Origin: Salisapilia sapeloensis CBS 127946
Lineage: Eukaryota; Protista; Oomycota
Length of the DNA: 64,000 bases
Direction: 5' to 3'
Assembly: GCA_023334545.1 (NCBI GenBank)
Contig: JAADVB010000090.1
Span: 1,511-65,510 of the forward strand
In this document: positions 1-64,000 of the stretch, piece by piece
Layout of the letters: every line of letters starts with the position of its first letter
Position numbering within the stretch: the first letter of the stretch is position 1
The notes under the pieces: generated by a model
What the model saw: only the letters and a program-made list of their open reading frames with translations
Databases searched by the model: none
Told to the model about the DNA's origin: nothing
Position numbers and translations under genes: made by a program

Positions 1-441
1 ATCGAAACGTCGATGCGTGGAGAAATTCCTATAAAGACATCCTGCGCTCTAGTGGCACGATAGAATGTACAGAAGAACTGAAGTCGTCAATGGATAGTGT
101 TTTGATAAAAGACTTGGCTTCGCTGCCACATTTTCTTTCGGAGCATGTGCTCATAGAAGCTCAAAAGTGGTTTAGTATAGACGCAAAACAAGCTTCTAAT
201 GGCACGATCAACTGTCCTAATGAAGCGTGTCGAGCAGCGTTAGGTGACTGGAGCAGCCAAGGTCAAATGTACGTTCAAATACATAAAGATGCTCGAACGA
301 AGTCATGGTAACGTCTTGCTTGTTTAGGTCTGAGTGGGGTGAAAACATCCAGCCAGCGTTTCGTATGCAAACGCATGCAGTGAAGATACTAGGGAATGTA
401 CTTACTCGACCACGCATTGACAAGTACCATTAATATTTATG

Positions 442-1669
442 TCAACAAGCTATGAATTCACTACTATTGCGGAGACATGGAGGTGTATCAGTTGATTCTA
501 GATTCGCTGCAGCCACTAATACCATCGTACTCTCTTGTCGTAGTTCCGAGCTGTCAGTAAAACAATATAAATGGACTGGCATAAAGGTGGTGCTATTTCC
601 AAAAAGGTACCGTATGTTCACGATCTCTTCTTTCTCATTTACCAATGTAGAGATAGATGCATTTGAGTCTGTTACTTTCTTCGTTGACCTCTTTCTTCGT
701 TGGTTTCTGCTCTCATGTGAGGCATGAATCGATGTCTTATTAGACAGAGATTTGTTGGTTGAAGGGGATGACAAGGTATCTCGCAATGGCGACACGTCTT
801 CTCTATCAGTCTTGTATGGTTGTCGGATTTTGGATGGTGGGGGCTTTTGTGGACTTGTTGTCCATCTAGATTTACTGTGTTTGTCCACTTGGTTTGCAAC
901 TACTCCTTGTTCCTTCCACATCCCTTCGATCTATCGATATACCGTCAAGACATGATTCATCAAGTTTTATGTAATTTAGCATCTACTTCTGTCGTTAACT
1001 GAGCTATAGCCTCTATCGATTGCTTTGTTCTGTTCTTTAATGATATGATGTATTCGTCTTGATGGAAGTTGTCAAAGATGGTAGGAAGGGAAGCTGGTAG
1101 CGAGCTTAGATCAGGATCCCTAGTCCGAGTGTATGACTGAAGTAGTGACGATGACAGGGACACATCCCTGTGCCGGTCGCAAGGTTTATTGAAGGAGCTT
1201 ACGGCCTCTTGTTCTATATCACGAGACGGCTTTTTAGGTGATAAGGTAGCTACCAGCTCTGGATGTGATCTCTTTCTTCCAGGATCACTTGCAAGCTAGC
1301 AAACGCCCGAATGAGTATGAAAGTGGACAATTATGTAGTTTAATTGACTGTACAAGCATCCGTCTCTCTTCCTCTTGCTCAGCCTTCTTTCTCGCTCGAG
1401 CAGCTTCGCTCTTCGCTTGGTTTTCTCGGATCTACATTTTTCATAAATACCGATAAATCTTACTCTATTCTATAGCACTTAACCTGTTCTTCCAGTTGAG
1501 CTGCATAGCTTCTTTGCTGACTAAGACGTTGGAGGCGTTCGACCTCGAAGGCTTCATCCCGCACAGTCTTTCGAGCCATCTCAACGGAGTCTGTAGACTG
1601 TATAAACTCGAAGGGCTGGTTTGGATGCCGATTTATGAAGTCATTATGGGCTATTATTGGCGACGTTAG
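442..1669 (-). CDS. Multi-exon coiled-coil protein with CCDC66/CSPP1-like motif (both ends uncertain; may extend below 442 and above 1669)
   Basis: Manual splicing joins exon ~1669-1483 (LTSPIIAHND...EVERLQRLSQQRSYAAQLEEQ|gttaag) to ag|IRENQAKSEAARARKKAEQEEERRML, then LASDPGRKRSHPELV..., which runs into ORF 960..1163, then ag|IEGMWKEQGVV = ORF 442..921. The QxxYxxxLxxQIxExxxxxxxxxxxxxxEEExR pattern resembles the repeat in CCDC66/CSPP1 centrosomal proteins. Confidence 0.5.
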
Positions 1670-2083
1670 CTATTCTAACGATCAGTCTAGCACTTTCTTT
1701 AGTCAAGGGAAGAAGTGGCAGTTCACTTCAGTTCGCTTATACTACGATATCCCATCGACTGTGACTTGAATGACTCGAAAGAAACTAGGGTCTATCATTA
1801 TATCTGCCAAACGTTTACTATTCAGTTAATACTCACTGGAAAGTAGATTTTGTACGATATAATCGACTGGTTAGACTCTGTACTACATAGAAGTTGGATA
1901 GAATGAGCTGATTGTAACGAGGATACACATAGGAGCGCTAGGCCTAGTACAAATGGCAGAAATCATTCTATTTCGTCTATTTCGCTTTCTTCTGTTCCTT
2001 TTCAAAGCTATCGCGTACACTATCGCTCATGGCAGATTTAACGTCATTAACGAGCTCTGGGTCTTTATGCAGCTCCTTCTATC

Positions 2084-2317
2084 ATGAATTTAGTCACAGG
2101 AATGTCCACTGGATGGAGTACATTATACCATGAAGCAGTCCCAATAGGTTTTGTACTCTTTCTCACAGCCTACTTTTCCTTCTGCTTTTTGCTGGAGGAA
2201 GATATCCTTGTACCACCGGTCAAAGCATTTTTCGTACTCTTTCTTCTCGTTCCAACATGCAGCTTGGTCTACTTCGGTCATATCGCCTACTTTTGCTTGT
2301 CAGAAGCGAAATTCTAA
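2084..2317 (+). CDS. Possible small membrane protein or exon of an unresolved gene
   Basis: 77-aa ORF with two hydrophobic stretches (PIGFVLFLTAYFSFCFLL; FFVLFLLVPTCSLVYFGHIAYFCL) in AT-rich DNA. No family recognised. Confidence 0.2.
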   Translation: MNLVTGMSTGWSTLYHEAVPIGFVLFLTAYFSFCFLLEEDILVPPVKAFFVLFLLVPTCSLVYFGHIAYFCLSEAKF

Positions 2318-4470
2318 GAAAAGAATACAAAATAAAATTATTTCGCCAGAGTAAGTCAGTTGTAGCTTTTGTCGCCACTTTCTTTTCTATCTAGATGATT
2401 ACTTGTTCGTCGATTCGGCATTTATAAGCTATTCTGAAACCCCTGTGCTTTATATAGAAACTACTGTGTCGAGCATCCAGTTTCTTATTTTCTTAAATGG
2501 CCCTAATGGTAATCTAGCTCGTGTTGTTCTACTAGCTTACGTCTGCTTTTACTATCATCTTTTCTATCCTAGTAGGACTGTCCACCTATATAATTAGTAT
2601 TAAGCGCTATCTGTCATAATGTTTTTTGACTAAAAGAGTAGATCGGACTAGAGTCAAGTATATGCGCGTAAGAATAGCCTTCCATTCCTTCCTCTTTCCA
2701 TTTGCTTCGAAAGAGATCGACGCCATTACCTTGCCGAAATGGATAGCTGGAAGCTAAAGCTCCAGCATGAGTGTTGGACCTTTTGTCTGATCTTTTAGGT
2801 CCGCATGTGGACCAGACACAGCAAATGCGCATGTCTTGCATGCAGGGTCTGAAATTTGCCTGTCTATTTCCCCATTATTCTCCATAAATCATGGCCATAA
2901 TGGAAAGAGATGAGAAATCATGGTATTATTCGAGGGCAAATTGTCAATGTGTCTATAAGTCAACCTTACAGCATGATCAAAAACGAATAAGAATAGAAAA
3001 GGTTATGTTTGTTGAGCAGATAATTCGATAATATGCAAGGCATAGAAAGCAATGAAAACAAACATGAATGAATTGTAACAGGAATCAATGCCTGAGTCTT
3101 TGCCGGTTCATCCTACTCTTTCGTCGCTATTTACATTTTCGATCCTATCCACGTGTATCGTCCGCTCCTCTGTCATGTCTTGGTGGGAATAGTGTGGGGC
3201 GTATCGCGGTGTATCGTCGGAAGTCATTCAGGTTGAAGTTAGATTTGATTTACTTGCAGCATTGAGCTCTTCGCATTTCAATGGGACGAGTACAGTGCGA
3301 TTCACAAATATCGTCCAGTTATTCCATCCAACACAGTACTGTGTCTGTTCCGAAATAATAGCGAAGGGCTCAATAGCGCAAGTACAGCCAAGAGCTCACC
3401 AAGTCTTTTGCGCGTTTTCTCAAATGTGCACACTTTAAGAACCAGGCGTTGCTTGTAGCCTTCTCGAAGATGATTTTCTCCTGATTGCATTAAAGACCAA
3501 GACAGAGACAGACCAAGAATATAGAGTGGCATCTCCATTGGCAGTACAGAACACTCGCTTATGCATTTGATATAGTGGAAGAAAGTTATTTTGTAGTGCT
3601 GCGTTAGATTTTCAATGGCAAGTGGTAAAGCAAAATTGGCTACTCTCAACGAGTGCAGAGTTTACCGATTTGACTTTCATGAATAGAAGTGCAAAAGGTG
3701 AATCTCGAATTGTGCTGAATTGGAGTTGACGCAAATACGGCCTAACTATTTAGCATAGTGGAATTGTGCCCCTGATCTAATACTGGAAGTCTTCCCTCAA
3801 TCACGTAGAACTAGTTTGCAACTGACAAGTTCCACAACTTCACCTTTGGAGAGCTGTAGGATGTGGTATAAGTACATCTCAAGATATATTTATGCCATGG
3901 GTGCAAGCCGGTCAAGTAGCTTTATGGGAACCACCATCAACAAGAAATGGTACCATTATGGATGGAGTCGAAAATACAAACATCCATCCATTTCGTATGC
4001 TTATTTTTTTAAAGCCTGCTTACATGTACGTGCGGTACCAGTCGGATGAGAGTGTTATATCAACCATTACAGATCTCATTTTCGTGTCGTATAGAGTTCA
4101 TCTAATAAGCTAGCTACCACAAACGACAACTAGGAACATTATCACGACAAACTTGAAGTCAATCGCTCCATTACGTACCCGTTCGTTCATTAAGGATACA
4201 AAGTACCTCCCTGGACGATGGTATCATCACTATAACAACCAACAGCATCCGATTGCTCCATACCAAAATATGGCAGATCATCACGATCACAGCACCCACA
4301 TCGGAACCTGTTAAGAAACAAGAATACCTGCACTTACATTAGAAAACAGGTTGCTACGATCTACTACTTGTACAACAAACAGCATTTTATTTTGCCTCCA
4401 TAACGTCTCTTTTTCACCTTTGAAGAGCGGGAGGCGTCGACACGATTCAAACGATCAGGAAACCTACTTT

Positions 4471-5633
4471 TCAGTTACCTACAAAAGTGTTGGATCGATA
4501 TGAGTTCGATCGGAACCGACGTTGGTCCATCGATACTGGTAACGGACGACGGTCCGCGACAAACTGACCCGAAGGTGCTGAGTAATCACCGGCCGAAGCT
4601 GCAGACGGCGACATGGCCATGTGCTTTCCACTTAGAAAGCACTTGTCACACACACGCTGTGGGTCCGACAGACCGAATTTCATCAACGACACGCGGTTCG
4701 TCGAGTGATGGCTGCAGACTACAGAGGACGCACTAAGTACCTGATATGCTACGGCGATCTAGACAGCTACGTACCTGATTCTCCACAATTCCGGCAGTGG
4801 TGACGACGCTTGAGGAGTGTGAACGGGTGATGGCAGACGCTACAGTGTCGCGCTTGCGTCCATCGAGGTGGAAACTTGAGCTGCGACGGGCCGGCGCTCT
4901 TGGACTTGTACTCTGGGACGGAAGCCATTTGCTGTTGCTGGTGCCTCGTATCACGTTGGGAATGCTCCATCGGACGACTGTAAAAGGCTTCGTCATCCGA
5001 CGACGAGTAAGGGTACAAGTCTCCTTCCTGGTCGTCGGTCATGGACATGGATTTGAGATGGATTTCATGGTCGAGATGGCCATGTCCGTGGTATTGGTTG
5101 TTGTACTGGAGTCGAGGGTCTTGGCTGGAGCTATAAAGCTCTGGCGTTGAGAACTTTCGAGGCCGGTCGTCTGCCGATGGGACATACCGATGCGAGTCTC
5201 GAGGCGAGATGGAAGGCTGGTAGTACTCGGATGACAGCTCGTAGTCGTGCATTCGAGGCGAATGCTGTTCATACGAGTACTGTTGCTGCGGCTGGTAGGA
5301 CCGATGGGGTACTTGCACCGGCGGTTGTTCGCCAAACACTTCCCCCGCGCTCATGGCAGCTCGCAGGACTTCCAATACACGTTCATCACATTCTGCTTGT
5401 TCCGCTAGATCGAGAGGTATATGGCCTGCGTCATTCTCCGTATGCACTGCCCTCGGGTTTGCAAAGACGACTTTCACGAGCACATCGGTCGGCACTTCCT
5501 GATGGAGACATAGCCAGTGGAGGACGGTCATGCCACTCGAGTCCGTCCGCGTGACGACTGACGGGTCTGCTCGCATAGCTGCAAGCAGTGCATCCCAGTC
5601 TCCATTGACGGCATTAAGAAAGTCTGTGTCCAT
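4471..5633 (-). CDS. Ankyrin-repeat-like N-terminus + C-terminal FYVE zinc finger protein (2 exons)
   Basis: N-term GMTVLHWLC...GHIPLDLA ankyrin-like motifs. Intron 4719-4774 (GT..AG) restores FYVE: CSVCHHPFTLLKRRHHCRNCGES-VCSHHSTNRVSLMKFGLSDPQRVCDKC with the canonical RRHHCR and RVC motifs. Confidence 0.85.
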
Positions 5634-6008
5634 GGTCTCGTAGGAATGCAGGAGGGGGGACAGAGCTCGACCAGCTCTTTAGGAATGAGTACAGTGGTGC
5701 CCGTCCGCCGTGACAAATGCACGAGACGAGGTAGAGACGGATTGGGTGATATTTCGACCAATCGTTCGATTTATTCGCCTCCGCTTCCTGTCTGTCGAAC
5801 ATGGATACTTGCTAGAAGGATAGATGTCTAGTAGACAGAAGTAGGTTTCTAGATCGAAGCCTAGTAGACATCGTTGATCCCATCCGATCGCATGTGCCTC
5901 GACTTCTGTACTTTTATCCAATTAGAAGGCGTTATTTATGTTTTCAGCCAATGACATGAACTGTCGTGGCACGCGAGAAAGATCAAAAAGGAGGCGGATC
6001 CAAGTGCC

Positions 6009-9000
6009 ATGGTAGAGCTCTTCCTCCCTCCCTACATGTGCTAGAACTAATATAAGCGTAGCCACTTCGACTAGATATTAAACGCAAGCTTTCGTCTCGC
6101 TCGGAGCGAGTCAAGAGCGTCGACTTGCACCCGACGGAGCCGTGGGTCCTCTCGGCTTTGTACTCTGGCAGCGTCACGATCTGGGACTACGACGCGCAGT
6201 CGCTCGTCAAAACCTTGGACGTCGGGACGCTGCCCATCCGTTCAGCCAAGGTAGACACCCTTCTCTTCTCATGCTCTAGCCTTGTAAGAGCTAACGATGC
6301 ACGGAATTAGTTTATCGCTCGGAAGCAATGGATCGTCACGGTAGGCGACGATATGCACGTCCGAGTGTTCAACTACAACACGCTTGAACGTGTGACGGCG
6401 TTTGAAGCCCACTCGGACTATATCCGGCACGTGGAAGTGCATCCGACGCTCCCTTGTCTCCTCACGTGTTCAGACGACATGACCATCAAGCTCTGGGATT
6501 GGGATCGCAATTGGACTTGCTCCCAAGTCTTTGAAGGTCACGCACACTTTGTCATGATGGCCAAGTTTAATCCGAAGGACACGAATACCTTTGCCTCTGC
6601 GTCCTTAGATCGATCGGTCAAAGTCTGGGGACTGAACGCAGCGCATCCGCATTTCTCGCTCGACGGTCATGAACGTGGTGTCAATTGCGTCGACTATTAC
6701 CCTGGTGGAGATAAACCGTACCTTGTCTCTGGCGCAGACGATCGTAGTGTCAAAGTGTGGGATTATCAGACCAAGGCAGTCGTGCATACGCTCGAAGGAC
6801 ATGGGAATAACCTCACTGCTGTCTTATATCACCCTCGTCTGCCGCTCATCATCTCTGCATGCGAAGACGGTGCCGTGCGCATGTGGCACGCGACCACCTT
6901 TCGCGCCGAGACGACGCTCAACTACGGCATGGAACGCGCGTGGTCGCTCGCGCCTCTCACAACTGCGAATAAACTCGCTGTCGGGTATGACGAAGGTAGC
7001 GTCGTCATCCGCTTAGGTCACGATACGCCTGTCGTGAGCATGGACCCTTCGGGCAAGCTCATTTGGACGAATAACAATGACATTTTCTCTGCGAGTGTCA
7101 AGGGCGTCGTGTCTGACATGCAGCTAAGTGATGGCGAGAAGCTACCATTACCTGCGCGAGAACTCGGCAGCTGCGAAGTGTATCCGCAGCGTGTGCGCCA
7201 CAACTCGAACGGTCGATACGTCTGCGTTTGTGGCGATGGCGAGTACATCATCTATACGTCCCAGCAGCTACGCAACAAGGCGTTCGGATCCGCGCTAGAC
7301 TTTGCCTGGTCACCAAGTGGCACGGGAGACTATGTGACGCGTGAATCGACGTCGAAGCTAACGTTATTCCGTAACTTTAAAGAAGTTAAGAGCGTCGTAC
7401 CGCGTGTGTGTAGTGCAGAAGGTTTATTCGGCGGCTCTGGTGCGATCGGCGTGAAAGGAAACGACTGTGTCGCCATGTACGACTGGGACGAGTTCCGTTT
7501 GATCCGTAAGATCGATGTCGGTGTGAAGAACGTGTACTGGTCGGACTCTGGCTCTCTCGTCGTTCTCGCATGTGAATCTAGTTTCTTCGTCTTGCAGTAT
7601 GATAAAGAAGTGGTCGCGAATGCCTTTGCGTCTGGAAAGTACTCGGAAGATGAAGGTGTTCAAGGCTCATTTGAACTCGTGCATGAGATCTCCGAGACTG
7701 TCAAGACCGGGTCTTGGGTCGGTGATTGTTTCCTCTACACGAACGACAATGGTCGCTTGAATTATTACGTCGGTGGAGAAGTCATGACGTTAGCGCATTT
7801 AGATCAAAAGCTGTATATGCTCGGGTACCTCCCGAAGGAGAATTTAGTCTTTCTCATGGATAAGATGAAGCACGTCGTGAGCTACACGGTGTCTCTCGTC
7901 ATGCTCGAGTATCAGACCGCTGTCGTTCGACGTGACTTTGATACGGCGAATGCGATTCTTCCGAAGATCCCGACGGAGCAAATGGATTACGTCGCACGGT
8001 TCTTAGAGGCACAAGGCTTTAAGGAAGAAGCGCTGCAACTTAGTACAGATCCAGATCAACGTTTTGATCTTGCAGTGCAGCTCGCAAAGCTTGATTTGGC
8101 CCATGAAATCATTCTGAATGAAGTCGATGCGAGTCTTACGACTGATACGCAGCATAAGTGGAAGCAATTAGGAGATTTAGCATTGAATGCTTTCCAGTTG
8201 GAACTAGCGGAAGATTGTGCCATGCGTGCGGAAGACTTTAGTCTGCTCTTGATGTTATATGCATCTCGTGGCGATGCGAAGGGATTGGAGAAATTGGCGA
8301 CGCTCGCGCATGAGAAGAAGAGATTTAACGTTGTCTTCCTTTGCTATCTATTGCTCCAACGATCGGAAGACTGTGTCCAGGTGCTCCAGGAGACGATGAG
8401 ATATCCGGAAGCTGCCTTCTTTGCGCGATCATATTGTCCGTCGAACGTCTCGGACGTGTTGGAGGTTTGGCGAGAGGATCTGGCGACCGTGAGTACGAGA
8501 GCTGCGAAGGCATTGGCGGATCCGAATGTCAATCCAGAGTTGTTTGAGAACTTGGGACTTTCCTTGGAAGGTGAAGAGCAAGTGAAGAAGATGGGCGTGT
8601 GGCGTGCGAAGGAGTACTTGAAGATGAAGGACATGGTGGAAGGTGGAGAGGTGCTGCAGAGTGTGCTTGCAGGAGCTTTTGTCGGTCGTCAAGTAGATGT
8701 ATCGATGCCGGAGGAGACGAAGGAGCATGAGGATGAGATGGAACGATTGGAGCAAGTGCAGAGAGAGGAGGAGAGACAGCGAGAGGAGGCAGAGAGGCTG
8801 GAGGAGGAGAGAGAGAGGGAGCAAGAGAGGCAGCGGATTGAGTTGGAGAAGCAACAGGCAGAGCTCCAGCGGCAGGAAGAAGAGCGGTTGAAGGAAGAAA
8901 TGCAGAGGCAGCAAGTGGAGATGCAACGACAGGAGGAAGAACGGAGAGTAGAGATGGAAAGGCAGGCAGAGTTTCAGCGACAGGAGGAGGAACGGCTGAA

Positions 9001-9232
9001 GGAGGAACTGGAGAGACAGGAAGAAGAGCGGTTGAAGGAGGAGCTGAAGCAGCAAGAATGGGAGAAGCAGGAGGAGGAAGCGGTGGAAGCCGAGTTGGCT
9101 GCCGCGAGTACGTCTGTAGCGGCGAGTGCCGTGGAGGAAGCAGCGACAACCGGGGACTTGCTCGACTTTGAACTGGACAATGAAGACATTGAGTTTGATG
9201 AAGAGGATGATGCGGACTGGGGAGAGATGTAG
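6009..9232 (+). CDS. COPB2: Coatomer subunit beta' (COPI), 3 exons, with C-terminal Glu/Gln/Arg-rich coiled-coil extension
   Basis: ATG-only exon 6009-6011, intron 6012-6061, exon [28 protein letters not shown]...IRSAK, intron 6251-6310, then FIARKQW...[11 protein letters not shown]...[12 protein letters not shown]40 repeats and the EVYPQ...[20 protein letters not shown] signature are typical of beta'-COP/Sec27. Confidence 0.97.
8750..9075 (+). repeat. Imperfect purine-rich tandem repeat encoding (Q/E)RQEEER(L/R)(K/V)E(E/M) units in the COPB2 tail
   Basis: Recurrent gcggcaggaagaagagcggttgaaggaagaa / gacaggaggaggaacggctgaaggaggaa / gacaggaagaagagcggttgaaggaggag units; protein [13 protein letters not shown]...[12 protein letters not shown]...[25 protein letters not shown]. 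Confidence 0.85.
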
Positions 9233-9267
9233 GACGCATGAAAGACACAATAACAAAAGACATTGGA

Positions 9268-10344
9268 CTAGTAAACTTGTTGGGCGTAATGTAGCAATGC
9301 TTGGATCGAGTCCGGTCCTCGACGTAACACTTCGAGAGTCACATTCGCGGCGTAGTCGAGATGGACACCAGTGTCCGGGTCGCGAGTCGTGTACCATGAC
9401 TGGTACAGCGCTTTGATCGCGATGGCAAAGAGCTCGAAGAAAGCTACTGGGTCTTCGAACGTACGCCAGAACGGACGTGCACTGCCGACGCAGGCGCCGT
9501 CCTGGAGCTGTAGGAGGTCGGCGAGGAGGAATGTGACTTGGTAGCAGGAAGCAGCATATTGGTGCAAGTCGTTGACGATCGTGATAGCAGTGGAATGGTA
9601 GCGTTCATGGAAGAAAGCGACGCAGTGGAGGGCGAGGACGACGCGGAGTTCCTCGAACGGATCGGACTGGAAGCCTAGCTGTTGCCATTGACGCCCTTGA
9701 GGCTGGAAGGAGTCGAGTTCATAGCAAGAGCCCCAGAGACGTTGCAGCATTTCAATATGGTCATTGTTATTGTAGTCTAGAGGTGTCTGGAAGGCGTCGA
9801 TTAAGCGAGAGAGTTGCTGGAGTGTCTGCGGAGATGGTGGCGCTGAGGCTGGATGCTGCCCGGAGACGCGCTCCCATACTTTCGTGGAATGTTTATGGAG
9901 GGCAGATGCCATGCCGGATTGACGTACTTTGGATACGAGGCTTTTCACGCCGGAGAAGACTCCTGATACGTCCTGAACGATGCGAGAAGAGTAGCTTTCA
10001 GCTTGCGATGGGAAGTCTTCACGAACAGTTGATGGATCGAGGTATTGGTTCTCGGGATCTGTACTGGTGGAAGAGAGTTGGAGGACTTTGATACATATTT
10101 CATTCGAACTAGCGATCGGAATCTCTTGCTCTGGGTGCGTTAGATCGACCCAGCAATAGGACGATGGTGTCTCGTATCGGACCCGAAAGTGGTATTCGCC
10201 TAGAAACGGAAAACGTCGTTGCAATTGCCGCAGCTTTGGATGACTAGGTAAAAGGAGAGAGGAGAGGGCATCAGGAGGTACACCTTTATCTTCGACAAGC
10301 GTTTGCTGGAAAAAGTAGCGGCATAAGACCCCTTGGTCGGTCAT
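9268..10344 (-). CDS. DIX-like (ubiquitin-like) domain + ELMO/CED-12 (ELMOD-type) domain protein
   Basis: First ATG at 10344 (MTDQGVLC). N-term KLRQLQRRFPFLGEYHFRVR...CWVDL...EIPIASSNEICIKVLQL fits the DIX-like pattern. C-term DYNNNDHIEMLQRLW...WQQLGFQSDPFEELR...LALHCVAFF...FFELF matches the ELMO_CED12 pattern. Confidence 0.75.
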   Translation of the reverse strand: MTDQGVLCRYFFQQTLVEDKGVPPDALSSLLLPSHPKLRQLQRRFPFLGEYHFRVRYETPSSYCWVDLTHPEQEIPIASSNEICIKVLQLSSTSTDPENQYLDPSTVREDFPSQAESYSSRIVQDVSGVFSGVKSLVSKVRQSGMASALHKHSTKVWERVSGQHPASAPPSPQTLQQLSRLIDAFQTPLDYNNNDHIEMLQRLWGSCYELDSFQPQGRQWQQLGFQSDPFEELRVVLALHCVAFFHERYHSTAITIVNDLHQYAASCYQVTFLLADLLQLQDGACVGSARPFWRTFEDPVAFFELFAIAIKALYQSWYTTRDPDTGVHLDYAANVTLEVLRRGPDSIQALLHYAQQVY

Positions 10345-10476
10345 GCTCGTGCTAAGATGTCGGCTTGTGTCCACATCGAGTGTATTCGCGAATCAGAATG
10401 CTTGAATTGGATATGTATCATATAAATAGCAAATAGATGAAGAGAATAGGATTCGCCAAGTAGAGACGAGAGGAGT

Positions 10477-11165
10477 ATGGGGGAAGAGCACGTTTTCGTC
10501 GATGAGAAGCCTCCGCCGCCACGGTCGCTTCTTGAAGTCATAGAACACCTTGGTCCGGTCCTCAAGTACTATTTGATACTACTTGCACTGTACTTTGTTG
10601 CCAAGTATGCAAATAAAACCATGCATAACGATCCGATCACCGAGGCCGAAGCCGAGGTTTGTACTGATACGACACGAGTAGCGCTTCTTATGGCTCAATC
10701 TATCTGTTAGCAGCGTCCAAACCTGTCTCAGAACCTCATGCCTTCCAGTGATGAAAGCGAGAGCGACAGTGACGATCATGTCGATGGCGAATTTACGAGC
10801 AATGGTAGCCTCGTCCACTATCCTCATCTGTCCTTCATACTCACATCGTCCTAGGCTCTCGACTAGTGGAAGATGGAGGTGTCAAGCAGCGAAAGAAGAG
10901 TGATAAGAAGAAAGCGAATGAGCTCTTTGAAGGTTTGCGTCAGGTGGAAAAGGAAGTGAATGAAGAGCAAAAGGAAGACAAGGACGAGAATAACGTGAGC
11001 TGGAACGAACTCCATGCAGCTATGCTGTCCAAGTACAAGGACAAGTACCCGACGCAAGGTCCGAATATCCAGACAGATGACGACTACGATGACGAGTTCA
11101 AGGACCTCCTTCGGAAGCATAACATTGATCCGGAAGACATTAAACGTCGTGCCAAGCAGGAATAA
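10477..11165 (+). CDS. Single-pass membrane protein of unknown function (3 exons)
   Basis: Exons 10477-10656, 10711-10804 and 10855-11165 join in frame over GT-AG introns of 54 and 50 nt. One TM segment (VLKYYLILLALYFVA) precedes an acidic/charged cytosolic tail. Confidence 0.75.
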
Positions 11166-11179
11166 TGCAGGAACAAATC

Positions 11180-11934
11180 TTAGAATTTCACATACGTAGC
11201 TTTCTTGACAGGTTCCGACTCGGTCGAGCCCTCAGCTGGATGGTCGATCGAGTCGTCGTCGCCAAACGTCTTCTTGGTATTCTTGCGTTCACCTCCGATC
11301 TGTCCGTCGGCGTTGATTTTCGTTGACGGACAGTCCTTGGCTAAATGGAGTACGCTCCCACACATCTTGCAACTACCTCCTTTCGGGTAGATACCGGTGG
11401 TCGACTGAGGACACTGGTTGCTCAAGTGCCCTTGCTCGTTACAGACAAAGCAAGTCGCATACGACGTTCCGTTGTTCTTGCGTGGGTTCGGACAGTCTCT
11501 CAGTCGATGGTCATTCGAGCCACAGTTGAAGCACAGGTTACTATTTGCGTCGCCAGCGCTAGAGCTCGACTGCGGACAAGTGGCTGAGGTATGCCCACGA
11601 CGACGACATCGGAAGCACGTTTTACTCGCATCTTCTTCACCACGCTTCGGACAATCCTGTTTCCGATGGTCTATCCTGGCAATGTTAGATGCAAGCTACC
11701 ATGTACAAGTAACAAAGTGTATGTACCTGATTGACCGCATACCCAACAGCCATTGCCAATGCCATTCTTCAGATTCTCCTGTTCCTCTTTCTTGGCTCGT
11801 ATTTTGGCTAAAACTTCCTTCCGTTTGTCCTCTTTCTGCTGCCGTTTCTGTTTCTTAAACTCTTTGCCCTTGGCTTTCTTGGCTTTCCGTCGCTCTCGAC
11901 GTAGCGCAAGGATGGCTGCTCGATCGTCCGTCAT
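11180..11934 (-). CDS. Multi zinc-knuckle (CCHC) protein, ZCCHC9-like (2 exons)
   Basis: Lys/Arg-rich N-terminus. Intron 11671-11726 restores CWVCGQSDHRKQDC, followed by CFRCRRRGHTSATC, CFNCGSNDHRLRDC, CFVCNEQGHLSNQC and GIYPKGGSCKMCGSVLHLAKDC (the last motif is typical of ZCCHC9). Confidence 0.85.
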
Positions 11935-12023
11935 GGTTTCTGGGATTGACTGGCGTGGACCGAGTATACAAATATCAAGTTACTTTGGCTGCCAGTCGTT
12001 TGCGAGCCATTAAAACAGTAAAA

Positions 12024-12545
12024 ATGGCGAAAGCAGTGTGTACGCTATATGGAGATGATCAGGCCGTCTACGGCACGCTCACACTAACTCAAGTACGTTT
12101 GCTTTTACTAGTATGCATGGGATGTTTATTTACGTTTATGTAGGCGCATGAAGATGCCAAGACCCAGATCACGGGCGAATTAAAGAATTTGACGGCTGGC
12201 AAGCATGCTTTCCATGTGAACGTATTTGGCGACTTGAGCCAAGCTGCTGGCGCTTCGACGGGTGGTGTGTTCAACCCGTTCGGCAAGAACCATGGCGGCC
12301 CAGAAGATGAGGAGCGCCGTGTCGGCAGCCTTGGCAACATTGAGGCGGAAGGCGAGGAAGGAGCTGCTAAAGTGCATGTCGAGGACGCGCTCGTGAAGCT
12401 GATTGGCCCGCACTCGGTCATCGGCCGATCGCTCGTGGTGCACGCGAACGAGGACGACTTGGGCAAGGGCGGTCAGGAGCTGTCGCTACAGAACGGCAAC
12501 GCTGGCGCGATCGTCGCATTCGGTGTCATTGGCATCTCGAGCTAA
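12024..12545 (+). CDS. Cu/Zn superoxide dismutase-fold protein, predicted catalytically inactive (2 exons, 156 aa)
   Basis: Exon 12024-12092 (MAKAVCTLYGDD...), intron 12093-12143, exon 12144-12545. SOD1-like motifs FNPFGKNHGGPEDEER, VIGRSLVVHANEDDLGKGG and GNAG...GVIG are present, but several ligand positions are substituted (see findings). Confidence 0.9.
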
Positions 12546-12920
12546 GTCGAGACGACGTAATCCAACTTCTTTTGGCATTTTCCAAAAGAAAAAGAACTTT
12601 TTTCTTTATTTCGGTATGACCATCCGGTCGATCTGATCCGGCATGAACCCTTGCCTGACCTGTTGGATTGTATGCACGTTTATCTAGCTATAGTGATAGA
12701 TGTCGATGCGTTTTGTATGGATGATGATGATGTTTAGTCGATCGATGTATACCGCTTTCGATTGCCGACTCTTGTAAAAGAACGATTAGTGTGAACTGTA
12801 GCATCGGCACGTGCGACCGAGGTCGAACCAGCTGCTCGAGGAATTTTATGCCCTGTGTAACGCAGGTCAGATCGAGAGGAAGGCTTTGTAAGGCTCTTTT
12901 GCCCAATTTGACAAACGACT

Positions 12921-14173
12921 ATGCAACAGCCAAAGTACTTGCCGAGCTACTGGTCAGCGGATGATCAGGAGATTTTTGAGAACTTGCTACTGCCCGTGAA
13001 GACTGAGCCGTCGCCAGGGCCACATGGAGACGCTACGGCCTCGGCGCTGTCTGAAATCCTGCACTGTACCTCACCTACCATTAATTTGATGGTCCCGTCG
13101 AAGCGACTCGAGCTTCCCACGACTGCGTTTCAGACGTCAAGCGAACCGATGGAGATGGGATCGAAACGACGGACGAATGAAGAGCGTCTTGCGAAACACC
13201 GGGAAGCCCAGCGCCGGTTTATTCAGCGAAAAAAGGTTCGCGCCCCACTTGCTATTATTTTCTACCCATCTACCGTACGTACTTATTGACACTGTATTTG
13301 TCATTCTAGGCAGCGAGGGAACGTGCGAAGCGATTGGCAGTGGAATTGGAGAAACAGGTTCAGCTTCTAGAACTACTTTCGGAGAAGGAGTCATTGGAAA
13401 AGGAGAATGCACGGCTCTTGTCGCAGTGCAATGACATGGTCGTCACATATGACCAAAACCAGATCGACGCAAGACTCGACGCCGAGATGCGGCAAGTCGA
13501 GAGTCGATACAAACTGCTTGATCAAGACCAGTACGCTGTTTTGATCCATGAATCGCTTCGAGAGTTGGATAAAATCACAAACGACCCGAACGTGACGCCA
13601 TCAGGGTTCAACGCCATGGGCTGGACGGACCGTCGATGGGTCGATAAAGACGTCGTCAAGTTCATCGTCTCGAAAGAGTACAAATACGCCCACGCGATTG
13701 AAGTCATGAATAAGACGTGGGCGACGAATTTTTGTCCGAAAACGTACGCTGCGGTCTTTAACCCGGCACTGACGATTAAACTGCACATCCTCCAGCGACT
13801 CAACGACGACGCTGTGGTCGCATGCCGACTGATCTGCAACCCACAGACGGGCGCCATCAGTCGGTCCATCGATCTCTTCTCCCGGATCCGGCGCGCGGAT
13901 GATTACGTAATCATCACGAGAAGTTTGACGGGGTTCGTTGCCAACTCGAGTGGAGCAGACGCCAAGCCGAATACCGCAGTGTTTACATGGCTACGCTTCC
14001 GCCCGACGGCGGGGGAGGATGAGAGCGGATGTGACTTTAGCTACGGCGGTCGCTTGAGTAAATGCGTGACGGGCACGAGTCGCTATTGGCTCATGGAAGT
14101 GTTTTTCATGGCGCTTCGGTATGAAGGCATGATGTTCCAACCGGGTCTCTTCTCCGTGACGAATGGAAACTAG
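12921..14173 (+). CDS. bZIP-like transcription factor with C-terminal START/SRPBCC-like (oomycete M96-type) domain (2 exons)
   Basis: Basic region KRRTNEERLAKHREAQRRFIQRKK, intron 13236-13309, then AARERAKRLAVELEKQVQLLELLSEKESLEKENARLL (zipper-like heptads). C-term GWTDRRWVD...KFIVSK...LHILQRLNDDAVV...YVIITRS resembles the START-like domain of oomycete M96/bZIP families. Confidence 0.7.
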
Positions 14174-14362
14174 TTGATGCAATTTTTGGTGTAAGCACCT
14201 CTTCGAGTAGGAAGAGTGGGGAAGAACGTGAAGTAATGTAAATTTTGACAAAGTAGATCGACTTGGAGTACTCGTTTTTACCTGTAAATATTAATATGCT
14301 TGTCAGATGTAGAAATGAAATGGAACCTTTTAGAGATGATACTGTAGCAGGCAAGTGATAAA

Positions 14363-15447
14363 ATGAGCTCGACGAGGTCCGTGGCGCCGAGTGCGAGTGA
14401 AATCGAGTTCCAGGTGCGTTATTACGGCTTTTTCTTTGATGCTGTTAATGTAGATAGGACGATGGAACTGAGTGGAGGGTATACTAGGCGGAGCATGAAC
14501 TTGTGGGCATCGTACCCCACTTTACACTGCGTGACAATGACGGCCTGCTAAACTTAATAAGCGTACGATACTCGTTCATGCATGTCCTGAAGCACGCGAA
14601 GATGACACGATGTACGCTAGGGTGACTTTGGACCGTTCCAAGCTGGTATGACTACTGCGGTACCATTGTGGCTGGCGGTGATGCTTAAGCAACAGCACAA
14701 GTGTCGCATCATGGCACCGTCATGGCTATCTGTTGGTGCGTGTGGCGTTTCCAATATCCAGTGGACATGTAGGAACTCATGCATGCAATAGAGTATTTGA
14801 CACAGCGATTGGAGCAGGAGAAGCAGAGCAATGCATTTGAAGAACTTCCGTATCACTATCTAGAAGTGTCATCTCTGCTCTTCCAGCATGCAGCCGATGA
14901 CATCGATCAGGTGGAGCACATTCGATCTCTTATCGAAGACCTCCAGAACATACGTCAAGACAAGATTCGCAACGGTCTTTACCGGATCTCGAATGACGTT
15001 CAAACTGGTGGTACGGCCTATGCTGTCCAGGTACGTATTGCACTGGCATGAATAAGAGTAAAGTGCTGAAGTGTGTCTGCTAGCTGAACAACATTTCCGC
15101 AATGGAAATCAACTCTGTCCGGAAGCTAATGACCTCGGTAAGATGTGTCGATATGGTGTTTGAGTTGGTGATACTGATGAACAAGTATAGTCTCTGAATC
15201 AATTTTACGAATTGGTACAACTACGGGAAGTTAGTGGTATGCTCTTGCATCTATTCGATATCAGGACGAGTATGCTAAGCTAGCACTAGGTGGGGACGAC
15301 ATGTCGACACAATCATCTAGTCAAGTCTACTCAGACCAGCGAGGTACCATACAAATTTGCTATACCTAGGAGTATCAATGTAAAAGTATGTGTGTCATAG
15401 GCGAAGGAACGCCCGTGCAACGACTTCGACGCTTTCGAAATGACTGA
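14363..15447 (+). CDS. GINS2: DNA replication GINS complex subunit Psf2 (about 8 exons)
   Basis: Spliced: EIEFQ-AEHELVGIVPHFTL...LLNLIS-GDFGPFQAGMTTAVPLWLAVMLKQQHKCRIMAPSWLSV-EYLTQRLEQEK...FEELPYHYLEVSSLL...IRSLIEDLQNIRQDKIRNGL...VQ-LNNISAMEINSVRKLMTS, the characteristic Psf2 motifs. The last three exons are less certain. Confidence 0.92.
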
Positions 15448-15511
15448 TCTAGAGGAGAGTCTTTGGCAAGTAGGAATGGCAGTATCAAAAGTTTCCGACT
15501 GTATGTTTGTC

Positions 15512-15730
15512 TTATTTCCCTAGTGGTCGATATATGACTCCATTCTCATTGCTCTGGTATGGCGTGGGCGTCACTGGAATCGGATTCACATGCGTCGGCT
15601 GCTTGAGCTGCTCAACAGCTTGTGCCTGACGTTCACGCTCTCGCTTATCTTCCTCTGCAGCAGCAACGCAGCATACTCCACAAAGCGCAGCGCAGGCAAG
15701 GCATCCACAAGCGTCCTCAGCTTCAGTCAT
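15512..15730 (-). CDS. Small protein with Cys-rich hydrophobic N-terminal segment
   Basis: 72-aa ORF MTEAEDACGCLACAALCGVCCVAAAEEDKRERE...PIPVTPTPY. It fills the gap between GINS2 and the RRM gene and has coding-like composition. Confidence 0.5.
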   Translation of the reverse strand: MTEAEDACGCLACAALCGVCCVAAAEEDKRERERQAQAVEQLKQPTHVNPIPVTPTPYQSNENGVIYRPLGK

Positions 15731-15903
15731 TCTATCGAAATGGCGTCGAGTCGCGTAAGCGGAGGCATTTCTTCCAGAATTGCTGGCTTGATTCGCACCT
15801 TTTCACAGTATCTTGATACCATCTTTCCAAGATCTCTTTGTCTTATTGAATGTATTGTCTGATAACGTCGAAACGGTTGGCGTCAGTGATACACTTGATC
15901 GAG

Positions 15904-17118
15904 ATGTCGGACGAGAAGGAGCTATGGCGCGACCGGAACAAGGTCTTTGTGGCTGGTTTACCACGTCATGTCGATGATGATTCGCTGTATGAGAAGTTCC
16001 AAGACTGTGGTGAGATGTTTCAAGCCAAGGTCGTGTATGACAAGAACACTGGTAACTCGAAAGGCTTTGGCTTTCTCACCTTTTGCGAGTACGTCGGAGC
16101 TTTAAATGCCGTCGAAAAGATGAACGGAACGGTATGTACTTGCTACCTACTTTCTATCGAGCCAATTATTCATGTATGCAAGTAGAAATGGGAGAAACGA
16201 ACTCTAAATGTCCGATTCTTGGAACCAAAGAATGGCGCAGCAGCTCCTGCTGCACCAGCAAAAGCTCCAGCAAAGAAGCTGCATCGAGTCCAGCCAGAAG
16301 GATGTACCACCGTGTATGTTGGCAATCTCTCCTATGACATCAATGAAGAGGTTGTACGTCGTGTGTTTGGTGCATGTGGAGACATCCAAGCCATTCGCTT
16401 CGCCGAGCACATTCAGACGAAAGAGTTTCGAGGCTTTGCCTACGTCCAATTCCATGAAGAATCCGCATGTGCTGCAGCCGTTGGCTGTGATGGCATGGTA
16501 GTCATGGGTCGACCAATGGTCGTGGACTACAACGACAGCAGTGAAGAAGCTGGCGAGAAGCGAGAGGATTTCCAGAAAAAGCTCAAGAAAGGAATATGCC
16601 ACAAGTTCCAGAAAGGAGAGTGCCAACGAGGTGACGCGTGCAAGTTCGCACACATGGTCGAGGCATCCGAGCCACCTGTGGCATCCGAACCTCCTGCCGT
16701 ACCTCAGGGGGAATCCACGGACGAGACACCAGTCTGCCAGAGCTTTATCAAGGGCAAGTGCAAGCGTGGTAGCAAGTGTCGCTTCCGACACGAGACGACG
16801 GACGACTTGAAGGAGACACCAGCAGAGGACGTAGCAGAGGAGGCAGAGGAAGCAGAGGACGGTACGCCAATCTGTCAGAACTTTGTCAAGGGCAAATGCA
16901 AGCGTGGGAGCAAGTGCCGCTTCCGACATGGAACAGCAGAAGTAGAGAGTGGAAATGAAGTAGTAGAGGAGACGCCGGAGGAAGTAGAGGACGGCACGCC
17001 GATCTGTCAGAACTTTGCCAAGGGCAAGTGTAAGCGTGGTGATAAGTGCAAATTCATTCACTCCAAGAAGCGCAAAGCAGAAGACGTCGAGGCAAGTAGC
17101 AAACGTCCACGAGAATAA
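15904..17118 (+). CDS. RNA-binding protein: 2 RRM domains + 4 CCCH zinc fingers (2 exons)
   Basis: RRM1 KVFVAGL...SKGFGFLTF. Intron 16132-16185 restores MNGT-KWEKRTLNVRFLEPK. RRM2 TVYVGNL...FRGFAYVQF. Four C-x7-C-x5-C-x3-H fingers (CHKFQKGECQRGDACKFAH; CQSFIKGKCKRGSKCRFRH; CQNFVKGKCKRGSKCRFRH; CQNFAKGKCKRGDKCKFIH). Confidence 0.92.
16720..17065 (+). repeat. Three internally duplicated CCCH-finger units with acidic spacers
   Basis: Near-identical DNA: acgccaatctgtcagaactttgtcaagggcaaatgcaagcgtgggagcaagtgc vs acgccgatctgtcagaactttgccaagggcaagtgtaagcgtggtgataagtgc vs acaccagtctgccagagctttatcaagggcaagtgcaagcgtggtagcaagtgt. Confidence 0.85.
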
Positions 17119-17147
17119 CTTTTTTTTACTGTTACAATTCTTGTAGT

Positions 17148-18418
17148 TTATCTAGAACAGCGTCGAGCTAGCGCCTCTGTCTCTTGTACGTCTTTGCTGA
17201 ACCATTTGTGACCAAGAACCTTGTCTGTCGAGATACGTCGAGCTGGATTCATACGTAGCATCTGCGAGATCAAGTCTTTGGCTTCTGGCGAGATCGATTG
17301 CCATAGCTCATTCGTCTTGTCAAAGTCTCCCGAGAGGATCTGTTTCTTTAATTCTTCATCTGATGCGTCGTTATTCGGATCGAATGGATGACGACCGCAG
17401 AGAACGATGTAGAGGACGACGCCGAGTGCCCAAATGTCGATCGCTCGACTCGGACTCTCTTCTGTGAGGAACTCTGGCGCTGCGTACGCTGTGGTTGCGA
17501 CACCACTGCGGCTACTACGTGTGCGTTCGTTCTCCAGATTCTCTCGAAAGGCGAGACCAAAGTCGATGAGACGCATGAGAGACGAGTCGTCGCCGTTGTT
17601 TAGGAGGATGTTCTCGGGTTTTATGTCAGCGTGAACGACTCGCTTTGAATGGAGGAATTGGAGGGAGAGGACGAGTTCCTGGATAAGGACTTTGGCTTCG
17701 TCTTCAGAGAAGATGCCGTCCGTGACGAGACTTTCGTATAACTCGCTGCCATGGACGAGGTCTGTCACGAGGACGTACGAGTCTAGTGCATGTTTAAGTC
17801 TAGTAGAAGAGTGGATGATGAATAGAAGGATCTACCGGCAGTTTCAAAAGCGTCTCGTAACGCGACAATATTCTGATGTCCACCAACAATGGAGAGGATG
17901 CGTACTTCCTGTAGGAATTTCCTATACAGATCGATAAGCATGGAGAAAGTAGGTCTTCAAGAGCGAATGACATACTCTTTCGATGTAAATTCTTTCGGTA
18001 CACGTTTAATAGCCACGGGAGCCTTGGATTCTCGATGCACGCCCAAATGCACTTGACCAAAGCCACCTAGGTACGATTAGTACTTTTCTACTCGAATGCT
18101 TATGATATCCGACATACCTTCGCCAATGACATTCCCTAGCACATACTCTCGTTGTATCTGAGGCTGTCTTTTTAACCAAACGTCTTGCTGTTCAGATGGA
18201 GACGCTAGCGATCGCGTAGATGGCACAAATCGAAAGCTGTCGGAACTCGTCTCTTGCCACGCCTCCTCACTCGATGACAGAGCTACGACGCCTGCTGCAA
18301 TACCAGCAGCCGTAGCCGTGATTGCGACGGCATTACTCGACATATTCCGTCGATACGCACGTGTCTTGGCGAGTGCGTGCCGCAAGACATGCTGCTGCGC
18401 TCTTCTCATGCTTTTCAA
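17148..18418 (-). CDS. CAMK-family Ser/Thr protein kinase with N-terminal presequence-like leader (4 exons)
   Basis: Spliced subdomains: YVLGNVIGEG-GFGQVHLGVHRESKAPVAIKRV, EVRILSIVGGHQNIVALRDAFE, YVLVTDLVHGSELYESL, VHADIKPENILL, LIDFGLA, TTAYAAPE, DIWALGVVLYIVLCGRHPF, SPEAKDLISQMLRMNPARRI. Confidence 0.92.
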
Positions 18419-18525
18419 TACAAATTCCTTATGACGCAGCTGACTTGAGAGCTATATTTAGTCTGGGGTGGATTTAAGCAGACAGATAAACTGACGTATA
18501 GTGCCTACCACAGCATAACGGAACG

Positions 18526-21370
18526 ATGATGCGTCTGGTAGCAGCGATCCTGCTGCTCTTACTAGCGTCTCCTGCGTATGGGATCTTTGAGGATCAAGTA
18601 GGGGAGTTTGACTGGAAGATGGAGAACATTGGTCGAGTGGAAAGAGCGTCTTTCGGACCGGAAGGTGGTGCCATGAAGGCACTGTACGTGGCATCGGATG
18701 AGCGGTCGAGAGCTTTTGCTCGACTCGATGTGGACTCGGGTGATATAGTGTGGCGTCAAGTGCTTATGCAAGGTAGTTGGGAGATTGCATATGTGCTTAT
18801 AATGTATGCTTAATTGGTATTTGGATCTAGATGATGCGATTGAGGATATGCATGTGACGGAAGACGGTGTGCTCATCGCTTCTGGCGGTAAGAATATTCG
18901 CATGTGGGATACTCAAGACGGTACGTTGCGTTGGGACCATACGATCGTCCAAAGCACATTGAAATCTTCGTTTATCGGCATCTTGCCAACGACGAGCAAG
19001 CAAGCAGTCGTGGTTTCCACCTCCTCTGCTGCTCTCATGGACTTGACGACCGGTGATAAAGTATGGGAGACTTCATTCGAGAAGGATTCGATAGTGAATG
19101 GCTATGCTCACCTCTCATCCGATTCCTCTACTCTCTTTGTCGTCCTCCAGACGGACGATGGTGCCTCTGGCCTTCGCATTGGACTAGCTGATGGCAAGGT
19201 CCAAGACCTCAGTCTTTCCTCTTCTTCGAATGTCGTCGGACTGCGGAAGACAGAGGGAGAACAAGCATCCATCGTCTCTGTCTCCGTGTCTGAATCGAGT
19301 GTCACGATCGAATCGTTCGATACTTCCTCTACCCAAACGACCAAGCTAAGTGCTTTAGGCGTATCGGACGATACGATCCAGTCTCTAGAGTCTAGTGTAG
19401 AGTCTTTTGTTGTCCTCAAGCTCTCGTCTGGACAGCGAGTCGTTTGTAAGCTCGAGTCTTCTCTCTCTTTGTCGCCTATCACTGTCCTCTCTGCTGATGG
19501 AGCTGTGTCGAAAGTTACTGGCGATAACTCTTTCATAACGCATACGACCGTCGTTGAGGACAAGAATGCCGTATCAACCGCATTCTACGCTACCTCCGAC
19601 TCTACGCTGCCGAAAACGAGTGAGACGGACGTTAAGCTTCCATCAGGCATGACGGATGCATCCTCTTCCTTTGTCTCTTGTGATACCAACCTCCACTGCG
19701 TCCATTTGCTCGTTATGCAAGACGATACACTCGTCTTCATGGACGAAAGTCACAAGTGGACGCGAGAAGAGGCACTGGGGAACGTGAAACAAGTGCATTG
19801 GATCACACCGATCGAGTCGGATGCTGAGAAGCAGGGTCTGACGAACCTCCCGACGTTCACACAAGAGCTCGAGCTCGAAGTCGCTCGTCTCCAGACCTTG
19901 TATGAGCACATCGTGGCATACTTTTCCACTCCTGCAGTCAAGGAGACGAAGCGTCAGGAATCTCGGAACGCCCATTTGTTCGGCTTCTCGAAACTTGCGC
20001 TGGCACTAACGGAAAGTGGCAAGCTCTTTGCCATTCGAGTGGAAGCGAATACGATTGCTTGGAGCAAGTTCGTCGGTCCGGATGCCCAGCTCCATGTGAT
20101 GCGAGACCATCCGGCCGTCGGGACTGGTGCCGAGTTGCTGCTGACGTATGCAGACGGGAAGATGGTGTGGCTGGATGGAGATGACGGCAAGGTCGTCGAA
20201 GAGATCGTTGGTACAGGCAAATATGCTGTCGTCATGCCCAAGCATCGACAGCATGCGGATGAAGACGTCGTGTCGAAACGTGGCGTCGCGCTCATTGCGT
20301 CCGATCTGTCCGTCCAGTTATATCCTTCGGAAGCGCTCGCGAGCGACGTGCATGACTTTTTCTTTTATCGCTTTGATTCGATTGCCAATGCCTTCCATGG
20401 CTTCCGTATGCAGCATCTTCATGAACGGCTGCAGGTACATGAAACCTGGTCGATCGTTCTTCCGAAAGACGCACGTGTCGTCGCCAACGCTCGTCCGAAG
20501 GAAGCTGCGGCCGTGGATTCGTCCGTCACCATCACAGGCGATGGATCTCTCCTCGTCAAGTACTTAAACCCGCATTTATTCGGCGTCTCGACGCTCACGT
20601 CAGATGGAGACAGCAATACGTTGGAAGTGATGCTGATTGACTCTGTCTCCGGTCGTGTCGTCCATCGTGCTCGTCATACACAAGCGAGTGAACCGGTCGA
20701 GATGGCGCAGAGTGAGAATTGGGTCGTGTACACATACTGGAACGATCGAGAGAAGCGTACGGAGCTCGTGTCACTCTCGCTCTTCGATGGCGCAGTGGGT
20801 TCCCATGGTCTCAACCCTTGGAAACGTCCGATGTGGTCGGATACGCGCTCGTCGTTTGACCCGAAAGCACCGTTCGTGCTCCAGAAGAACTATGTCTTCC
20901 CGTCCCAAGTGTCCACATTGGGTGTCACGACGACGGCTCGTGGTATCACTCCAGAGTTCTTGCTCGTCGGTCTTGCCAACGGTCAGATCTTCAAGCTGTC
21001 GAAGGGATTGATTGATCCGAGACAACCTGAGAGAGCTCCAACGCCAGAAGAACAGGCAGAGGGATTGATGCAGTACCATGCGTTACTGCCTCTCCACTCG
21101 CATGCGATCCACATGATCACATACAACCAGAGTATCGCGAACTTGGACAAGATTACCACTGCACCAGCAGAGCTCGAAAGTACGACACTTGTGTTTGCGT
21201 ACGGATTGGACTTGTTCTACATGCGTGTGGCACCTGCTAAGGCGTTTGACTTGTTACCGTCGGACTTTAACTACGAGATGCTGATCGTCTTGTGTCTGAC
21301 GTTTGTTGCGGCGACGTTGTTGACGAGAGCATTGGCGCAACGAAAGGCGCTGCACGAGGCTTGGAAGTAG
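18526..21370 (+). CDS. EMC1: ER membrane protein complex subunit 1 (2 exons)
   Basis: Signal peptide MMRLVAAILLLLLASPAYG followed by IFEDQVGEFDW (EMC1 hallmark); intron about 18773-18830; C-term LLVKYLNPH, SENWVVYTYWN, ELESTTLVFAYGLDLFYMRVAPAKAFDLLPSDFNY, TM helix, ending LHEAWK. Confidence 0.96.
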
Positions 21371-21399
21371 AGAAACGAGAGAATACAGAACGAAAGAGT

Positions 21400-22094
21400 T
21401 CACGACATGATATTGAGGTTGATAGAATAGATCTTGATGAACGGATGACTGCCGGAGAGTATACATAGGTCGATGGTAGCGACAGTAGTGTGGATGGGGA
21501 GGACGGTAGTGTCTTGCGACAGTGTATGGAACGAGTGGTGGGTCGTTGGTGTAGATAGAGAGGGGGATATTCGTAGCTGAACGTTTTTAATGCATTCGCA
21601 ATGGACGTCGATACTTTCGACGGCACTTGGCTGTCGTAATTCTAGACGTAGGAATTGTGGGAAGAGGCCAGTGGTGAGCCAAAAGGACGACGTGGAAGAG
21701 TGGAGGATGTTGGAGGGAGGGTGGTCCATTGCAAAACTCGAGCCGAGCACTTCGGCGACGAGGACGGAGAACGGTTCATCGTTCATATGGCTCGGATTGG
21801 TTTCTTCCGATACGGTGCCAAGCGTGGAGCGAGGCTTGGCTGAGATGGGACGATAGGACGTCCGTCGCTCCGTGGGTTTATTTAGACCCTGGGATACGTC
21901 GTCTTCAAGCTCAGTCATTAAGCCTCGCAGCTGCTCGGCTAGAGAAGCTCGACGCTCGGTATCCGTGGTACTCGAGATCAACCGGCGTAGCTCGTCAACC
22001 TACATTTGTATGAGCGACGGTCAAATTTTCCATGTAATGCAAACAAGACCTGAGCGGACAAATCTGCTGCATCCTTGCCGAGTGCCAACGGCAT
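21400..22094 (-). CDS. IFT25/HSPB11-like (galactose-binding/DOC fold) protein with N-terminal extension (2 exons)
   Basis: Exon 22094-22050 (MPLALGKDAADLSAQ), intron 22000-22049, then VDELRRLISST.... C-term HPPSNILHSSTSSFWLTTGLFPQFLRLEL...ILSGSHPFIKIYSI matches the IFT25 motif HPPxNI-x6-FWxTTGxFPQ. Confidence 0.65.
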
Positions 22095-22349
22095 GGCGTT
22101 TAAAGGCATGCGACGTGCTATTGAGACTTGCGTATAAAAATTTCCTCGCGATCCGTTTTACATGTTAAACGGATTGGTGTATTTCAACTTCAATCTGGTC
22201 TATACTTTGATCAAGAGAATGATAAACGTGGAAACCTCATTGGCCATCTAGACTTCAAGTCGAACGGATCGACTTTCTACCTTGGTCCTTTTACCAGCTC
22301 ACTTTCGCTTTGGACGAGAAACCCTCAAGCCAAGAGTAATACGACCAAG

Positions 22350-23270
22350 ATGCTGCGTGCTGGAACCAATTTGCTGCTAAAACGAGCCTTTAATTCCTCT
22401 CGAGTCGTCCAAGACGGCGCCAAGGCTCTGGGGAGTATGCTACCTGCCTGCCACGCTTTCCCGACAGTCGATCATCAGACGAGCGTGGATGATGCCATCC
22501 GTATGCTCGGTCACCAAGACTCCTCCATGCTGCCAATTACGAAGGACAGTCGTGTTGTCGGATTGTTCTCGGCGCATGACTACCTCGAATCGGCCGCCGT
22601 GTCCCACATGACGGAATCCAAGCCAAAGCTCGTGAGCGAAGTGGCCAACATGAACGCAGATCAAGTCGTCGCGTATGCGGATGAATCGGTGGAAGACGTG
22701 TGGGAGAAGATGAATAACCACAATGTCGAGGCCTTGGCTGTGCTATCGGAAGACGATGCCTTGCTCGGTATCGTCACCCGGGAACAGCTGACGGAAGAGA
22801 TCTTCTACAACGATGGCTATTCTCAGCCGACGGTGTACCCGGACAACATTACCGTCGGAACGAGCCACGTGCGAGATGAGATTCTCGAGCTAGCTGGCAC
22901 TGCACCAGACCACGGGCGGAAGCTGTACGACCAATTGAAAGCTGATCTGAACAAAGCCGACGAGTACACTCCGCTCTTGGACGAACAAGATATGGAAAAG
23001 TTTCACCTCGATAAAAGTCTCGAAGACATGGCCTGTGCGTCTTTCTCCGAGTCATCTGACTTTCCGGAACAAACACCCATGGAGGAAGTTCTCTTCGTCC
23101 AGACTTTCGGCCGTGCTCCAACGAATGAAGAGTTAGCTTCGATGCAGCAAAAGCGCATGCCTGAACCGAGTCATGGAGAATTACTCGACCGCACTCCGTA
23201 CTCGGCGACATCGGACTATCCGGAAGCATCTCCGGTGGAAGAAGCTGCGGAACAAGCTTTGCGCAAATAG
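22350..23270 (+). CDS. CBS-pair protein with probable mitochondrial targeting peptide
   Basis: ATG 22350 MLRAGTNLLLKRAFNSSR (Arg-rich, acid-free). CBS repeats TVDHQTSVDDAIRML...MLPIT...VVGLFSAHDY and VAYADESVEDVWEKMNNHNVEALAVL...LLGIVTREQL. Confidence 0.85.
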   Translation: MLRAGTNLLLKRAFNSSRVVQDGAKALGSMLPACHAFPTVDHQTSVDDAIRMLGHQDSSMLPITKDSRVVGLFSAHDYLESAAVSHMTESKPKLVSEVANMNADQVVAYADESVEDVWEKMNNHNVEALAVLSEDDALLGIVTREQLTEEIFYNDGYSQPTVYPDNITVGTSHVRDEILELAGTAPDHGRKLYDQLKADLNKADEYTPLLDEQDMEKFHLDKSLEDMACASFSESSDFPEQTPMEEVLFVQTFGRAPTNEELASMQQKRMPEPSHGELLDRTPYSATSDYPEASPVEEAAEQALRK

Positions 23271-23351
23271 CTAAATCGACAGAATATATATGAAATCAAT
23301 TGCTTGAAAGATCAAATGTTTTCTTTCATTTTCACTCTTCTACTGGTAATT

Positions 23352-26300
23352 CTACATCTTGACGTCGAACAAGTCTTTGTGGAACTTGCTACGGACTATG
23401 TCACGGACAAAGCCCAACATGACAAACTTCTCAAACAACATCACTGCGACCATGTTGCCGAGCAAGAAGCCCAAGTATTCTTGACGGAAACTCGCGGGAA
23501 GCGGAATATCCGGAAGACCAACAACGTTCGTGCCACTGGCAATTCGGAACTGGTCTGTCACGATCGAAGGATCACCAAGGACCAGGTACAGGTTAAAGGC
23601 AAGCATGGCAGCAAAGAAGAGGCAGAAAGCCCAGTTGTGCCAAATTGCCTTTCGGAAGCGAGATCCAAACGAGTACACGAATGCGGCGGTTTGCTGCTGG
23701 AAGACGATCGAGTAGAAGAGGCACGTCGTGATCGAGTTATCCGAGAGCAACCACCACTTGGCAAGATCCGTACCAGCAGGGTCGAACGGACAGTACCAGT
23801 CGCGCTGCACAAGGTAGTGCAGACTGAAGTACAGGAAGATGACGTTGATGATCTCCTGGCCGAGGATCGAGATGATCGTGGTAGGACCAACAAGACTCGA
23901 TGTCGGGCGCTGGGTGCCGAGGTACGACAATGGCTTGGACAGCGTGATGAAGTACGACAGACCGACGAGACAGAAACCGTCCGTCATGATGTAGCACCAC
24001 TCGCTCATGATGACACCGTTGTAGTACTGCACGAGACGCATGGTCGAGGCGATAAGTCCGTACATGACAAGGAACTTGACACTACCGAAGCTCGTCGCGA
24101 GGGAGCAGCGGCCTTCACGGCACAAGTCCACCACCGACATAACCGTCTTAGGCTTGGACGTGAACGGAGAGACGATGGAAGCTTCTGCATCAGACAGAGC
24201 GATACCGGCATGGGCGATACGAAGAGCGCCGCAATCGTTGCCACCGTCACCGCACATACCAGTCACGAAGCCGTAGTCCATGTGCATCTGGACGCACTGG
24301 ACCTTGCCGTCCGGAGTCATACGCGAGAAGATGCGCATGCTGGGGAGAAGCTCCTCCATCAATCCGACGCTCATCAGGTGATCAAACGCCGGGCCAGTAC
24401 AAGCGAGCTCAATCTGGTCCTTGTTGTTCTGCGCCAATTCACGCACCGACTCGGTGGAGAAAGTCTCGCGAGTCTTGACGTCGCTCCAGACGAGCTGTTT
24501 GCCGGCACCACGTTCACCCTGCATGTCAGCGAGAATGACCTGAGCGTTACCGGTTACCATGCCACACTGACGGGCGATGTAGCAGCCACACATGGCGTTG
24601 TCACCGGTGATCATGACTGGACGGATGGAACCTTCCTGGAGCTGACGAATAGCATCGGACGTGTCCTCCTTGAGTTCGTTACGGAAGAGGACGAGACCGA
24701 GGGAGTTAAGACCCGTTTCGACCGTGTCACGGTCCTTGATAAAGTCAAACAACTTATCGTCATCCATGTCCGGAAGCTCACGCACGGTCATACCGAGGAC
24801 GTAGCAACCATCACGTGCGAGCTCTTCGGAAATGTTCGTGTAGTCTGCCGGAAGACTTTCGTCAGTCGCGACTTGCTTCATCTTTTCGTATGAACCCTTG
24901 CAGAAGACATATAGTTTGCGCGTCTCGAGGTCACGCATGACAACAGACATGGACATACGGTGGTGGTCGAACTCGAAGCGCTTGACGACCTGAAGTTGCG
25001 TGCCAGACGGACTCTTGACGACCGGCTGCTTGCCTTCCTCCTCAATGAGCTCCCATCCAGTAGCACGGAACATCTTGACTTCGACCTGGTTACCCACGAG
25101 GTCTCCGTTGAGGGATCCGACTGTGTGGCAGGATGCAAGAGCAAAGATCGACAGCTTGTCCATCTTGTTGAGGTCGATGCCAGGGACCATGTCGAGGAAC
25201 TCTTGGTTCTCCGACTGAATCGGCTTGAAACCGAGGAAGTCGAGACCTTCCTTGGTCAGCGTACCAGTCTTGTCGAAGCAGAAGACACGGATCTTACCCG
25301 TGAGGGCAATACGATTCGTGTTAAGAGAGAAGACGCCGAGCTTTTCGAGACGCTTGGCAGCCATGACCTGACCAACCGTCACGACACACGGAAGCAAAGG
25401 CGAGATGATGCACGAGAGCATGAAGATGGCGTAGCACCAGGCATTAAGTCGGTTAGAGAGCGATCCGTTGCTCGTGAGGAACTTGACGACGAGGATGACA
25501 GCAATGACGGCGTAGACCAAGAGACCAGCGACCATAACCTTGAGGTGCTCGTCGTACTTGAAGCGCATGAGGACCGGGAAGAGGATGTTCTGGATGAGCA
25601 TACCCTTGGATGTGTGGGCACCAGTGGTCTGAACGACAGCGTAGATCTCTTCGTTACGGCCAGAGGACAAGACCTTGGTACCGGAGAAGAGCGTGTACTT
25701 CTTGCCACTTCCCATAATGTCGTACTCATCGTTCGAGTCCGGAATTGGGAACTTTTGCACCGGGTTCGCTTCACCCGTGAGCATACTTTCATCACAGACA
25801 GTGGCACCAGCGACAATGACCATATCGCACGGAAGGGTCCAGTTCTCATGGACAGACACGAGGTCACCAGGAACAAGATCTCGGGAGCTGGCCATCTTCC
25901 ATTCACCCGAACGCTTGACACGGACTTCCGTCTCGTACTTGGACATCTTAACGACCGATGCGCGCATACGACGCGACGTGTAGATGTTAATGATGGCAGA
26001 CAGACCGACGACACATGTCATGACGATACCAAGTTGCCAGTAGTCAAAGTAGTACCAGACGTAGTAGCAGACCATTTGGTAGATGTAGAAGAAGGTAAAG
26101 AACTCGACACGGATGGACGTCAGCATCGACGGCATTTCAATGTCAATCGCATTCGGACCCATGTGGTCGAGACGAGCCTTGTAGGCTTCCGTCGACAAAC
26201 CGTCGGACTCGAGGTGGATGTCTTTAAACGACGTGCCGAGCTCCACGGTGGACGGGACAAAGTACGACCATTCGGCCATGTAGCTGTAGCGCAAGTGCTG

Positions 26301-27596
26301 GAACTCGATGAAACGAGAGCCCTTGTCCGTGACCTTGACAGGCACCGTGGACTCGTGTCCGACCTCTTTGTTCGGCATGAAGAAGTTCTCGACCTTTTGG
26401 ACGAGGTCGACGACCTTCATGCGGTCCTTGAGCATGATCTCACTGTGTTCTGGCTTGAACATGTGGACAAAGTCAGCGCGTTCCAATGGCGTGCGTAGAC
26501 GGAAGAAGTTGCGAATGACCTTTTGCGTCAGCACCAGCGTCATACTCCAGAAAAGCATGATAACCCAGAAGACGATAAAGACCGTGAGGAGAGGCTGGCC
26601 AGAGATGAGTAGTTGACGGCTATATACGCCGTAGTAGTCGAGCATGATTAGGATCAAAATCACGTGGACACCGAGCGTCATGACGGCGAACCAACCGAGG
26701 AGGGCGTTTCCAAGAAGAGAGTTCTGGTAGCCGTATTGCTTAATCTCGGCAGACTGCTCGATAAGCTTCATTTCGCTCGAACGAACGCTGACTTGCGACT
26801 TGCGGTTACCAATAGGCTCACCCGGCACCGGCGTGGCGGGACCTCCCTTGTTGTTCATCAAACCCATTTGCATGCCTTCCTTGTCCCTGGATTTACCCAA
26901 AGACGTGGCTTCGTAGGCTTTCTTGTACAGGAACCAGAGAAGGACGGTAGCGAAGAAGGCGGCGTAAAACACGTAGACGAAGACGGCTGGCGCTTCCCCG
27001 CCAGTCGTGAAGTAGTAGTCGACAGCAGGAGGAGTAAAGGTACAAGCCGCTTCCTCTTCGTCCGTGGTGATCTCCGTGAGGTTTCCACCACAGCGAGCCA
27101 TGTTGTTACGCGGATTCTTGGAGAAGTCGACGTACATGTCTTGGACAAAGCCGAGAGACTTGGCGACTTCCGGGTCCTTGGTGCAGTTGAATTCGTACGT
27201 GAGGGTATCTCCGTCCCTCATTTTACCGGCTTCGGTCAGCGCACAAAAGTCATCGTCTTGCCAGTAGAACTCTGGCGAGCTCGGACGATACTTGTCGTAC
27301 GGGTAGTTGATTTGACGAACAGGGTTGAGCCATCCGTCTTCGTAGATTTGTGAGATGTCTCCACCATGGTTTCCTTTGCCATGCGGACGCTCGTACTCCC
27401 GGAAGACATACTTGATGGTACCCAACTCCTTGTTCGTATCAGCTTCTTGGTAGATGTTGAGGTCACAGCAGTATTTTTTCATCCAGTGCATGGGGCATGC
27501 AGGAAAGTCAGATTGGGCAGGTGCTTCGGCACTTGCGAGGCCGGCGCCCAGGACCAACGCGACGGTCCCGGCGATCTTCATCTTGATGGCAATCAA
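23352..27596 (-). CDS. P5-type P-type ATPase (ATP13A-like) with N-terminal signal peptide and luminal domain; intronless
   Basis: DLVPGD, CDESMLTGEA, phosphorylation motif CFDKTGTLT, YCKGSYE-like FCKGSYE, MITGDN, FSRMTPDGK, MCGDGGNDCGAL, ASIVSPFTS, REGRCSLATSF (P5-typical). Leader MKIAGTVALVLGAGLASAEA. Confidence 0.95.
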   Translation of the reverse strand: MIAIKMKIAGTVALVLGAGLASAEAPAQSDFPACPMHWMKKYCCDLNIYQEADTNKELGTIKYVFREYERPHGKGNHGGDISQIYEDGWLNPVRQINYPYDKYRPSSPEFYWQDDDFCALTEAGKMRDGDTLTYEFNCTKDPEVAKSLGFVQDMYVDFSKNPRNNMARCGGNLTEITTDEEEAACTFTPPAVDYYFTTGGEAPAVFVYVFYAAFFATVLLWFLYKKAYEATSLGKSRDKEGMQMGLMNNKGGPATPVPGEPIGNRKSQVSVRSSEMKLIEQSAEIKQYGYQNSLLGNALLGWFAVMTLGVHVILILIMLDYYGVYSRQLLISGQPLLTVFIVFWVIMLFWSMTLVLTQKVIRNFFRLRTPLERADFVHMFKPEHSEIMLKDRMKVVDLVQKVENFFMPNKEVGHESTVPVKVTDKGSRFIEFQHLRYSYMAEWSYFVPSTVELGTSFKDIHLESDGLSTEAYKARLDHMGPNAIDIEMPSMLTSIRVEFFTFFYIYQMVCYYVWYYFDYWQLGIVMTCVVGLSAIINIYTSRRMRASVVKMSKYETEVRVKRSGEWKMASSRDLVPGDLVSVHENWTLPCDMVIVAGATVCDESMLTGEANPVQKFPIPDSNDEYDIMGSGKKYTLFSGTKVLSSGRNEEIYAVVQTTGAHTSKGMLIQNILFPVLMRFKYDEHLKVMVAGLLVYAVIAVILVVKFLTSNGSLSNRLNAWCYAIFMLSCIISPLLPCVVTVGQVMAAKRLEKLGVFSLNTNRIALTGKIRVFCFDKTGTLTKEGLDFLGFKPIQSENQEFLDMVPGIDLNKMDKLSIFALASCHTVGSLNGDLVGNQVEVKMFRATGWELIEEEGKQPVVKSPSGTQLQVVKRFEFDHHRMSMSVVMRDLETRKLYVFCKGSYEKMKQVATDESLPADYTNISEELARDGCYVLGMTVRELPDMDDDKLFDFIKDRDTVETGLNSLGLVLFRNELKEDTSDAIRQLQEGSIRPVMITGDNAMCGCYIARQCGMVTGNAQVILADMQGERGAGKQLVWSDVKTRETFSTESVRELAQNNKDQIELACTGPAFDHLMSVGLMEELLPSMRIFSRMTPDGKVQCVQMHMDYGFVTGMCGDGGNDCGALRIAHAGIALSDAEASIVSPFTSKPKTVMSVVDLCREGRCSLATSFGSVKFLVMYGLIASTMRLVQYYNGVIMSEWCYIMTDGFCLVGLSYFITLSKPLSYLGTQRPTSSLVGPTTIISILGQEIINVIFLYFSLHYLVQRDWYCPFDPAGTDLAKWWLLSDNSITTCLFYSIVFQQQTAAFVYSFGSRFRKAIWHNWAFCLFFAAMLAFNLYLVLGDPSIVTDQFRIASGTNVVGLPDIPLPASFRQEYLGFLLGNMVAVMLFEKFVMLGFVRDIVRSKFHKDLFDVKM

Positions 27597-27625
27597 AGGT
27601 TCAGAAGATCAAGTGCGCAGTCGAA

Positions 27626-27642
27626 GGAAGATTTGGAAATGA
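27626..27642 (-). promoter_or_regulatory. Possible oomycete-type Initiator (Inr)-like element upstream of the P5 ATPase
   Basis: Minus strand reads TCATTTCCAAATCTTCC about 30-45 nt upstream of the ORF start and resembles the TCAYTY Inr + W-rich flanking element of oomycete core promoters. Short motif that could occur by chance. Confidence 0.3.
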
Positions 27643-29116
27643 AAACCAAACTGATCAAATCTCTCGTGTTTTCCCAACGTACACGCGTGTTTCCCAATAT
27701 TCTTGTAACGTGTTGGCCTATTTATAGCACAAAAAACTGTCAATCCCTCTGCATCTTATCCCGTCACAGGTTAGGTGCACAATGGGAAGACCAGCGTGCT
27801 GGTCATCCAATCCACAGGCACTCGTCTGCTCGTCGTCTACTCTTATGTCAGGCTGCATGGAAGCAGAATGCCATCTTAAAGACGACTCGATCGTTTCAGG
27901 TCGTTTTGCTCGATCAAAGGTTTCATATTGCATATCCCTGTCGTTTTCGATCTTTGCCAACAAAACTTTTACCAGTGGTACAAGAACCTGTTCTTGACCG
28001 GAAACTGACTCGCAGGATCCTTCTGTTAGCACGGTGCAGAAACCTCGCTCCCTTGTTGTCGTAAATACATAGCCTGGATACATCCAAGCTGTCGAATTCG
28101 AAAATTTCACATCCATGAAGCTTCGTAGAGAGGTTCATCCATGAAGACTACATCCGTTTCTAGCGAGGACTTGACTGAAACGGATGCCTGCTTCTACTTG
28201 TTTCCACCTGCATTCCTATACTGTCCGTACGGTACGCGTATAGGCATCTCCTGTCTGCAGCTCAAGTCCGTGTAGATCAATGCTGATTGATGTATATCGC
28301 CTAGCCGTTCTCGTATCCTGTTTCTGTTTTCGTCCGCTTGATTGCACGTGAACCAACACAAATTTACAACGAAAGGATCCGTCGCCCTATGGATGTGTGT
28401 ATGAAGAGTGGTACGCGATTTGGAATTCATTCGCAGACATATTTCCATCACGCTCGTGCACTTCTTGGCACAAAGCAACTTGATAAATGAACAAAGCTCG
28501 ACGCATGTGAGCGAGTAGATCATGTATATGAACAGAAGACGAAACATGAGTTTATAGATCTAATCAGTTTGATGGGAATGTTTACTTGAACCACATAATC
28601 TCTAAACGGCGTGGCACTCATGCAGCTGTCAAACAGTCTACTCAACACGCAACAAGGACGAGCTAACACGCCTACAGACGGCTTCAAGGTCATCACATGC
28701 AGCGGAAAAACGGTACCGTGAAAGCGGAAAATTTGTCTATGCACGCTGAGGAGTGGCAGCTGTTTACTCTACAATCTGCGCATGCAGCGTATGCTATCGG
28801 TGGTCTGTTGACGATAGGCAATATTTTTCCGAGAGGGATCGAGGAAACACCAGAAGTCGTACCCATGATCTACCTACACAAATTTTTTGCTTGGTTCCTC
28901 TGCCTTACACGATTCTATCGTCTCATCTGCTTCCCTGAGTTTAAAAGTCTGCTTGGCCATATACCCATGACATGTCCCCTCTGCTACCCACATCCACTTT
29001 GACCTCGCTATAGAACCTCGTATCTTGTTCCTAGCTGTCGACGATGCATAGGTCTACTTTACGCCTAGATTAGAAGCGACAAGCTACAACACCAACACTT
29101 GAAAAGATTTATTACT

Positions 29117-30090
29117 TTAAAGTTCCCATCGGTTTGGACAGCTCAGACACATGACGATAATGCGAGTCCGGTCTACGACAGCTTTCCGGCGCCATTGTCG
29201 GTATCTCGTACGCCACGATCCGCAACTTCGACATTCAAACAAGTCTGTTTCAGTAAACCCTTCTAGTGCTCGATCTTGACGCATGACTTCATGTGTTCGC
29301 TTGCGAATCCACGCTTTACGCTGTTGCACTAAGACCGGATTGGCCAGCTCACTAGCAGACAAGCGGACGAGATCAGACGCTGGGAGGCTACCTGATAACA
29401 CCCGATCACGCAGATGCGCGTTACGAGCATCGCGAAGATTGAAAAGGAGTTGCCGAGCCTTTTGGTTGTAAGCTTTCGCCAGCGAATAGCTACATGTAGG
29501 GTCAGATGCATATAGACAGGTACGAATGTACACGGAAAATGTTACTCTAAGCCATGGATGTCAAACAGCGCTTCTTCAATCTGGTGCGAGACGGATATAG
29601 CATCCTGTGTAAAGGGTTGAAGAACTTCGTAGACGCGTTCACGGAATTTACGGCGAGACACTATGATGATGTTAAAAACATGTACTACAAATCCTCTATA
29701 CAAGATAATATACCGGTACTCATCGCAAGACTCCACGACTTACATACTCGTCCGACTTGCGTGAACTTTAAAATGTTCACCAATACTTCTTGCGGCAAGA
29801 GTGCTGCAAAGGATTGATTTGCTGGTTTTGCAGGTGACGGATTCAAAGTAGACTCGGTGACACTAGTACTAGAAGATTGGCCTGTTCCGACTGTACAATA
29901 GAATAAGCAATGCCTCCAACAAACGAAAACTTGGTAGGAACGAACCGGATAGTCCGAGCTCTTCCTCGAGCTCTAGCGCCCACGTCGTATCGTCTTCTTC
30001 CTCGCTTTCAACGTCTTCTCCCTTTGAAATAACTTCCTGTCGCCTGTCACGTCCGAGACAGCGAGCTTTATTCGCGCGTGGAGATAGCAT
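29117..30090 (-). CDS. F-box-like + TFIIS central domain + TFIIS-type zinc ribbon fusion protein (4 exons, 269 aa)
   Basis: Exons 30090-29946, 29890-29714, 29660-29546 and 29489-29117 join in frame over GT-AG introns of 55, 53 and 56 nt (810 nt total). Encodes LLPQEVLVNILKFTQVGRVCKSW (F-box-like), IEEALFDIHG...AYNQKARQLLFNLRDARNAHLRDRVLSGSLPASDLVRLSASELA (TFIIS_M) and TDLFECRSCG...CLSCPNRW (zinc ribbon). Confidence 0.85.
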
Positions 30091-30225
30091 GAGCTCTAGC
30101 CTCTCCGACGCCGGTCGCTCGCGGTTGTGAGCATGCCGGCATGCAGGAAACTCTTCCAGGTAGCACGAAGGTCGTTCCGATGGTTTCTCGAAGGTTGCGC
30201 GACAATACCTATCGACACTAATCCA

Positions 30226-31289
30226 ATGGACGAGTATGAAGAGTACTTTGATGCGATGCTCTTCGTAAATGACGAGTAGGGTCCTTTATGATGTATCAAT
30301 ATACTCTGATATTCATCCTCTGTTGTGTGTTGTTGTAGTTACGTTGAGCAGACGTTTGAGATCGGTCAAGACTGCCAACAGACCTTGCTGGCGTCATCCT
30401 CGGCATCCGTAGGTTGCATGTTGTAGTTTGCATGAACGAGTATTGATGCTAGGACCTTATAGACAGATCATGACTTGACAGGGCAGATCGTATGGCCTGT
30501 GTCTATCTTTCTTGCATGGTGAGTACCTGGTTTTGCATCTTCTTGTCGACATGCTGACGTCTGGGTAGGTTCATGTCATCTAAGAAAGAAGAATTGAAAG
30601 GCAAAAACGTCGTGGAACTAGGTGCAGGTGCCGGTCTTAGTGGTCTTGCTGCTGCTCAATACAGGTACATATTTACTATACTGCTGTCGTTCGAGTCCTA
30701 ATGATATAATGATAGTCATCGCACGGTCTTAACGGACGGTAATGATATTGTGTTGGACTTGCTTGAAAAGAATGCCAAGCAATACGCCATCAATCCAGAC
30801 GTACGTCCTAAAAGTTTGTTTCTTTATAACACAACTTACAAAGTATAACGATAGAAAGTTTCTGTTCTGCCGCTATTGTGGGGCGAATCAGCTAGTGTGC
30901 ATGCGTTTGAGGCAGCTTTCCAGGCCTCCGTGGACATTATCATCGGAGCAGACGTCGTCTGCTGGCCAAAGCTCGTCAAGCCATTGCTACAGACGATCAA
31001 GTACTTGATGCTGCGTCATCCACAGCCACTCACCTGTCGCTTCTACTGTGGATTTGTCTGTAGAGCCCAGTCGACGGAAGACTTGTTGTTCCAAGAAGCA
31101 AAGAGCTTTGGATTCAACGTCACTAGAATCGACGATGAAACATTCTTGCCATCTCCACGTCCAGAGCAAGTCGTATCTCATCGGGAACTGCAGCTCCTGT
31201 CTTTCCAATTAGATGCAAGCAAAAGCAATTGGGATGCTCCTGTCGAGTTCTCGGATGCAGAGCTCGATGGTCTCCAGACCGCTTGCTAA
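30226..31289 (+). CDS. Methyltransferase-16 family (METTL21/EFM-like protein lysine methyltransferase), multi-exon
   Basis: Spliced motifs: TDHDLTGQIVWPVSIFLAW, GKNVVELGAGAGLSGL (SAM motif I), VLTDGNDIVLDLLEKN, LLWG, DIIIGADVVCW. Start ATG 30226 (MDEYEEYFDAMLF). Confidence 0.9.
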
Positions 31290-31405
31290 TACATCAAATA
31301 CATCTTGCTTTTCATACTTCTTTCATAGCCTTTCTTATCCGTACTTGATTGCATCGATACAAATCGCAAGAGAAAACGTGGAACCGCAAGTGCGGCGACC
31401 GAGGC

Positions 31406-33379
31406 ATGTCGGACGGTCGATCGACGAGTAAGAAGCACAAGTCTTCCAAGCACAAGACTCGTGTATCTACAGACGAGTCGACAGCTGATGCATGGGAGAA
31501 ATTCAAGTCACCAGAAGGAAAGACGTATTATTATAATCAAATTACACAAGAGAGTCGGTGGAAATTACCAAAGGAATTGCGAAAGAAGAACAAGTCGAGT
31601 ACAGCTCCTTCGACAAATACATCGGACGACAAAGATGATTCTAAACAGCAGGAAGATAAGATACAGGCGACAGGAGCTTCGAGTAAGACGGATGCGTTTA
31701 AAAAGCTACAGGCGAGTCTAGCAGGACGTGTGCAGTTTGGACAGCCGATGCAGCCTTCGAGTACCAAGCCGAGTGTCGAGAGGTCTAGTTCGATGCAGAT
31801 GGAGGTGGAGAATGGACATGATGAGGAAGAGGAAGCTAATAAGTATGAGGAGGAGACGAAAGGGATGAGTGCAGCTGAACGCCTTCGTTTTCTACGTAAG
31901 AAGCGACAGGAAGAGTTGAATGGGAAGAAGAAAGAGGAGGAGGATGACTTTATGGCTGAATTTCGTCGCAATCGGGAGAAAAAGGAGGCTGAAAAGATGA
32001 AAAGTATGAGTGAAGAAGAGAGGAAGAAGATGGAGAGGCAGAAGGAGATACAGGAGCGAGAACGGAAGGAAGCAGAGGAATGGAAGAGAAAGCAGGAGAT
32101 GGAAAAGCAAAGGGAGGAAGAGGAACGGAAGGAGAAAGAGAAGAAACGAATGAAAAAGCAGGAGGAAGAGAATCGGAAGAAGGAGTTGGAAGAGGAAAGA
32201 AAACGAAAGGAGGAAGAGGGTAAGAGAAAAGAAGAGGAAGAAAGGAAGAAGGAGGAAGCAAAGGAACTGGAGAGACAGCGGGAAGAGGAGGAAAAAAAGA
32301 GGAAGGAAGAGGAAGCAAAAGAAGAGGAGAAACAGCGACAAGAAGAGGAACAACGGAGAGAGTTGGAGGTAAAGGAGGCGAGTGAGAAAGAAAAGGATGA
32401 CAATTTCCAAGAGAACAAGGAAGTGGACGAGACTACCGACGATACAGAAAAGGTTGACAAAGAGGAAGGAGTGGAGGAAGAGAAGGAAGAATCGTCTAGT
32501 GATGAGGACGAGTTGCATGTTGAACCGAATCATCTAGTGGAACCAGCTACTGTAGATGAACCCATCGAGTCTCATGCCTCTGTCCATAAAGATAAAAGTC
32601 AGGAGGATGAAACGTATGCAAGTACTGATCAGCTAGAAGTGGAGCATCTATCCTCCAAGAGTGAGGTACGATCGAAACCAGACGACACGGTTTCCACCAG
32701 GTCTGGAAAAGATGTCAATAGCATGTTCCTCTTTGACTCTGAGTCAGACGATAGTGACGACGACTTCCTCGCTTCCTTCCGAAAGAGTCGATCGGAGAAA
32801 CCCAAAGCTCCAAGCGTCACGTCCGACGCATCTGACAGATCACGTCGCCATAAGAAACAGTCACAGAAGAAGCACCGACGCCATCGACGTCGATCTTCCT
32901 CTAGTTCATCCAGTAGCAGTAGTAGACATGCATATCCTCCCATGTATCCTCCCATGTCGCCGTACCCTCCGATGCCGGTCATGTACCCACCACCATATAT
33001 GCCCATGTACCCTCCTCCATACATGCCGGTGCCACCCATGCCATCCACGCAGATGACAGCGTACGTCCCACCTGTCGCGAATGTCAAGCTGACGGCGTGT
33101 GAGAACTGCGGCGGACGAGGCGTGGGCGTAGCACAGGCGAATGGCTGGTGTGGACATTGCAATCGGTTGCATCGGGAGTTTATTGTTGCGTCGACGCAGC
33201 TGCATCGTCGGTGTGCGTCGTGTGGAGGACGAGGGATTGGACTGTTGCAGCCGAATGGCAAGTGCCGACACTGTACGCGGCTGAATAAGACGTCGCTGAG
33301 TCGGGAACTTGTGGTTTTGCCAGATAAATTCAGTACGGATGATGAATGGGATCAATCGTCTTCGGAAGAGTGGGATTAG
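31406..33379 (+). CDS. WW domain + Lys/Glu-rich coiled coil + Pro/Met/Tyr-rich region + duplicated Cys4 motif protein
   Basis: WW: AWEKFKSPEGKTYYYNQITQESRWKLP. Long EK-rich helix about 31900-32400, PPMYPPM repeats, C-term CENCGGRGVG..NGWCGHC / CASCGGRGIG..NGKCRHC. Start at 31406 (MSDGRS) or 31349. Confidence 0.85.
   Translation: MSDGRSTSKKHKSSKHKTRVSTDESTADAWEKFKSPEGKTYYYNQITQESRWKLPKELRKKNKSSTAPSTNTSDDKDDSKQQEDKIQATGASSKTDAFKKLQASLAGRVQFGQPMQPSSTKPSVERSSSMQMEVENGHDEEEEANKYEEETKGMSAAERLRFLRKKRQEELNGKKKEEEDDFMAEFRRNREKKEAEKMKSMSEEERKKMERQKEIQERERKEAEEWKRKQEMEKQREEEERKEKEKKRMKKQEEENRKKELEEERKRKEEEGKRKEEEERKKEEAKELERQREEEEKKRKEEEAKEEEKQRQEEEQRRELEVKEASEKEKDDNFQENKEVDETTDDTEKVDKEEGVEEEKEESSSDEDELHVEPNHLVEPATVDEPIESHASVHKDKSQEDETYASTDQLEVEHLSSKSEVRSKPDDTVSTRSGKDVNSMFLFDSESDDSDDDFLASFRKSRSEKPKAPSVTSDASDRSRRHKKQSQKKHRRHRRRSSSSSSSSSSRHAYPPMYPPMSPYPPMPVMYPPPYMPMYPPPYMPVPPMPSTQMTAYVPPVANVKLTACENCGGRGVGVAQANGWCGHCNRLHREFIVASTQLHRRCASCGGRGIGLLQPNGKCRHCTRLNKTSLSRELVVLPDKFSTDDEWDQSSSEEWD
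31900..32500 (+). repeat. Low-complexity purine-rich (GAA/GAG/AAG) tract encoding a Glu/Lys/Arg charged helix
   Basis: Nearly C/T-free + strand; protein KRKQEMEKQREEEERKEKEKKR...EEERKKEEAKELERQREEEEKKRKEEEAKEEEK. Confidence 0.85.
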
Positions 33380-34430
33380 AGTGCATGCAATCAATGATTT
33401 TTGTCTACTCGTAGTTGTTGGATAGAGGTTAAAGATATCTCGTACGTCGGACTGATATGGTTGTGGAGAAGGCGTGTGTTGGATGCATTGGTAGCGTATA
33501 TAGATGCATTTAACGGTTCCAATCGATATTTCTATCGTTGATGATTCTACCGAAGGGTTGGACTAGAAGGTGACATGTATCATGCGTGCGATTGAGTAAC
33601 CTTTAGGACCAGGAAAAGTAATTTAAATCATCGAATGTCTGGTCCACGGTAGGCACGATGCATGGAAAGTAAGGACATTGTACTGTTAGATTCGCTACAA
33701 AGGAGCCAGAAAAGCACGAAAAGCTAATCGCGATCAGCGATGCATACATCTCCTTTCGAAAAGATGATCGCTGTAAACATGTATTTCTTGCGTCAACATC
33801 TTACATTCGTTACGTTCGATCAAGATACGGACAAGGAAGTACAGAGGTGGCAGTATTCGAGCAAGAGAAGAAGAAGAAACTTGGATAGTATTCAAATGGA
33901 GATAGAAATAAATGTTGATTTTAAAGAACTGACATGGATATACCAGCTTCATTGTATACAAATGAAGATTGAGTTACAATTATCGTACTAGCTGCTGAGA
34001 ACATACCACTTCTATTCTGATGTTTTCCAAAGGAAATGTACAGCTCAATCGATGACATGGCAAGCTGGAGTGCATTTGGAGTGTTACTACAAAAGTACGG
34101 TGCTGCCATCAGCGTGCAGAAAGTCACGGTTGTTTGCACAGCCTTCTAGAAAGTAAGTAGCTGCTATACTAGACTAGATCGCATCAAATGATCAACCTAC
34201 GAAACGTTCTGGGCAGCCAAGTCACATGTGGTCATCTGGTCCACGACGGACGAGTACTTGAGGTACATTTGGATGGCATTTCTTCCAATCAAAACGACCT
34301 ATTCATATACCAGAATTGCTTGACCTCCATCATGTAGCATCTGACTCGATCATCACTTTGCCATAAGTAATTGACAATATTACGACGTGGAAATTCCTCC
34401 CCACCTTACTTTTCCTCCTCAAGCGTGAAG

Positions 34431-37272
34431 ATGACAGTGTGGAAGACGGCACTTGTGTTCGTCGTGTCCGTGCTTGGGGTGTCAGGGCAAAGGAACAGTA
34501 AGGAGTGCTCAGCACCAAGTACACTCACCACTGGTCCCGATGTGAACACGGCAATTGCTTATGACGCAGCCTGCAATGCACGCAACTTCCGAGTGACTAT
34601 TATTAAGGCTGAACGCATTCTGAACTTGTCCAGTCTCCAAATTGCCAATGTCAAGAGTTATCCGTCCGTCTACTCGCTCATACTCAGCAATAATAACCTC
34701 CAGACGTTTCATCCGGAGGAAGAGGACACGACGACCAAGCGATTGTACAGTTTATCTATTCAATTATGTCGTAGCCATGCATGACTAACTTGTTGCATAG
34801 AGTGGCTGATCAGAATGCTATCTCGGACTTGACATCGCTCCTGTTGCCAGCCAAGCTCGACTACTTGTACGTGCATTTTTATCTCTCATGTCCGAAGAAT
34901 GGCTCATGATATGGGCACGTAGGAACTTGGCGGAGAATCACATCGATACGATTCCATCTGATGCAGCTTGGCCGTCAGCGAATTACTTGCAGACACTCGT
35001 TTTAGACTCGAATAGTGTCGCTGATCTCAGTAGCGATGCGTTCCAGCCGCTCGAAAGACTCGAGCTCTTGTCCTTGGCGAACATCGGCATCTCTAACATG
35101 GAGTCCGTCTCCTTCCCTTCTTCCCTTCAGACGCTGAACGTCAGTTCCAATCGTCTTTCCGGCATGACGAACTACACGAACCTTCCTTCCGGTCTCCAGA
35201 CACTCGATTTAAGTGGAAACTGTTTATCCACGCTCCCGACTTCCCTCGGTTCTTTACAACAACTTCATACGTTAAATTTGCACGGCAATTGCATTATGTC
35301 GTTAACAGACCGTCGCTTTCCGTCCTTCCTTCGCTCACTTGACTTGGAAGGGAATCCTTTGACCAAGCTCGAGATCGCTCAAAGTGACGTCTCGATGTTC
35401 AAGAGCTTACAGACGTTTAAAATGCCTTCGAACTTTACACAAACGTGTGATTCAGAGCATGCTGAACGAACGACAGTGCAAGGCATCGAGTTATGTGTCA
35501 TTCCAGACAAGTTCTGGGGCAAAACGAGTGAAGAATCGAGTGATGGGAGTGATACTAGTCAGTCGGCTAGTGGTCAAGTAGACGATGTCGTGACGGAAGC
35601 AAGTACATGGTCTAGTACGACGCTCGCGATCATCGGCATCGCGTGCGTAGCTATCGCTCTTGTGCTTTTAATTGTTGCGTTCCTCGTCTTCCGTCGTCGT
35701 CGTCATGCAAAACCTCGTGAAACGAAAGGCAGTCAAGAGTGTCTCTCGATTGAGCATGACACGACGCCGTATGAACCAGAGTACTTACGTGATCCGAACA
35801 GTTCGATTACGACGGGAGGCAATTGGGTCTTTGAGACTCCCAAGGGCGACCATAACAAGATGAGCAATGGTTCCCATGGCGTTGCAATCTTGGAAGATGA
35901 GGATACGAAACGGAAACGGAGTGAACTAGATGATCTACTCGACTACGAAATCCCGATGGACGAGGTGCTTATCCAAGAAGAGCTCGGGACGAACTACTCT
36001 CGTAAGTCTCCTCAGACGTTACGAGGGATGAATGCAAGCACTGCTGCAGCGTCACCTACGGAGAAAACGCCGTTGCCAGTGATGAAGTACTTGGCCGAAT
36101 TCCAAGGCGCTCAAGTCGTCGTTTGTGCCTTGTCTCGAAGTGAAGCGAGGAAGAAAAAGCTTGAGAAGGAGTTTCTTGATCAAGTGCGCTTGGCTGCATC
36201 TCTCGAGCATTCGAGGCTCGTGCAATTCCTAGGTGTCACCGTCGGCAATAATAGCGACCAACAAGCGATGACCTTGGAGTGGCAGTTGGCCGCCATCTTT
36301 GAGCACATGAGTGGCGGGACGTTGTCAGCGTTATTCGCGACGCATCGTAGTCGGAGTCGAAGTCGACGCAATAGCAGTCGATCGCAGCTGGCGCCTGTCA
36401 ATAGGACGTCGCAGCCATCGGTGGACCGTCGGTCGTCCACGACGTATGCAGTAGACTCATTCACGTGGTATCCTCCTGTCTTCCGAGGTAGCATGACGAC
36501 GACGAATTGGAGGTGCAAGCTGTCCATCGCACTGGATGTCGCCATGGCTCTCGTCTATCTTCATAACTCGAATTTGATTCATGGTAACCTGTGTGCCGGG
36601 AATGTCATGCTGGATGAGTCTGGTATGGCGAAGCTTGCTGCTTTGGACGTCCTTCGACCGAGTAAGGACGGGAAGAACTCGAGGCTGAGTGAACTGCATT
36701 CTCTTCGAGCGACGGCCAAGGCCAAGATGAAGCAAATGGTCCGCTTCACTTCGTCTTCGCTCTCGACGTCTCAGATGCCTGGTACCAACTATGACACGGG
36801 AGAGCACTCGATTAGTATGGAGGAACAGTCCCAGTCGCATGCGTCGGAACGTGGTGGAGCGTTGTATCAGGAGCAAAAGGAAGACATTTATGCTTTCGGT
36901 GTCCTGTTGTGGGAACTCGATACGATGGTGAGCATCGATTCGATGAAAGATCTTGTCCGTGCGGCTGCGAATGCCGGGGAAGAGCACCACATGCTCAAGT
37001 TCATGAGTGACTGCCCGCCGGAAGTTTTGCTGTTAGCACGTCGGTGTTGGGAGCCGAACCCAGAGGAACGGCCGGACGCGTTAGATCTACAGGAAGAGCT
37101 GTTGCAGCTACTGGAGGGACACTTGTCCACTGAGTCTGTCGGCAATAGGTTTGACCAGAGTGCAGTGTCGAACAGTACGACGACCTCATCCGCACAAAGC
37201 TCCGAGCCGCGAGCATCGGACGTCTCCTTTGCGTCTGATATCATCGGCTCGGAGCATGAGACGGAGATTTAA
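34431..37272 (+). CDS. LRR receptor-like kinase with degenerate (pseudo)kinase domain (3 exons)
   Basis: Signal peptide MTVWKTALVFVVSVLGVSG; LRRs (LILSNNNL, LNLAENHI, LVLDSNSV, LSLANIGI, LNVSSNRL, LDLSGNCL, LNLHGNCI, LDLEGNPL) restored over two introns; TM LAIIGIACVAIALVLLIVAFLVF followed by RRRRH; TKL-like kinase lobe HSRLVQFLGV, LAAIFEHMSGGTL, ALDVAMALVYLH, DIYAFGVLLWEL, CPPEVLLLARRCWEPNPEERP. Confidence 0.9.
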
Positions 37273-39059
37273 TTAAAATGTGATCTCGTTATGGACTGTG
37301 TCTACTGCTTGTATTCTTTCTTGTGAAGTGAAAGGCACGTTGAGTCCGTATGCTTGGAAGTGGGTGCCATTGCAGACCAGATAGCTTCGCTGTGTACGGA
37401 TGTTGATTCCTACCCACACCGATATCGTATGTAGAGATAAAAGCGTTAGAAGGATATGCTCTAGTTGGAAACGTACTTGGCGTAGTATGGCTTCTAGAGA
37501 TCGAAATGCCTGTATAGAGTGCATGGATATGTATTAGCGTCGATTAATTTTACATCAATCGGGTTGCATTTGTAGCTATTCGCATGGGTTTCAATATCTA
37601 GGCAAATGTAGTGTTTCGATTAAAATTTGCATCCTTCTCTGCACGCAGTCGTGTGTCCTTGCTATAGTTCAGAAATACTTTGTCATCGTAAGCATGAACG
37701 ATATGGAGACTGCATACTTGTGCAGCTAGTGCACCTAATTGTTACTATTCTCGCAGGTCGATCCGAAGGATATCAAGTAGGAGTGTAAGAGTCTCCTAGC
37801 GCATTGTAACCCGATACCAGAATCGATGATTAAGACAGAGGTTACTGCTATTCATAATAGATGTTGGAGTCGATCCTACTGTTTCACGCATCTTGCTGTC
37901 AATGAAAGTAGCTATACTACGACTTTCTTTGGCACTTGGCATGAGATCAAATAAATCTAGTCAACTTGTTACCATGACAATAGTTTAGGAGGCAGATGTA
38001 CAGTTGTCTACAAGTATCCATGCTGAAGGTAGAACCTACGCGTGTGAAAGTGTGGTAATAGATATAAAATGTCAGACATAGCATGTGCATTGATTCCAAC
38101 CTAAAGACTTGACACGTACTCGATAAAGCTGCTAATTTTCGCTCAGCTGTGATGTGTATTACTTTCGTCTGTTAATAAAGAAGCGTTTGATGTGCTCACC
38201 TATCTTATACTTGCAAGCCGATTTTAATTGAGTCGAGATGCTGAAGACTTAAAGACCGCCACTACTTGTTTGAGACCGATAACCTTCCAACCTTTCGACT
38301 TGAATGATTTAGTAACTTGGATAGTATATCGCCTGTCGACTATAGTGAAGCGGATTGGAAAGTCTGCTGCTCATCTGCTTGCATCCCAACGGATCTATGG
38401 GTGTAATAACCTGGCGATCGTACTGCATATAAATGCCGATGCTCGTGGCACGCAAGAGTGGAAAAGTTGGCGTGCGTTCAGCACAATCGCCATCTAAACC
38501 GTACTCCATGTCCGTATAGCGAAGACTAAGAACTCCTTCCAGCTCTTTTTTGATGGTATGCCTCGAACAGAGCAAGTCGCAAAACGGGCGCAAGTCCTGT
38601 AGATATGGAAACTTGGAAGAGCAGATATGTACAGCACCAACTCGAGAGAAGATCCGCCGTTGACAGTGGAAAAGACATAATTAGAAACTTCTACATTTCA
38701 TCTGCCTCTTCATTCCTCAAACGTTTCGAGCCATGGCAGAATCCTCGACAAGCATGTGTGTTAGGCGTAGTCGAGTTCAAACCCTTCATTCCATTCCTCT
38801 TTCCACTGGTCGAATTGCTAACTAGACGTTCGTCTCTCATGTGATGGGTGAGTCCTGACGTAGCTCAGCTGACAAAAAGACTTGTTCATCCAAGTTTCTA
38901 TAAGCATGACGTCGTCCTCCCAGGTGCCAGTTATAACATAAGCTAGTACCGTTGTCAAGTCGAAACGCCTGGTACGATCACCCGATCCCGCTATTGACAG
39001 CTCTGCACCGTCGATCGTACATTGGGAGCACGCATTGATAACCTCGCTACCAATTGGAA

Positions 39060-42038
39060 ATGCATCGGCCAGCGCCAATAGGTCCTCCTCCAGTCGCAAG
39101 AGTAGCGTCGAATTCATCAGCCCCTCGACCCAACCGTCGTAACTCGGCCGCTCGACCGGTGTACACGGTGCTTTTGAATTTACACGTTCAGCTAAAGCAG
39201 GCGTATATAGCCAAGGACGTCAGTCCATCGGACTCCAAGTTATTTGTCCTCTTCCGGCGCAATAGCAAGGAAGTCGCTTCACAAGCAGTGCCCTGGACGG
39301 CTGGTCAGGAAGCTACGTGGGACCAGGAGCTGAATATACAGACGTCTTTGCTACGCAATCGTCGACCGCGATCGAATAGTCTAACGACCCAAGGCGAGTC
39401 GCAAAACTTTTTGAAAAAGGACTATGAGATTCTCGTCGTAGCACTCCCAAGTGAAACGGCCGTCGCGCTCTTCTCAATCGACTTTGCAGAGCTCGTGAAC
39501 CAAGCACCTGCTCCATTGGGTAACTCGAACGGCGGCCACAAGAGCTTTCAGATAACGCCAGACAAGTGTCGGGATAGGGATGCTATGCTCGAGTTTGACA
39601 TTGAATGGACATATACGTCGTCGACTGGTAACGGCCAAGCTGAAAATAGTTCGACCGGTCGTTCCTTTAGTAATGCTCCACCTGCGGCTCAGATTTCTGC
39701 TCAAACGCCGTCTTCCCTCGCGCAAAAGAGGTCCGATAACAACAGCTCCATGGTGAGCTCTCGGCGAGGCGCGCCGAGCGTTGCTTCTAGCAGCACGAGA
39801 GGGAGTGAGCATACGGCAGTGGACATGTGCAACCATTGCAAGACGTCCAAGCGGCGATTGGAGCGGCGAGATACACAGATTCTACAGCTCGAGACTTTTT
39901 TGAAGGAATCACAGAAGCGTATTGACGGCATCTTAGTAGAGAACGAAGAGCTGGCGCAGCGAGAACGATGCGAGACGGAGTTGGCAGCGAAACACCGGAC
40001 ACTTACGCTTCGAGCTCTACAGGAGCTGGAAGTTGCTGCTCAGTTCTTGCTATCTCGAGACGACGAGGAAGAAGCCATGCAACCATATATAGGACTCGTC
40101 CAACGTTTAAAACCGCTGTATGAGGAGATCGGATACGATAATACGAGAGAAGACGAGGCGCTTGAGTCGATTAACTTTGATCAAGAGCGCGACGAAGCGT
40201 TGGAAAGGAATCGAGTGCTTCGAGAACGTCTGGAACTCTTGATCTATTCGTTCGGGAAGACACCGAAAGAGAGTCGAGAGTCTGGAATGGAGGACGGAGA
40301 GGATTATGACAATGAACCGTCTGCACCAATTGTCGATTTCACCATGCAGATGAATGCACTCGAGCGCGAGAACTTTAGTCTCAAGAGTAAGCTCGACAGT
40401 GCTCAGATTACGCTCAAGCACTATCAGACCGGCAGTGGTCCGACAAACTTTTCGACGAAAGCCGCGTCGGAAGTGTCGGAGACTTTAAGCTCTAGTAGTC
40501 AAGGTCAGCAGTCGAATATGGGTGAAGTAGAACAGCTCAAGAGTGAAAAAGAGTCTTTGCAGAAACAACTGCAGAAAGCGAATGAAGAGTTGTCGGAAAT
40601 CAAGAGCAAGGGGGAGAGTAATGCCGTTGCGCCTGGGTTTTTGAATAAAATTTACATGGACGTTGGGAAAGCCAAGAGTGCTTTGGAAGATAAAGTGAAG
40701 GAGTTGACGAGACAGCTTCAATTGGCGAATGAAGAAAACGCCAAGCTCCAGTCGAGGCTGCAGCATGAAAAGGATGACGTCTCGGATGGAGAAGACTTGC
40801 AGGCGAGGCTACAGGAAGCAGAGTCTTTGGCAGAGGAACGGAGGAAGCAGTTGGAGGAGAAGGAGAAGGAAGTGGATGCCATGATGGATGAATTGTCGAA
40901 TAAGCAGCAGGATCTAGCTGTCTTAGGGATGGAGAAGAGAGAGCTGCAGCTCGAAATGGATTCGGTTTTGCGGACGCAGTTGAAAGCACAGGATCAAGCG
41001 AGTGAGATGGAGGATAAGCTAGAGAAACTGCAGAAACAAGTGAAGGAAACACCACAGGAGAAGGAAGCTCCGGCAAATCTGTCGATTTCGTCGACGCCGT
41101 CGCAAACGAATTCGAATCGGAACGGTTCGAGAGATGAAGAGCTGGAGGATATGAAGAAACAGTTGAAACTAGCTAAGCAGGAAGTGATGCAGCTACGTTA
41201 TCGTAGTAACCAGTTGGAGAGTGTGCATGAGCGATTGGAAACTGCGTTAAAGGAGAAGCGATCGTTGGAAGCGAAACTGACGGCATTAGAAGGACAGCTC
41301 TATGAGCAACGTAGTCGTACGATCAGTGAGCAGAGCTTTATTCCCGATGCGCATCGAGATACTGCTGGTCTAGCAGAGCTACGACGACAATTGGATGAAA
41401 AGAAGATGCAGTTGGAAGCAGCGGAGAAGGAGGTGGAGAGACTACAGTCTTCTAGTGGCTCCGACGATGAGTTTAACGATCTTGTGGCAAAGGTACGGAG
41501 GTTTGAAGAGGAGATTATGACGCTTACGAGTCGGAATGAGCATCAGGCAGAGAGATTGGAAGCGTTGAGTGAAGAAGTGAATGTTGTAAAGCAAGATCGA
41601 GGCGAGTTGGAGAAGATTGTGCAGCAGATGCAGCAAGAGATTGATCGTTTGTCAGTGGATGGACCAATGGATTACCATTCGTCGGAAGATGGGTATGCAC
41701 AGGAAGAACCACCGTCGTTCATATCGTCAGTCGCTGCACCGTCGCCGCCCATGACTGGTGACGATGAGGAGAAACCGCCGCCGCCTCCATTTTCGATCGA
41801 TACGTCGTTCACGCTACCCAATGCGGACGATTATGGCGACATGGACAGTCCAACTGCTGCTACGGTCGCATCTGTGGACAGTGGGCCAACTTCGCCTGCG
41901 CAGAATTCGAATAAGCTGGCGCAGTTCTTATCACATAACGGTCCGAATGGAAGTCAGGCGACGGAGACACCTGGGAATAGCCGGTCGCAAAGGTCCTCGC
42001 GAGTGTCGGACATGATCAGGAAGTATAGTAACCAGTAG
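39060..42038 (+). CDS. NT-type C2 domain (EEIG1/EHBP1-like) + long coiled-coil protein; intronless
   Basis: N-term beta-rich KLFVLFRRNSKEVASQAVPW...ATWDQELNIQTSL...KKDYEILVV...FSIDFAELV fits NT-C2; about 600 aa of heptad coiled coil and a Pro/acidic tail follow. Confidence 0.8.
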   Translation: MHRPAPIGPPPVARVASNSSAPRPNRRNSAARPVYTVLLNLHVQLKQAYIAKDVSPSDSKLFVLFRRNSKEVASQAVPWTAGQEATWDQELNIQTSLLRNRRPRSNSLTTQGESQNFLKKDYEILVVALPSETAVALFSIDFAELVNQAPAPLGNSNGGHKSFQITPDKCRDRDAMLEFDIEWTYTSSTGNGQAENSSTGRSFSNAPPAAQISAQTPSSLAQKRSDNNSSMVSSRRGAPSVASSSTRGSEHTAVDMCNHCKTSKRRLERRDTQILQLETFLKESQKRIDGILVENEELAQRERCETELAAKHRTLTLRALQELEVAAQFLLSRDDEEEAMQPYIGLVQRLKPLYEEIGYDNTREDEALESINFDQERDEALERNRVLRERLELLIYSFGKTPKESRESGMEDGEDYDNEPSAPIVDFTMQMNALERENFSLKSKLDSAQITLKHYQTGSGPTNFSTKAASEVSETLSSSSQGQQSNMGEVEQLKSEKESLQKQLQKANEELSEIKSKGESNAVAPGFLNKIYMDVGKAKSALEDKVKELTRQLQLANEENAKLQSRLQHEKDDVSDGEDLQARLQEAESLAEERRKQLEEKEKEVDAMMDELSNKQQDLAVLGMEKRELQLEMDSVLRTQLKAQDQASEMEDKLEKLQKQVKETPQEKEAPANLSISSTPSQTNSNRNGSRDEELEDMKKQLKLAKQEVMQLRYRSNQLESVHERLETALKEKRSLEAKLTALEGQLYEQRSRTISEQSFIPDAHRDTAGLAELRRQLDEKKMQLEAAEKEVERLQSSSGSDDEFNDLVAKVRRFEEEIMTLTSRNEHQAERLEALSEEVNVVKQDRGELEKIVQQMQQEIDRLSVDGPMDYHSSEDGYAQEEPPSFISSVAAPSPPMTGDDEEKPPPPPFSIDTSFTLPNADDYGDMDSPTAATVASVDSGPTSPAQNSNKLAQFLSHNGPNGSQATETPGNSRSQRSSRVSDMIRKYSNQ

Positions 42039-42853
42039 GAAACTTGAGAGAAGCAGTAGGATGTGTTTGGCAACCTCGCGGGGATTTTGATCGCGAGAAG
42101 GGAATGTATTGACGTGGAGTTCCTTACGCTAGTGCTTGTACTTGTTGTTCGTAAGTGTATGCGGTATTGGAAACCTTGGAAGGTTTCTCAATATAAAAGG
42201 GTGAAGAATGCACGTAGATGGAACCGTAGTAATACAAGATTATGTCAAAGAGAGAGAAGTTGGAAATTTGCTTAACAGCTCTATGGGATTTGATGTCAAC
42301 GTTTTTGCATTACTTTCGCGTTGACACAAGAGCCGACCATCAAGTATCTGTAAACGTTTCGAAGGTACGATAGAGACCTTGGATACGACACTAAAGTATA
42401 ATATGGAGATACTTGATGCAATATTGGCGTGTCGACCAAGTTTTGTCCTACCCAGTTGAGATCAGGCAGCAACGAAGTCAATATAGAATGATCTCAAGCG
42501 TGAATCCTGGTCAGCGACTGCATGCGATGACTAACGAAAGTCTGATCCGTGTCACCCTCTAATGGGCGCAACCCTTATTACCCACATGCCTACCACTTCT
42601 ATTTATGCCTATAGACTCTACTCGTCTTACGACTCGAATATTGGATCCATTGGTGGACGATAAGAGTTCAGTCTGACCGACATCTGACATCGGATCCCTT
42701 CTCTCGTCTTGCGTACGTATGCCAGAATTGCCAAGTCCCGCTTTTCCGCAGGTTACTTCCCATTGTCCAATTTTGGCTTCCAAGCAAGCATTTCAGACTC
42801 GATTATCTATTCTCTCTCTCTCTACATATTCATTTTGAAAGTACACTGTACGT

Positions 42854-44797
42854 ATGTCGGTGGATCAAGAGTCTCAGTCGTCCACCTCGTTCCCGTTCCA
42901 GATTCGGCCGTCGACATCTTTGTCAACTTCTCAAGTGGAAAGTCTTGATCAAATCCTCGATTACCAGCTTGAGAAGACCATTGAAGCCTATGAAACGTAC
43001 ACGAAGAACGCACGCAATCTCGACCCGCATCATTGGCGACCTCTTCAGTCCAAAGGAAAACTGACGGTTTACAAGGACATTCGTACGACGACTGGAAACA
43101 CAGAGAATGGCGGGGGGGAACTGGATGAAAACTTTCCAACCTTACTAACCGTAGGTAGTATGGATTCTAGCGTGGAGGATGCCATGCTCGGTCTCCTTGC
43201 TCCTGATACCCCGGAGATGCATGTTACCGGTCATTACCTTGACTCGGGCATGTCCGACGGTATCGTCCTCATGCCCCTACGGTTACCAACGACGGAGGAA
43301 CCATTTACATTTCGTGCTGTCAAATGGTTCGTCCAGCAGCCTCCGAAGCGCTTGAAAAGACTTGCAACGGCGAGAGAGTTGGTATATGTCGAAGGCATGG
43401 GTATGGCCAGTCTTTCAGATGGTACTCAAGTTGGCTACGTGCTTCGAAGGCCAGTGGATGTGCCTCAATTACCACAAAGTAGTACTCGTACGATGCGTAC
43501 AAGGCTTACGGAATGCTGCATTTTTGCCCCTGGCAAATTGGCAAAGACGGTTGATGTCTATTGCAAAGGTAAGGTCGCACCGAGTGGTGCAGCACCTGCT
43601 TCACTTATGATCTCCTGGTGTGCCGATACGTTCCTTGCAACTGTCCAAGCTCCCATAAGTGCGCAAAAGAAGAAACTCTCGTGGATTGCAGGTTTGACAG
43701 CAGGTGTGCCGAGTGACCGGATGTCAGAGGCTGCTTCCGAGTCTCTTGCCGATGAGGATGGCTCCAAGCGATCGCATACTACTTTCGATAACCTTACAGC
43801 TAAAGCAAAAGGAATGAATCACGCCAAACTGAACCCTATCAGAGCTTGGAAACCTCATGATGGTGCTTCCCCGCTTCGATGCACCCGTTGTGACCGCAAG
43901 TTTGGAGCTTTCCATTCCGCAATGGAATGCAACTCGTGTCGAGAAAGCGTTTGCTCCAAGTGCCGTATCGCGTTTGAGATTAGCATTGCCAATCGAACAG
44001 ATAGTATGGCGGTGGAGTATGCGAGGGTACTAAAGCGGAACTTCTGTACGAAATGCAACTTCCAAGCTCACCAGTTAAATTCCTTTTCACTGGCAACGAC
44101 ACTGGCTGGAGCGAATACGTATGGTGTCTTGCCTTCGCATCACCATGTTTCCACTAAATCATCCGGGCATGCTGTATCAAGTACTGATGGCACTGGGGCT
44201 TCTGCGGAAAAGATTGAGAATGGAATGAGTATTTTACTACCACAGGACCAAGATACTACGCGAGTAAGCTCAGATCAGAGGAAATCAAGCTCACCGTCAC
44301 CAAACAAACGGCCTATGCGCTACTCGCAGCCATCGTACGATCCGACACGTGATAGCATTCCACCAATGGAACGGGTTAGCAGCTCATACGATAACCACAC
44401 GAGTGATGGACATGTGAAGCGACTGTCGATCTCAATGGTGGACGCCAAGGAGATGAACAAGTGGCATTTGGACGAACCGACGGGCATGAAGGCTGATATG
44501 ACTAAGACCAGGATCGCCGATCAAATGTTGTCCATTACCGCTTCGACATCGACAATGTTCAGCTCCCCTGGAGACAGCGAGCTCGAGAATGAGTGGCGAG
44601 AGTCCTATACTCCTCATCTAACAACGGTCGATACGACCCCTACATCGGCTACTCAAGCCTATCAGAATGACTTGTATGACCGAATGAATCGTCTTCGAAT
44701 GGCAGCAGACGATGCGTACAAAATGGCAAAGCAGACGACGAGTGTGCATATGACAATGACCGAGAAGGAATCCTTATCGATTGAAGATTTGGATTAA
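42854..44797 (+). CDS. Oomycete-type START-like + degenerate FYVE protein (paralog 1); intronless
   Basis: LDPHHWRPLQSKGKLTVYK, LLTVGSMDSSVEDAMLGL, PTTEEPFTFRAVKW, RELVYVEGMG...DGTQVGYVL, KKKLSW, CTRCDRKFGAF...CNSCRESVCSKC...FCTKC: the architecture of the expanded oomycete START-FYVE family. Confidence 0.85.
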   Translation: MSVDQESQSSTSFPFQIRPSTSLSTSQVESLDQILDYQLEKTIEAYETYTKNARNLDPHHWRPLQSKGKLTVYKDIRTTTGNTENGGGELDENFPTLLTVGSMDSSVEDAMLGLLAPDTPEMHVTGHYLDSGMSDGIVLMPLRLPTTEEPFTFRAVKWFVQQPPKRLKRLATARELVYVEGMGMASLSDGTQVGYVLRRPVDVPQLPQSSTRTMRTRLTECCIFAPGKLAKTVDVYCKGKVAPSGAAPASLMISWCADTFLATVQAPISAQKKKLSWIAGLTAGVPSDRMSEAASESLADEDGSKRSHTTFDNLTAKAKGMNHAKLNPIRAWKPHDGASPLRCTRCDRKFGAFHSAMECNSCRESVCSKCRIAFEISIANRTDSMAVEYARVLKRNFCTKCNFQAHQLNSFSLATTLAGANTYGVLPSHHHVSTKSSGHAVSSTDGTGASAEKIENGMSILLPQDQDTTRVSSDQRKSSSPSPNKRPMRYSQPSYDPTRDSIPPMERVSSSYDNHTSDGHVKRLSISMVDAKEMNKWHLDEPTGMKADMTKTRIADQMLSITASTSTMFSSPGDSELENEWRESYTPHLTTVDTTPTSATQAYQNDLYDRMNRLRMAADDAYKMAKQTTSVHMTMTEKESLSIEDLD

Positions 44798-44991
44798 AGT
44801 CCTTCGCTTGGTATTTTTACACTAGAAAGTATATGTGTGTATGCTTGGAATATCAATTTGAGTTGCAAGTAAAACTAGTTGTGTATATGAATTGTATTCA
44901 CCAAAGTCGATTGTATCATGTACTTCGCAACTTTGTATTTCGCTTAAGACAGATTGGCGACTAGTATCAAGCATTAGTATGACTAGGAGAG

Positions 44992-45727
44992 CTAGTAAAA
45001 AGTAGATGACGTACGATAATTGTTGCAAAAGTTCTGGAGCTGAGGCACCATGTTCGCCGATAGGTTCGGATAGACGTACGTGATGAGGCAGTAGACTGGC
45101 TGAGATGTGGCTTTTCGCTCCACTTTACACACAGCGATGCCCTCGCCTTCCTCTAGTTCTGGGTTTCCACGTCGACCGTAGATGAGAGGCGGATGGAATC
45201 TATGGACGTCGTATTGTTCATTTAAAAGCACAATGCCAGACGCAATCGTGTCTTCACGCTTGTCAAACAGCTTCCGTAGAGCTCTATCATTTCGTATGAG
45301 TGCATATGAACAAATCAATAGGTTCACAAGTACATCCTTACTCCACTTCTCCTTCAAGCGGCTTGACCGTGGCGGCAATAAGCCGTCCTTCGTGATCAAA
45401 CGCCACAGCCTTTTTCCATTCTTTGCGAGATTTCAAGCTCTGCGCGATCGTCGTGGGAGTCACTTCTTCCCCTGGTGCAGCAGTGCTAGAAGAGGAAGAG
45501 CTTTTACTAGCAAGTGCATCTGCTTTGGCGGATGCTGTCGGCTTCGACCGGGAAGCACTAGCTTGGGTCGCATGAGGAACCGACGACGTCGCAGTCGCAG
45601 CAGCGGCACTACTAGAATGCGAAAGCGCTGGATTTTTCACTGCACTACTTTCTGGACCGTCAGGAGTAGTATTCGCGCGTGCAAGACCTTGCGTCGAGCT
45701 CTGGGCTCCGGAGGTCGACGTCGCCAT
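44992..45727 (-). CDS. Divergent profilin-like protein with Ala/Ser/Thr-rich N-terminal extension (2 exons)
   Basis: Intron 45284-45341 joins WKKAVAFDHEGRLIAATVKPLEGEVE to ALRKLFDKREDTIASGIVLLNEQYDVHRFHPPLIYGRRG...GEGIAVCKVE...YCLITY. GIxLxxxxYxVxR...IYGRxG parallels the profilin core. Confidence 0.65.
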
Positions 45728-45816
45728 CTTCGTGTCGGGTACAATCGAATGATCAAGTCAGAGCATACAGAACGCAAGTGTAACGATCTAAGAAAAGAAA
45801 AGTGGCACGTGACTAT

Positions 45817-47031
45817 TTAGATATGGAGCTCCTGGCCGACAAAAGGCGAGTCATCGATGGAAAGCTGACGATGGCGAGTGAGCAATGGTGTGGCTTCACT
45901 GTCGACTGGGGCTCGACACCAGGAGAAGAGACTGAGGCAATATCGATTCTGGTTTGCTTGAGACGTCTTGCTCGACTGTCGTTTGATACTCATCATGGCG
46001 ATGACGAGAGAGCCTGGGAGGATCTCTGGGATCGTATAGAATAGCCACGGGTTAGAAGCGTGTGGGTCGAATACTTCTAGACCTGGTGTAGAGATCACGA
46101 GAAGGATACTACGATATAAAAAGAGTAACGAGACGATGGAGCCGAGGACGACAATGCGGCGCGCTAATGCTGCTGCTAGCGGCGAGAACTCAATCTTACG
46201 AAGCACTCGACGAAGGTGCAGCGCAGATCGAGCGAGCATGAATGCTAAAAAGAAGAAGAAGAGAGCGATGAAGGCGTACTCGAACTTGAAAACGGCGCTG
46301 TCGTAGCCTGGGAAAAAAGTTTTGACGGCTAAGAGGGCAAATTCCATCAAGTACAGCCAGACGTTGACTACGACTAGCGATCGTCGGGCACGAGACTGGT
46401 GCTTATTCTTCCTCGTGTAGTCGGCAATGACCGACTGGTTGGCAGCAAACCTGGCAAGAGGCCTCGACGCAGATTTTGCCTGGGACAACACGTCTTCCCA
46501 GAAGCGTAATAGCAGCGTAAACGCAGAAAAGTAGAGTAGAGTAGCTAATTTTCCGAATGAAATGACGCCGAGAACGTAGACATCGATTCGTGTGGGCAAA
46601 ATCGGCACGTTGATAATCATGTGCGAGTACGAGTACGGAGGCGTGTAGCCATGGACCCATTCGAAGAAATGGAGGTTGCTCAGTACCATCCATGCAATTC
46701 GACAGACGTATGCAAAGCCGAGGAAGGTCGGGAACCAGCGCATGGGTTTGACTGGCATCAAGTGCGTGGCATGACCATGCTCGCCCAACCGAGCTCGTCT
46801 AATGCTCACCGAGACAGTATAGGCAAGGGCAACAATGTAGCAGTAGATGGACAGTGCAGCTGCCGACCTTGTATTGATACAATGGCCTTCTCCGAGGCAT
46901 ATCTCCTCGAAGAGGTCCAAAAGCATCATTTCGTGTTCCTGCGAGTGATTCGGTACGGTAGAGATTCCACTTGGATTTTGTATACTTCTGATAATTCGAT
47001 CTTGAAACGACGTGAGCTTCCACCTCTTCAT
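45817..47031 (-). CDS. THH1/TOM1/TOM3 (DUF1084; GPR137-like) seven-TM membrane protein
   Basis: About 7 hydrophobic helices with motifs LLYFSAFTLLLRFWEDV, LFLYRSILL and WLFYTIPEILP typical of the TOM1/GPR137 family; C-term dileucine-like EATPLL. Start may be the later ATG (MMLLDLFEE). Confidence 0.75.
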   Translation of the reverse strand: MKRWKLTSFQDRIIRSIQNPSGISTVPNHSQEHEMMLLDLFEEICLGEGHCINTRSAAALSIYCYIVALAYTVSVSIRRARLGEHGHATHLMPVKPMRWFPTFLGFAYVCRIAWMVLSNLHFFEWVHGYTPPYSYSHMIINVPILPTRIDVYVLGVISFGKLATLLYFSAFTLLLRFWEDVLSQAKSASRPLARFAANQSVIADYTRKNKHQSRARRSLVVVNVWLYLMEFALLAVKTFFPGYDSAVFKFEYAFIALFFFFLAFMLARSALHLRRVLRKIEFSPLAAALARRIVVLGSIVSLLFLYRSILLVISTPGLEVFDPHASNPWLFYTIPEILPGSLVIAMMSIKRQSSKTSQANQNRYCLSLFSWCRAPVDSEATPLLTRHRQLSIDDSPFVGQELHI

Positions 47032-47063
47032 CTCTCCGTCGTCATCGTCCTGCCTTCGCTACC

Positions 47064-47602
47064 ATGGTGCTTCATGCATGCATAGTAATGTAGTGATAGC
47101 ATTATTATAACCGATGGTATAGATTCGTTTCTTGTTAATGCAAAATCGACAAGGCAAGACGCGTTTGTCCAAGTGGTATGTGTCGCCACCGGACGATGAT
47201 GCCAAGATCAAGTTGGAGCGAGAGATTCATCGGCTCGTGGTCGGGCGGGATGCCAAGTTCACCAATATTATCGAATTTCGTGACTACAAGCTCATATCTC
47301 GTCGATACGCTGGCCTGTTCTTCATCCTGGCAGTCGATGTCGATGACAATGAGCTCCTGGCGTTGGAAACGATCCACCTCTTTGTCGAGTTACTCGACCA
47401 GCAATTCGCCAACGTCTGTGAGCTGGACATTATCTTCAATTTCAACAAAGTACTGTCATCACTATCTCCTCTTCCAATTTCTTCTACCTCTATCCTCTAG
47501 GTCTACAGCATGCTCGACGAGTACATTCTCGGTGGACAAGTACAAGAAAGCTCGAAGCGAGAGATGCTTGATCGTATTCGAGAGCTCGAAAAGCTAGACT
47601 AA
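47064..47602 (+). CDS. AP2S1: AP-2 complex sigma subunit (clathrin adaptor small chain), 3 exons
   Basis: ATG-only exon 47064-47066, intron 47067-47122, exon [19 protein letters not shown]...[26 protein letters not shown]...[13 protein letters not shown], intron 47450-47500, exon [18 protein letters not shown]...LEKLD*. RDAKxTNxxEFR is sigma2-like. Confidence 0.9.
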
Positions 47603-47693
47603 AATCAATAGGAAAGCTCAAAATGCTCATTCGCGTTTGCTCCTAGTCTAGGTAAATAGATGCCAGTCCAAACCTTTTACTACGATTGCCATC

Positions 47694-49508
47694 CTATGAT
47701 GCAGCTTGTTCCTGCCACTGAACTTGATCCATCTTACTCGATTCCACCTTTTGTGACTCGACACGCTCGTCTTCATCGTCACTATCAATTTCAATCACCT
47801 CTTGCGTCGTGGCTTTTGCCTCGCCTACCTCATGCACCTCTTTTACAGGCTCAACATACGTCGGCACCTCCTCCTTTGCAGGAGTCGGGGCTCTCGGACC
47901 ATGTAAAAAGTTATTTTCAACCACAAATTCAACGAGCTGTAGCATCTTGTGTTGCTCTCGCTGCACATCCTTTTGCAATAGTTTACGCAAGAGCGACTGC
48001 TGTTCCAAAGCCCACTTATCCTCCACTTCCTTCTCCTCTTTCTTGGCGTTCGTGACAGCTAAAAACTTATCCGCCATGTCCTGATCGTGACTAAAGCCAC
48101 AGGTGTCGCCACGACGACACGTACCTGTGCGAGCAAATTGATGACAAGCGAATTGACTACGATCGTGACTAAAATGACAGCGACTACCGAAACGGCAGTG
48201 GCCTTGGCTGTACAAGCGACAGAGCTTGGTCTTGATCTCCTGAGGAGCCTCCTTTGGTTGTTTCACCGGACGCTCTTCCTCCACCTCTCCATCCTCTAGG
48301 TCGTCTAGACTACGCTTCTCGCCTGCAGAAGGCTTAGACGCAACGACAGACGCGCTCGGCCATCGCCTACGTCGCTCAGCACGCCACTCGGCGATCTCTT
48401 CCGGCGAATTGCCGACGAGAACCATGAACTTTTGACCTTCTACTTCGATTTCTTTCAAGCCAGCGCCACTGAACGTGCCGTGATTGGTCTGGTAGTGGAC
48501 AGAGACTACTTTCTTGGACGCAGAGAAGTCACAGCCTTCAGCTGTGCAAGGCACGTGGGTCTTATTGTGCGCTTCGAGCTGTGAAGCGACGGCAAAGGAC
48601 TTATCGCACGGCTCACAAAAGTACTTGCCGTCATCTACCTCGTCTGTCTTGGGCTCTAAAGGATAGTCCTGACGCTCTGGCTGCACCGGTTCGTTCGGAC
48701 GATACGGGTTCGAGTCGTTCGGACGGTAGGAACGATCGTGCTCGGGGTAAAATCGCTCTGGCTGCGGACGTTCACGAGGATGAGGCCGATGCTGGTTGTT
48801 CGGACAGTGCTGTATCCAGTGCCCAGGCTCATTGCATTTATGACAAACGTAGGAAGGAGGTGGATAGCTCGGTCGCGGTCGAGCGTACGGAGCATAAGGC
48901 TCCGGATTCCGATATGCAGGCGGTTGATACCGTTGTGGCGGCTCGCGTTGGGCCATGTACATGCTACTGTCATTTTGACTATTATTTGGTTGATTATATC
49001 GATCTGGATACGAATCCCCGGATGGCATGTACGCGAGTTGTCTACTAGAATACGATGCAGGAGACTGGACACGAGGGTCGACTGGGCCTCTTGCCGACAT
49101 GTTTGCATTAGGTTCATACATGCGAGATTGTGCAAGATTGTATTGCGGCAGAGGCTGCTGTTGCTGCGGTTGCTGCTGCATATGCGCCATGGGTGGTGCA
49201 TACCCGGCATACTCGCCTCCAGCAGGCATCGGATAAGGAGGAACATTCGATTGATATGACATGTCTGGCTGCATCGGAGGTGCATTTTGGTATGCATACG
49301 GATGGAAATTAGGTGCTTGTGAGTCTCGACCACGACCGCGACCGCCGCGACCACCACGCCGACCACCACGGCGGCCTCCTCGGAACCCACGGCCTCGATA
49401 CATATTCTCTTTTGGCGGTTTTGACCGCCAGTTGATAGCGGTACAGATTATATCGTCTTCGCTGTCACTTTTGTGTCGACGATTGGTTGGCGTGTTTGTA
49501 TCATCCAA
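47694..49508 (-). CDS. NUFIP1: NUFIP1/Rsa1-like snoRNP assembly factor with RGG, CCHC, C2H2 and CCCH zinc fingers
   Basis: RGG box, YVCHKCNEPGHWIQHC, FCEPCDKSF...HNKTH, CTAEGCDFSASKKVVSVHYQTNH, NUFIP1 core NSPEEIAEWRAERRRRWPS, two CCCH fingers, SLLRKLLQKDVQREQHKMLQLVEFVVENNFL. Confidence 0.85.
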   Translation of the reverse strand: MDDTNTPTNRRHKSDSEDDIICTAINWRSKPPKENMYRGRGFRGGRRGGRRGGRGGRGRGRDSQAPNFHPYAYQNAPPMQPDMSYQSNVPPYPMPAGGEYAGYAPPMAHMQQQPQQQQPLPQYNLAQSRMYEPNANMSARGPVDPRVQSPASYSSRQLAYMPSGDSYPDRYNQPNNSQNDSSMYMAQREPPQRYQPPAYRNPEPYAPYARPRPSYPPPSYVCHKCNEPGHWIQHCPNNQHRPHPRERPQPERFYPEHDRSYRPNDSNPYRPNEPVQPERQDYPLEPKTDEVDDGKYFCEPCDKSFAVASQLEAHNKTHVPCTAEGCDFSASKKVVSVHYQTNHGTFSGAGLKEIEVEGQKFMVLVGNSPEEIAEWRAERRRRWPSASVVASKPSAGEKRSLDDLEDGEVEEERPVKQPKEAPQEIKTKLCRLYSQGHCRFGSRCHFSHDRSQFACHQFARTGTCRRGDTCGFSHDQDMADKFLAVTNAKKEEKEVEDKWALEQQSLLRKLLQKDVQREQHKMLQLVEFVVENNFLHGPRAPTPAKEEVPTYVEPVKEVHEVGEAKATTQEVIEIDSDDEDERVESQKVESSKMDQVQWQEQAAS

Positions 49509-49596
49509 TAAAAGGATGACAGAATTGTCGGTAACAGTAGTGGGACAATAGCAAGAAATTGTCCGAGTCGAAGCTAATCAAGTGGTCCGAAGGACT

Positions 49597-52500
49597 ATGG
49601 AGCTACCACAGGAAGAGGAATGGGATGATGCAATCTTGTCTGAGATCTCTATGCTCGAGACGAGTCACCTCCAGAGACGACAGACTCCAAATTTGTCGGA
49701 AAATCGGTCAAATCAAGCCACAATGGACCAAACGAGTGACCAGTGGAGCTGTCATAAGTGCACGCTGCTTAATGCTGCTACATTAAGTTATTGTGCAATG
49801 TGCAAGACGCCTCGATCTGGTCAGAACAGTGTTGTAAGCAAAGGCAAAGTGCAGTCGACGCTGTCGTTTGGCGGTTCTTCTCGACGGCCTCCACCTCGGC
49901 CAGGACCGTCACAAGCACCGAAGAGGTCGCTTCCGACGAAACCTATAGCATCCAAGTCTCCTGCTTTACAGTCCATACAACCGGTTAACCTCATCGAAAG
50001 ACCGAGACAAGCACAACGAGAAGATCCGATCGCTGCGAAGCGATACTTAGACATTAGCCCTGGAGAACAGCCTCACTACGATGCGACAGCTATCCACAAG
50101 TTCGTGTATCCGACAAACTACCAAGTTCGGGACTACCAGCTTAATATTTCAGAACGTTCTTTATATCACAACACGCTCGTGACGTTGCCCACTGGTCTCG
50201 GGAAAACACTCATCGCTTCTGTCGTCATGTATAATTTCTATAAATGGTTTCCACAAGGTCAGATCGTGTTCATGGCACCAACGAAGCCACTAGTAGCACA
50301 GCAAATACGTGCTTGTCATGAAATCATGGGCATTGACACATCTGAGACTGCGCAATTACAAGGGAACGTTCCACCAGCGACACGAGCCCAGCTATGGCGA
50401 ACCAAGCGAGTTTTCTTCTGTACTCCTCAAAGCCTCCAGAACGATGTGGAGAAAGGACGATGTCTCGCAGACCGCTTCGTCTGTCTCGTAGTCGATGAAG
50501 CGCATCGAGCGACGGGGAATTATGCCTATTGCAACGTCATCAAGGCCGTGGAGAGTCAGACACGAACATTTCGAGTGCTAGCGCTGTCCGCTACACCTGG
50601 TGCCAAGTACGACGTTATTCAGGACGTAATTAAAAACCTACGCATATCCCACGTCGAGTGTCGGAATGCCGACGACGTGGACGTGAAGCGCTTCACGCAC
50701 GCTCGACAGGAAGAAGTAGTTAAGTGTGGCTTAACGCAGCCACTAACAGAACTAAAGACAGCATATCTCAAGGTCATAGCTAGAGTAGCACAGCGTCTAG
50801 CTTTGATCAATGCTTTGCCCCAAAAGGATCCGGATAAGCTGAACCGATGGTTTGTCCTGCAGAGGCGACAGGCCTTTCGAGAGTCTTCATTATACGCATC
50901 GAATCGAGGTGCAGAAGCAGACTTTGCATTGTTAGTTAGTCTAGTACATGCTCGAGATCTCTTGACGATCCATGGGTTAAGTAGTTTCCAAGAGTACGTC
51001 CAAGGATGGATCGATGAGCAGCAAACAGGACGTTTATCCTGGTCTAAGAAAGATATGTTCCAATCAGAAGAGTTTAAAGCAGTACAGACGTACTTGTCAG
51101 ATCTCGCAGGTCCATCGGAAGCGTCTCGACCGGAGAACCATCCGAAATTCGCCAAGCTCAAGGAGATATTGTTAGAGCACTTTCGTCGACATGATCAAGG
51201 AGGACATCACTCCACACGTGCAATCGTCTTTACACAGTACCGAGCGAGTGTGTCGGAGATTGTGAAGCTGCTTAAGCCGTTGTCTCCTATGATCCGCGTC
51301 CAGCCTTTCATCGGACAAGGACAGTCAGGAAAAGGGAAGGACGGGAAAGGTATGTCGCAGAAACTGCAGCAGGAGATCGTGCACAAGTTCCGACAAGGCG
51401 AGTTCAACGTCTTGACTGCGACGTGTATTGCAGAGGAAGGACTGGACATTGGGGACGTCGACTTGATCGTATCATTCGATGCGTTAACGTCGCCTGTTCG
51501 TATGATCCAGCGCATGGGACGAACAGGACGGAAGCGTGTAGGACGCGTCGTCGTGCTCGTGACGGAAGGTGATGAAGAGAAGAAGCTACAACGAAGTGAA
51601 CGCGCAGCCAAGTCTGTTAGTAAGGCTCTGACCATGTACAAGAGTAAGTTTGAATATTGCTCATGCGCTCGGATGGTACCGGAGGGTATATGTCCGGAGC
51701 TGAGTGAATTACGAATGGAAATTCCAGAGTTTCATGCGTCTCAAGTTGCTGGGAAAGGACCTGTGTTGGAGAAGAAGAAGAAGAGTCTGACGTGGAGACT
51801 GACGGAGATGGAGGAAATGGTCGGAAGAGCTCGATTCTTTCCAGAGAAGATGGATGAGCTTGGACGAAAGGCTGTCTTTCCGTTGATGACTAACTCGTTT
51901 CATCTGTGTAAGCCACGAGAGTATGTAGTAGGAAAGAAAAGTACAGTGCTCCAGGACATTGTACGCCAGATACGAGGTGTCGACGTGTCGGAGGAAGAGA
52001 ACAAGGTGGAGGATGTAGAAGTAGATGCAGACGAGTATAACAGTCCGATCGTGGAGGAGAGCCAAGGGTCATTCTTTCAGTTCAATGGTTTTAGCGATGT
52101 GGTAACGATGGACGAGGCAGAGGCAGAGAATAAAACTCCAGTCCATTGGACGGAGCCTACACCTACGACAGTGCAGAAGACATCGGCTAAGAAGCGTAAG
52201 GAAAGTGGGGTAGATGCATCTGTGTTGGCGCAAGGCACTGCCTTACTCGCTGAACTGCGTGAGCTTGCTTCAGTCGAGACACCTCTCGTTTCGCATTCGC
52301 CTGAAGGTAACAAGTCACTGAATGCAGCTTCTCCTCCAACGCATACAAGTCCTCGACCAGACTTTCCTCGTATCTCACTTCCACGTCGTCTCTTTAATCA
52401 TGTTGATACTTGTCATGATGGTAATGTGGTTCCGTCGCCTCCAAAGCAAGCTACAGAGAATGCGAAGGCATCTCAAGAGTCTGCCGTACTCACGCCAAGC

Positions 52501-54468
52501 GCGTCTCCTATCATTACCCGCACGCAGGATGTCGACTGCAGTGTTTGTGGCGAAAAGGAGAGTTACGAAGAAGATGTGATCGTCTTGTGTGACGGTTGTA
52601 ACGTTGCTGTCCATCAGCACTGTTACGGTCTCTCGTTTGTCCCTACGGACGAATGGTTCTGTGACTTTTGTGAACAGACCAAAGCGAGCAAGTGCCAACG
52701 GGATAAGAAGATAGTTACTTGTGCACTGTGTCCGATCCGAGGCGGAGCGGTTAAGAAAACTGAGTGTGGGCACTGGGTCCACGTCCAGTGCTTTCTCTGG
52801 ATACCAGAGCTTTCGCTCACGTACGACACGACTGGTGTTCATCTTGGCTCCCTACAAGCACTTGATAGTGATCGAAAGGATCTCAAATGTGTACTATGCC
52901 ACTCGTCCAGAGAACACGGTATCATCCAATGCGCTTATAAGCAATGTCTCGTCGCTTTCCATGTCTCGTGTGGCTTTGCAGCAGCCGAGTACTCTTTCCG
53001 TCAGCAGGCTCAAGCGTTCCAAGCGTACTGTCCACAGCACAAGAGCAGACAGGATCCAAGTCAAGTGTTGTGGTCACCTCTATCGCTCCGAGCGACACAG
53101 GAGACAGGAAGCATGCGAAAGTTTAAGCGATTGAGACGAGGTGAGAAGAAGAAGAAGTCACCTAATAAGAAAAGGAAAAGGAACTTGTTTGTGGAGGAAG
53201 AAGCTGAGGTGGACGGCAGCGTCCAGTGTGAGTCGCAGGAGGAGGAGGAGGAGGCTTTTAGTGATTCGTTTATTGATGATAATACGCACATGTTCTCGCC
53301 GTCACAGACACAGGTGGATGCCAGTATGCAAGATATGCGAGCAGTGTACACTCGATCACTTCGAGAATCTCCCGACTTTCTCATGAAAGGGATTGGGAAA
53401 GGCGTCTTCCCCACCGGTGGCATCATTGAAAGCTGCATGCGGGACATGCCGTCACCGAATCTGACGCCGATTGAACGCAATCTGAACGATTCGTGGAGTC
53501 AAGATGTACCGACACCGCATGAAGAGATGGATAGCGTTCCATCCTTTGAGATGCTCCCATCTCGAGAGGAAGCGAAGGAGACGGGGAGTGTAGACAGGAG
53601 TCATGCTCCGTCCTTTGAGCTCTTGTCACCTCCGGTCACAAAACGAAAGAAGATAAAACATGTAGATACGACTAGCGCACCGTCTTTTGCGTTGATGCCA
53701 CCTCCAAAGCAGAGTCCTGTGCAATCAAATCGTGATGCTCCTCCGTCCTTTGCATTGCTGCCATCTCCAGAGGATGAGGAAGAGAAGAAACGACGTATGG
53801 AGGCGAATCGATTGGAGGCATTGGCAAAGCTCAAGGCGAGGCAGCAAGCTCGACAACAGCCCAAGACTGTGGTGTGGGCAAGCACAACCTTTGCGAACTC
53901 TAGCGTCGTTCAGAATCTAAAAGGTAGCGGAGGATTAGTGGAGCTGGACGACAGGTTGGAAGCAGACTTGCTTTTAAGCACGAAGACGGCAGTTAAAGTC
54001 TTGCAGGCAGAAAAAGTCGTTCGACTTGGCAAGTCGGTGCTGCATCATCCGGACGTGGCAAAACTATCACAAGTGTTTCAAAAATTAGTCGTTGTGGTTG
54101 AAGTCGGACAGTTCGAGACGCAGCTCCAAACCTTCGTAAACGTACATAGTCCAGGTATAGAAGTGGTAGCAAAGCGTACGACGGTGGAGGTGACGGGACG
54201 GCTCATGGAGATTGCTAAAGCGGAGCAAGAGTTTGGGATATCAAGACGCACGGTGAAGACGCAGTTGGACGAGCACTTTTGGCCTCGAGTCGACTTTTTC
54301 CAACGTTTCCCATCACTATCTACGGGAAGTATCCTGTCGCTAAGCTTTCGCTTTCGTAATTTTACCGTCGACAAGATTCCGGTGAAGAAACTGAATGCCA
54401 TGCACTGGAAACGCATGCTACCATGGATCTCCGATGCGAGTGCGAAACAGCTTGTGGCTTACTTTTGA
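49597..54468 (+). CDS. FANCM: FANCM/Mph1 DEAH helicase with RanBP2-type zinc finger, PHD+ePHD module and degenerate ERCC4-like C-terminus; intronless
   Basis: VRDYQ, NTLVTLPTGLGKT, VFMAPTKPLVAQQI, VVDEAHRATGNYAY, ALSATPG, HPKFAKL, IAEEGLDIGDVDLIV, IQRMGRTGRKRVG. WSCHKCTLLN..CAMC (RanBP2 ZnF); CSVC...LCDGCNVAVHQHCYG..WFCDFC and CALCP..GGAVK..WVHVQC (PZP). Start 49597 (MELPQEE) or 49582. Confidence 0.95.
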   Translation: MELPQEEEWDDAILSEISMLETSHLQRRQTPNLSENRSNQATMDQTSDQWSCHKCTLLNAATLSYCAMCKTPRSGQNSVVSKGKVQSTLSFGGSSRRPPPRPGPSQAPKRSLPTKPIASKSPALQSIQPVNLIERPRQAQREDPIAAKRYLDISPGEQPHYDATAIHKFVYPTNYQVRDYQLNISERSLYHNTLVTLPTGLGKTLIASVVMYNFYKWFPQGQIVFMAPTKPLVAQQIRACHEIMGIDTSETAQLQGNVPPATRAQLWRTKRVFFCTPQSLQNDVEKGRCLADRFVCLVVDEAHRATGNYAYCNVIKAVESQTRTFRVLALSATPGAKYDVIQDVIKNLRISHVECRNADDVDVKRFTHARQEEVVKCGLTQPLTELKTAYLKVIARVAQRLALINALPQKDPDKLNRWFVLQRRQAFRESSLYASNRGAEADFALLVSLVHARDLLTIHGLSSFQEYVQGWIDEQQTGRLSWSKKDMFQSEEFKAVQTYLSDLAGPSEASRPENHPKFAKLKEILLEHFRRHDQGGHHSTRAIVFTQYRASVSEIVKLLKPLSPMIRVQPFIGQGQSGKGKDGKGMSQKLQQEIVHKFRQGEFNVLTATCIAEEGLDIGDVDLIVSFDALTSPVRMIQRMGRTGRKRVGRVVVLVTEGDEEKKLQRSERAAKSVSKALTMYKSKFEYCSCARMVPEGICPELSELRMEIPEFHASQVAGKGPVLEKKKKSLTWRLTEMEEMVGRARFFPEKMDELGRKAVFPLMTNSFHLCKPREYVVGKKSTVLQDIVRQIRGVDVSEEENKVEDVEVDADEYNSPIVEESQGSFFQFNGFSDVVTMDEAEAENKTPVHWTEPTPTTVQKTSAKKRKESGVDASVLAQGTALLAELRELASVETPLVSHSPEGNKSLNAASPPTHTSPRPDFPRISLPRRLFNHVDTCHDGNVVPSPPKQATENAKASQESAVLTPSASPIITRTQDVDCSVCGEKESYEEDVIVLCDGCNVAVHQHCYGLSFVPTDEWFCDFCEQTKASKCQRDKKIVTCALCPIRGGAVKKTECGHWVHVQCFLWIPELSLTYDTTGVHLGSLQALDSDRKDLKCVLCHSSREHGIIQCAYKQCLVAFHVSCGFAAAEYSFRQQAQAFQAYCPQHKSRQDPSQVLWSPLSLRATQETGSMRKFKRLRRGEKKKKSPNKKRKRNLFVEEEAEVDGSVQCESQEEEEEAFSDSFIDDNTHMFSPSQTQVDASMQDMRAVYTRSLRESPDFLMKGIGKGVFPTGGIIESCMRDMPSPNLTPIERNLNDSWSQDVPTPHEEMDSVPSFEMLPSREEAKETGSVDRSHAPSFELLSPPVTKRKKIKHVDTTSAPSFALMPPPKQSPVQSNRDAPPSFALLPSPEDEEEKKRRMEANRLEALAKLKARQQARQQPKTVVWASTTFANSSVVQNLKGSGGLVELDDRLEADLLLSTKTAVKVLQAEKVVRLGKSVLHHPDVAKLSQVFQKLVVVVEVGQFETQLQTFVNVHSPGIEVVAKRTTVEVTGRLMEIAKAEQEFGISRRTVKTQLDEHFWPRVDFFQRFPSLSTGSILSLSFRFRNFTVDKIPVKKLNAMHWKRMLPWISDASAKQLVAYF

Positions 54469-54517
54469 CACCAGTGTAATGAATAAACTAAAGTGTTGTG
54501 GAATCGACTGTACGGTG

Positions 54518-55846
54518 TTAAAGCTTTAGCTTGGCGATCGTGTCGATCGCTCGGTCCAGTGTCTCGTCGTCCTTGCAATAGGCAACTCGTAGTACGCCAG
54601 GCGAAAGCTGGTTCTCAGCCTCAGAGAAAGATGGGGACGTAGGAATGACTGCAAGTCCATGCTCCTTGCATAACTTGTACGCGAGCTGATAGTCCGGGTA
54701 GTCTTGCTTTTCCGTGTCCTTGGTGATGGTAACCTTGTCGGCAAGTTGCTGGAAGGCGGATGTGTGCGATACATCGCAGCAGACAAAATAGCCGCCTTCC
54801 GGGACGATCGGCCGCCAGTTCGCTTTGCGTAGGGCATCGACCATACGATCTCTCTTGTTCTGGAGTAGAGATGGTAACTCGTTCAAGTAGTTGTTCTCTT
54901 GAGCTGTACGGAAGCATTTCGAGAGCGCGACCTCGAATGGTGTCGTCCCACAGAACGGTACGACGCTATGGGCTTTAATGATGGGAGCAATGAGATGCTC
55001 TGGACCAACGGCGTAGCCCACTCGCCAGCCAGTGCACGAGAATGTTTTGCCAGCACTGAAGAGTGAGATGGTGCGGTCGAACATACCATCGTATGTCCCG
55101 ATGCGTTCGTGCTTGGCACCGTCAAAGACCATGAACTCGTAGACTTCATCCGACAGCACCTTGACGTGCGGGTGACGGCTTAAGACTTGAACGATAGCTT
55201 CCAGCTCGTCCTTCTGGAAGACTTTGCCAGTCGGGTTATGCGGTGTATTGAGTACGATCATGCGCGTCTTATCCGTAATCGCGGCCTCGAGCTTTGCAGG
55301 ATCTAGCTTAAAGTCTCCAGAGGAAAACGTCGCGCTCGTATCGTTGCTTTCAAAGGCAGCACGTTTCGCATCGGAGATTTCAAGAGGAATACCAATCGTC
55401 TTGAGACCAAGGACAGTCGCACACGTGCGATAGGCGTCAAAGTACGGCTCGATGGTAATCACCTCGTCCCCAGCTTCGAGTAAGGCATTTAGAGTCGAAA
55501 AGATACCTTCCTGCGCACCGTTAAACGTAACGAGATTGGTCATCGGGTCGAGTTCCCGGTCGAATAGAGGAGAGTACATTTCAGCTAGAGTTTGGACGAA
55601 GGCTGGATGGCCTCCAGGACGCGTGTATTGGTTGTTCTCTTCCTGGATCGCCTTGATAGCAGCGTCCTTGACAAAGTCCGGCGTACCGAAGGACGGGAAG
55701 CCTTGGCCGAGGTTGATCGCTTCATGCTGTGCAGCGAGGCCTGATATCTCGGCAAAGACGTTGCCGCCGAGTTTGCTTACTCTAGAGCTGCTGTGGCGCA
55801 TCTGGGAGGATCGAAGGAGTTGTTTGAACGGACGCCTGCTGCGCAT
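54518..55846 (-). CDS. Kynurenine/glutamine aminotransferase (class I/II PLP aminotransferase), probably mitochondrial
   Basis: AINLGQGFP, NQYTRPGG, GDEVITIEPYFDAY, LNTPHNPTGKVF, LSDEVYE, SAGKTFSCTGWRVGY (PLP Lys), PEGGYF, LRVAYCK. Arg-rich leader MRSRRPFKQLLRSS. Confidence 0.95.
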   Translation of the reverse strand: MRSRRPFKQLLRSSQMRHSSSRVSKLGGNVFAEISGLAAQHEAINLGQGFPSFGTPDFVKDAAIKAIQEENNQYTRPGGHPAFVQTLAEMYSPLFDRELDPMTNLVTFNGAQEGIFSTLNALLEAGDEVITIEPYFDAYRTCATVLGLKTIGIPLEISDAKRAAFESNDTSATFSSGDFKLDPAKLEAAITDKTRMIVLNTPHNPTGKVFQKDELEAIVQVLSRHPHVKVLSDEVYEFMVFDGAKHERIGTYDGMFDRTISLFSAGKTFSCTGWRVGYAVGPEHLIAPIIKAHSVVPFCGTTPFEVALSKCFRTAQENNYLNELPSLLQNKRDRMVDALRKANWRPIVPEGGYFVCCDVSHTSAFQQLADKVTITKDTEKQDYPDYQLAYKLCKEHGLAVIPTSPSFSEAENQLSPGVLRVAYCKDDETLDRAIDTIAKLKL

Positions 55847-57003
55847 AATTTCGATCGCACAATGAATTTGAGCTTGAAGTAGGGACGCCGGACATGCCAT
55901 CTTGAAAAGGCATTGTGCAATCGCATTTCGATCGGCGCAGAATGCTTCTTGATGCTGGATACCAGAGAGATCTATTGCTTGGATCTTGTTTGAAGGATGT
56001 TTGATGAGATTGTGCTTTATGGCTCCGTCGGATGTTGATAGCTCGAAGCGTTATAACGGATACTTTGATTGGAGAGGTGGTCGATAGCAGCAAGAGGTTA
56101 CTGGATATGCGTAGTAAGCTTAGAGTGACAGGACTGAAGTATTTTGCGGTGAAGACGATGAAGATGGTGTAATTAAAAAGCTTAATTTTGATACAAGAAG
56201 GGTCGTCGGCGATACTGCAGCCACGAGATCTCGTCTAAAACCAGCAGTTTAAGTTTCTATTCGACATGAAGGTAGCGATAAATCCGATCAAGTTGCCTTC
56301 CAGTCTTTCGCGACACCATCTATAAGTACGATTGGTCCCTTGACACATCACTAGGATGTTGAAATCGCGCGTCATTGAAGAATAGAAGGATATATCGGAA
56401 CTTTGCCTTGCATTGTGAACGCCGTAGATACATCCGTTATGTTGCCAACACAAGTATGTTCGTGACCGATCAAGCGGAGGTGGTTGCTGGGAAACACGGA
56501 TACGCTGACCGGACGCAGCCTCAAGCGAAGGTAACTGAATAATGGACTTTCATGGACTGAGTAAATACAGCGAGTTCACCGGGAATGGACTCGTGCGAAT
56601 GGATGGAAGTGACCGGTAACGGCATGGGAAGTTTTCATGCTTATGTCACTATCAAGCCTACCTTTTTGTCTCTTAGACCCTGCTAGCGAGCCAAAGCAGT
56701 ACACGTGACAACTACAGCGCTGCAAGTCAAGATAGTTTGCCAGTAGCTGGATAAGGAACTTTGAGTTTAGACAAACTATTGGAAAATAAAAGATGAAGAA
56801 GGCTCTGGATCCATGAGACGACAATTCTTGTGGCTGGACGCGAAAGAAATACGAAAAAGGGAACAGAGAGCTTTGAGTGGTGATTTTGCATTCATGCAGC
56901 TGTACATGACTGTGAGAAAATGCAAGTTTAAAGTAATAAAGCCTGAGATGCTAGTGCAAGCTAGAGAACGATAATACTGCACAAGTCCGCCGGCAAAATC
57001 CAA

Positions 57004-58823
57004 TCACTGGCCTGCTACCCAAGCCCGGCTTTCTGGCGTGCTCATCTGAAGCCTCCTGCTCGTCATTTTGGCCCATGCCTTCTGCCGCTTGGCTTCATTC
57101 TCTATCGCATTCGCGTCCACTTCGGCCCAATCCAAGTGATTTGCTTCTTGCACGAGTTCATCCCATTCATCATCGGCTGATCGACCGCTTGCGGACTGTT
57201 CCATGTAGGAATGGCTTTCGACACTGGACGCTACACCTGTGGGTGTGCACAGGTTGATGTAGCTCCCCATCGGCGTCGAATCCGAGCTTAGGTCGGAAAG
57301 CGAATGGATATTCAGCTCCTCTCCATCACATGTCTGCTGTTCCCTCGACAGCAAATTGTCTGCTTCATCCGAGTACAAGCGATTTCTCGAGACAAAAGTC
57401 GAACCCTGGCCTAAACTATCGTAGCGACCAGCAAGTATCTGCTGCCGAGCACACTTATAGGAACTCTCTTGTGTAATGCGAATCGAGCAGCGGTCGCACA
57501 TTCTAACTTTAGACCGCTTCATGCGAAGGACAGGAAGAATGTCGATGCTCACCTTTGCCAACGTACAGCTACTGCAAGTGACCACGCCACATAATAGGCA
57601 GCTATAACGCTTGCGGAAAGGAGCAAAGCGTTTCATGCACATCATACAGACCGAGGAGCTACGATCGTTAGCATTCACCGCGCTCTGTCGGTCCGCGTAT
57701 TCATTAAGAAGACTTTGACTCTGAAGGATCCAGGACAGTTTTCGATGATTTGCACAATCCACAGAGCTTGAGCACATGAGCAGCCCACCAGCAGTGACTA
57801 TGAATGAGATGGAAGACGAGTGAGATCACATCTGAATGGTGAAGTGTAGAAATGGGTAAATGACTTAAAGTACCTTTCTCGGCGATACTATCCAATACCT
57901 ATGGATTATGATCGCATTAGAGAAAGAGATGAGAAAGTAGATCGCGGTAACAAGCTTTAATGTTTGAATATACCTTGCCGAAAGCCTCGTAGTATCCTTT
58001 TACGTACACATCGACTGTATTCCCCTCAACCTGTTTGAAAATGATACACGAACTGAGCCGTGCTCGTACCATGTTTTTACGTGGCGGTGTTTCCCACAAG
58101 TCCACGCTGTGAGCTACGTAGTAACCAGCTTTGGTTCCATCTTCAAGCTTGATGATTCCGGTCGCAGCCACGAGCACCATGTCACGAGCCTTTACTATGG
58201 TTTGAAGACCAGGACCAGGCGTATTGACCATCCACTGGAGAGTCATAGAGCGGTATGGCTGATCTGGTGTCGGGGCCTCTATCACAGCGAGTCTACAGTG
58301 CAATAATGGTACGTCATATAAATTCATATCCCAGCGTCACTGCAAACTCTGTACGTTTGTCCGTCGACGGCGTTCATCTTTGCGTACGCAGACTGTTGTT
58401 GCAGGGAGGCCGAGTCCGGACTCATGATCCCAAACATGATGTCATCGAGCGACCCGTCGATAGTACCGGTTCCAACAAGCAGCTTTGGAGCTTGCCATTC
58501 GCTATTGCTACTGCTTTCAGAGTCTCGGCAACTGTCTTTAGAAGAGATACGTTCCTTGTAAATGGTAATCTTCCCTCGACGCTTAACAGGTTTCCAATGG
58601 ACTCGGTCGAGCATCCTTGGTACCATCTTATCATACCTACGAAAACATCATCGTCATAATGAGCAAGTGCGAGGCAATACTTCTTTGGCAAAACCCCGTA
58701 CTCTTTATAATCCCGAATAACTTCCTGGACGAGTCCAAGACCGATCCGTTTGCAGTCGACTTGCTGCTCTGGCGAAAGCTGAACGGACGGATATGCATTC
58801 GATGGCCAGAACTCGATAGTCAT
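57004..58823 (-). CDS. START-like + FYVE-like protein (paralog 2), 5 exons
   Basis: Manual splicing: ...GVLPK-KYDKMVPRMLDRVHWKPVKRRGKITIYK...GTIDGSLDDIMFG...GQ-TLAVIEAPTPDQPYRSMTLQW...ARDMV...GYYVAHSVD...VDVYVKGYYEAFGK-VLDSIAEK-VTAGGLLMCSSSVDCANHRKLSW...CMMCMKRFAPFRKRYSCLLCGVVTCSSC...MCDRC. Confidence 0.85.
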
Positions 58824-61120
58824 TGCAAACCTTCTTGTTCCTGGTGGATGGATCAGTTAAAATGGCCTCGTCTAGCACTGTCTTACTGGATCATCCGCCT
58901 ACATGTGCTATATTTGTCACGATAGGGAAGAAGGTCTGTAATATTTACTATACCGTATTCATGCGTCCAGAACAAAATACTCAATACTTGGGAGAATTGG
59001 TAGCTAGCGGTGTACATGGCAACTATTTTAGCTCTGATGTCTATTGTCAACTGACGAGTATCAGGGAGCTCCCTGATACTATTGTCGATGTCAAACCAAG
59101 AAGTTCCAGATGTATTGAGATGTAGCCATGATTAGAATGAAGATGGCTTTCTTTGTAGTCGACAGCTCTCCACGAGACAAGTAGGGGCAGAAGAAGCATT
59201 ATATCAGATTGACGAAAACGGCTTCGCCTAGCTAGATTTCTCTGCAAAAACAGAAATTCGCTAGATTACTAGTAACCGCATGGATATGAGATTTTATCGA
59301 GGAGGACGCGAATTACTACTACTGTGATATAGACGAGTTTAAGAAAGGGACATAGAGACACATCCTGCAAGCTAAACGAAACGAGGTAACATATCCTTTG
59401 ATACGCTTTAGTTTCTGATCTAGTTGTGACATCTAGAAACTTGGCTGATCGATTTCAGATACTTCGCGCCGAGTACGTGCGCTCATGTCGTTACTAGCAA
59501 TAGCTCAACCAACATGACATCTCAGGGACTGAATTGAGCTTAAGGATCTTTTCGCTACGTCGAATGAGCCGTTTAAATGGCGAGAAGGTACTCTATTTGC
59601 TATTGGCATGTTGCTTTTATTCATTACCATCCCGTCGATTGTGATCATGCGCGCGAGTGATCAGAAAAGTAGTAGAACCAATTAGAAGAAGCCACGATGT
59701 TATTTGCTTTCGTTTCTTTCATGTATATGTGCGAACGAATTTAAATCTGACAACGTTCTCAGACGTCTTTTGCATGTGAGATGTCCAACGGCAACCGAAG
59801 ACAACCTTTCGTAGAACTGCTGACTTGTTTAGTTGAATGATTAGATCCTTGCTCTCAATCTACCTTGTCTGGCTTGTCGCAATGATCGAACTATCGATAC
59901 CAGCTAATGTGAGCAACTATACTTGGCGCGAAGAGGAAGCACCCGTTACGTTCAATGTGACCTCGAAAGTCGGATATAAAAGACTTTGATTAGGCCATTT
60001 TGCGTTGTAGCGATGCATTTGTCAGATAGGTTGAGATAGCACTTAATAAATATTGACTTGTGGATGACGCGAAGCAAGTTGTCTATGATTTTGCCATCGG
60101 AAACACAATCAAAAGTATCCTGAACACAATTAGCATACAAAAGTTAAACTTCTGTACACTTTTGCATGGGAAGATCATGTCTAGTTGATTCATCTTAAAT
60201 GTGTTCTATAGGACTCTTAGTGTATGCGTGGTAAAATGTGCCAAGGCGCCACTGGCGATTTTTGGGCTCGTTGTGGTGTTTAAAAAGAGACTATATCGGC
60301 TTATACTCTTCCCGTTGGCTGGATTTGCAGACCACTTGCAGCGTTGTTGTGAGATCTGTCGTTGAGTCGTGGTGTGCGAAACATGGCTACTTGTCAAACA
60401 ACTCGTTGAGAAATGCAATCAGAGGAAACTCAATGGGATGCTCGAACTGTGCGAATTTCGCCTTGAGATTCACGGCATTCGAACCGTAACTTCAACAAGA
60501 ACTCTCTTCCTCTCTCTCTCTTTTACTCTTCCTCTCTGCGATATTGGCTTAATCATCAAATCCTAGGCGATGCTTAACCACGGTGTAGACGAAATTACAC
60601 GTCGTTTCGACGTGAGTAGAGGGAAATACAACTGTGTGTAGCAAGTAGCCCAATAGTTTTTGGTGTACGCTAGGTAGACATTCACCCTACCGGTGAATGA
60701 GTACATGGTATAAATTGCCTTTTCAAAGTCCGTAACGAGAGTATGGGGTGTAATGACGTAACTGCAAAGTATCCTCTAGACATGTTTGGTCCGAGCCATC
60801 TGATCAACGACATGGTTCCCGACATAGTAAACTGTACGTTTTCTCTGCATCCTCGATGAGTCAATTCTTATTGTCGTTCGCTTCTATCTCAGCGCAAAAC
60901 TTTCTCACCATCCTCATTCACAAATCCATTCTCTTGCTTTCTGTCGGAAGAGCTCACACGGAGCTTGTGCACCAATCGTAGTTACAAGCACATCATAGAG
61001 GTCTCAAGTGAGCCTGGACTAGGGTAAGTGTGTCCATCGTCGTCACCTGGACAGCTCCGCCATAAAAGAGCCGTCACGCGATCGAGCATTAGAGTCACGA
61101 GCGGAAGAATTAGAAAAGCG

Positions 61121-62620
61121 ATGGCTCCGACACGCAAGTGCGAGGAATATGAGCCGCTACGGCTATCACCACCGGAGAAAGCTGAAGTTAAACGGGTTGC
61201 AACGTCCCTTGTTCGTGAAACGTGTGAAGAGTACGAAACGTACGACCGACGAGTACCTCGACAGCTAAACCAAAGCCGATGGAAAGCAGTGCACAGTAAA
61301 GAAACACTGACAGTGCATCAAGAGCGCTGTCCGAAAGGAGGAGATGGTCGACCCATACCTCTTATTTGCACTGGTAGTCTCTATGGACATCTCGACGATG
61401 TCATGTACGGCTTGGCAATGGTAGATGACGCAGCACTGATGCAGACAGTATCGTACAATAATGCAGAAGTCGAGGACGTACAGACACTGGAGCTGATTGA
61501 TGGGCCTACCCCAGACCAGCCTTTTCGTTGTCTTAAAGTAGCCTGGCACTTGTTTTCTCCGCCGAAAGCCATGCGGACCGTTATGAATCATCGAGACATG
61601 GTCTACATCATGGCTTTTGGTGTCACCACTCTTTCCAACGGCGAACGCGTAGGCTACTTTTTGAACCATGCCATTGACTTAGCCATGACTCCGCCACGTA
61701 CGAATAGAAAAGTGCATCGTACTCGTATTTCCACGTGCAGCATATTCAAGCAAGTAAGTGAACGGTGTGTCGATGTATATGTCAAAGCGTACTACCAGTC
61801 AGTAAACAAAAACCTCCAGCGATTGGTCCTGCGCTCTGTGTCGAATGCTCTGATGACTAGCTGCTGTGCTGTGGCTTGCTCCGAAGGCAAAAAGCTGTCA
61901 TGGCTCTGTGCGCAGGAAGACATTATGCGCGGCCAACGAGTCGATGCAACAGGCTATAGTCTACACAGAGCCGAAGACTCGATCGTATGCTCAGCATGTC
62001 ACAAACGGTTTAATGCAATGCGAAAGAAGAAGACGTGCCACTTGTGCAAGATGCAGGTCTGTCGTGGTTGTTCAACTAAGCGTCAGAAGAACGATGTGCT
62101 TCCATACATGCGCTTGGTAAAGCACAAAGTCCATCTTTGTAACGGCTGCAATCGATCTTTAAAACAAGAGAACGCTTATAAAGTAGCTCGGCAAGATATT
62201 TTAAGCGGCAGGTTTGACGATCCAGGAAGAGGAACAACTATGACTAGCACGGCACGACTGTCCATGTATGGTCAAAGTATACATGGATCGAGTCGTGGCC
62301 ATTATGACGACGATGATATCGCCTATTTAGAAAACCTGTCTCCGTCTAAGTGGAATGAACGGGACAGCTACATCGACTTGGCATCCGAGCCACGTTCGAG
62401 CACCACGGACGCGGATCGTAGCTCCTTGCGATTATCGTCGATGCTGATCAACGAGTTCACTACCTTCAAGGATGATGATGATTGGGATAGTATGATCGCT
62501 GATACGACAACAACTGGTATCAGCGCAATGGAGCAGCACTACCGAAAGGCATGGGCCGATATGACGAAGCGTCGAGTGGATAAAGTTGCGCACCGGCCGT
62601 CACTCTGCCATGTTCCATAG
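61121..62620 (+). CDS. START-like + FYVE-like protein (paralog 3); intronless
   Basis: ATG 61121 (MAPTRK). LNQSRWKAVHSKETLTVH, GSLYGHLDDVMYG, PTPDQPFRCLKVAW, HRDMVYI...GERVGYFLNHAID, VDVYVKAYY, GKKLSW, CSACHKRFNAMRKKKTCHLCKMQVCRGC...LCNGC. Confidence 0.9.
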   Translation: MAPTRKCEEYEPLRLSPPEKAEVKRVATSLVRETCEEYETYDRRVPRQLNQSRWKAVHSKETLTVHQERCPKGGDGRPIPLICTGSLYGHLDDVMYGLAMVDDAALMQTVSYNNAEVEDVQTLELIDGPTPDQPFRCLKVAWHLFSPPKAMRTVMNHRDMVYIMAFGVTTLSNGERVGYFLNHAIDLAMTPPRTNRKVHRTRISTCSIFKQVSERCVDVYVKAYYQSVNKNLQRLVLRSVSNALMTSCCAVACSEGKKLSWLCAQEDIMRGQRVDATGYSLHRAEDSIVCSACHKRFNAMRKKKTCHLCKMQVCRGCSTKRQKNDVLPYMRLVKHKVHLCNGCNRSLKQENAYKVARQDILSGRFDDPGRGTTMTSTARLSMYGQSIHGSSRGHYDDDDIAYLENLSPSKWNERDSYIDLASEPRSSTTDADRSSLRLSSMLINEFTTFKDDDDWDSMIADTTTTGISAMEQHYRKAWADMTKRRVDKVAHRPSLCHVP

Positions 62621-64000
62621 ATTATTATCTGCCAATGTACTATCTACTTTGTAGCAATTAAATTCATGCTGTTTTCTCCGAAATGATTTCATTTTATTTC
62701 TATGTTTCCTATATGTGCCATTTACTTGTCTCTTTAATAGCTTCTAGATTCAGTCACATGCCGGTACGAAGTTTCCACGCTGGGTAATACAACGTCTTTC
62801 ACATAGTGTTAGGAGCTTGGCCCTATACATGTTTTGCTCAGTGCATGGATAAGTTAGGCTCTCGAGGTTTCTTTCTACATAGCTCTTGAAAAAGTTTCAT
62901 GTTCGATGTATGTTGTACGGCTAAGGACACTTGTGTAGGTCTTCCTATGCCGTGAATGCCGAATGTAGATACCTTTACCAACGTTACTCCATCAGTGTCT
63001 TACGTCTTTGACTGTGAGTACTTTGCAGGTCGTCATAGCGACCTGAGAAAGTTAGAAGTAACCTTCTTTCGCAGTTTTCTATGTATTTCGAGATTCGATT
63101 CTCCGATACTACGTGATTGAATCATAGTATGCATTAGCACATCCTGTGGTTGTCTTCATGTTTCCTACCTGCCATCAACGTCTTCGCTACTTACAGAGTA
63201 GATCTCAGAATCACCGTCATTGGCAAATTGTACCGCTAGGTTACAATTGTTGTTAGCATCTAGCGATGGCGATGCTTTCATGGATGTTCCGGGCACTAAC
63301 CTACTTTACTTCTTGCAGCTCCATTCATTGAGAACTTGATTTAGCTGTACGCGATTCTTTCATTTCTACTTTTTCTATGTCCGGTCTATCAGATACTTCA
63401 TGGGCGAACAGGATCGTTGGTGTGCTATGAAGACGTTTTATCGAATATCCCACTGAAAAGAGATATGCAGAGAGATCGTAGGTTTTAATGTGGAGAGTAC
63501 GGAGCTTGGATAAATTATCATGTCAGGCTCTTCAGGCGAATCTAGCAAGTCCATGTAACCTCAGCGTCTCAGGCAGAAACTTTGCAAATCGATGATTCTC
63601 CAAATACTTTTCAAGAATCAGATGAGTAAAATATCTACTTGGAAACGGCTAGCTATGAGGATTAAGCGAGTGAACCACTGTTGGGGCCTTGTAAAGAGAC
63701 CAGAGTAGAGAGAAGCAGAACTTGTAATGATTCATGAATAAATTAATGATGTGATAAATGTTAATGACGTGTTAGGGAATGACTCATTAGAAAAGTGGGG
63801 GGCTCTCGTATCTCTCATTCCTCCATTTTCCATCTTCGAAGCAAATCACCAGCCTACTCGCATCGGATGGCATCGTAATCGCTATGAAGTCTACGTCCTC
63901 GAGGATGATCTAAAGACACTTGGGACGACTCCTAAGGGCCTATAAGCTGACATTGGGGAAGAGCTCGCTATGCTCACACCTTGTCGGTATGAGTGTTGTC

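What the first reader, a model, noticed from the sequence alone, without database searches (positions are those of the whole stretch)
29117..30090. Hidden four-exon gene fusing an F-box-like motif to a TFIIS core whose catalytic acidic hairpin is missing
Seen in sequence: three short GT-AG introns join four exons in frame into a 269-aa protein. The layout is acidic N-terminus, LLPQEVLVNILKFTQVGRVCKSW (about 29726-29801, absent from the ORF track), TFIIS domain II/linker, then zinc ribbon FECRSCGSWRTRYRQWRRKAVVDRTRIIVMCLSCPNRW. Established knowledge: canonical TFIIS has QTRSADEPMT, whose Asp-Glu pair stimulates RNA polymerase II backtrack cleavage, and DE-to-AA mutants block cleavage dominantly. 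F-boxes bind Skp1 to recruit substrates to SCF ligases. Here RSADEP is replaced by RRKAVVDR and no TFIIS N-terminal domain is evident. Inference: a non-catalytic TFIIS mimic that binds arrested Pol II and couples it to an SCF-type ubiquitin ligase, or a cleavage antagonist. That would be a lineage-specific route for handling stalled polymerase. The F-box is shorter than consensus.
Basis: partly seen in the sequence, partly recalled or inferred. Interest (0 to 1): 0.85.

Follow-up and report, generated by a model that had tools for sequence, protein, structure and literature searches.

The report
F-box-derived, cleavage-dead TFIIS paralogue
This expressed four-exon oomycete gene belongs to an apparently undescribed protein family of stramenopiles and haptophytes that joins an F-box (shortened in oomycetes) to a TFIIS-like RNA-polymerase probe whose catalytic acidic tip is replaced by a conserved basic one, so it probably docks on RNA polymerase II without rescuing it and may hand it to a ubiquitin ligase.

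Summary
RNA contigs from four runs carry exactly the three proposed GT-AG introns. The spliced minus-strand gene (30090-29117) encodes 269 aa.

- **TFIIS part:** domain II, the linker and a four-Cys zinc ribbon are clearly TFIIS-like. The catalytic QTRSADEP hairpin reads RRKAVVDR.
- **Not decay:** about 69 database representatives share an xDR hairpin. They sit on one side of a well-supported branch, with all 99 DE-bearing TFIIS on the other. Named members are oomycetes, brown, yellow-green and synurophyte algae, and a haptophyte.
- **N-terminal motif:** it is a true F-box at family level. A family profile hits only F-box proteins in the PDB (Skp2 1.4e-6). A long-form model superposes on Skp1-bound F-boxes.
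- **Caveat for this gene:** in oomycetes and brown algae about seven residues (helix 2) are missing. The window's own motif scores below Pfam's threshold, and no F-box chain is among the 50 structure matches shown for the oomycete model. The motif is nevertheless as conserved as the TFIIS core.

Best reading: a non-cleaving binder of the Pol II secondary channel, ancestrally an SCF substrate receptor. Skp1 binding in oomycetes is open, and function is inferred throughout. I found no paper describing this architecture. The scan noted the same stretch once before (s1-303202).

The parts
29946..30090 (-). Exon 1. The start ATG is at 30090-30088. It encodes a non-conserved N-terminus followed by the acidic motif.
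   Evidence: RNA contigs cover it and reach at least 30171 upstream.
29947..30018 (-). Conserved acidic helix motif, residues 25-48 (EDVESEEEDDTTWALELEEELGLS).
   Evidence: Mean identity is 0.49 among 19 oomycete sequences, against 0.14-0.15 in the flanks. A similar acidic-hydrophobic stretch occurs in distant members. It is predicted helical at modest pLDDT.
29891..29945 (-). Intron 1, 55 nt, GT..AG.
   Evidence: Joint 29890|29946 is present in the contigs of X1-X4.
29714..29890 (-). Exon 2. It encodes a low-complexity linker followed by the F-box-derived motif.
29715..29801 (-). F-box-derived motif, residues 79-107 (LLPQEVLVNILKFTQVGRVCKSWSLAMST). Helix 1 and helix 3 are kept; helix 2 is replaced by a short loop.
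   Evidence: PF12937 scores 20.2 bits, E 5e-4, below the cutoff. hhalign of the oomycete motif against the long-form motif gives probability 96.5%, E 8.8e-10, with a 7-residue gap. Mean identity among oomycetes is 0.69. The model of ortholog P0003 shows helix-loop-helix.
29661..29713 (-). Intron 2, 53 nt, GT..AG.
   Evidence: Joint 29660|29714 is present in the contigs of X1-X4.
29546..29660 (-). Exon 3. It encodes the first half of TFIIS domain II.
   Evidence: It aligns with P0003 residues that match TFIIS_M profile positions 11-50. The exon alone gives no Pfam hit.
29490..29545 (-). Intron 3, 56 nt, GT..AG.
   Evidence: Joint 29489|29546 is present in the contigs of X1-X4.
29117..29489 (-). 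Exon 4. It encodes the second half of TFIIS domain II, the linker and the zinc ribbon. The stop codon is at 29119-29117.
   Evidence: TFIIS_M 2.4e-16. phmmer against human TCEA1 gives 2.3e-16 over domains II-III.
29126..29239 (-). TFIIS-type zinc ribbon (domain III), with CxxC at residues 232-235 and 260-263.
   Evidence: The ribbon alone matches human TFIIS domain III (1tfi) at 1.8e-5, while Rpb9 reaches only E about 1-3. Pfam PF01096 scores 12.4 bits, below the cutoff.
29168..29194 (-). Hairpin tip WRRKAVVDR, in place of VQTRSADEP.
   Evidence: Alignment to TCEA1. The RRKx[IV]VDR or RAGRxxVDR hairpin recurs in 63 of 69 non-DE relatives, and D and R are nearly invariant.

Best explanation
The gene encodes a member of a conserved family of TFIIS paralogues found in stramenopiles and haptophytes.

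Layout: an acidic N-terminal helix, an F-box, and then TFIIS domain II, linker and zinc ribbon. The F-box is complete in long-form members and lacks helix 2 in oomycetes and brown algae.

Shown here:
- The gene is spliced as proposed and is expressed.
- It has the TFIIS domain II-linker-ribbon build.
- The metal-binding Asp-Glu tip is replaced by a conserved basic tip (RRKAVVDR).
- The N-terminal motif descends from an F-box and is under strong constraint.

Inferred:
- The protein docks on RNA polymerase II as TFIIS does, with domain II on the Rpb1 jaw and the ribbon in the secondary channel.
- It cannot stimulate transcript cleavage.
- Its basic tip would favour contact with backtracked RNA or the active-site region.
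- Its F-box module, rigidly continuous with domain II, recruits Skp1-Cullin to the occupied polymerase, making the protein an SCF substrate receptor for Pol II.

In oomycetes this last step is the least certain, because the F-box is truncated.
For: - **Splicing and expression:**
- **TFIIS build:**, plus fold matches to TFIIS in Pol II complexes (7unc_O at 1.7e-8; Z 11-12).
- **Hairpin conserved, not decayed:**
- **One coherent group:** a branch with SH-aLRT 98 separates all 99 DE-bearing TFIIS from the 69 non-DE rows, which include the window.
- **F-box at family level:** 15 of 43 alignment rows hit PF12937 and 8 hit PF00646, with best E-values of 1.1e-9 and 5.2e-8. P0039 passes both cutoffs.
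- **F-box against solved structures:** motif profiles hit only F-box proteins at significant E-values. FBXO42 scores 1.7e-5, TIR1 2.7e-5 and Skp2 1.4e-6.
- **F-box fold:** the long-form model superposes on Skp1-bound FBXO22 at 1.8 A over 48 residues, Z 5.7.
- **Oomycete motif is homologous to the long form:**
- **Oomycete motif is constrained:** mean identity 0.69, against 0.15 in the flanks.
- **Rigid connection:** F-box helix 3 runs straight into domain II in both models. This is the usual F-box-then-substrate-domain order.
- **Precedent:** the archaeal paralogue TFS4, which has lysines at the ribbon tip, inhibits RNAP, and a TFIIS-TFS4 chimera inhibits Pol II (PMC5715097).
Against: - The window's own F-box hit is below Pfam's cutoff.
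- The oomycete-only profile finds no solved F-box.
- The oomycete model has a loop where helix 2 should be, and none of the 50 structure matches shown is an F-box chain.
- No tool here could test binding to Skp1 or Pol II, cleavage or ubiquitylation.
- One Asp remains at the tip, so a residual or altered catalytic role is not excluded.
- The target could be another polymerase.
- I did not verify that oomycetes keep a separate canonical TFIIS (one search did not resolve it).
- The spliced window protein has no single reference. Pfam was therefore run on exon pieces, and folding on the ortholog P0003, which is 56% identical.
Confidence: 0.5

Rival explanations
1. It is a pure secondary-channel antagonist or regulator, like archaeal TFS4 or bacterial Gfh1. 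It competes with canonical TFIIS or blocks the active site. In oomycetes the shortened F-box no longer binds Skp1 and serves as a structural cap or partner site on domain II.
For: - The tip is basic and non-DE.
- TFS4 provides a precedent.
- Helix 2 is missing, and no F-box fold match is shown for the oomycete model.
Against: - The L-P, E-V-L and W positions typical of F-boxes are invariant among oomycetes.
- The motif is as constrained as the TFIIS core.
- Long-form relatives have a full F-box.
Confidence: 0.3
2. The F-box controls the protein itself rather than a substrate. Skp1 or SCF binding would set the abundance of a TFIIS competitor, or form a non-SCF Skp1 complex, so that channel occupancy is gated by proteolysis.
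For: The evidence for F-box ancestry is the same as above. Some known F-box proteins work outside SCF or are themselves unstable; this rests on my own knowledge.
Against: No data here bear on stability. The rigid helix linking the F-box to the substrate-type domain is typical of substrate receptors.
Confidence: 0.1
3. The TFIIS-like module binds something other than Pol II, such as Pol I or Pol III, or another partner.
For: Domain III ribbons also occur in A12.2, C11 and Rpb9, and weak fold matches to those were seen.
Against: The ribbon and domain II are far closer to TFIIS than to Rpb9, A12.2 or C11. Domain II is specific to Pol II-binding proteins such as TFIIS, Bye1 and PHF3.
Confidence: 0.08
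4. It is a chance motif, an annotation artefact or a decaying gene.
For: The window protein's F-box and ribbon Pfam scores are below threshold.
Against: The spliced mRNA is seen in four runs. Orthologs occur in all the major oomycete groups sampled, with a conserved motif and hairpin.
Confidence: 0.02

Closest known systems
TFIIS (TCEA1 / Dst1), the eukaryotic transcript cleavage factor
   Same: It has domain II, a linker of similar length and a four-Cys zinc ribbon. The best sequence and fold matches are TFIIS bound to Pol II.
   Different: It has no domain I. The Asp-Glu tip reads Val-Asp within a basic hairpin. An F-box-derived module and an acidic helix sit where domain I would be. It falls on the far side of a supported branch from all DE-bearing TFIIS.
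TFS4 of Sulfolobus, a cleavage-factor paralogue turned RNAP inhibitor (PMC5715097)
   Same: It is a paralogue of the cleavage factor whose acidic ribbon tip has become basic. This is the likely functional analogue for a non-cleaving channel binder.
   Different: The origin is independent: TFS4 is archaeal, whereas this family lies within eukaryotic TFIIS. TFS4 has no domain II of the TFIIS_M type and no F-box. This family keeps a nearly invariant Asp-Arg at the tip.
F-box proteins, the substrate receptors of SCF ligases (e.g. Skp2, FBXO22, FBXO42, TIR1)
   Same: The LPxE[VL]L...VxKxW pattern lies N-terminal to a protein-binding domain. The family profile matches solved F-boxes, and the long-form model superposes on Skp1-bound F-boxes.
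   Different: The oomycete form lacks about seven residues (helix 2) and fails the Pfam cutoff. A TFIIS module has not been reported as an F-box protein's substrate domain in the papers I could search.
Elongin A (Elongin ABC-Cul5) and other Pol II ubiquitin ligases of the 'last resort' pathway
   Same: A cullin-adaptor box is joined to a TFIIS-related module in a protein that acts on Pol II. This is an analogy, drawn from my own knowledge plus the context of PMC3778974.
   Different: Elongin A carries TFIIS domain I and a BC box. This family carries domains II-III and an F-box, so it would reach the polymerase through the secondary channel.
Bye1 / PHF3 / SPOCD1 / DIDO TFIIS-like-domain proteins
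   Same: Domain II (TLD) is used as a Pol II jaw-binding module without cleavage activity. Bye1 TLD and PHF3 domain II are among the matches.
   Different: Those proteins lack the linker and the ribbon, and carry PHD and SPOC domains instead of an F-box.

Membership tests
TFIIS (transcript cleavage factor) | Central domain II (PF07500) | tested here: met
   Exon 4 scores 2.4e-16. The ortholog P0003 matches profile positions 11-110. Fold Z is 11-12 to TFIIS domain II.
TFIIS (transcript cleavage factor) | C-terminal four-Cys zinc ribbon (PF01096) | tested here: inconclusive
   The four Cys residues and their spacing are kept, and phmmer to 1tfi gives 1.8e-5. The Pfam score is 12.4 bits, below the 21-bit cutoff. 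The model shows a three-stranded ribbon.
TFIIS (transcript cleavage factor) | Invariant Asp-Glu at the hairpin tip (QTRSADEP) | tested here: not met
   It aligns as RRKAVVDR, with D replaced by V and E replaced by D. The same holds across the family.
TFIIS (transcript cleavage factor) | N-terminal domain I (PF08711) | tested here: not met
   No hit in any exon piece, nor in P0003 and the ten relatives whose own Pfam tables were listed.
F-box proteins | Match to F-box profiles above the curated cutoff | tested here: not met
   The window motif scores 20.2 bits against a cutoff of 24.3. Relatives P0039 and P0045 do pass, and the family profile hits Skp2 at 1.4e-6.
F-box proteins | Three-helix fold | tested here: not met
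   The oomycete ortholog model shows helix 85-92, loop 93-101 and helix 102-124, and none of the 50 matches shown is an F-box chain. The long-form P0044 has three helices and matches FBXO22 and FBXO42 at Z 5.2-5.7.
F-box proteins | Binding to Skp1 | not testable with these tools
   No complex prediction or experiment was available.
TFS4/Gfh1-type non-cleaving channel binders (functional class) | Acidic tip lost or replaced by basic residues in a cleavage-factor paralogue | tested here: met
   The tip reads WRRKAVVDR. The TFS4 description comes from PMC5715097.
TFS4/Gfh1-type non-cleaving channel binders (functional class) | Inhibition of, or lack of, cleavage stimulation | not testable with these tools
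   This needs an in vitro transcription and cleavage assay.

The most novel reading that the evidence does not exclude
A conserved SCF substrate receptor of stramenopiles and haptophytes probes the RNA polymerase II secondary channel with a catalytically dead, basic TFIIS ribbon. In this way it selects persistently backtracked polymerase for ubiquitylation. That would be a channel-sensing 'last resort' route unlike the Def1/Elongin, CSA, NEDD4 or ARMC5 routes known in yeast and animals.
Probability: 0.3. Interest if true: 0.85.

Novelty: new variant of a known kind. Interest (0 to 1): 0.7.

Why it matters
How cells decide that a stalled RNA polymerase II is beyond rescue is still open. Known ligases read the polymerase surface or its partners, not the active-site channel.

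A widespread protein that couples a cleavage-dead TFIIS probe to an F-box would give a directly testable candidate for a channel-reading degradation or inhibition pathway. It occurs in groups that include major crop pathogens and marine algae.

It would also be a eukaryotic parallel to archaeal TFS4. In addition, it shows that proteins currently labelled only 'TFIIS central domain-containing protein' form a distinct family.

Tried and rejected
- **Rpb9-like ribbon.** The RRK...CLSC resemblance to Rpb9, recalled from memory, was rejected. The ribbon matches TFIIS domain III at 1.8e-5, whereas Rpb9 reaches only E about 1-3.
- **Oomycete-only motif profile against the PDB.** No hit. This is why the F-box claim is made by descent only.
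- **Canonical DE-bearing TFIIS in oomycetes.** The query P0041 turned out to be red-algal and no oomycete appeared among the 120 hits listed. Cluster look-ups of the nearest DE-bearing hits gave green algae, Cercozoa, Amoebozoa and fungi. The question stays open.
- **Literature.** Searches for F-box with TFIIS, oomycete, Skp1 or Rpb1 degradation found no description of this architecture.
- **Protein-language-model look-ups.** They lean towards F-box clusters, but at lead-only scores of 0.88 and 0.70.
- **Synteny.** The Pythium oligandrum locus has a ThiF/E1-like gene upstream, not the methyltransferase seen in the window, so the gene neighbourhood is not conserved.
- The full spliced window protein could not be handed to Pfam, AlphaFold or the homology tools as one sequence, because it has no single reference.

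Full report
**Observation**

On the minus strand, an ATG at 30090 opens four exons: 30090-29946, 29890-29714, 29660-29546 and 29489-29117. They are joined by GT..AG introns of 55, 53 and 56 nt. Together they give 810 nt in frame and 269 residues.

Assembled RNA contigs from four public runs (two samples of one study) cover the gene at k-mer depths of about 100-225. They skip exactly 29490-29545, 29661-29713 and 29891-29945. There are no mismatches and no alternative joints. The splicing is therefore shown, not inferred. The contigs reach at least 30171, so 30090 is the only in-frame start ahead of the conserved part.

**What the pieces are**

The spliced protein has no single reference, so I scanned the exons separately.

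- Exon 4 matches TFIIS_M at 2.4e-16. It matches the TFIIS zinc ribbon only weakly (12.4 bits; cutoff 21).
- Exon 2 matches F-box-like PF12937 at 20.2 bits, E 5e-4 (cutoff 24.3).
- Nothing matches TFIIS domain I.

Against solved structures, exon 4 aligns over domains II-III of human TCEA1 (2.3e-16). In that alignment VQTRSADEP corresponds to WRRKAVVDR: Asp becomes Val, Glu becomes Asp and Pro becomes Arg. The ribbon alone is closest to TFIIS domain III (1.8e-5). Rpb9 reaches only E about 1-3, which disposes of an Rpb9-like reading I had considered.

**It is a family, not an oddity**

An exhaustive HMMER search with exon 4 found 1221 relatives. The best 150 fall into two kinds:

- proteins with QTRSADEP;
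- proteins with RRKx[IV]VDR or RAGRxxVDR hairpins, many of which also carry LPxE[LV]L upstream.

A quick maximum-likelihood tree of 168 C-terminal regions puts all 99 DE-bearing sequences on one side of a branch with SH-aLRT 98. The 69 others, including the window's protein, lie on the other side. This was the quick search, with few columns, so the inner branching is weak.

Full-length orthologs, 45-61% identical to the window protein over their aligned parts, occur in Phytophthora, Peronospora, Plasmopara, Hyaloperonospora, Pythium, Albugo and Achlya. A shorter database model from Lagenidium is 67% identical over the TFIIS part. All are labelled only 'TFIIS central domain-containing protein' or hypothetical, and only PF07500 is on record for them.

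More distant named members come from Ectocarpus, Ascophyllum, Tribonema, Mallomonas and the haptophyte Chrysotila. The Asp-Arg of the hairpin and the four Cys residues are nearly invariant across the family. The loss of the Asp-Glu pair is therefore an old, maintained state.

**The N-terminal motif**

Long-form members have the full F-box spacing (for example LPHEILCRILSFLSHAALVNTVFRV...). Oomycete and brown-algal members lack 6-8 residues between the first helix and the V-x-K-x-W helix.

Evidence at family level:

- Of 43 alignment rows scanned singly, 15 hit PF12937 and 8 hit PF00646. The best E-values are 1.1e-9 and 5.2e-8.
- P0039 passes both curated cutoffs and P0045 passes one.
- A profile of the motif from the whole family finds F-box proteins as its top 28 matches among solved structures: FBXO42 1.7e-5, TIR1 2.7e-5 and Skp2 3.3e-5.
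- The long forms alone give Skp2 at 1.4e-6 over the whole three-helix span. Of 35 matches, 33 are named F-box proteins.
- The oomycete motif profile aligns to the long-form profile with hhalign probability 96.5%, E 8.8e-10, and a 7-residue gap.

Evidence for the oomycete form on its own:

- The oomycete profile finds no solved F-box.
- Among 19 oomycete sequences the motif is as conserved (mean identity 0.69) as TFIIS domain II (0.64). It is far above the flanking linkers (0.14-0.15). L, P, E, V, L, G, R, W, S and A are invariant.

**Structure**

AlphaFold2 of the closest full-length ortholog, P0003, gave mean pLDDT 82, with most of residues 80-272 above 90. The model shows helix 85-92, a loop at 93-101, and a long helix 102-124 that runs directly into domain II. 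The linker and a three-stranded ribbon follow. Its best fold matches are TFIIS in Pol II complexes, the Bye1 TLD and PHF3 domain II. None of the 50 matches shown is an F-box chain.

A long-form member, P0044, gave pLDDT 80.5 and has three helices at 66-73, 78-88 and 90-116. That region superposes on the F-boxes of Skp1-bound FBXO22 (1.8 A over 48 residues, Z 5.7) and of FBXO42 (Z 5.2).

The family ancestrally carries a real F-box. The oomycete and brown-algal lineage keeps helices 1 and 3 and has lost helix 2.

**Mechanism**

Shown:

- the architecture;
- expression;
- conservation;
- loss of the catalytic pair.

Established knowledge:

- TFIIS domain II binds the Rpb1 jaw, and the ribbon enters the secondary channel.
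- The Asp-Glu pair is needed for cleavage stimulation, and its mutation gives dominant inhibitors.
- F-boxes bind Skp1.
- F-box proteins carry their substrate-binding domain C-terminal to the box.
- The archaeal paralogue TFS4, with lysines at the tip, inhibits RNAP, and a TFIIS-TFS4 chimera inhibits Pol II (PMC5715097).

Inference: the protein occupies the Pol II channel without rescuing the transcript. Its net-basic tip would suit contact with backtracked RNA. Through the F-box module, which is rigidly joined to domain II, it would bring SCF to the polymerase.

I put the whole chain of inference at about 0.5. The weak link for this particular gene is Skp1 binding by the truncated box. The main rival (0.3) is a pure TFS4-like antagonist in which the box remnant has another role.

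**Comparison and novelty**

- It is not a TFIIS in the functional sense. The DE pair and domain I were tested and are not met.
- By strict criteria it is not a Pfam-level F-box protein.
- It is a TFIIS paralogue by descent, and it belongs to a family that is F-box-bearing by descent.

Six literature searches found no paper describing F-box plus TFIIS domains II-III. I rate it a new variant of known kinds, with a distinct and testable functional hypothesis.

**Limits**

- No interaction, cleavage or ubiquitylation test was possible.
- A separate canonical TFIIS in oomycetes was not verified.
- The taxonomic range rests on the few named members.
- Folding was done on orthologs, not on the window protein itself.
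- The same stretch had been noted once before by this scan (s1-303202) with a similar reading. That is not independent evidence.

Noticed in passing
window 30232-31300 (+): The divergent neighbour, whose ATG lies about 140 nt from this gene's ATG, is a Methyltransf_16-type lysine methyltransferase (PF10294, 1.4e-5 on the 30573-30698 piece). One RNA contig (X1, 1761 nt) runs through both genes and shows a neighbour intron of about 30276-30338. Three database models (P0173, P0174, P0177) were flagged for a methyltransferase part: two carry PF10294 and the third is named a SAM-dependent methyltransferase. I did not resolve whether these are mis-merged models.
   Followed up: partly
window 30134-30143 (-), 5' leader: Two out-of-frame upstream ATGs (30143 and 30134) lie in the leader covered by RNA contigs that reach 30171. 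The first opens a short frame that overlaps the main start at 30090. This may be a uORF control.
   Followed up: no
window 29947-30018 (-): A conserved acidic, aromatic helix motif (DDTTWALELEEEL) precedes the F-box in oomycetes. Similar acidic-hydrophobic stretches occur in haptophyte members. It could be a docking motif for another transcription or repair factor. Its function is unknown.
   Followed up: partly
L001:2162-7023 (Pythium oligandrum): In P. oligandrum a 1017-aa ThiF/E1-like gene lies 170 nt upstream on the same strand as the ortholog. One database protein (P0011) merges a ThiF domain with the F-box-TFIIS part. This is either a coincidental neighbourhood or a mis-merged model.
   Followed up: partly
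P0053 / P0183 (metagenomic relatives): A divergent member has a textbook F-box (LLPDEVLVEIFARLDYSQLRVVGKVCRKW) but a different hairpin (AWRTRQQVERGE). It sits on a long branch next to the canonical TFIIS clade and may be an intermediate or a separate offshoot.
   Followed up: no
fold matches of model m832e14cd6693: The domain II region also matches the Pol II-binding IRI/KIX module of RECQL5 (Z about 6). This fits the known resemblance of that module to TFIIS domain II.
   Followed up: no
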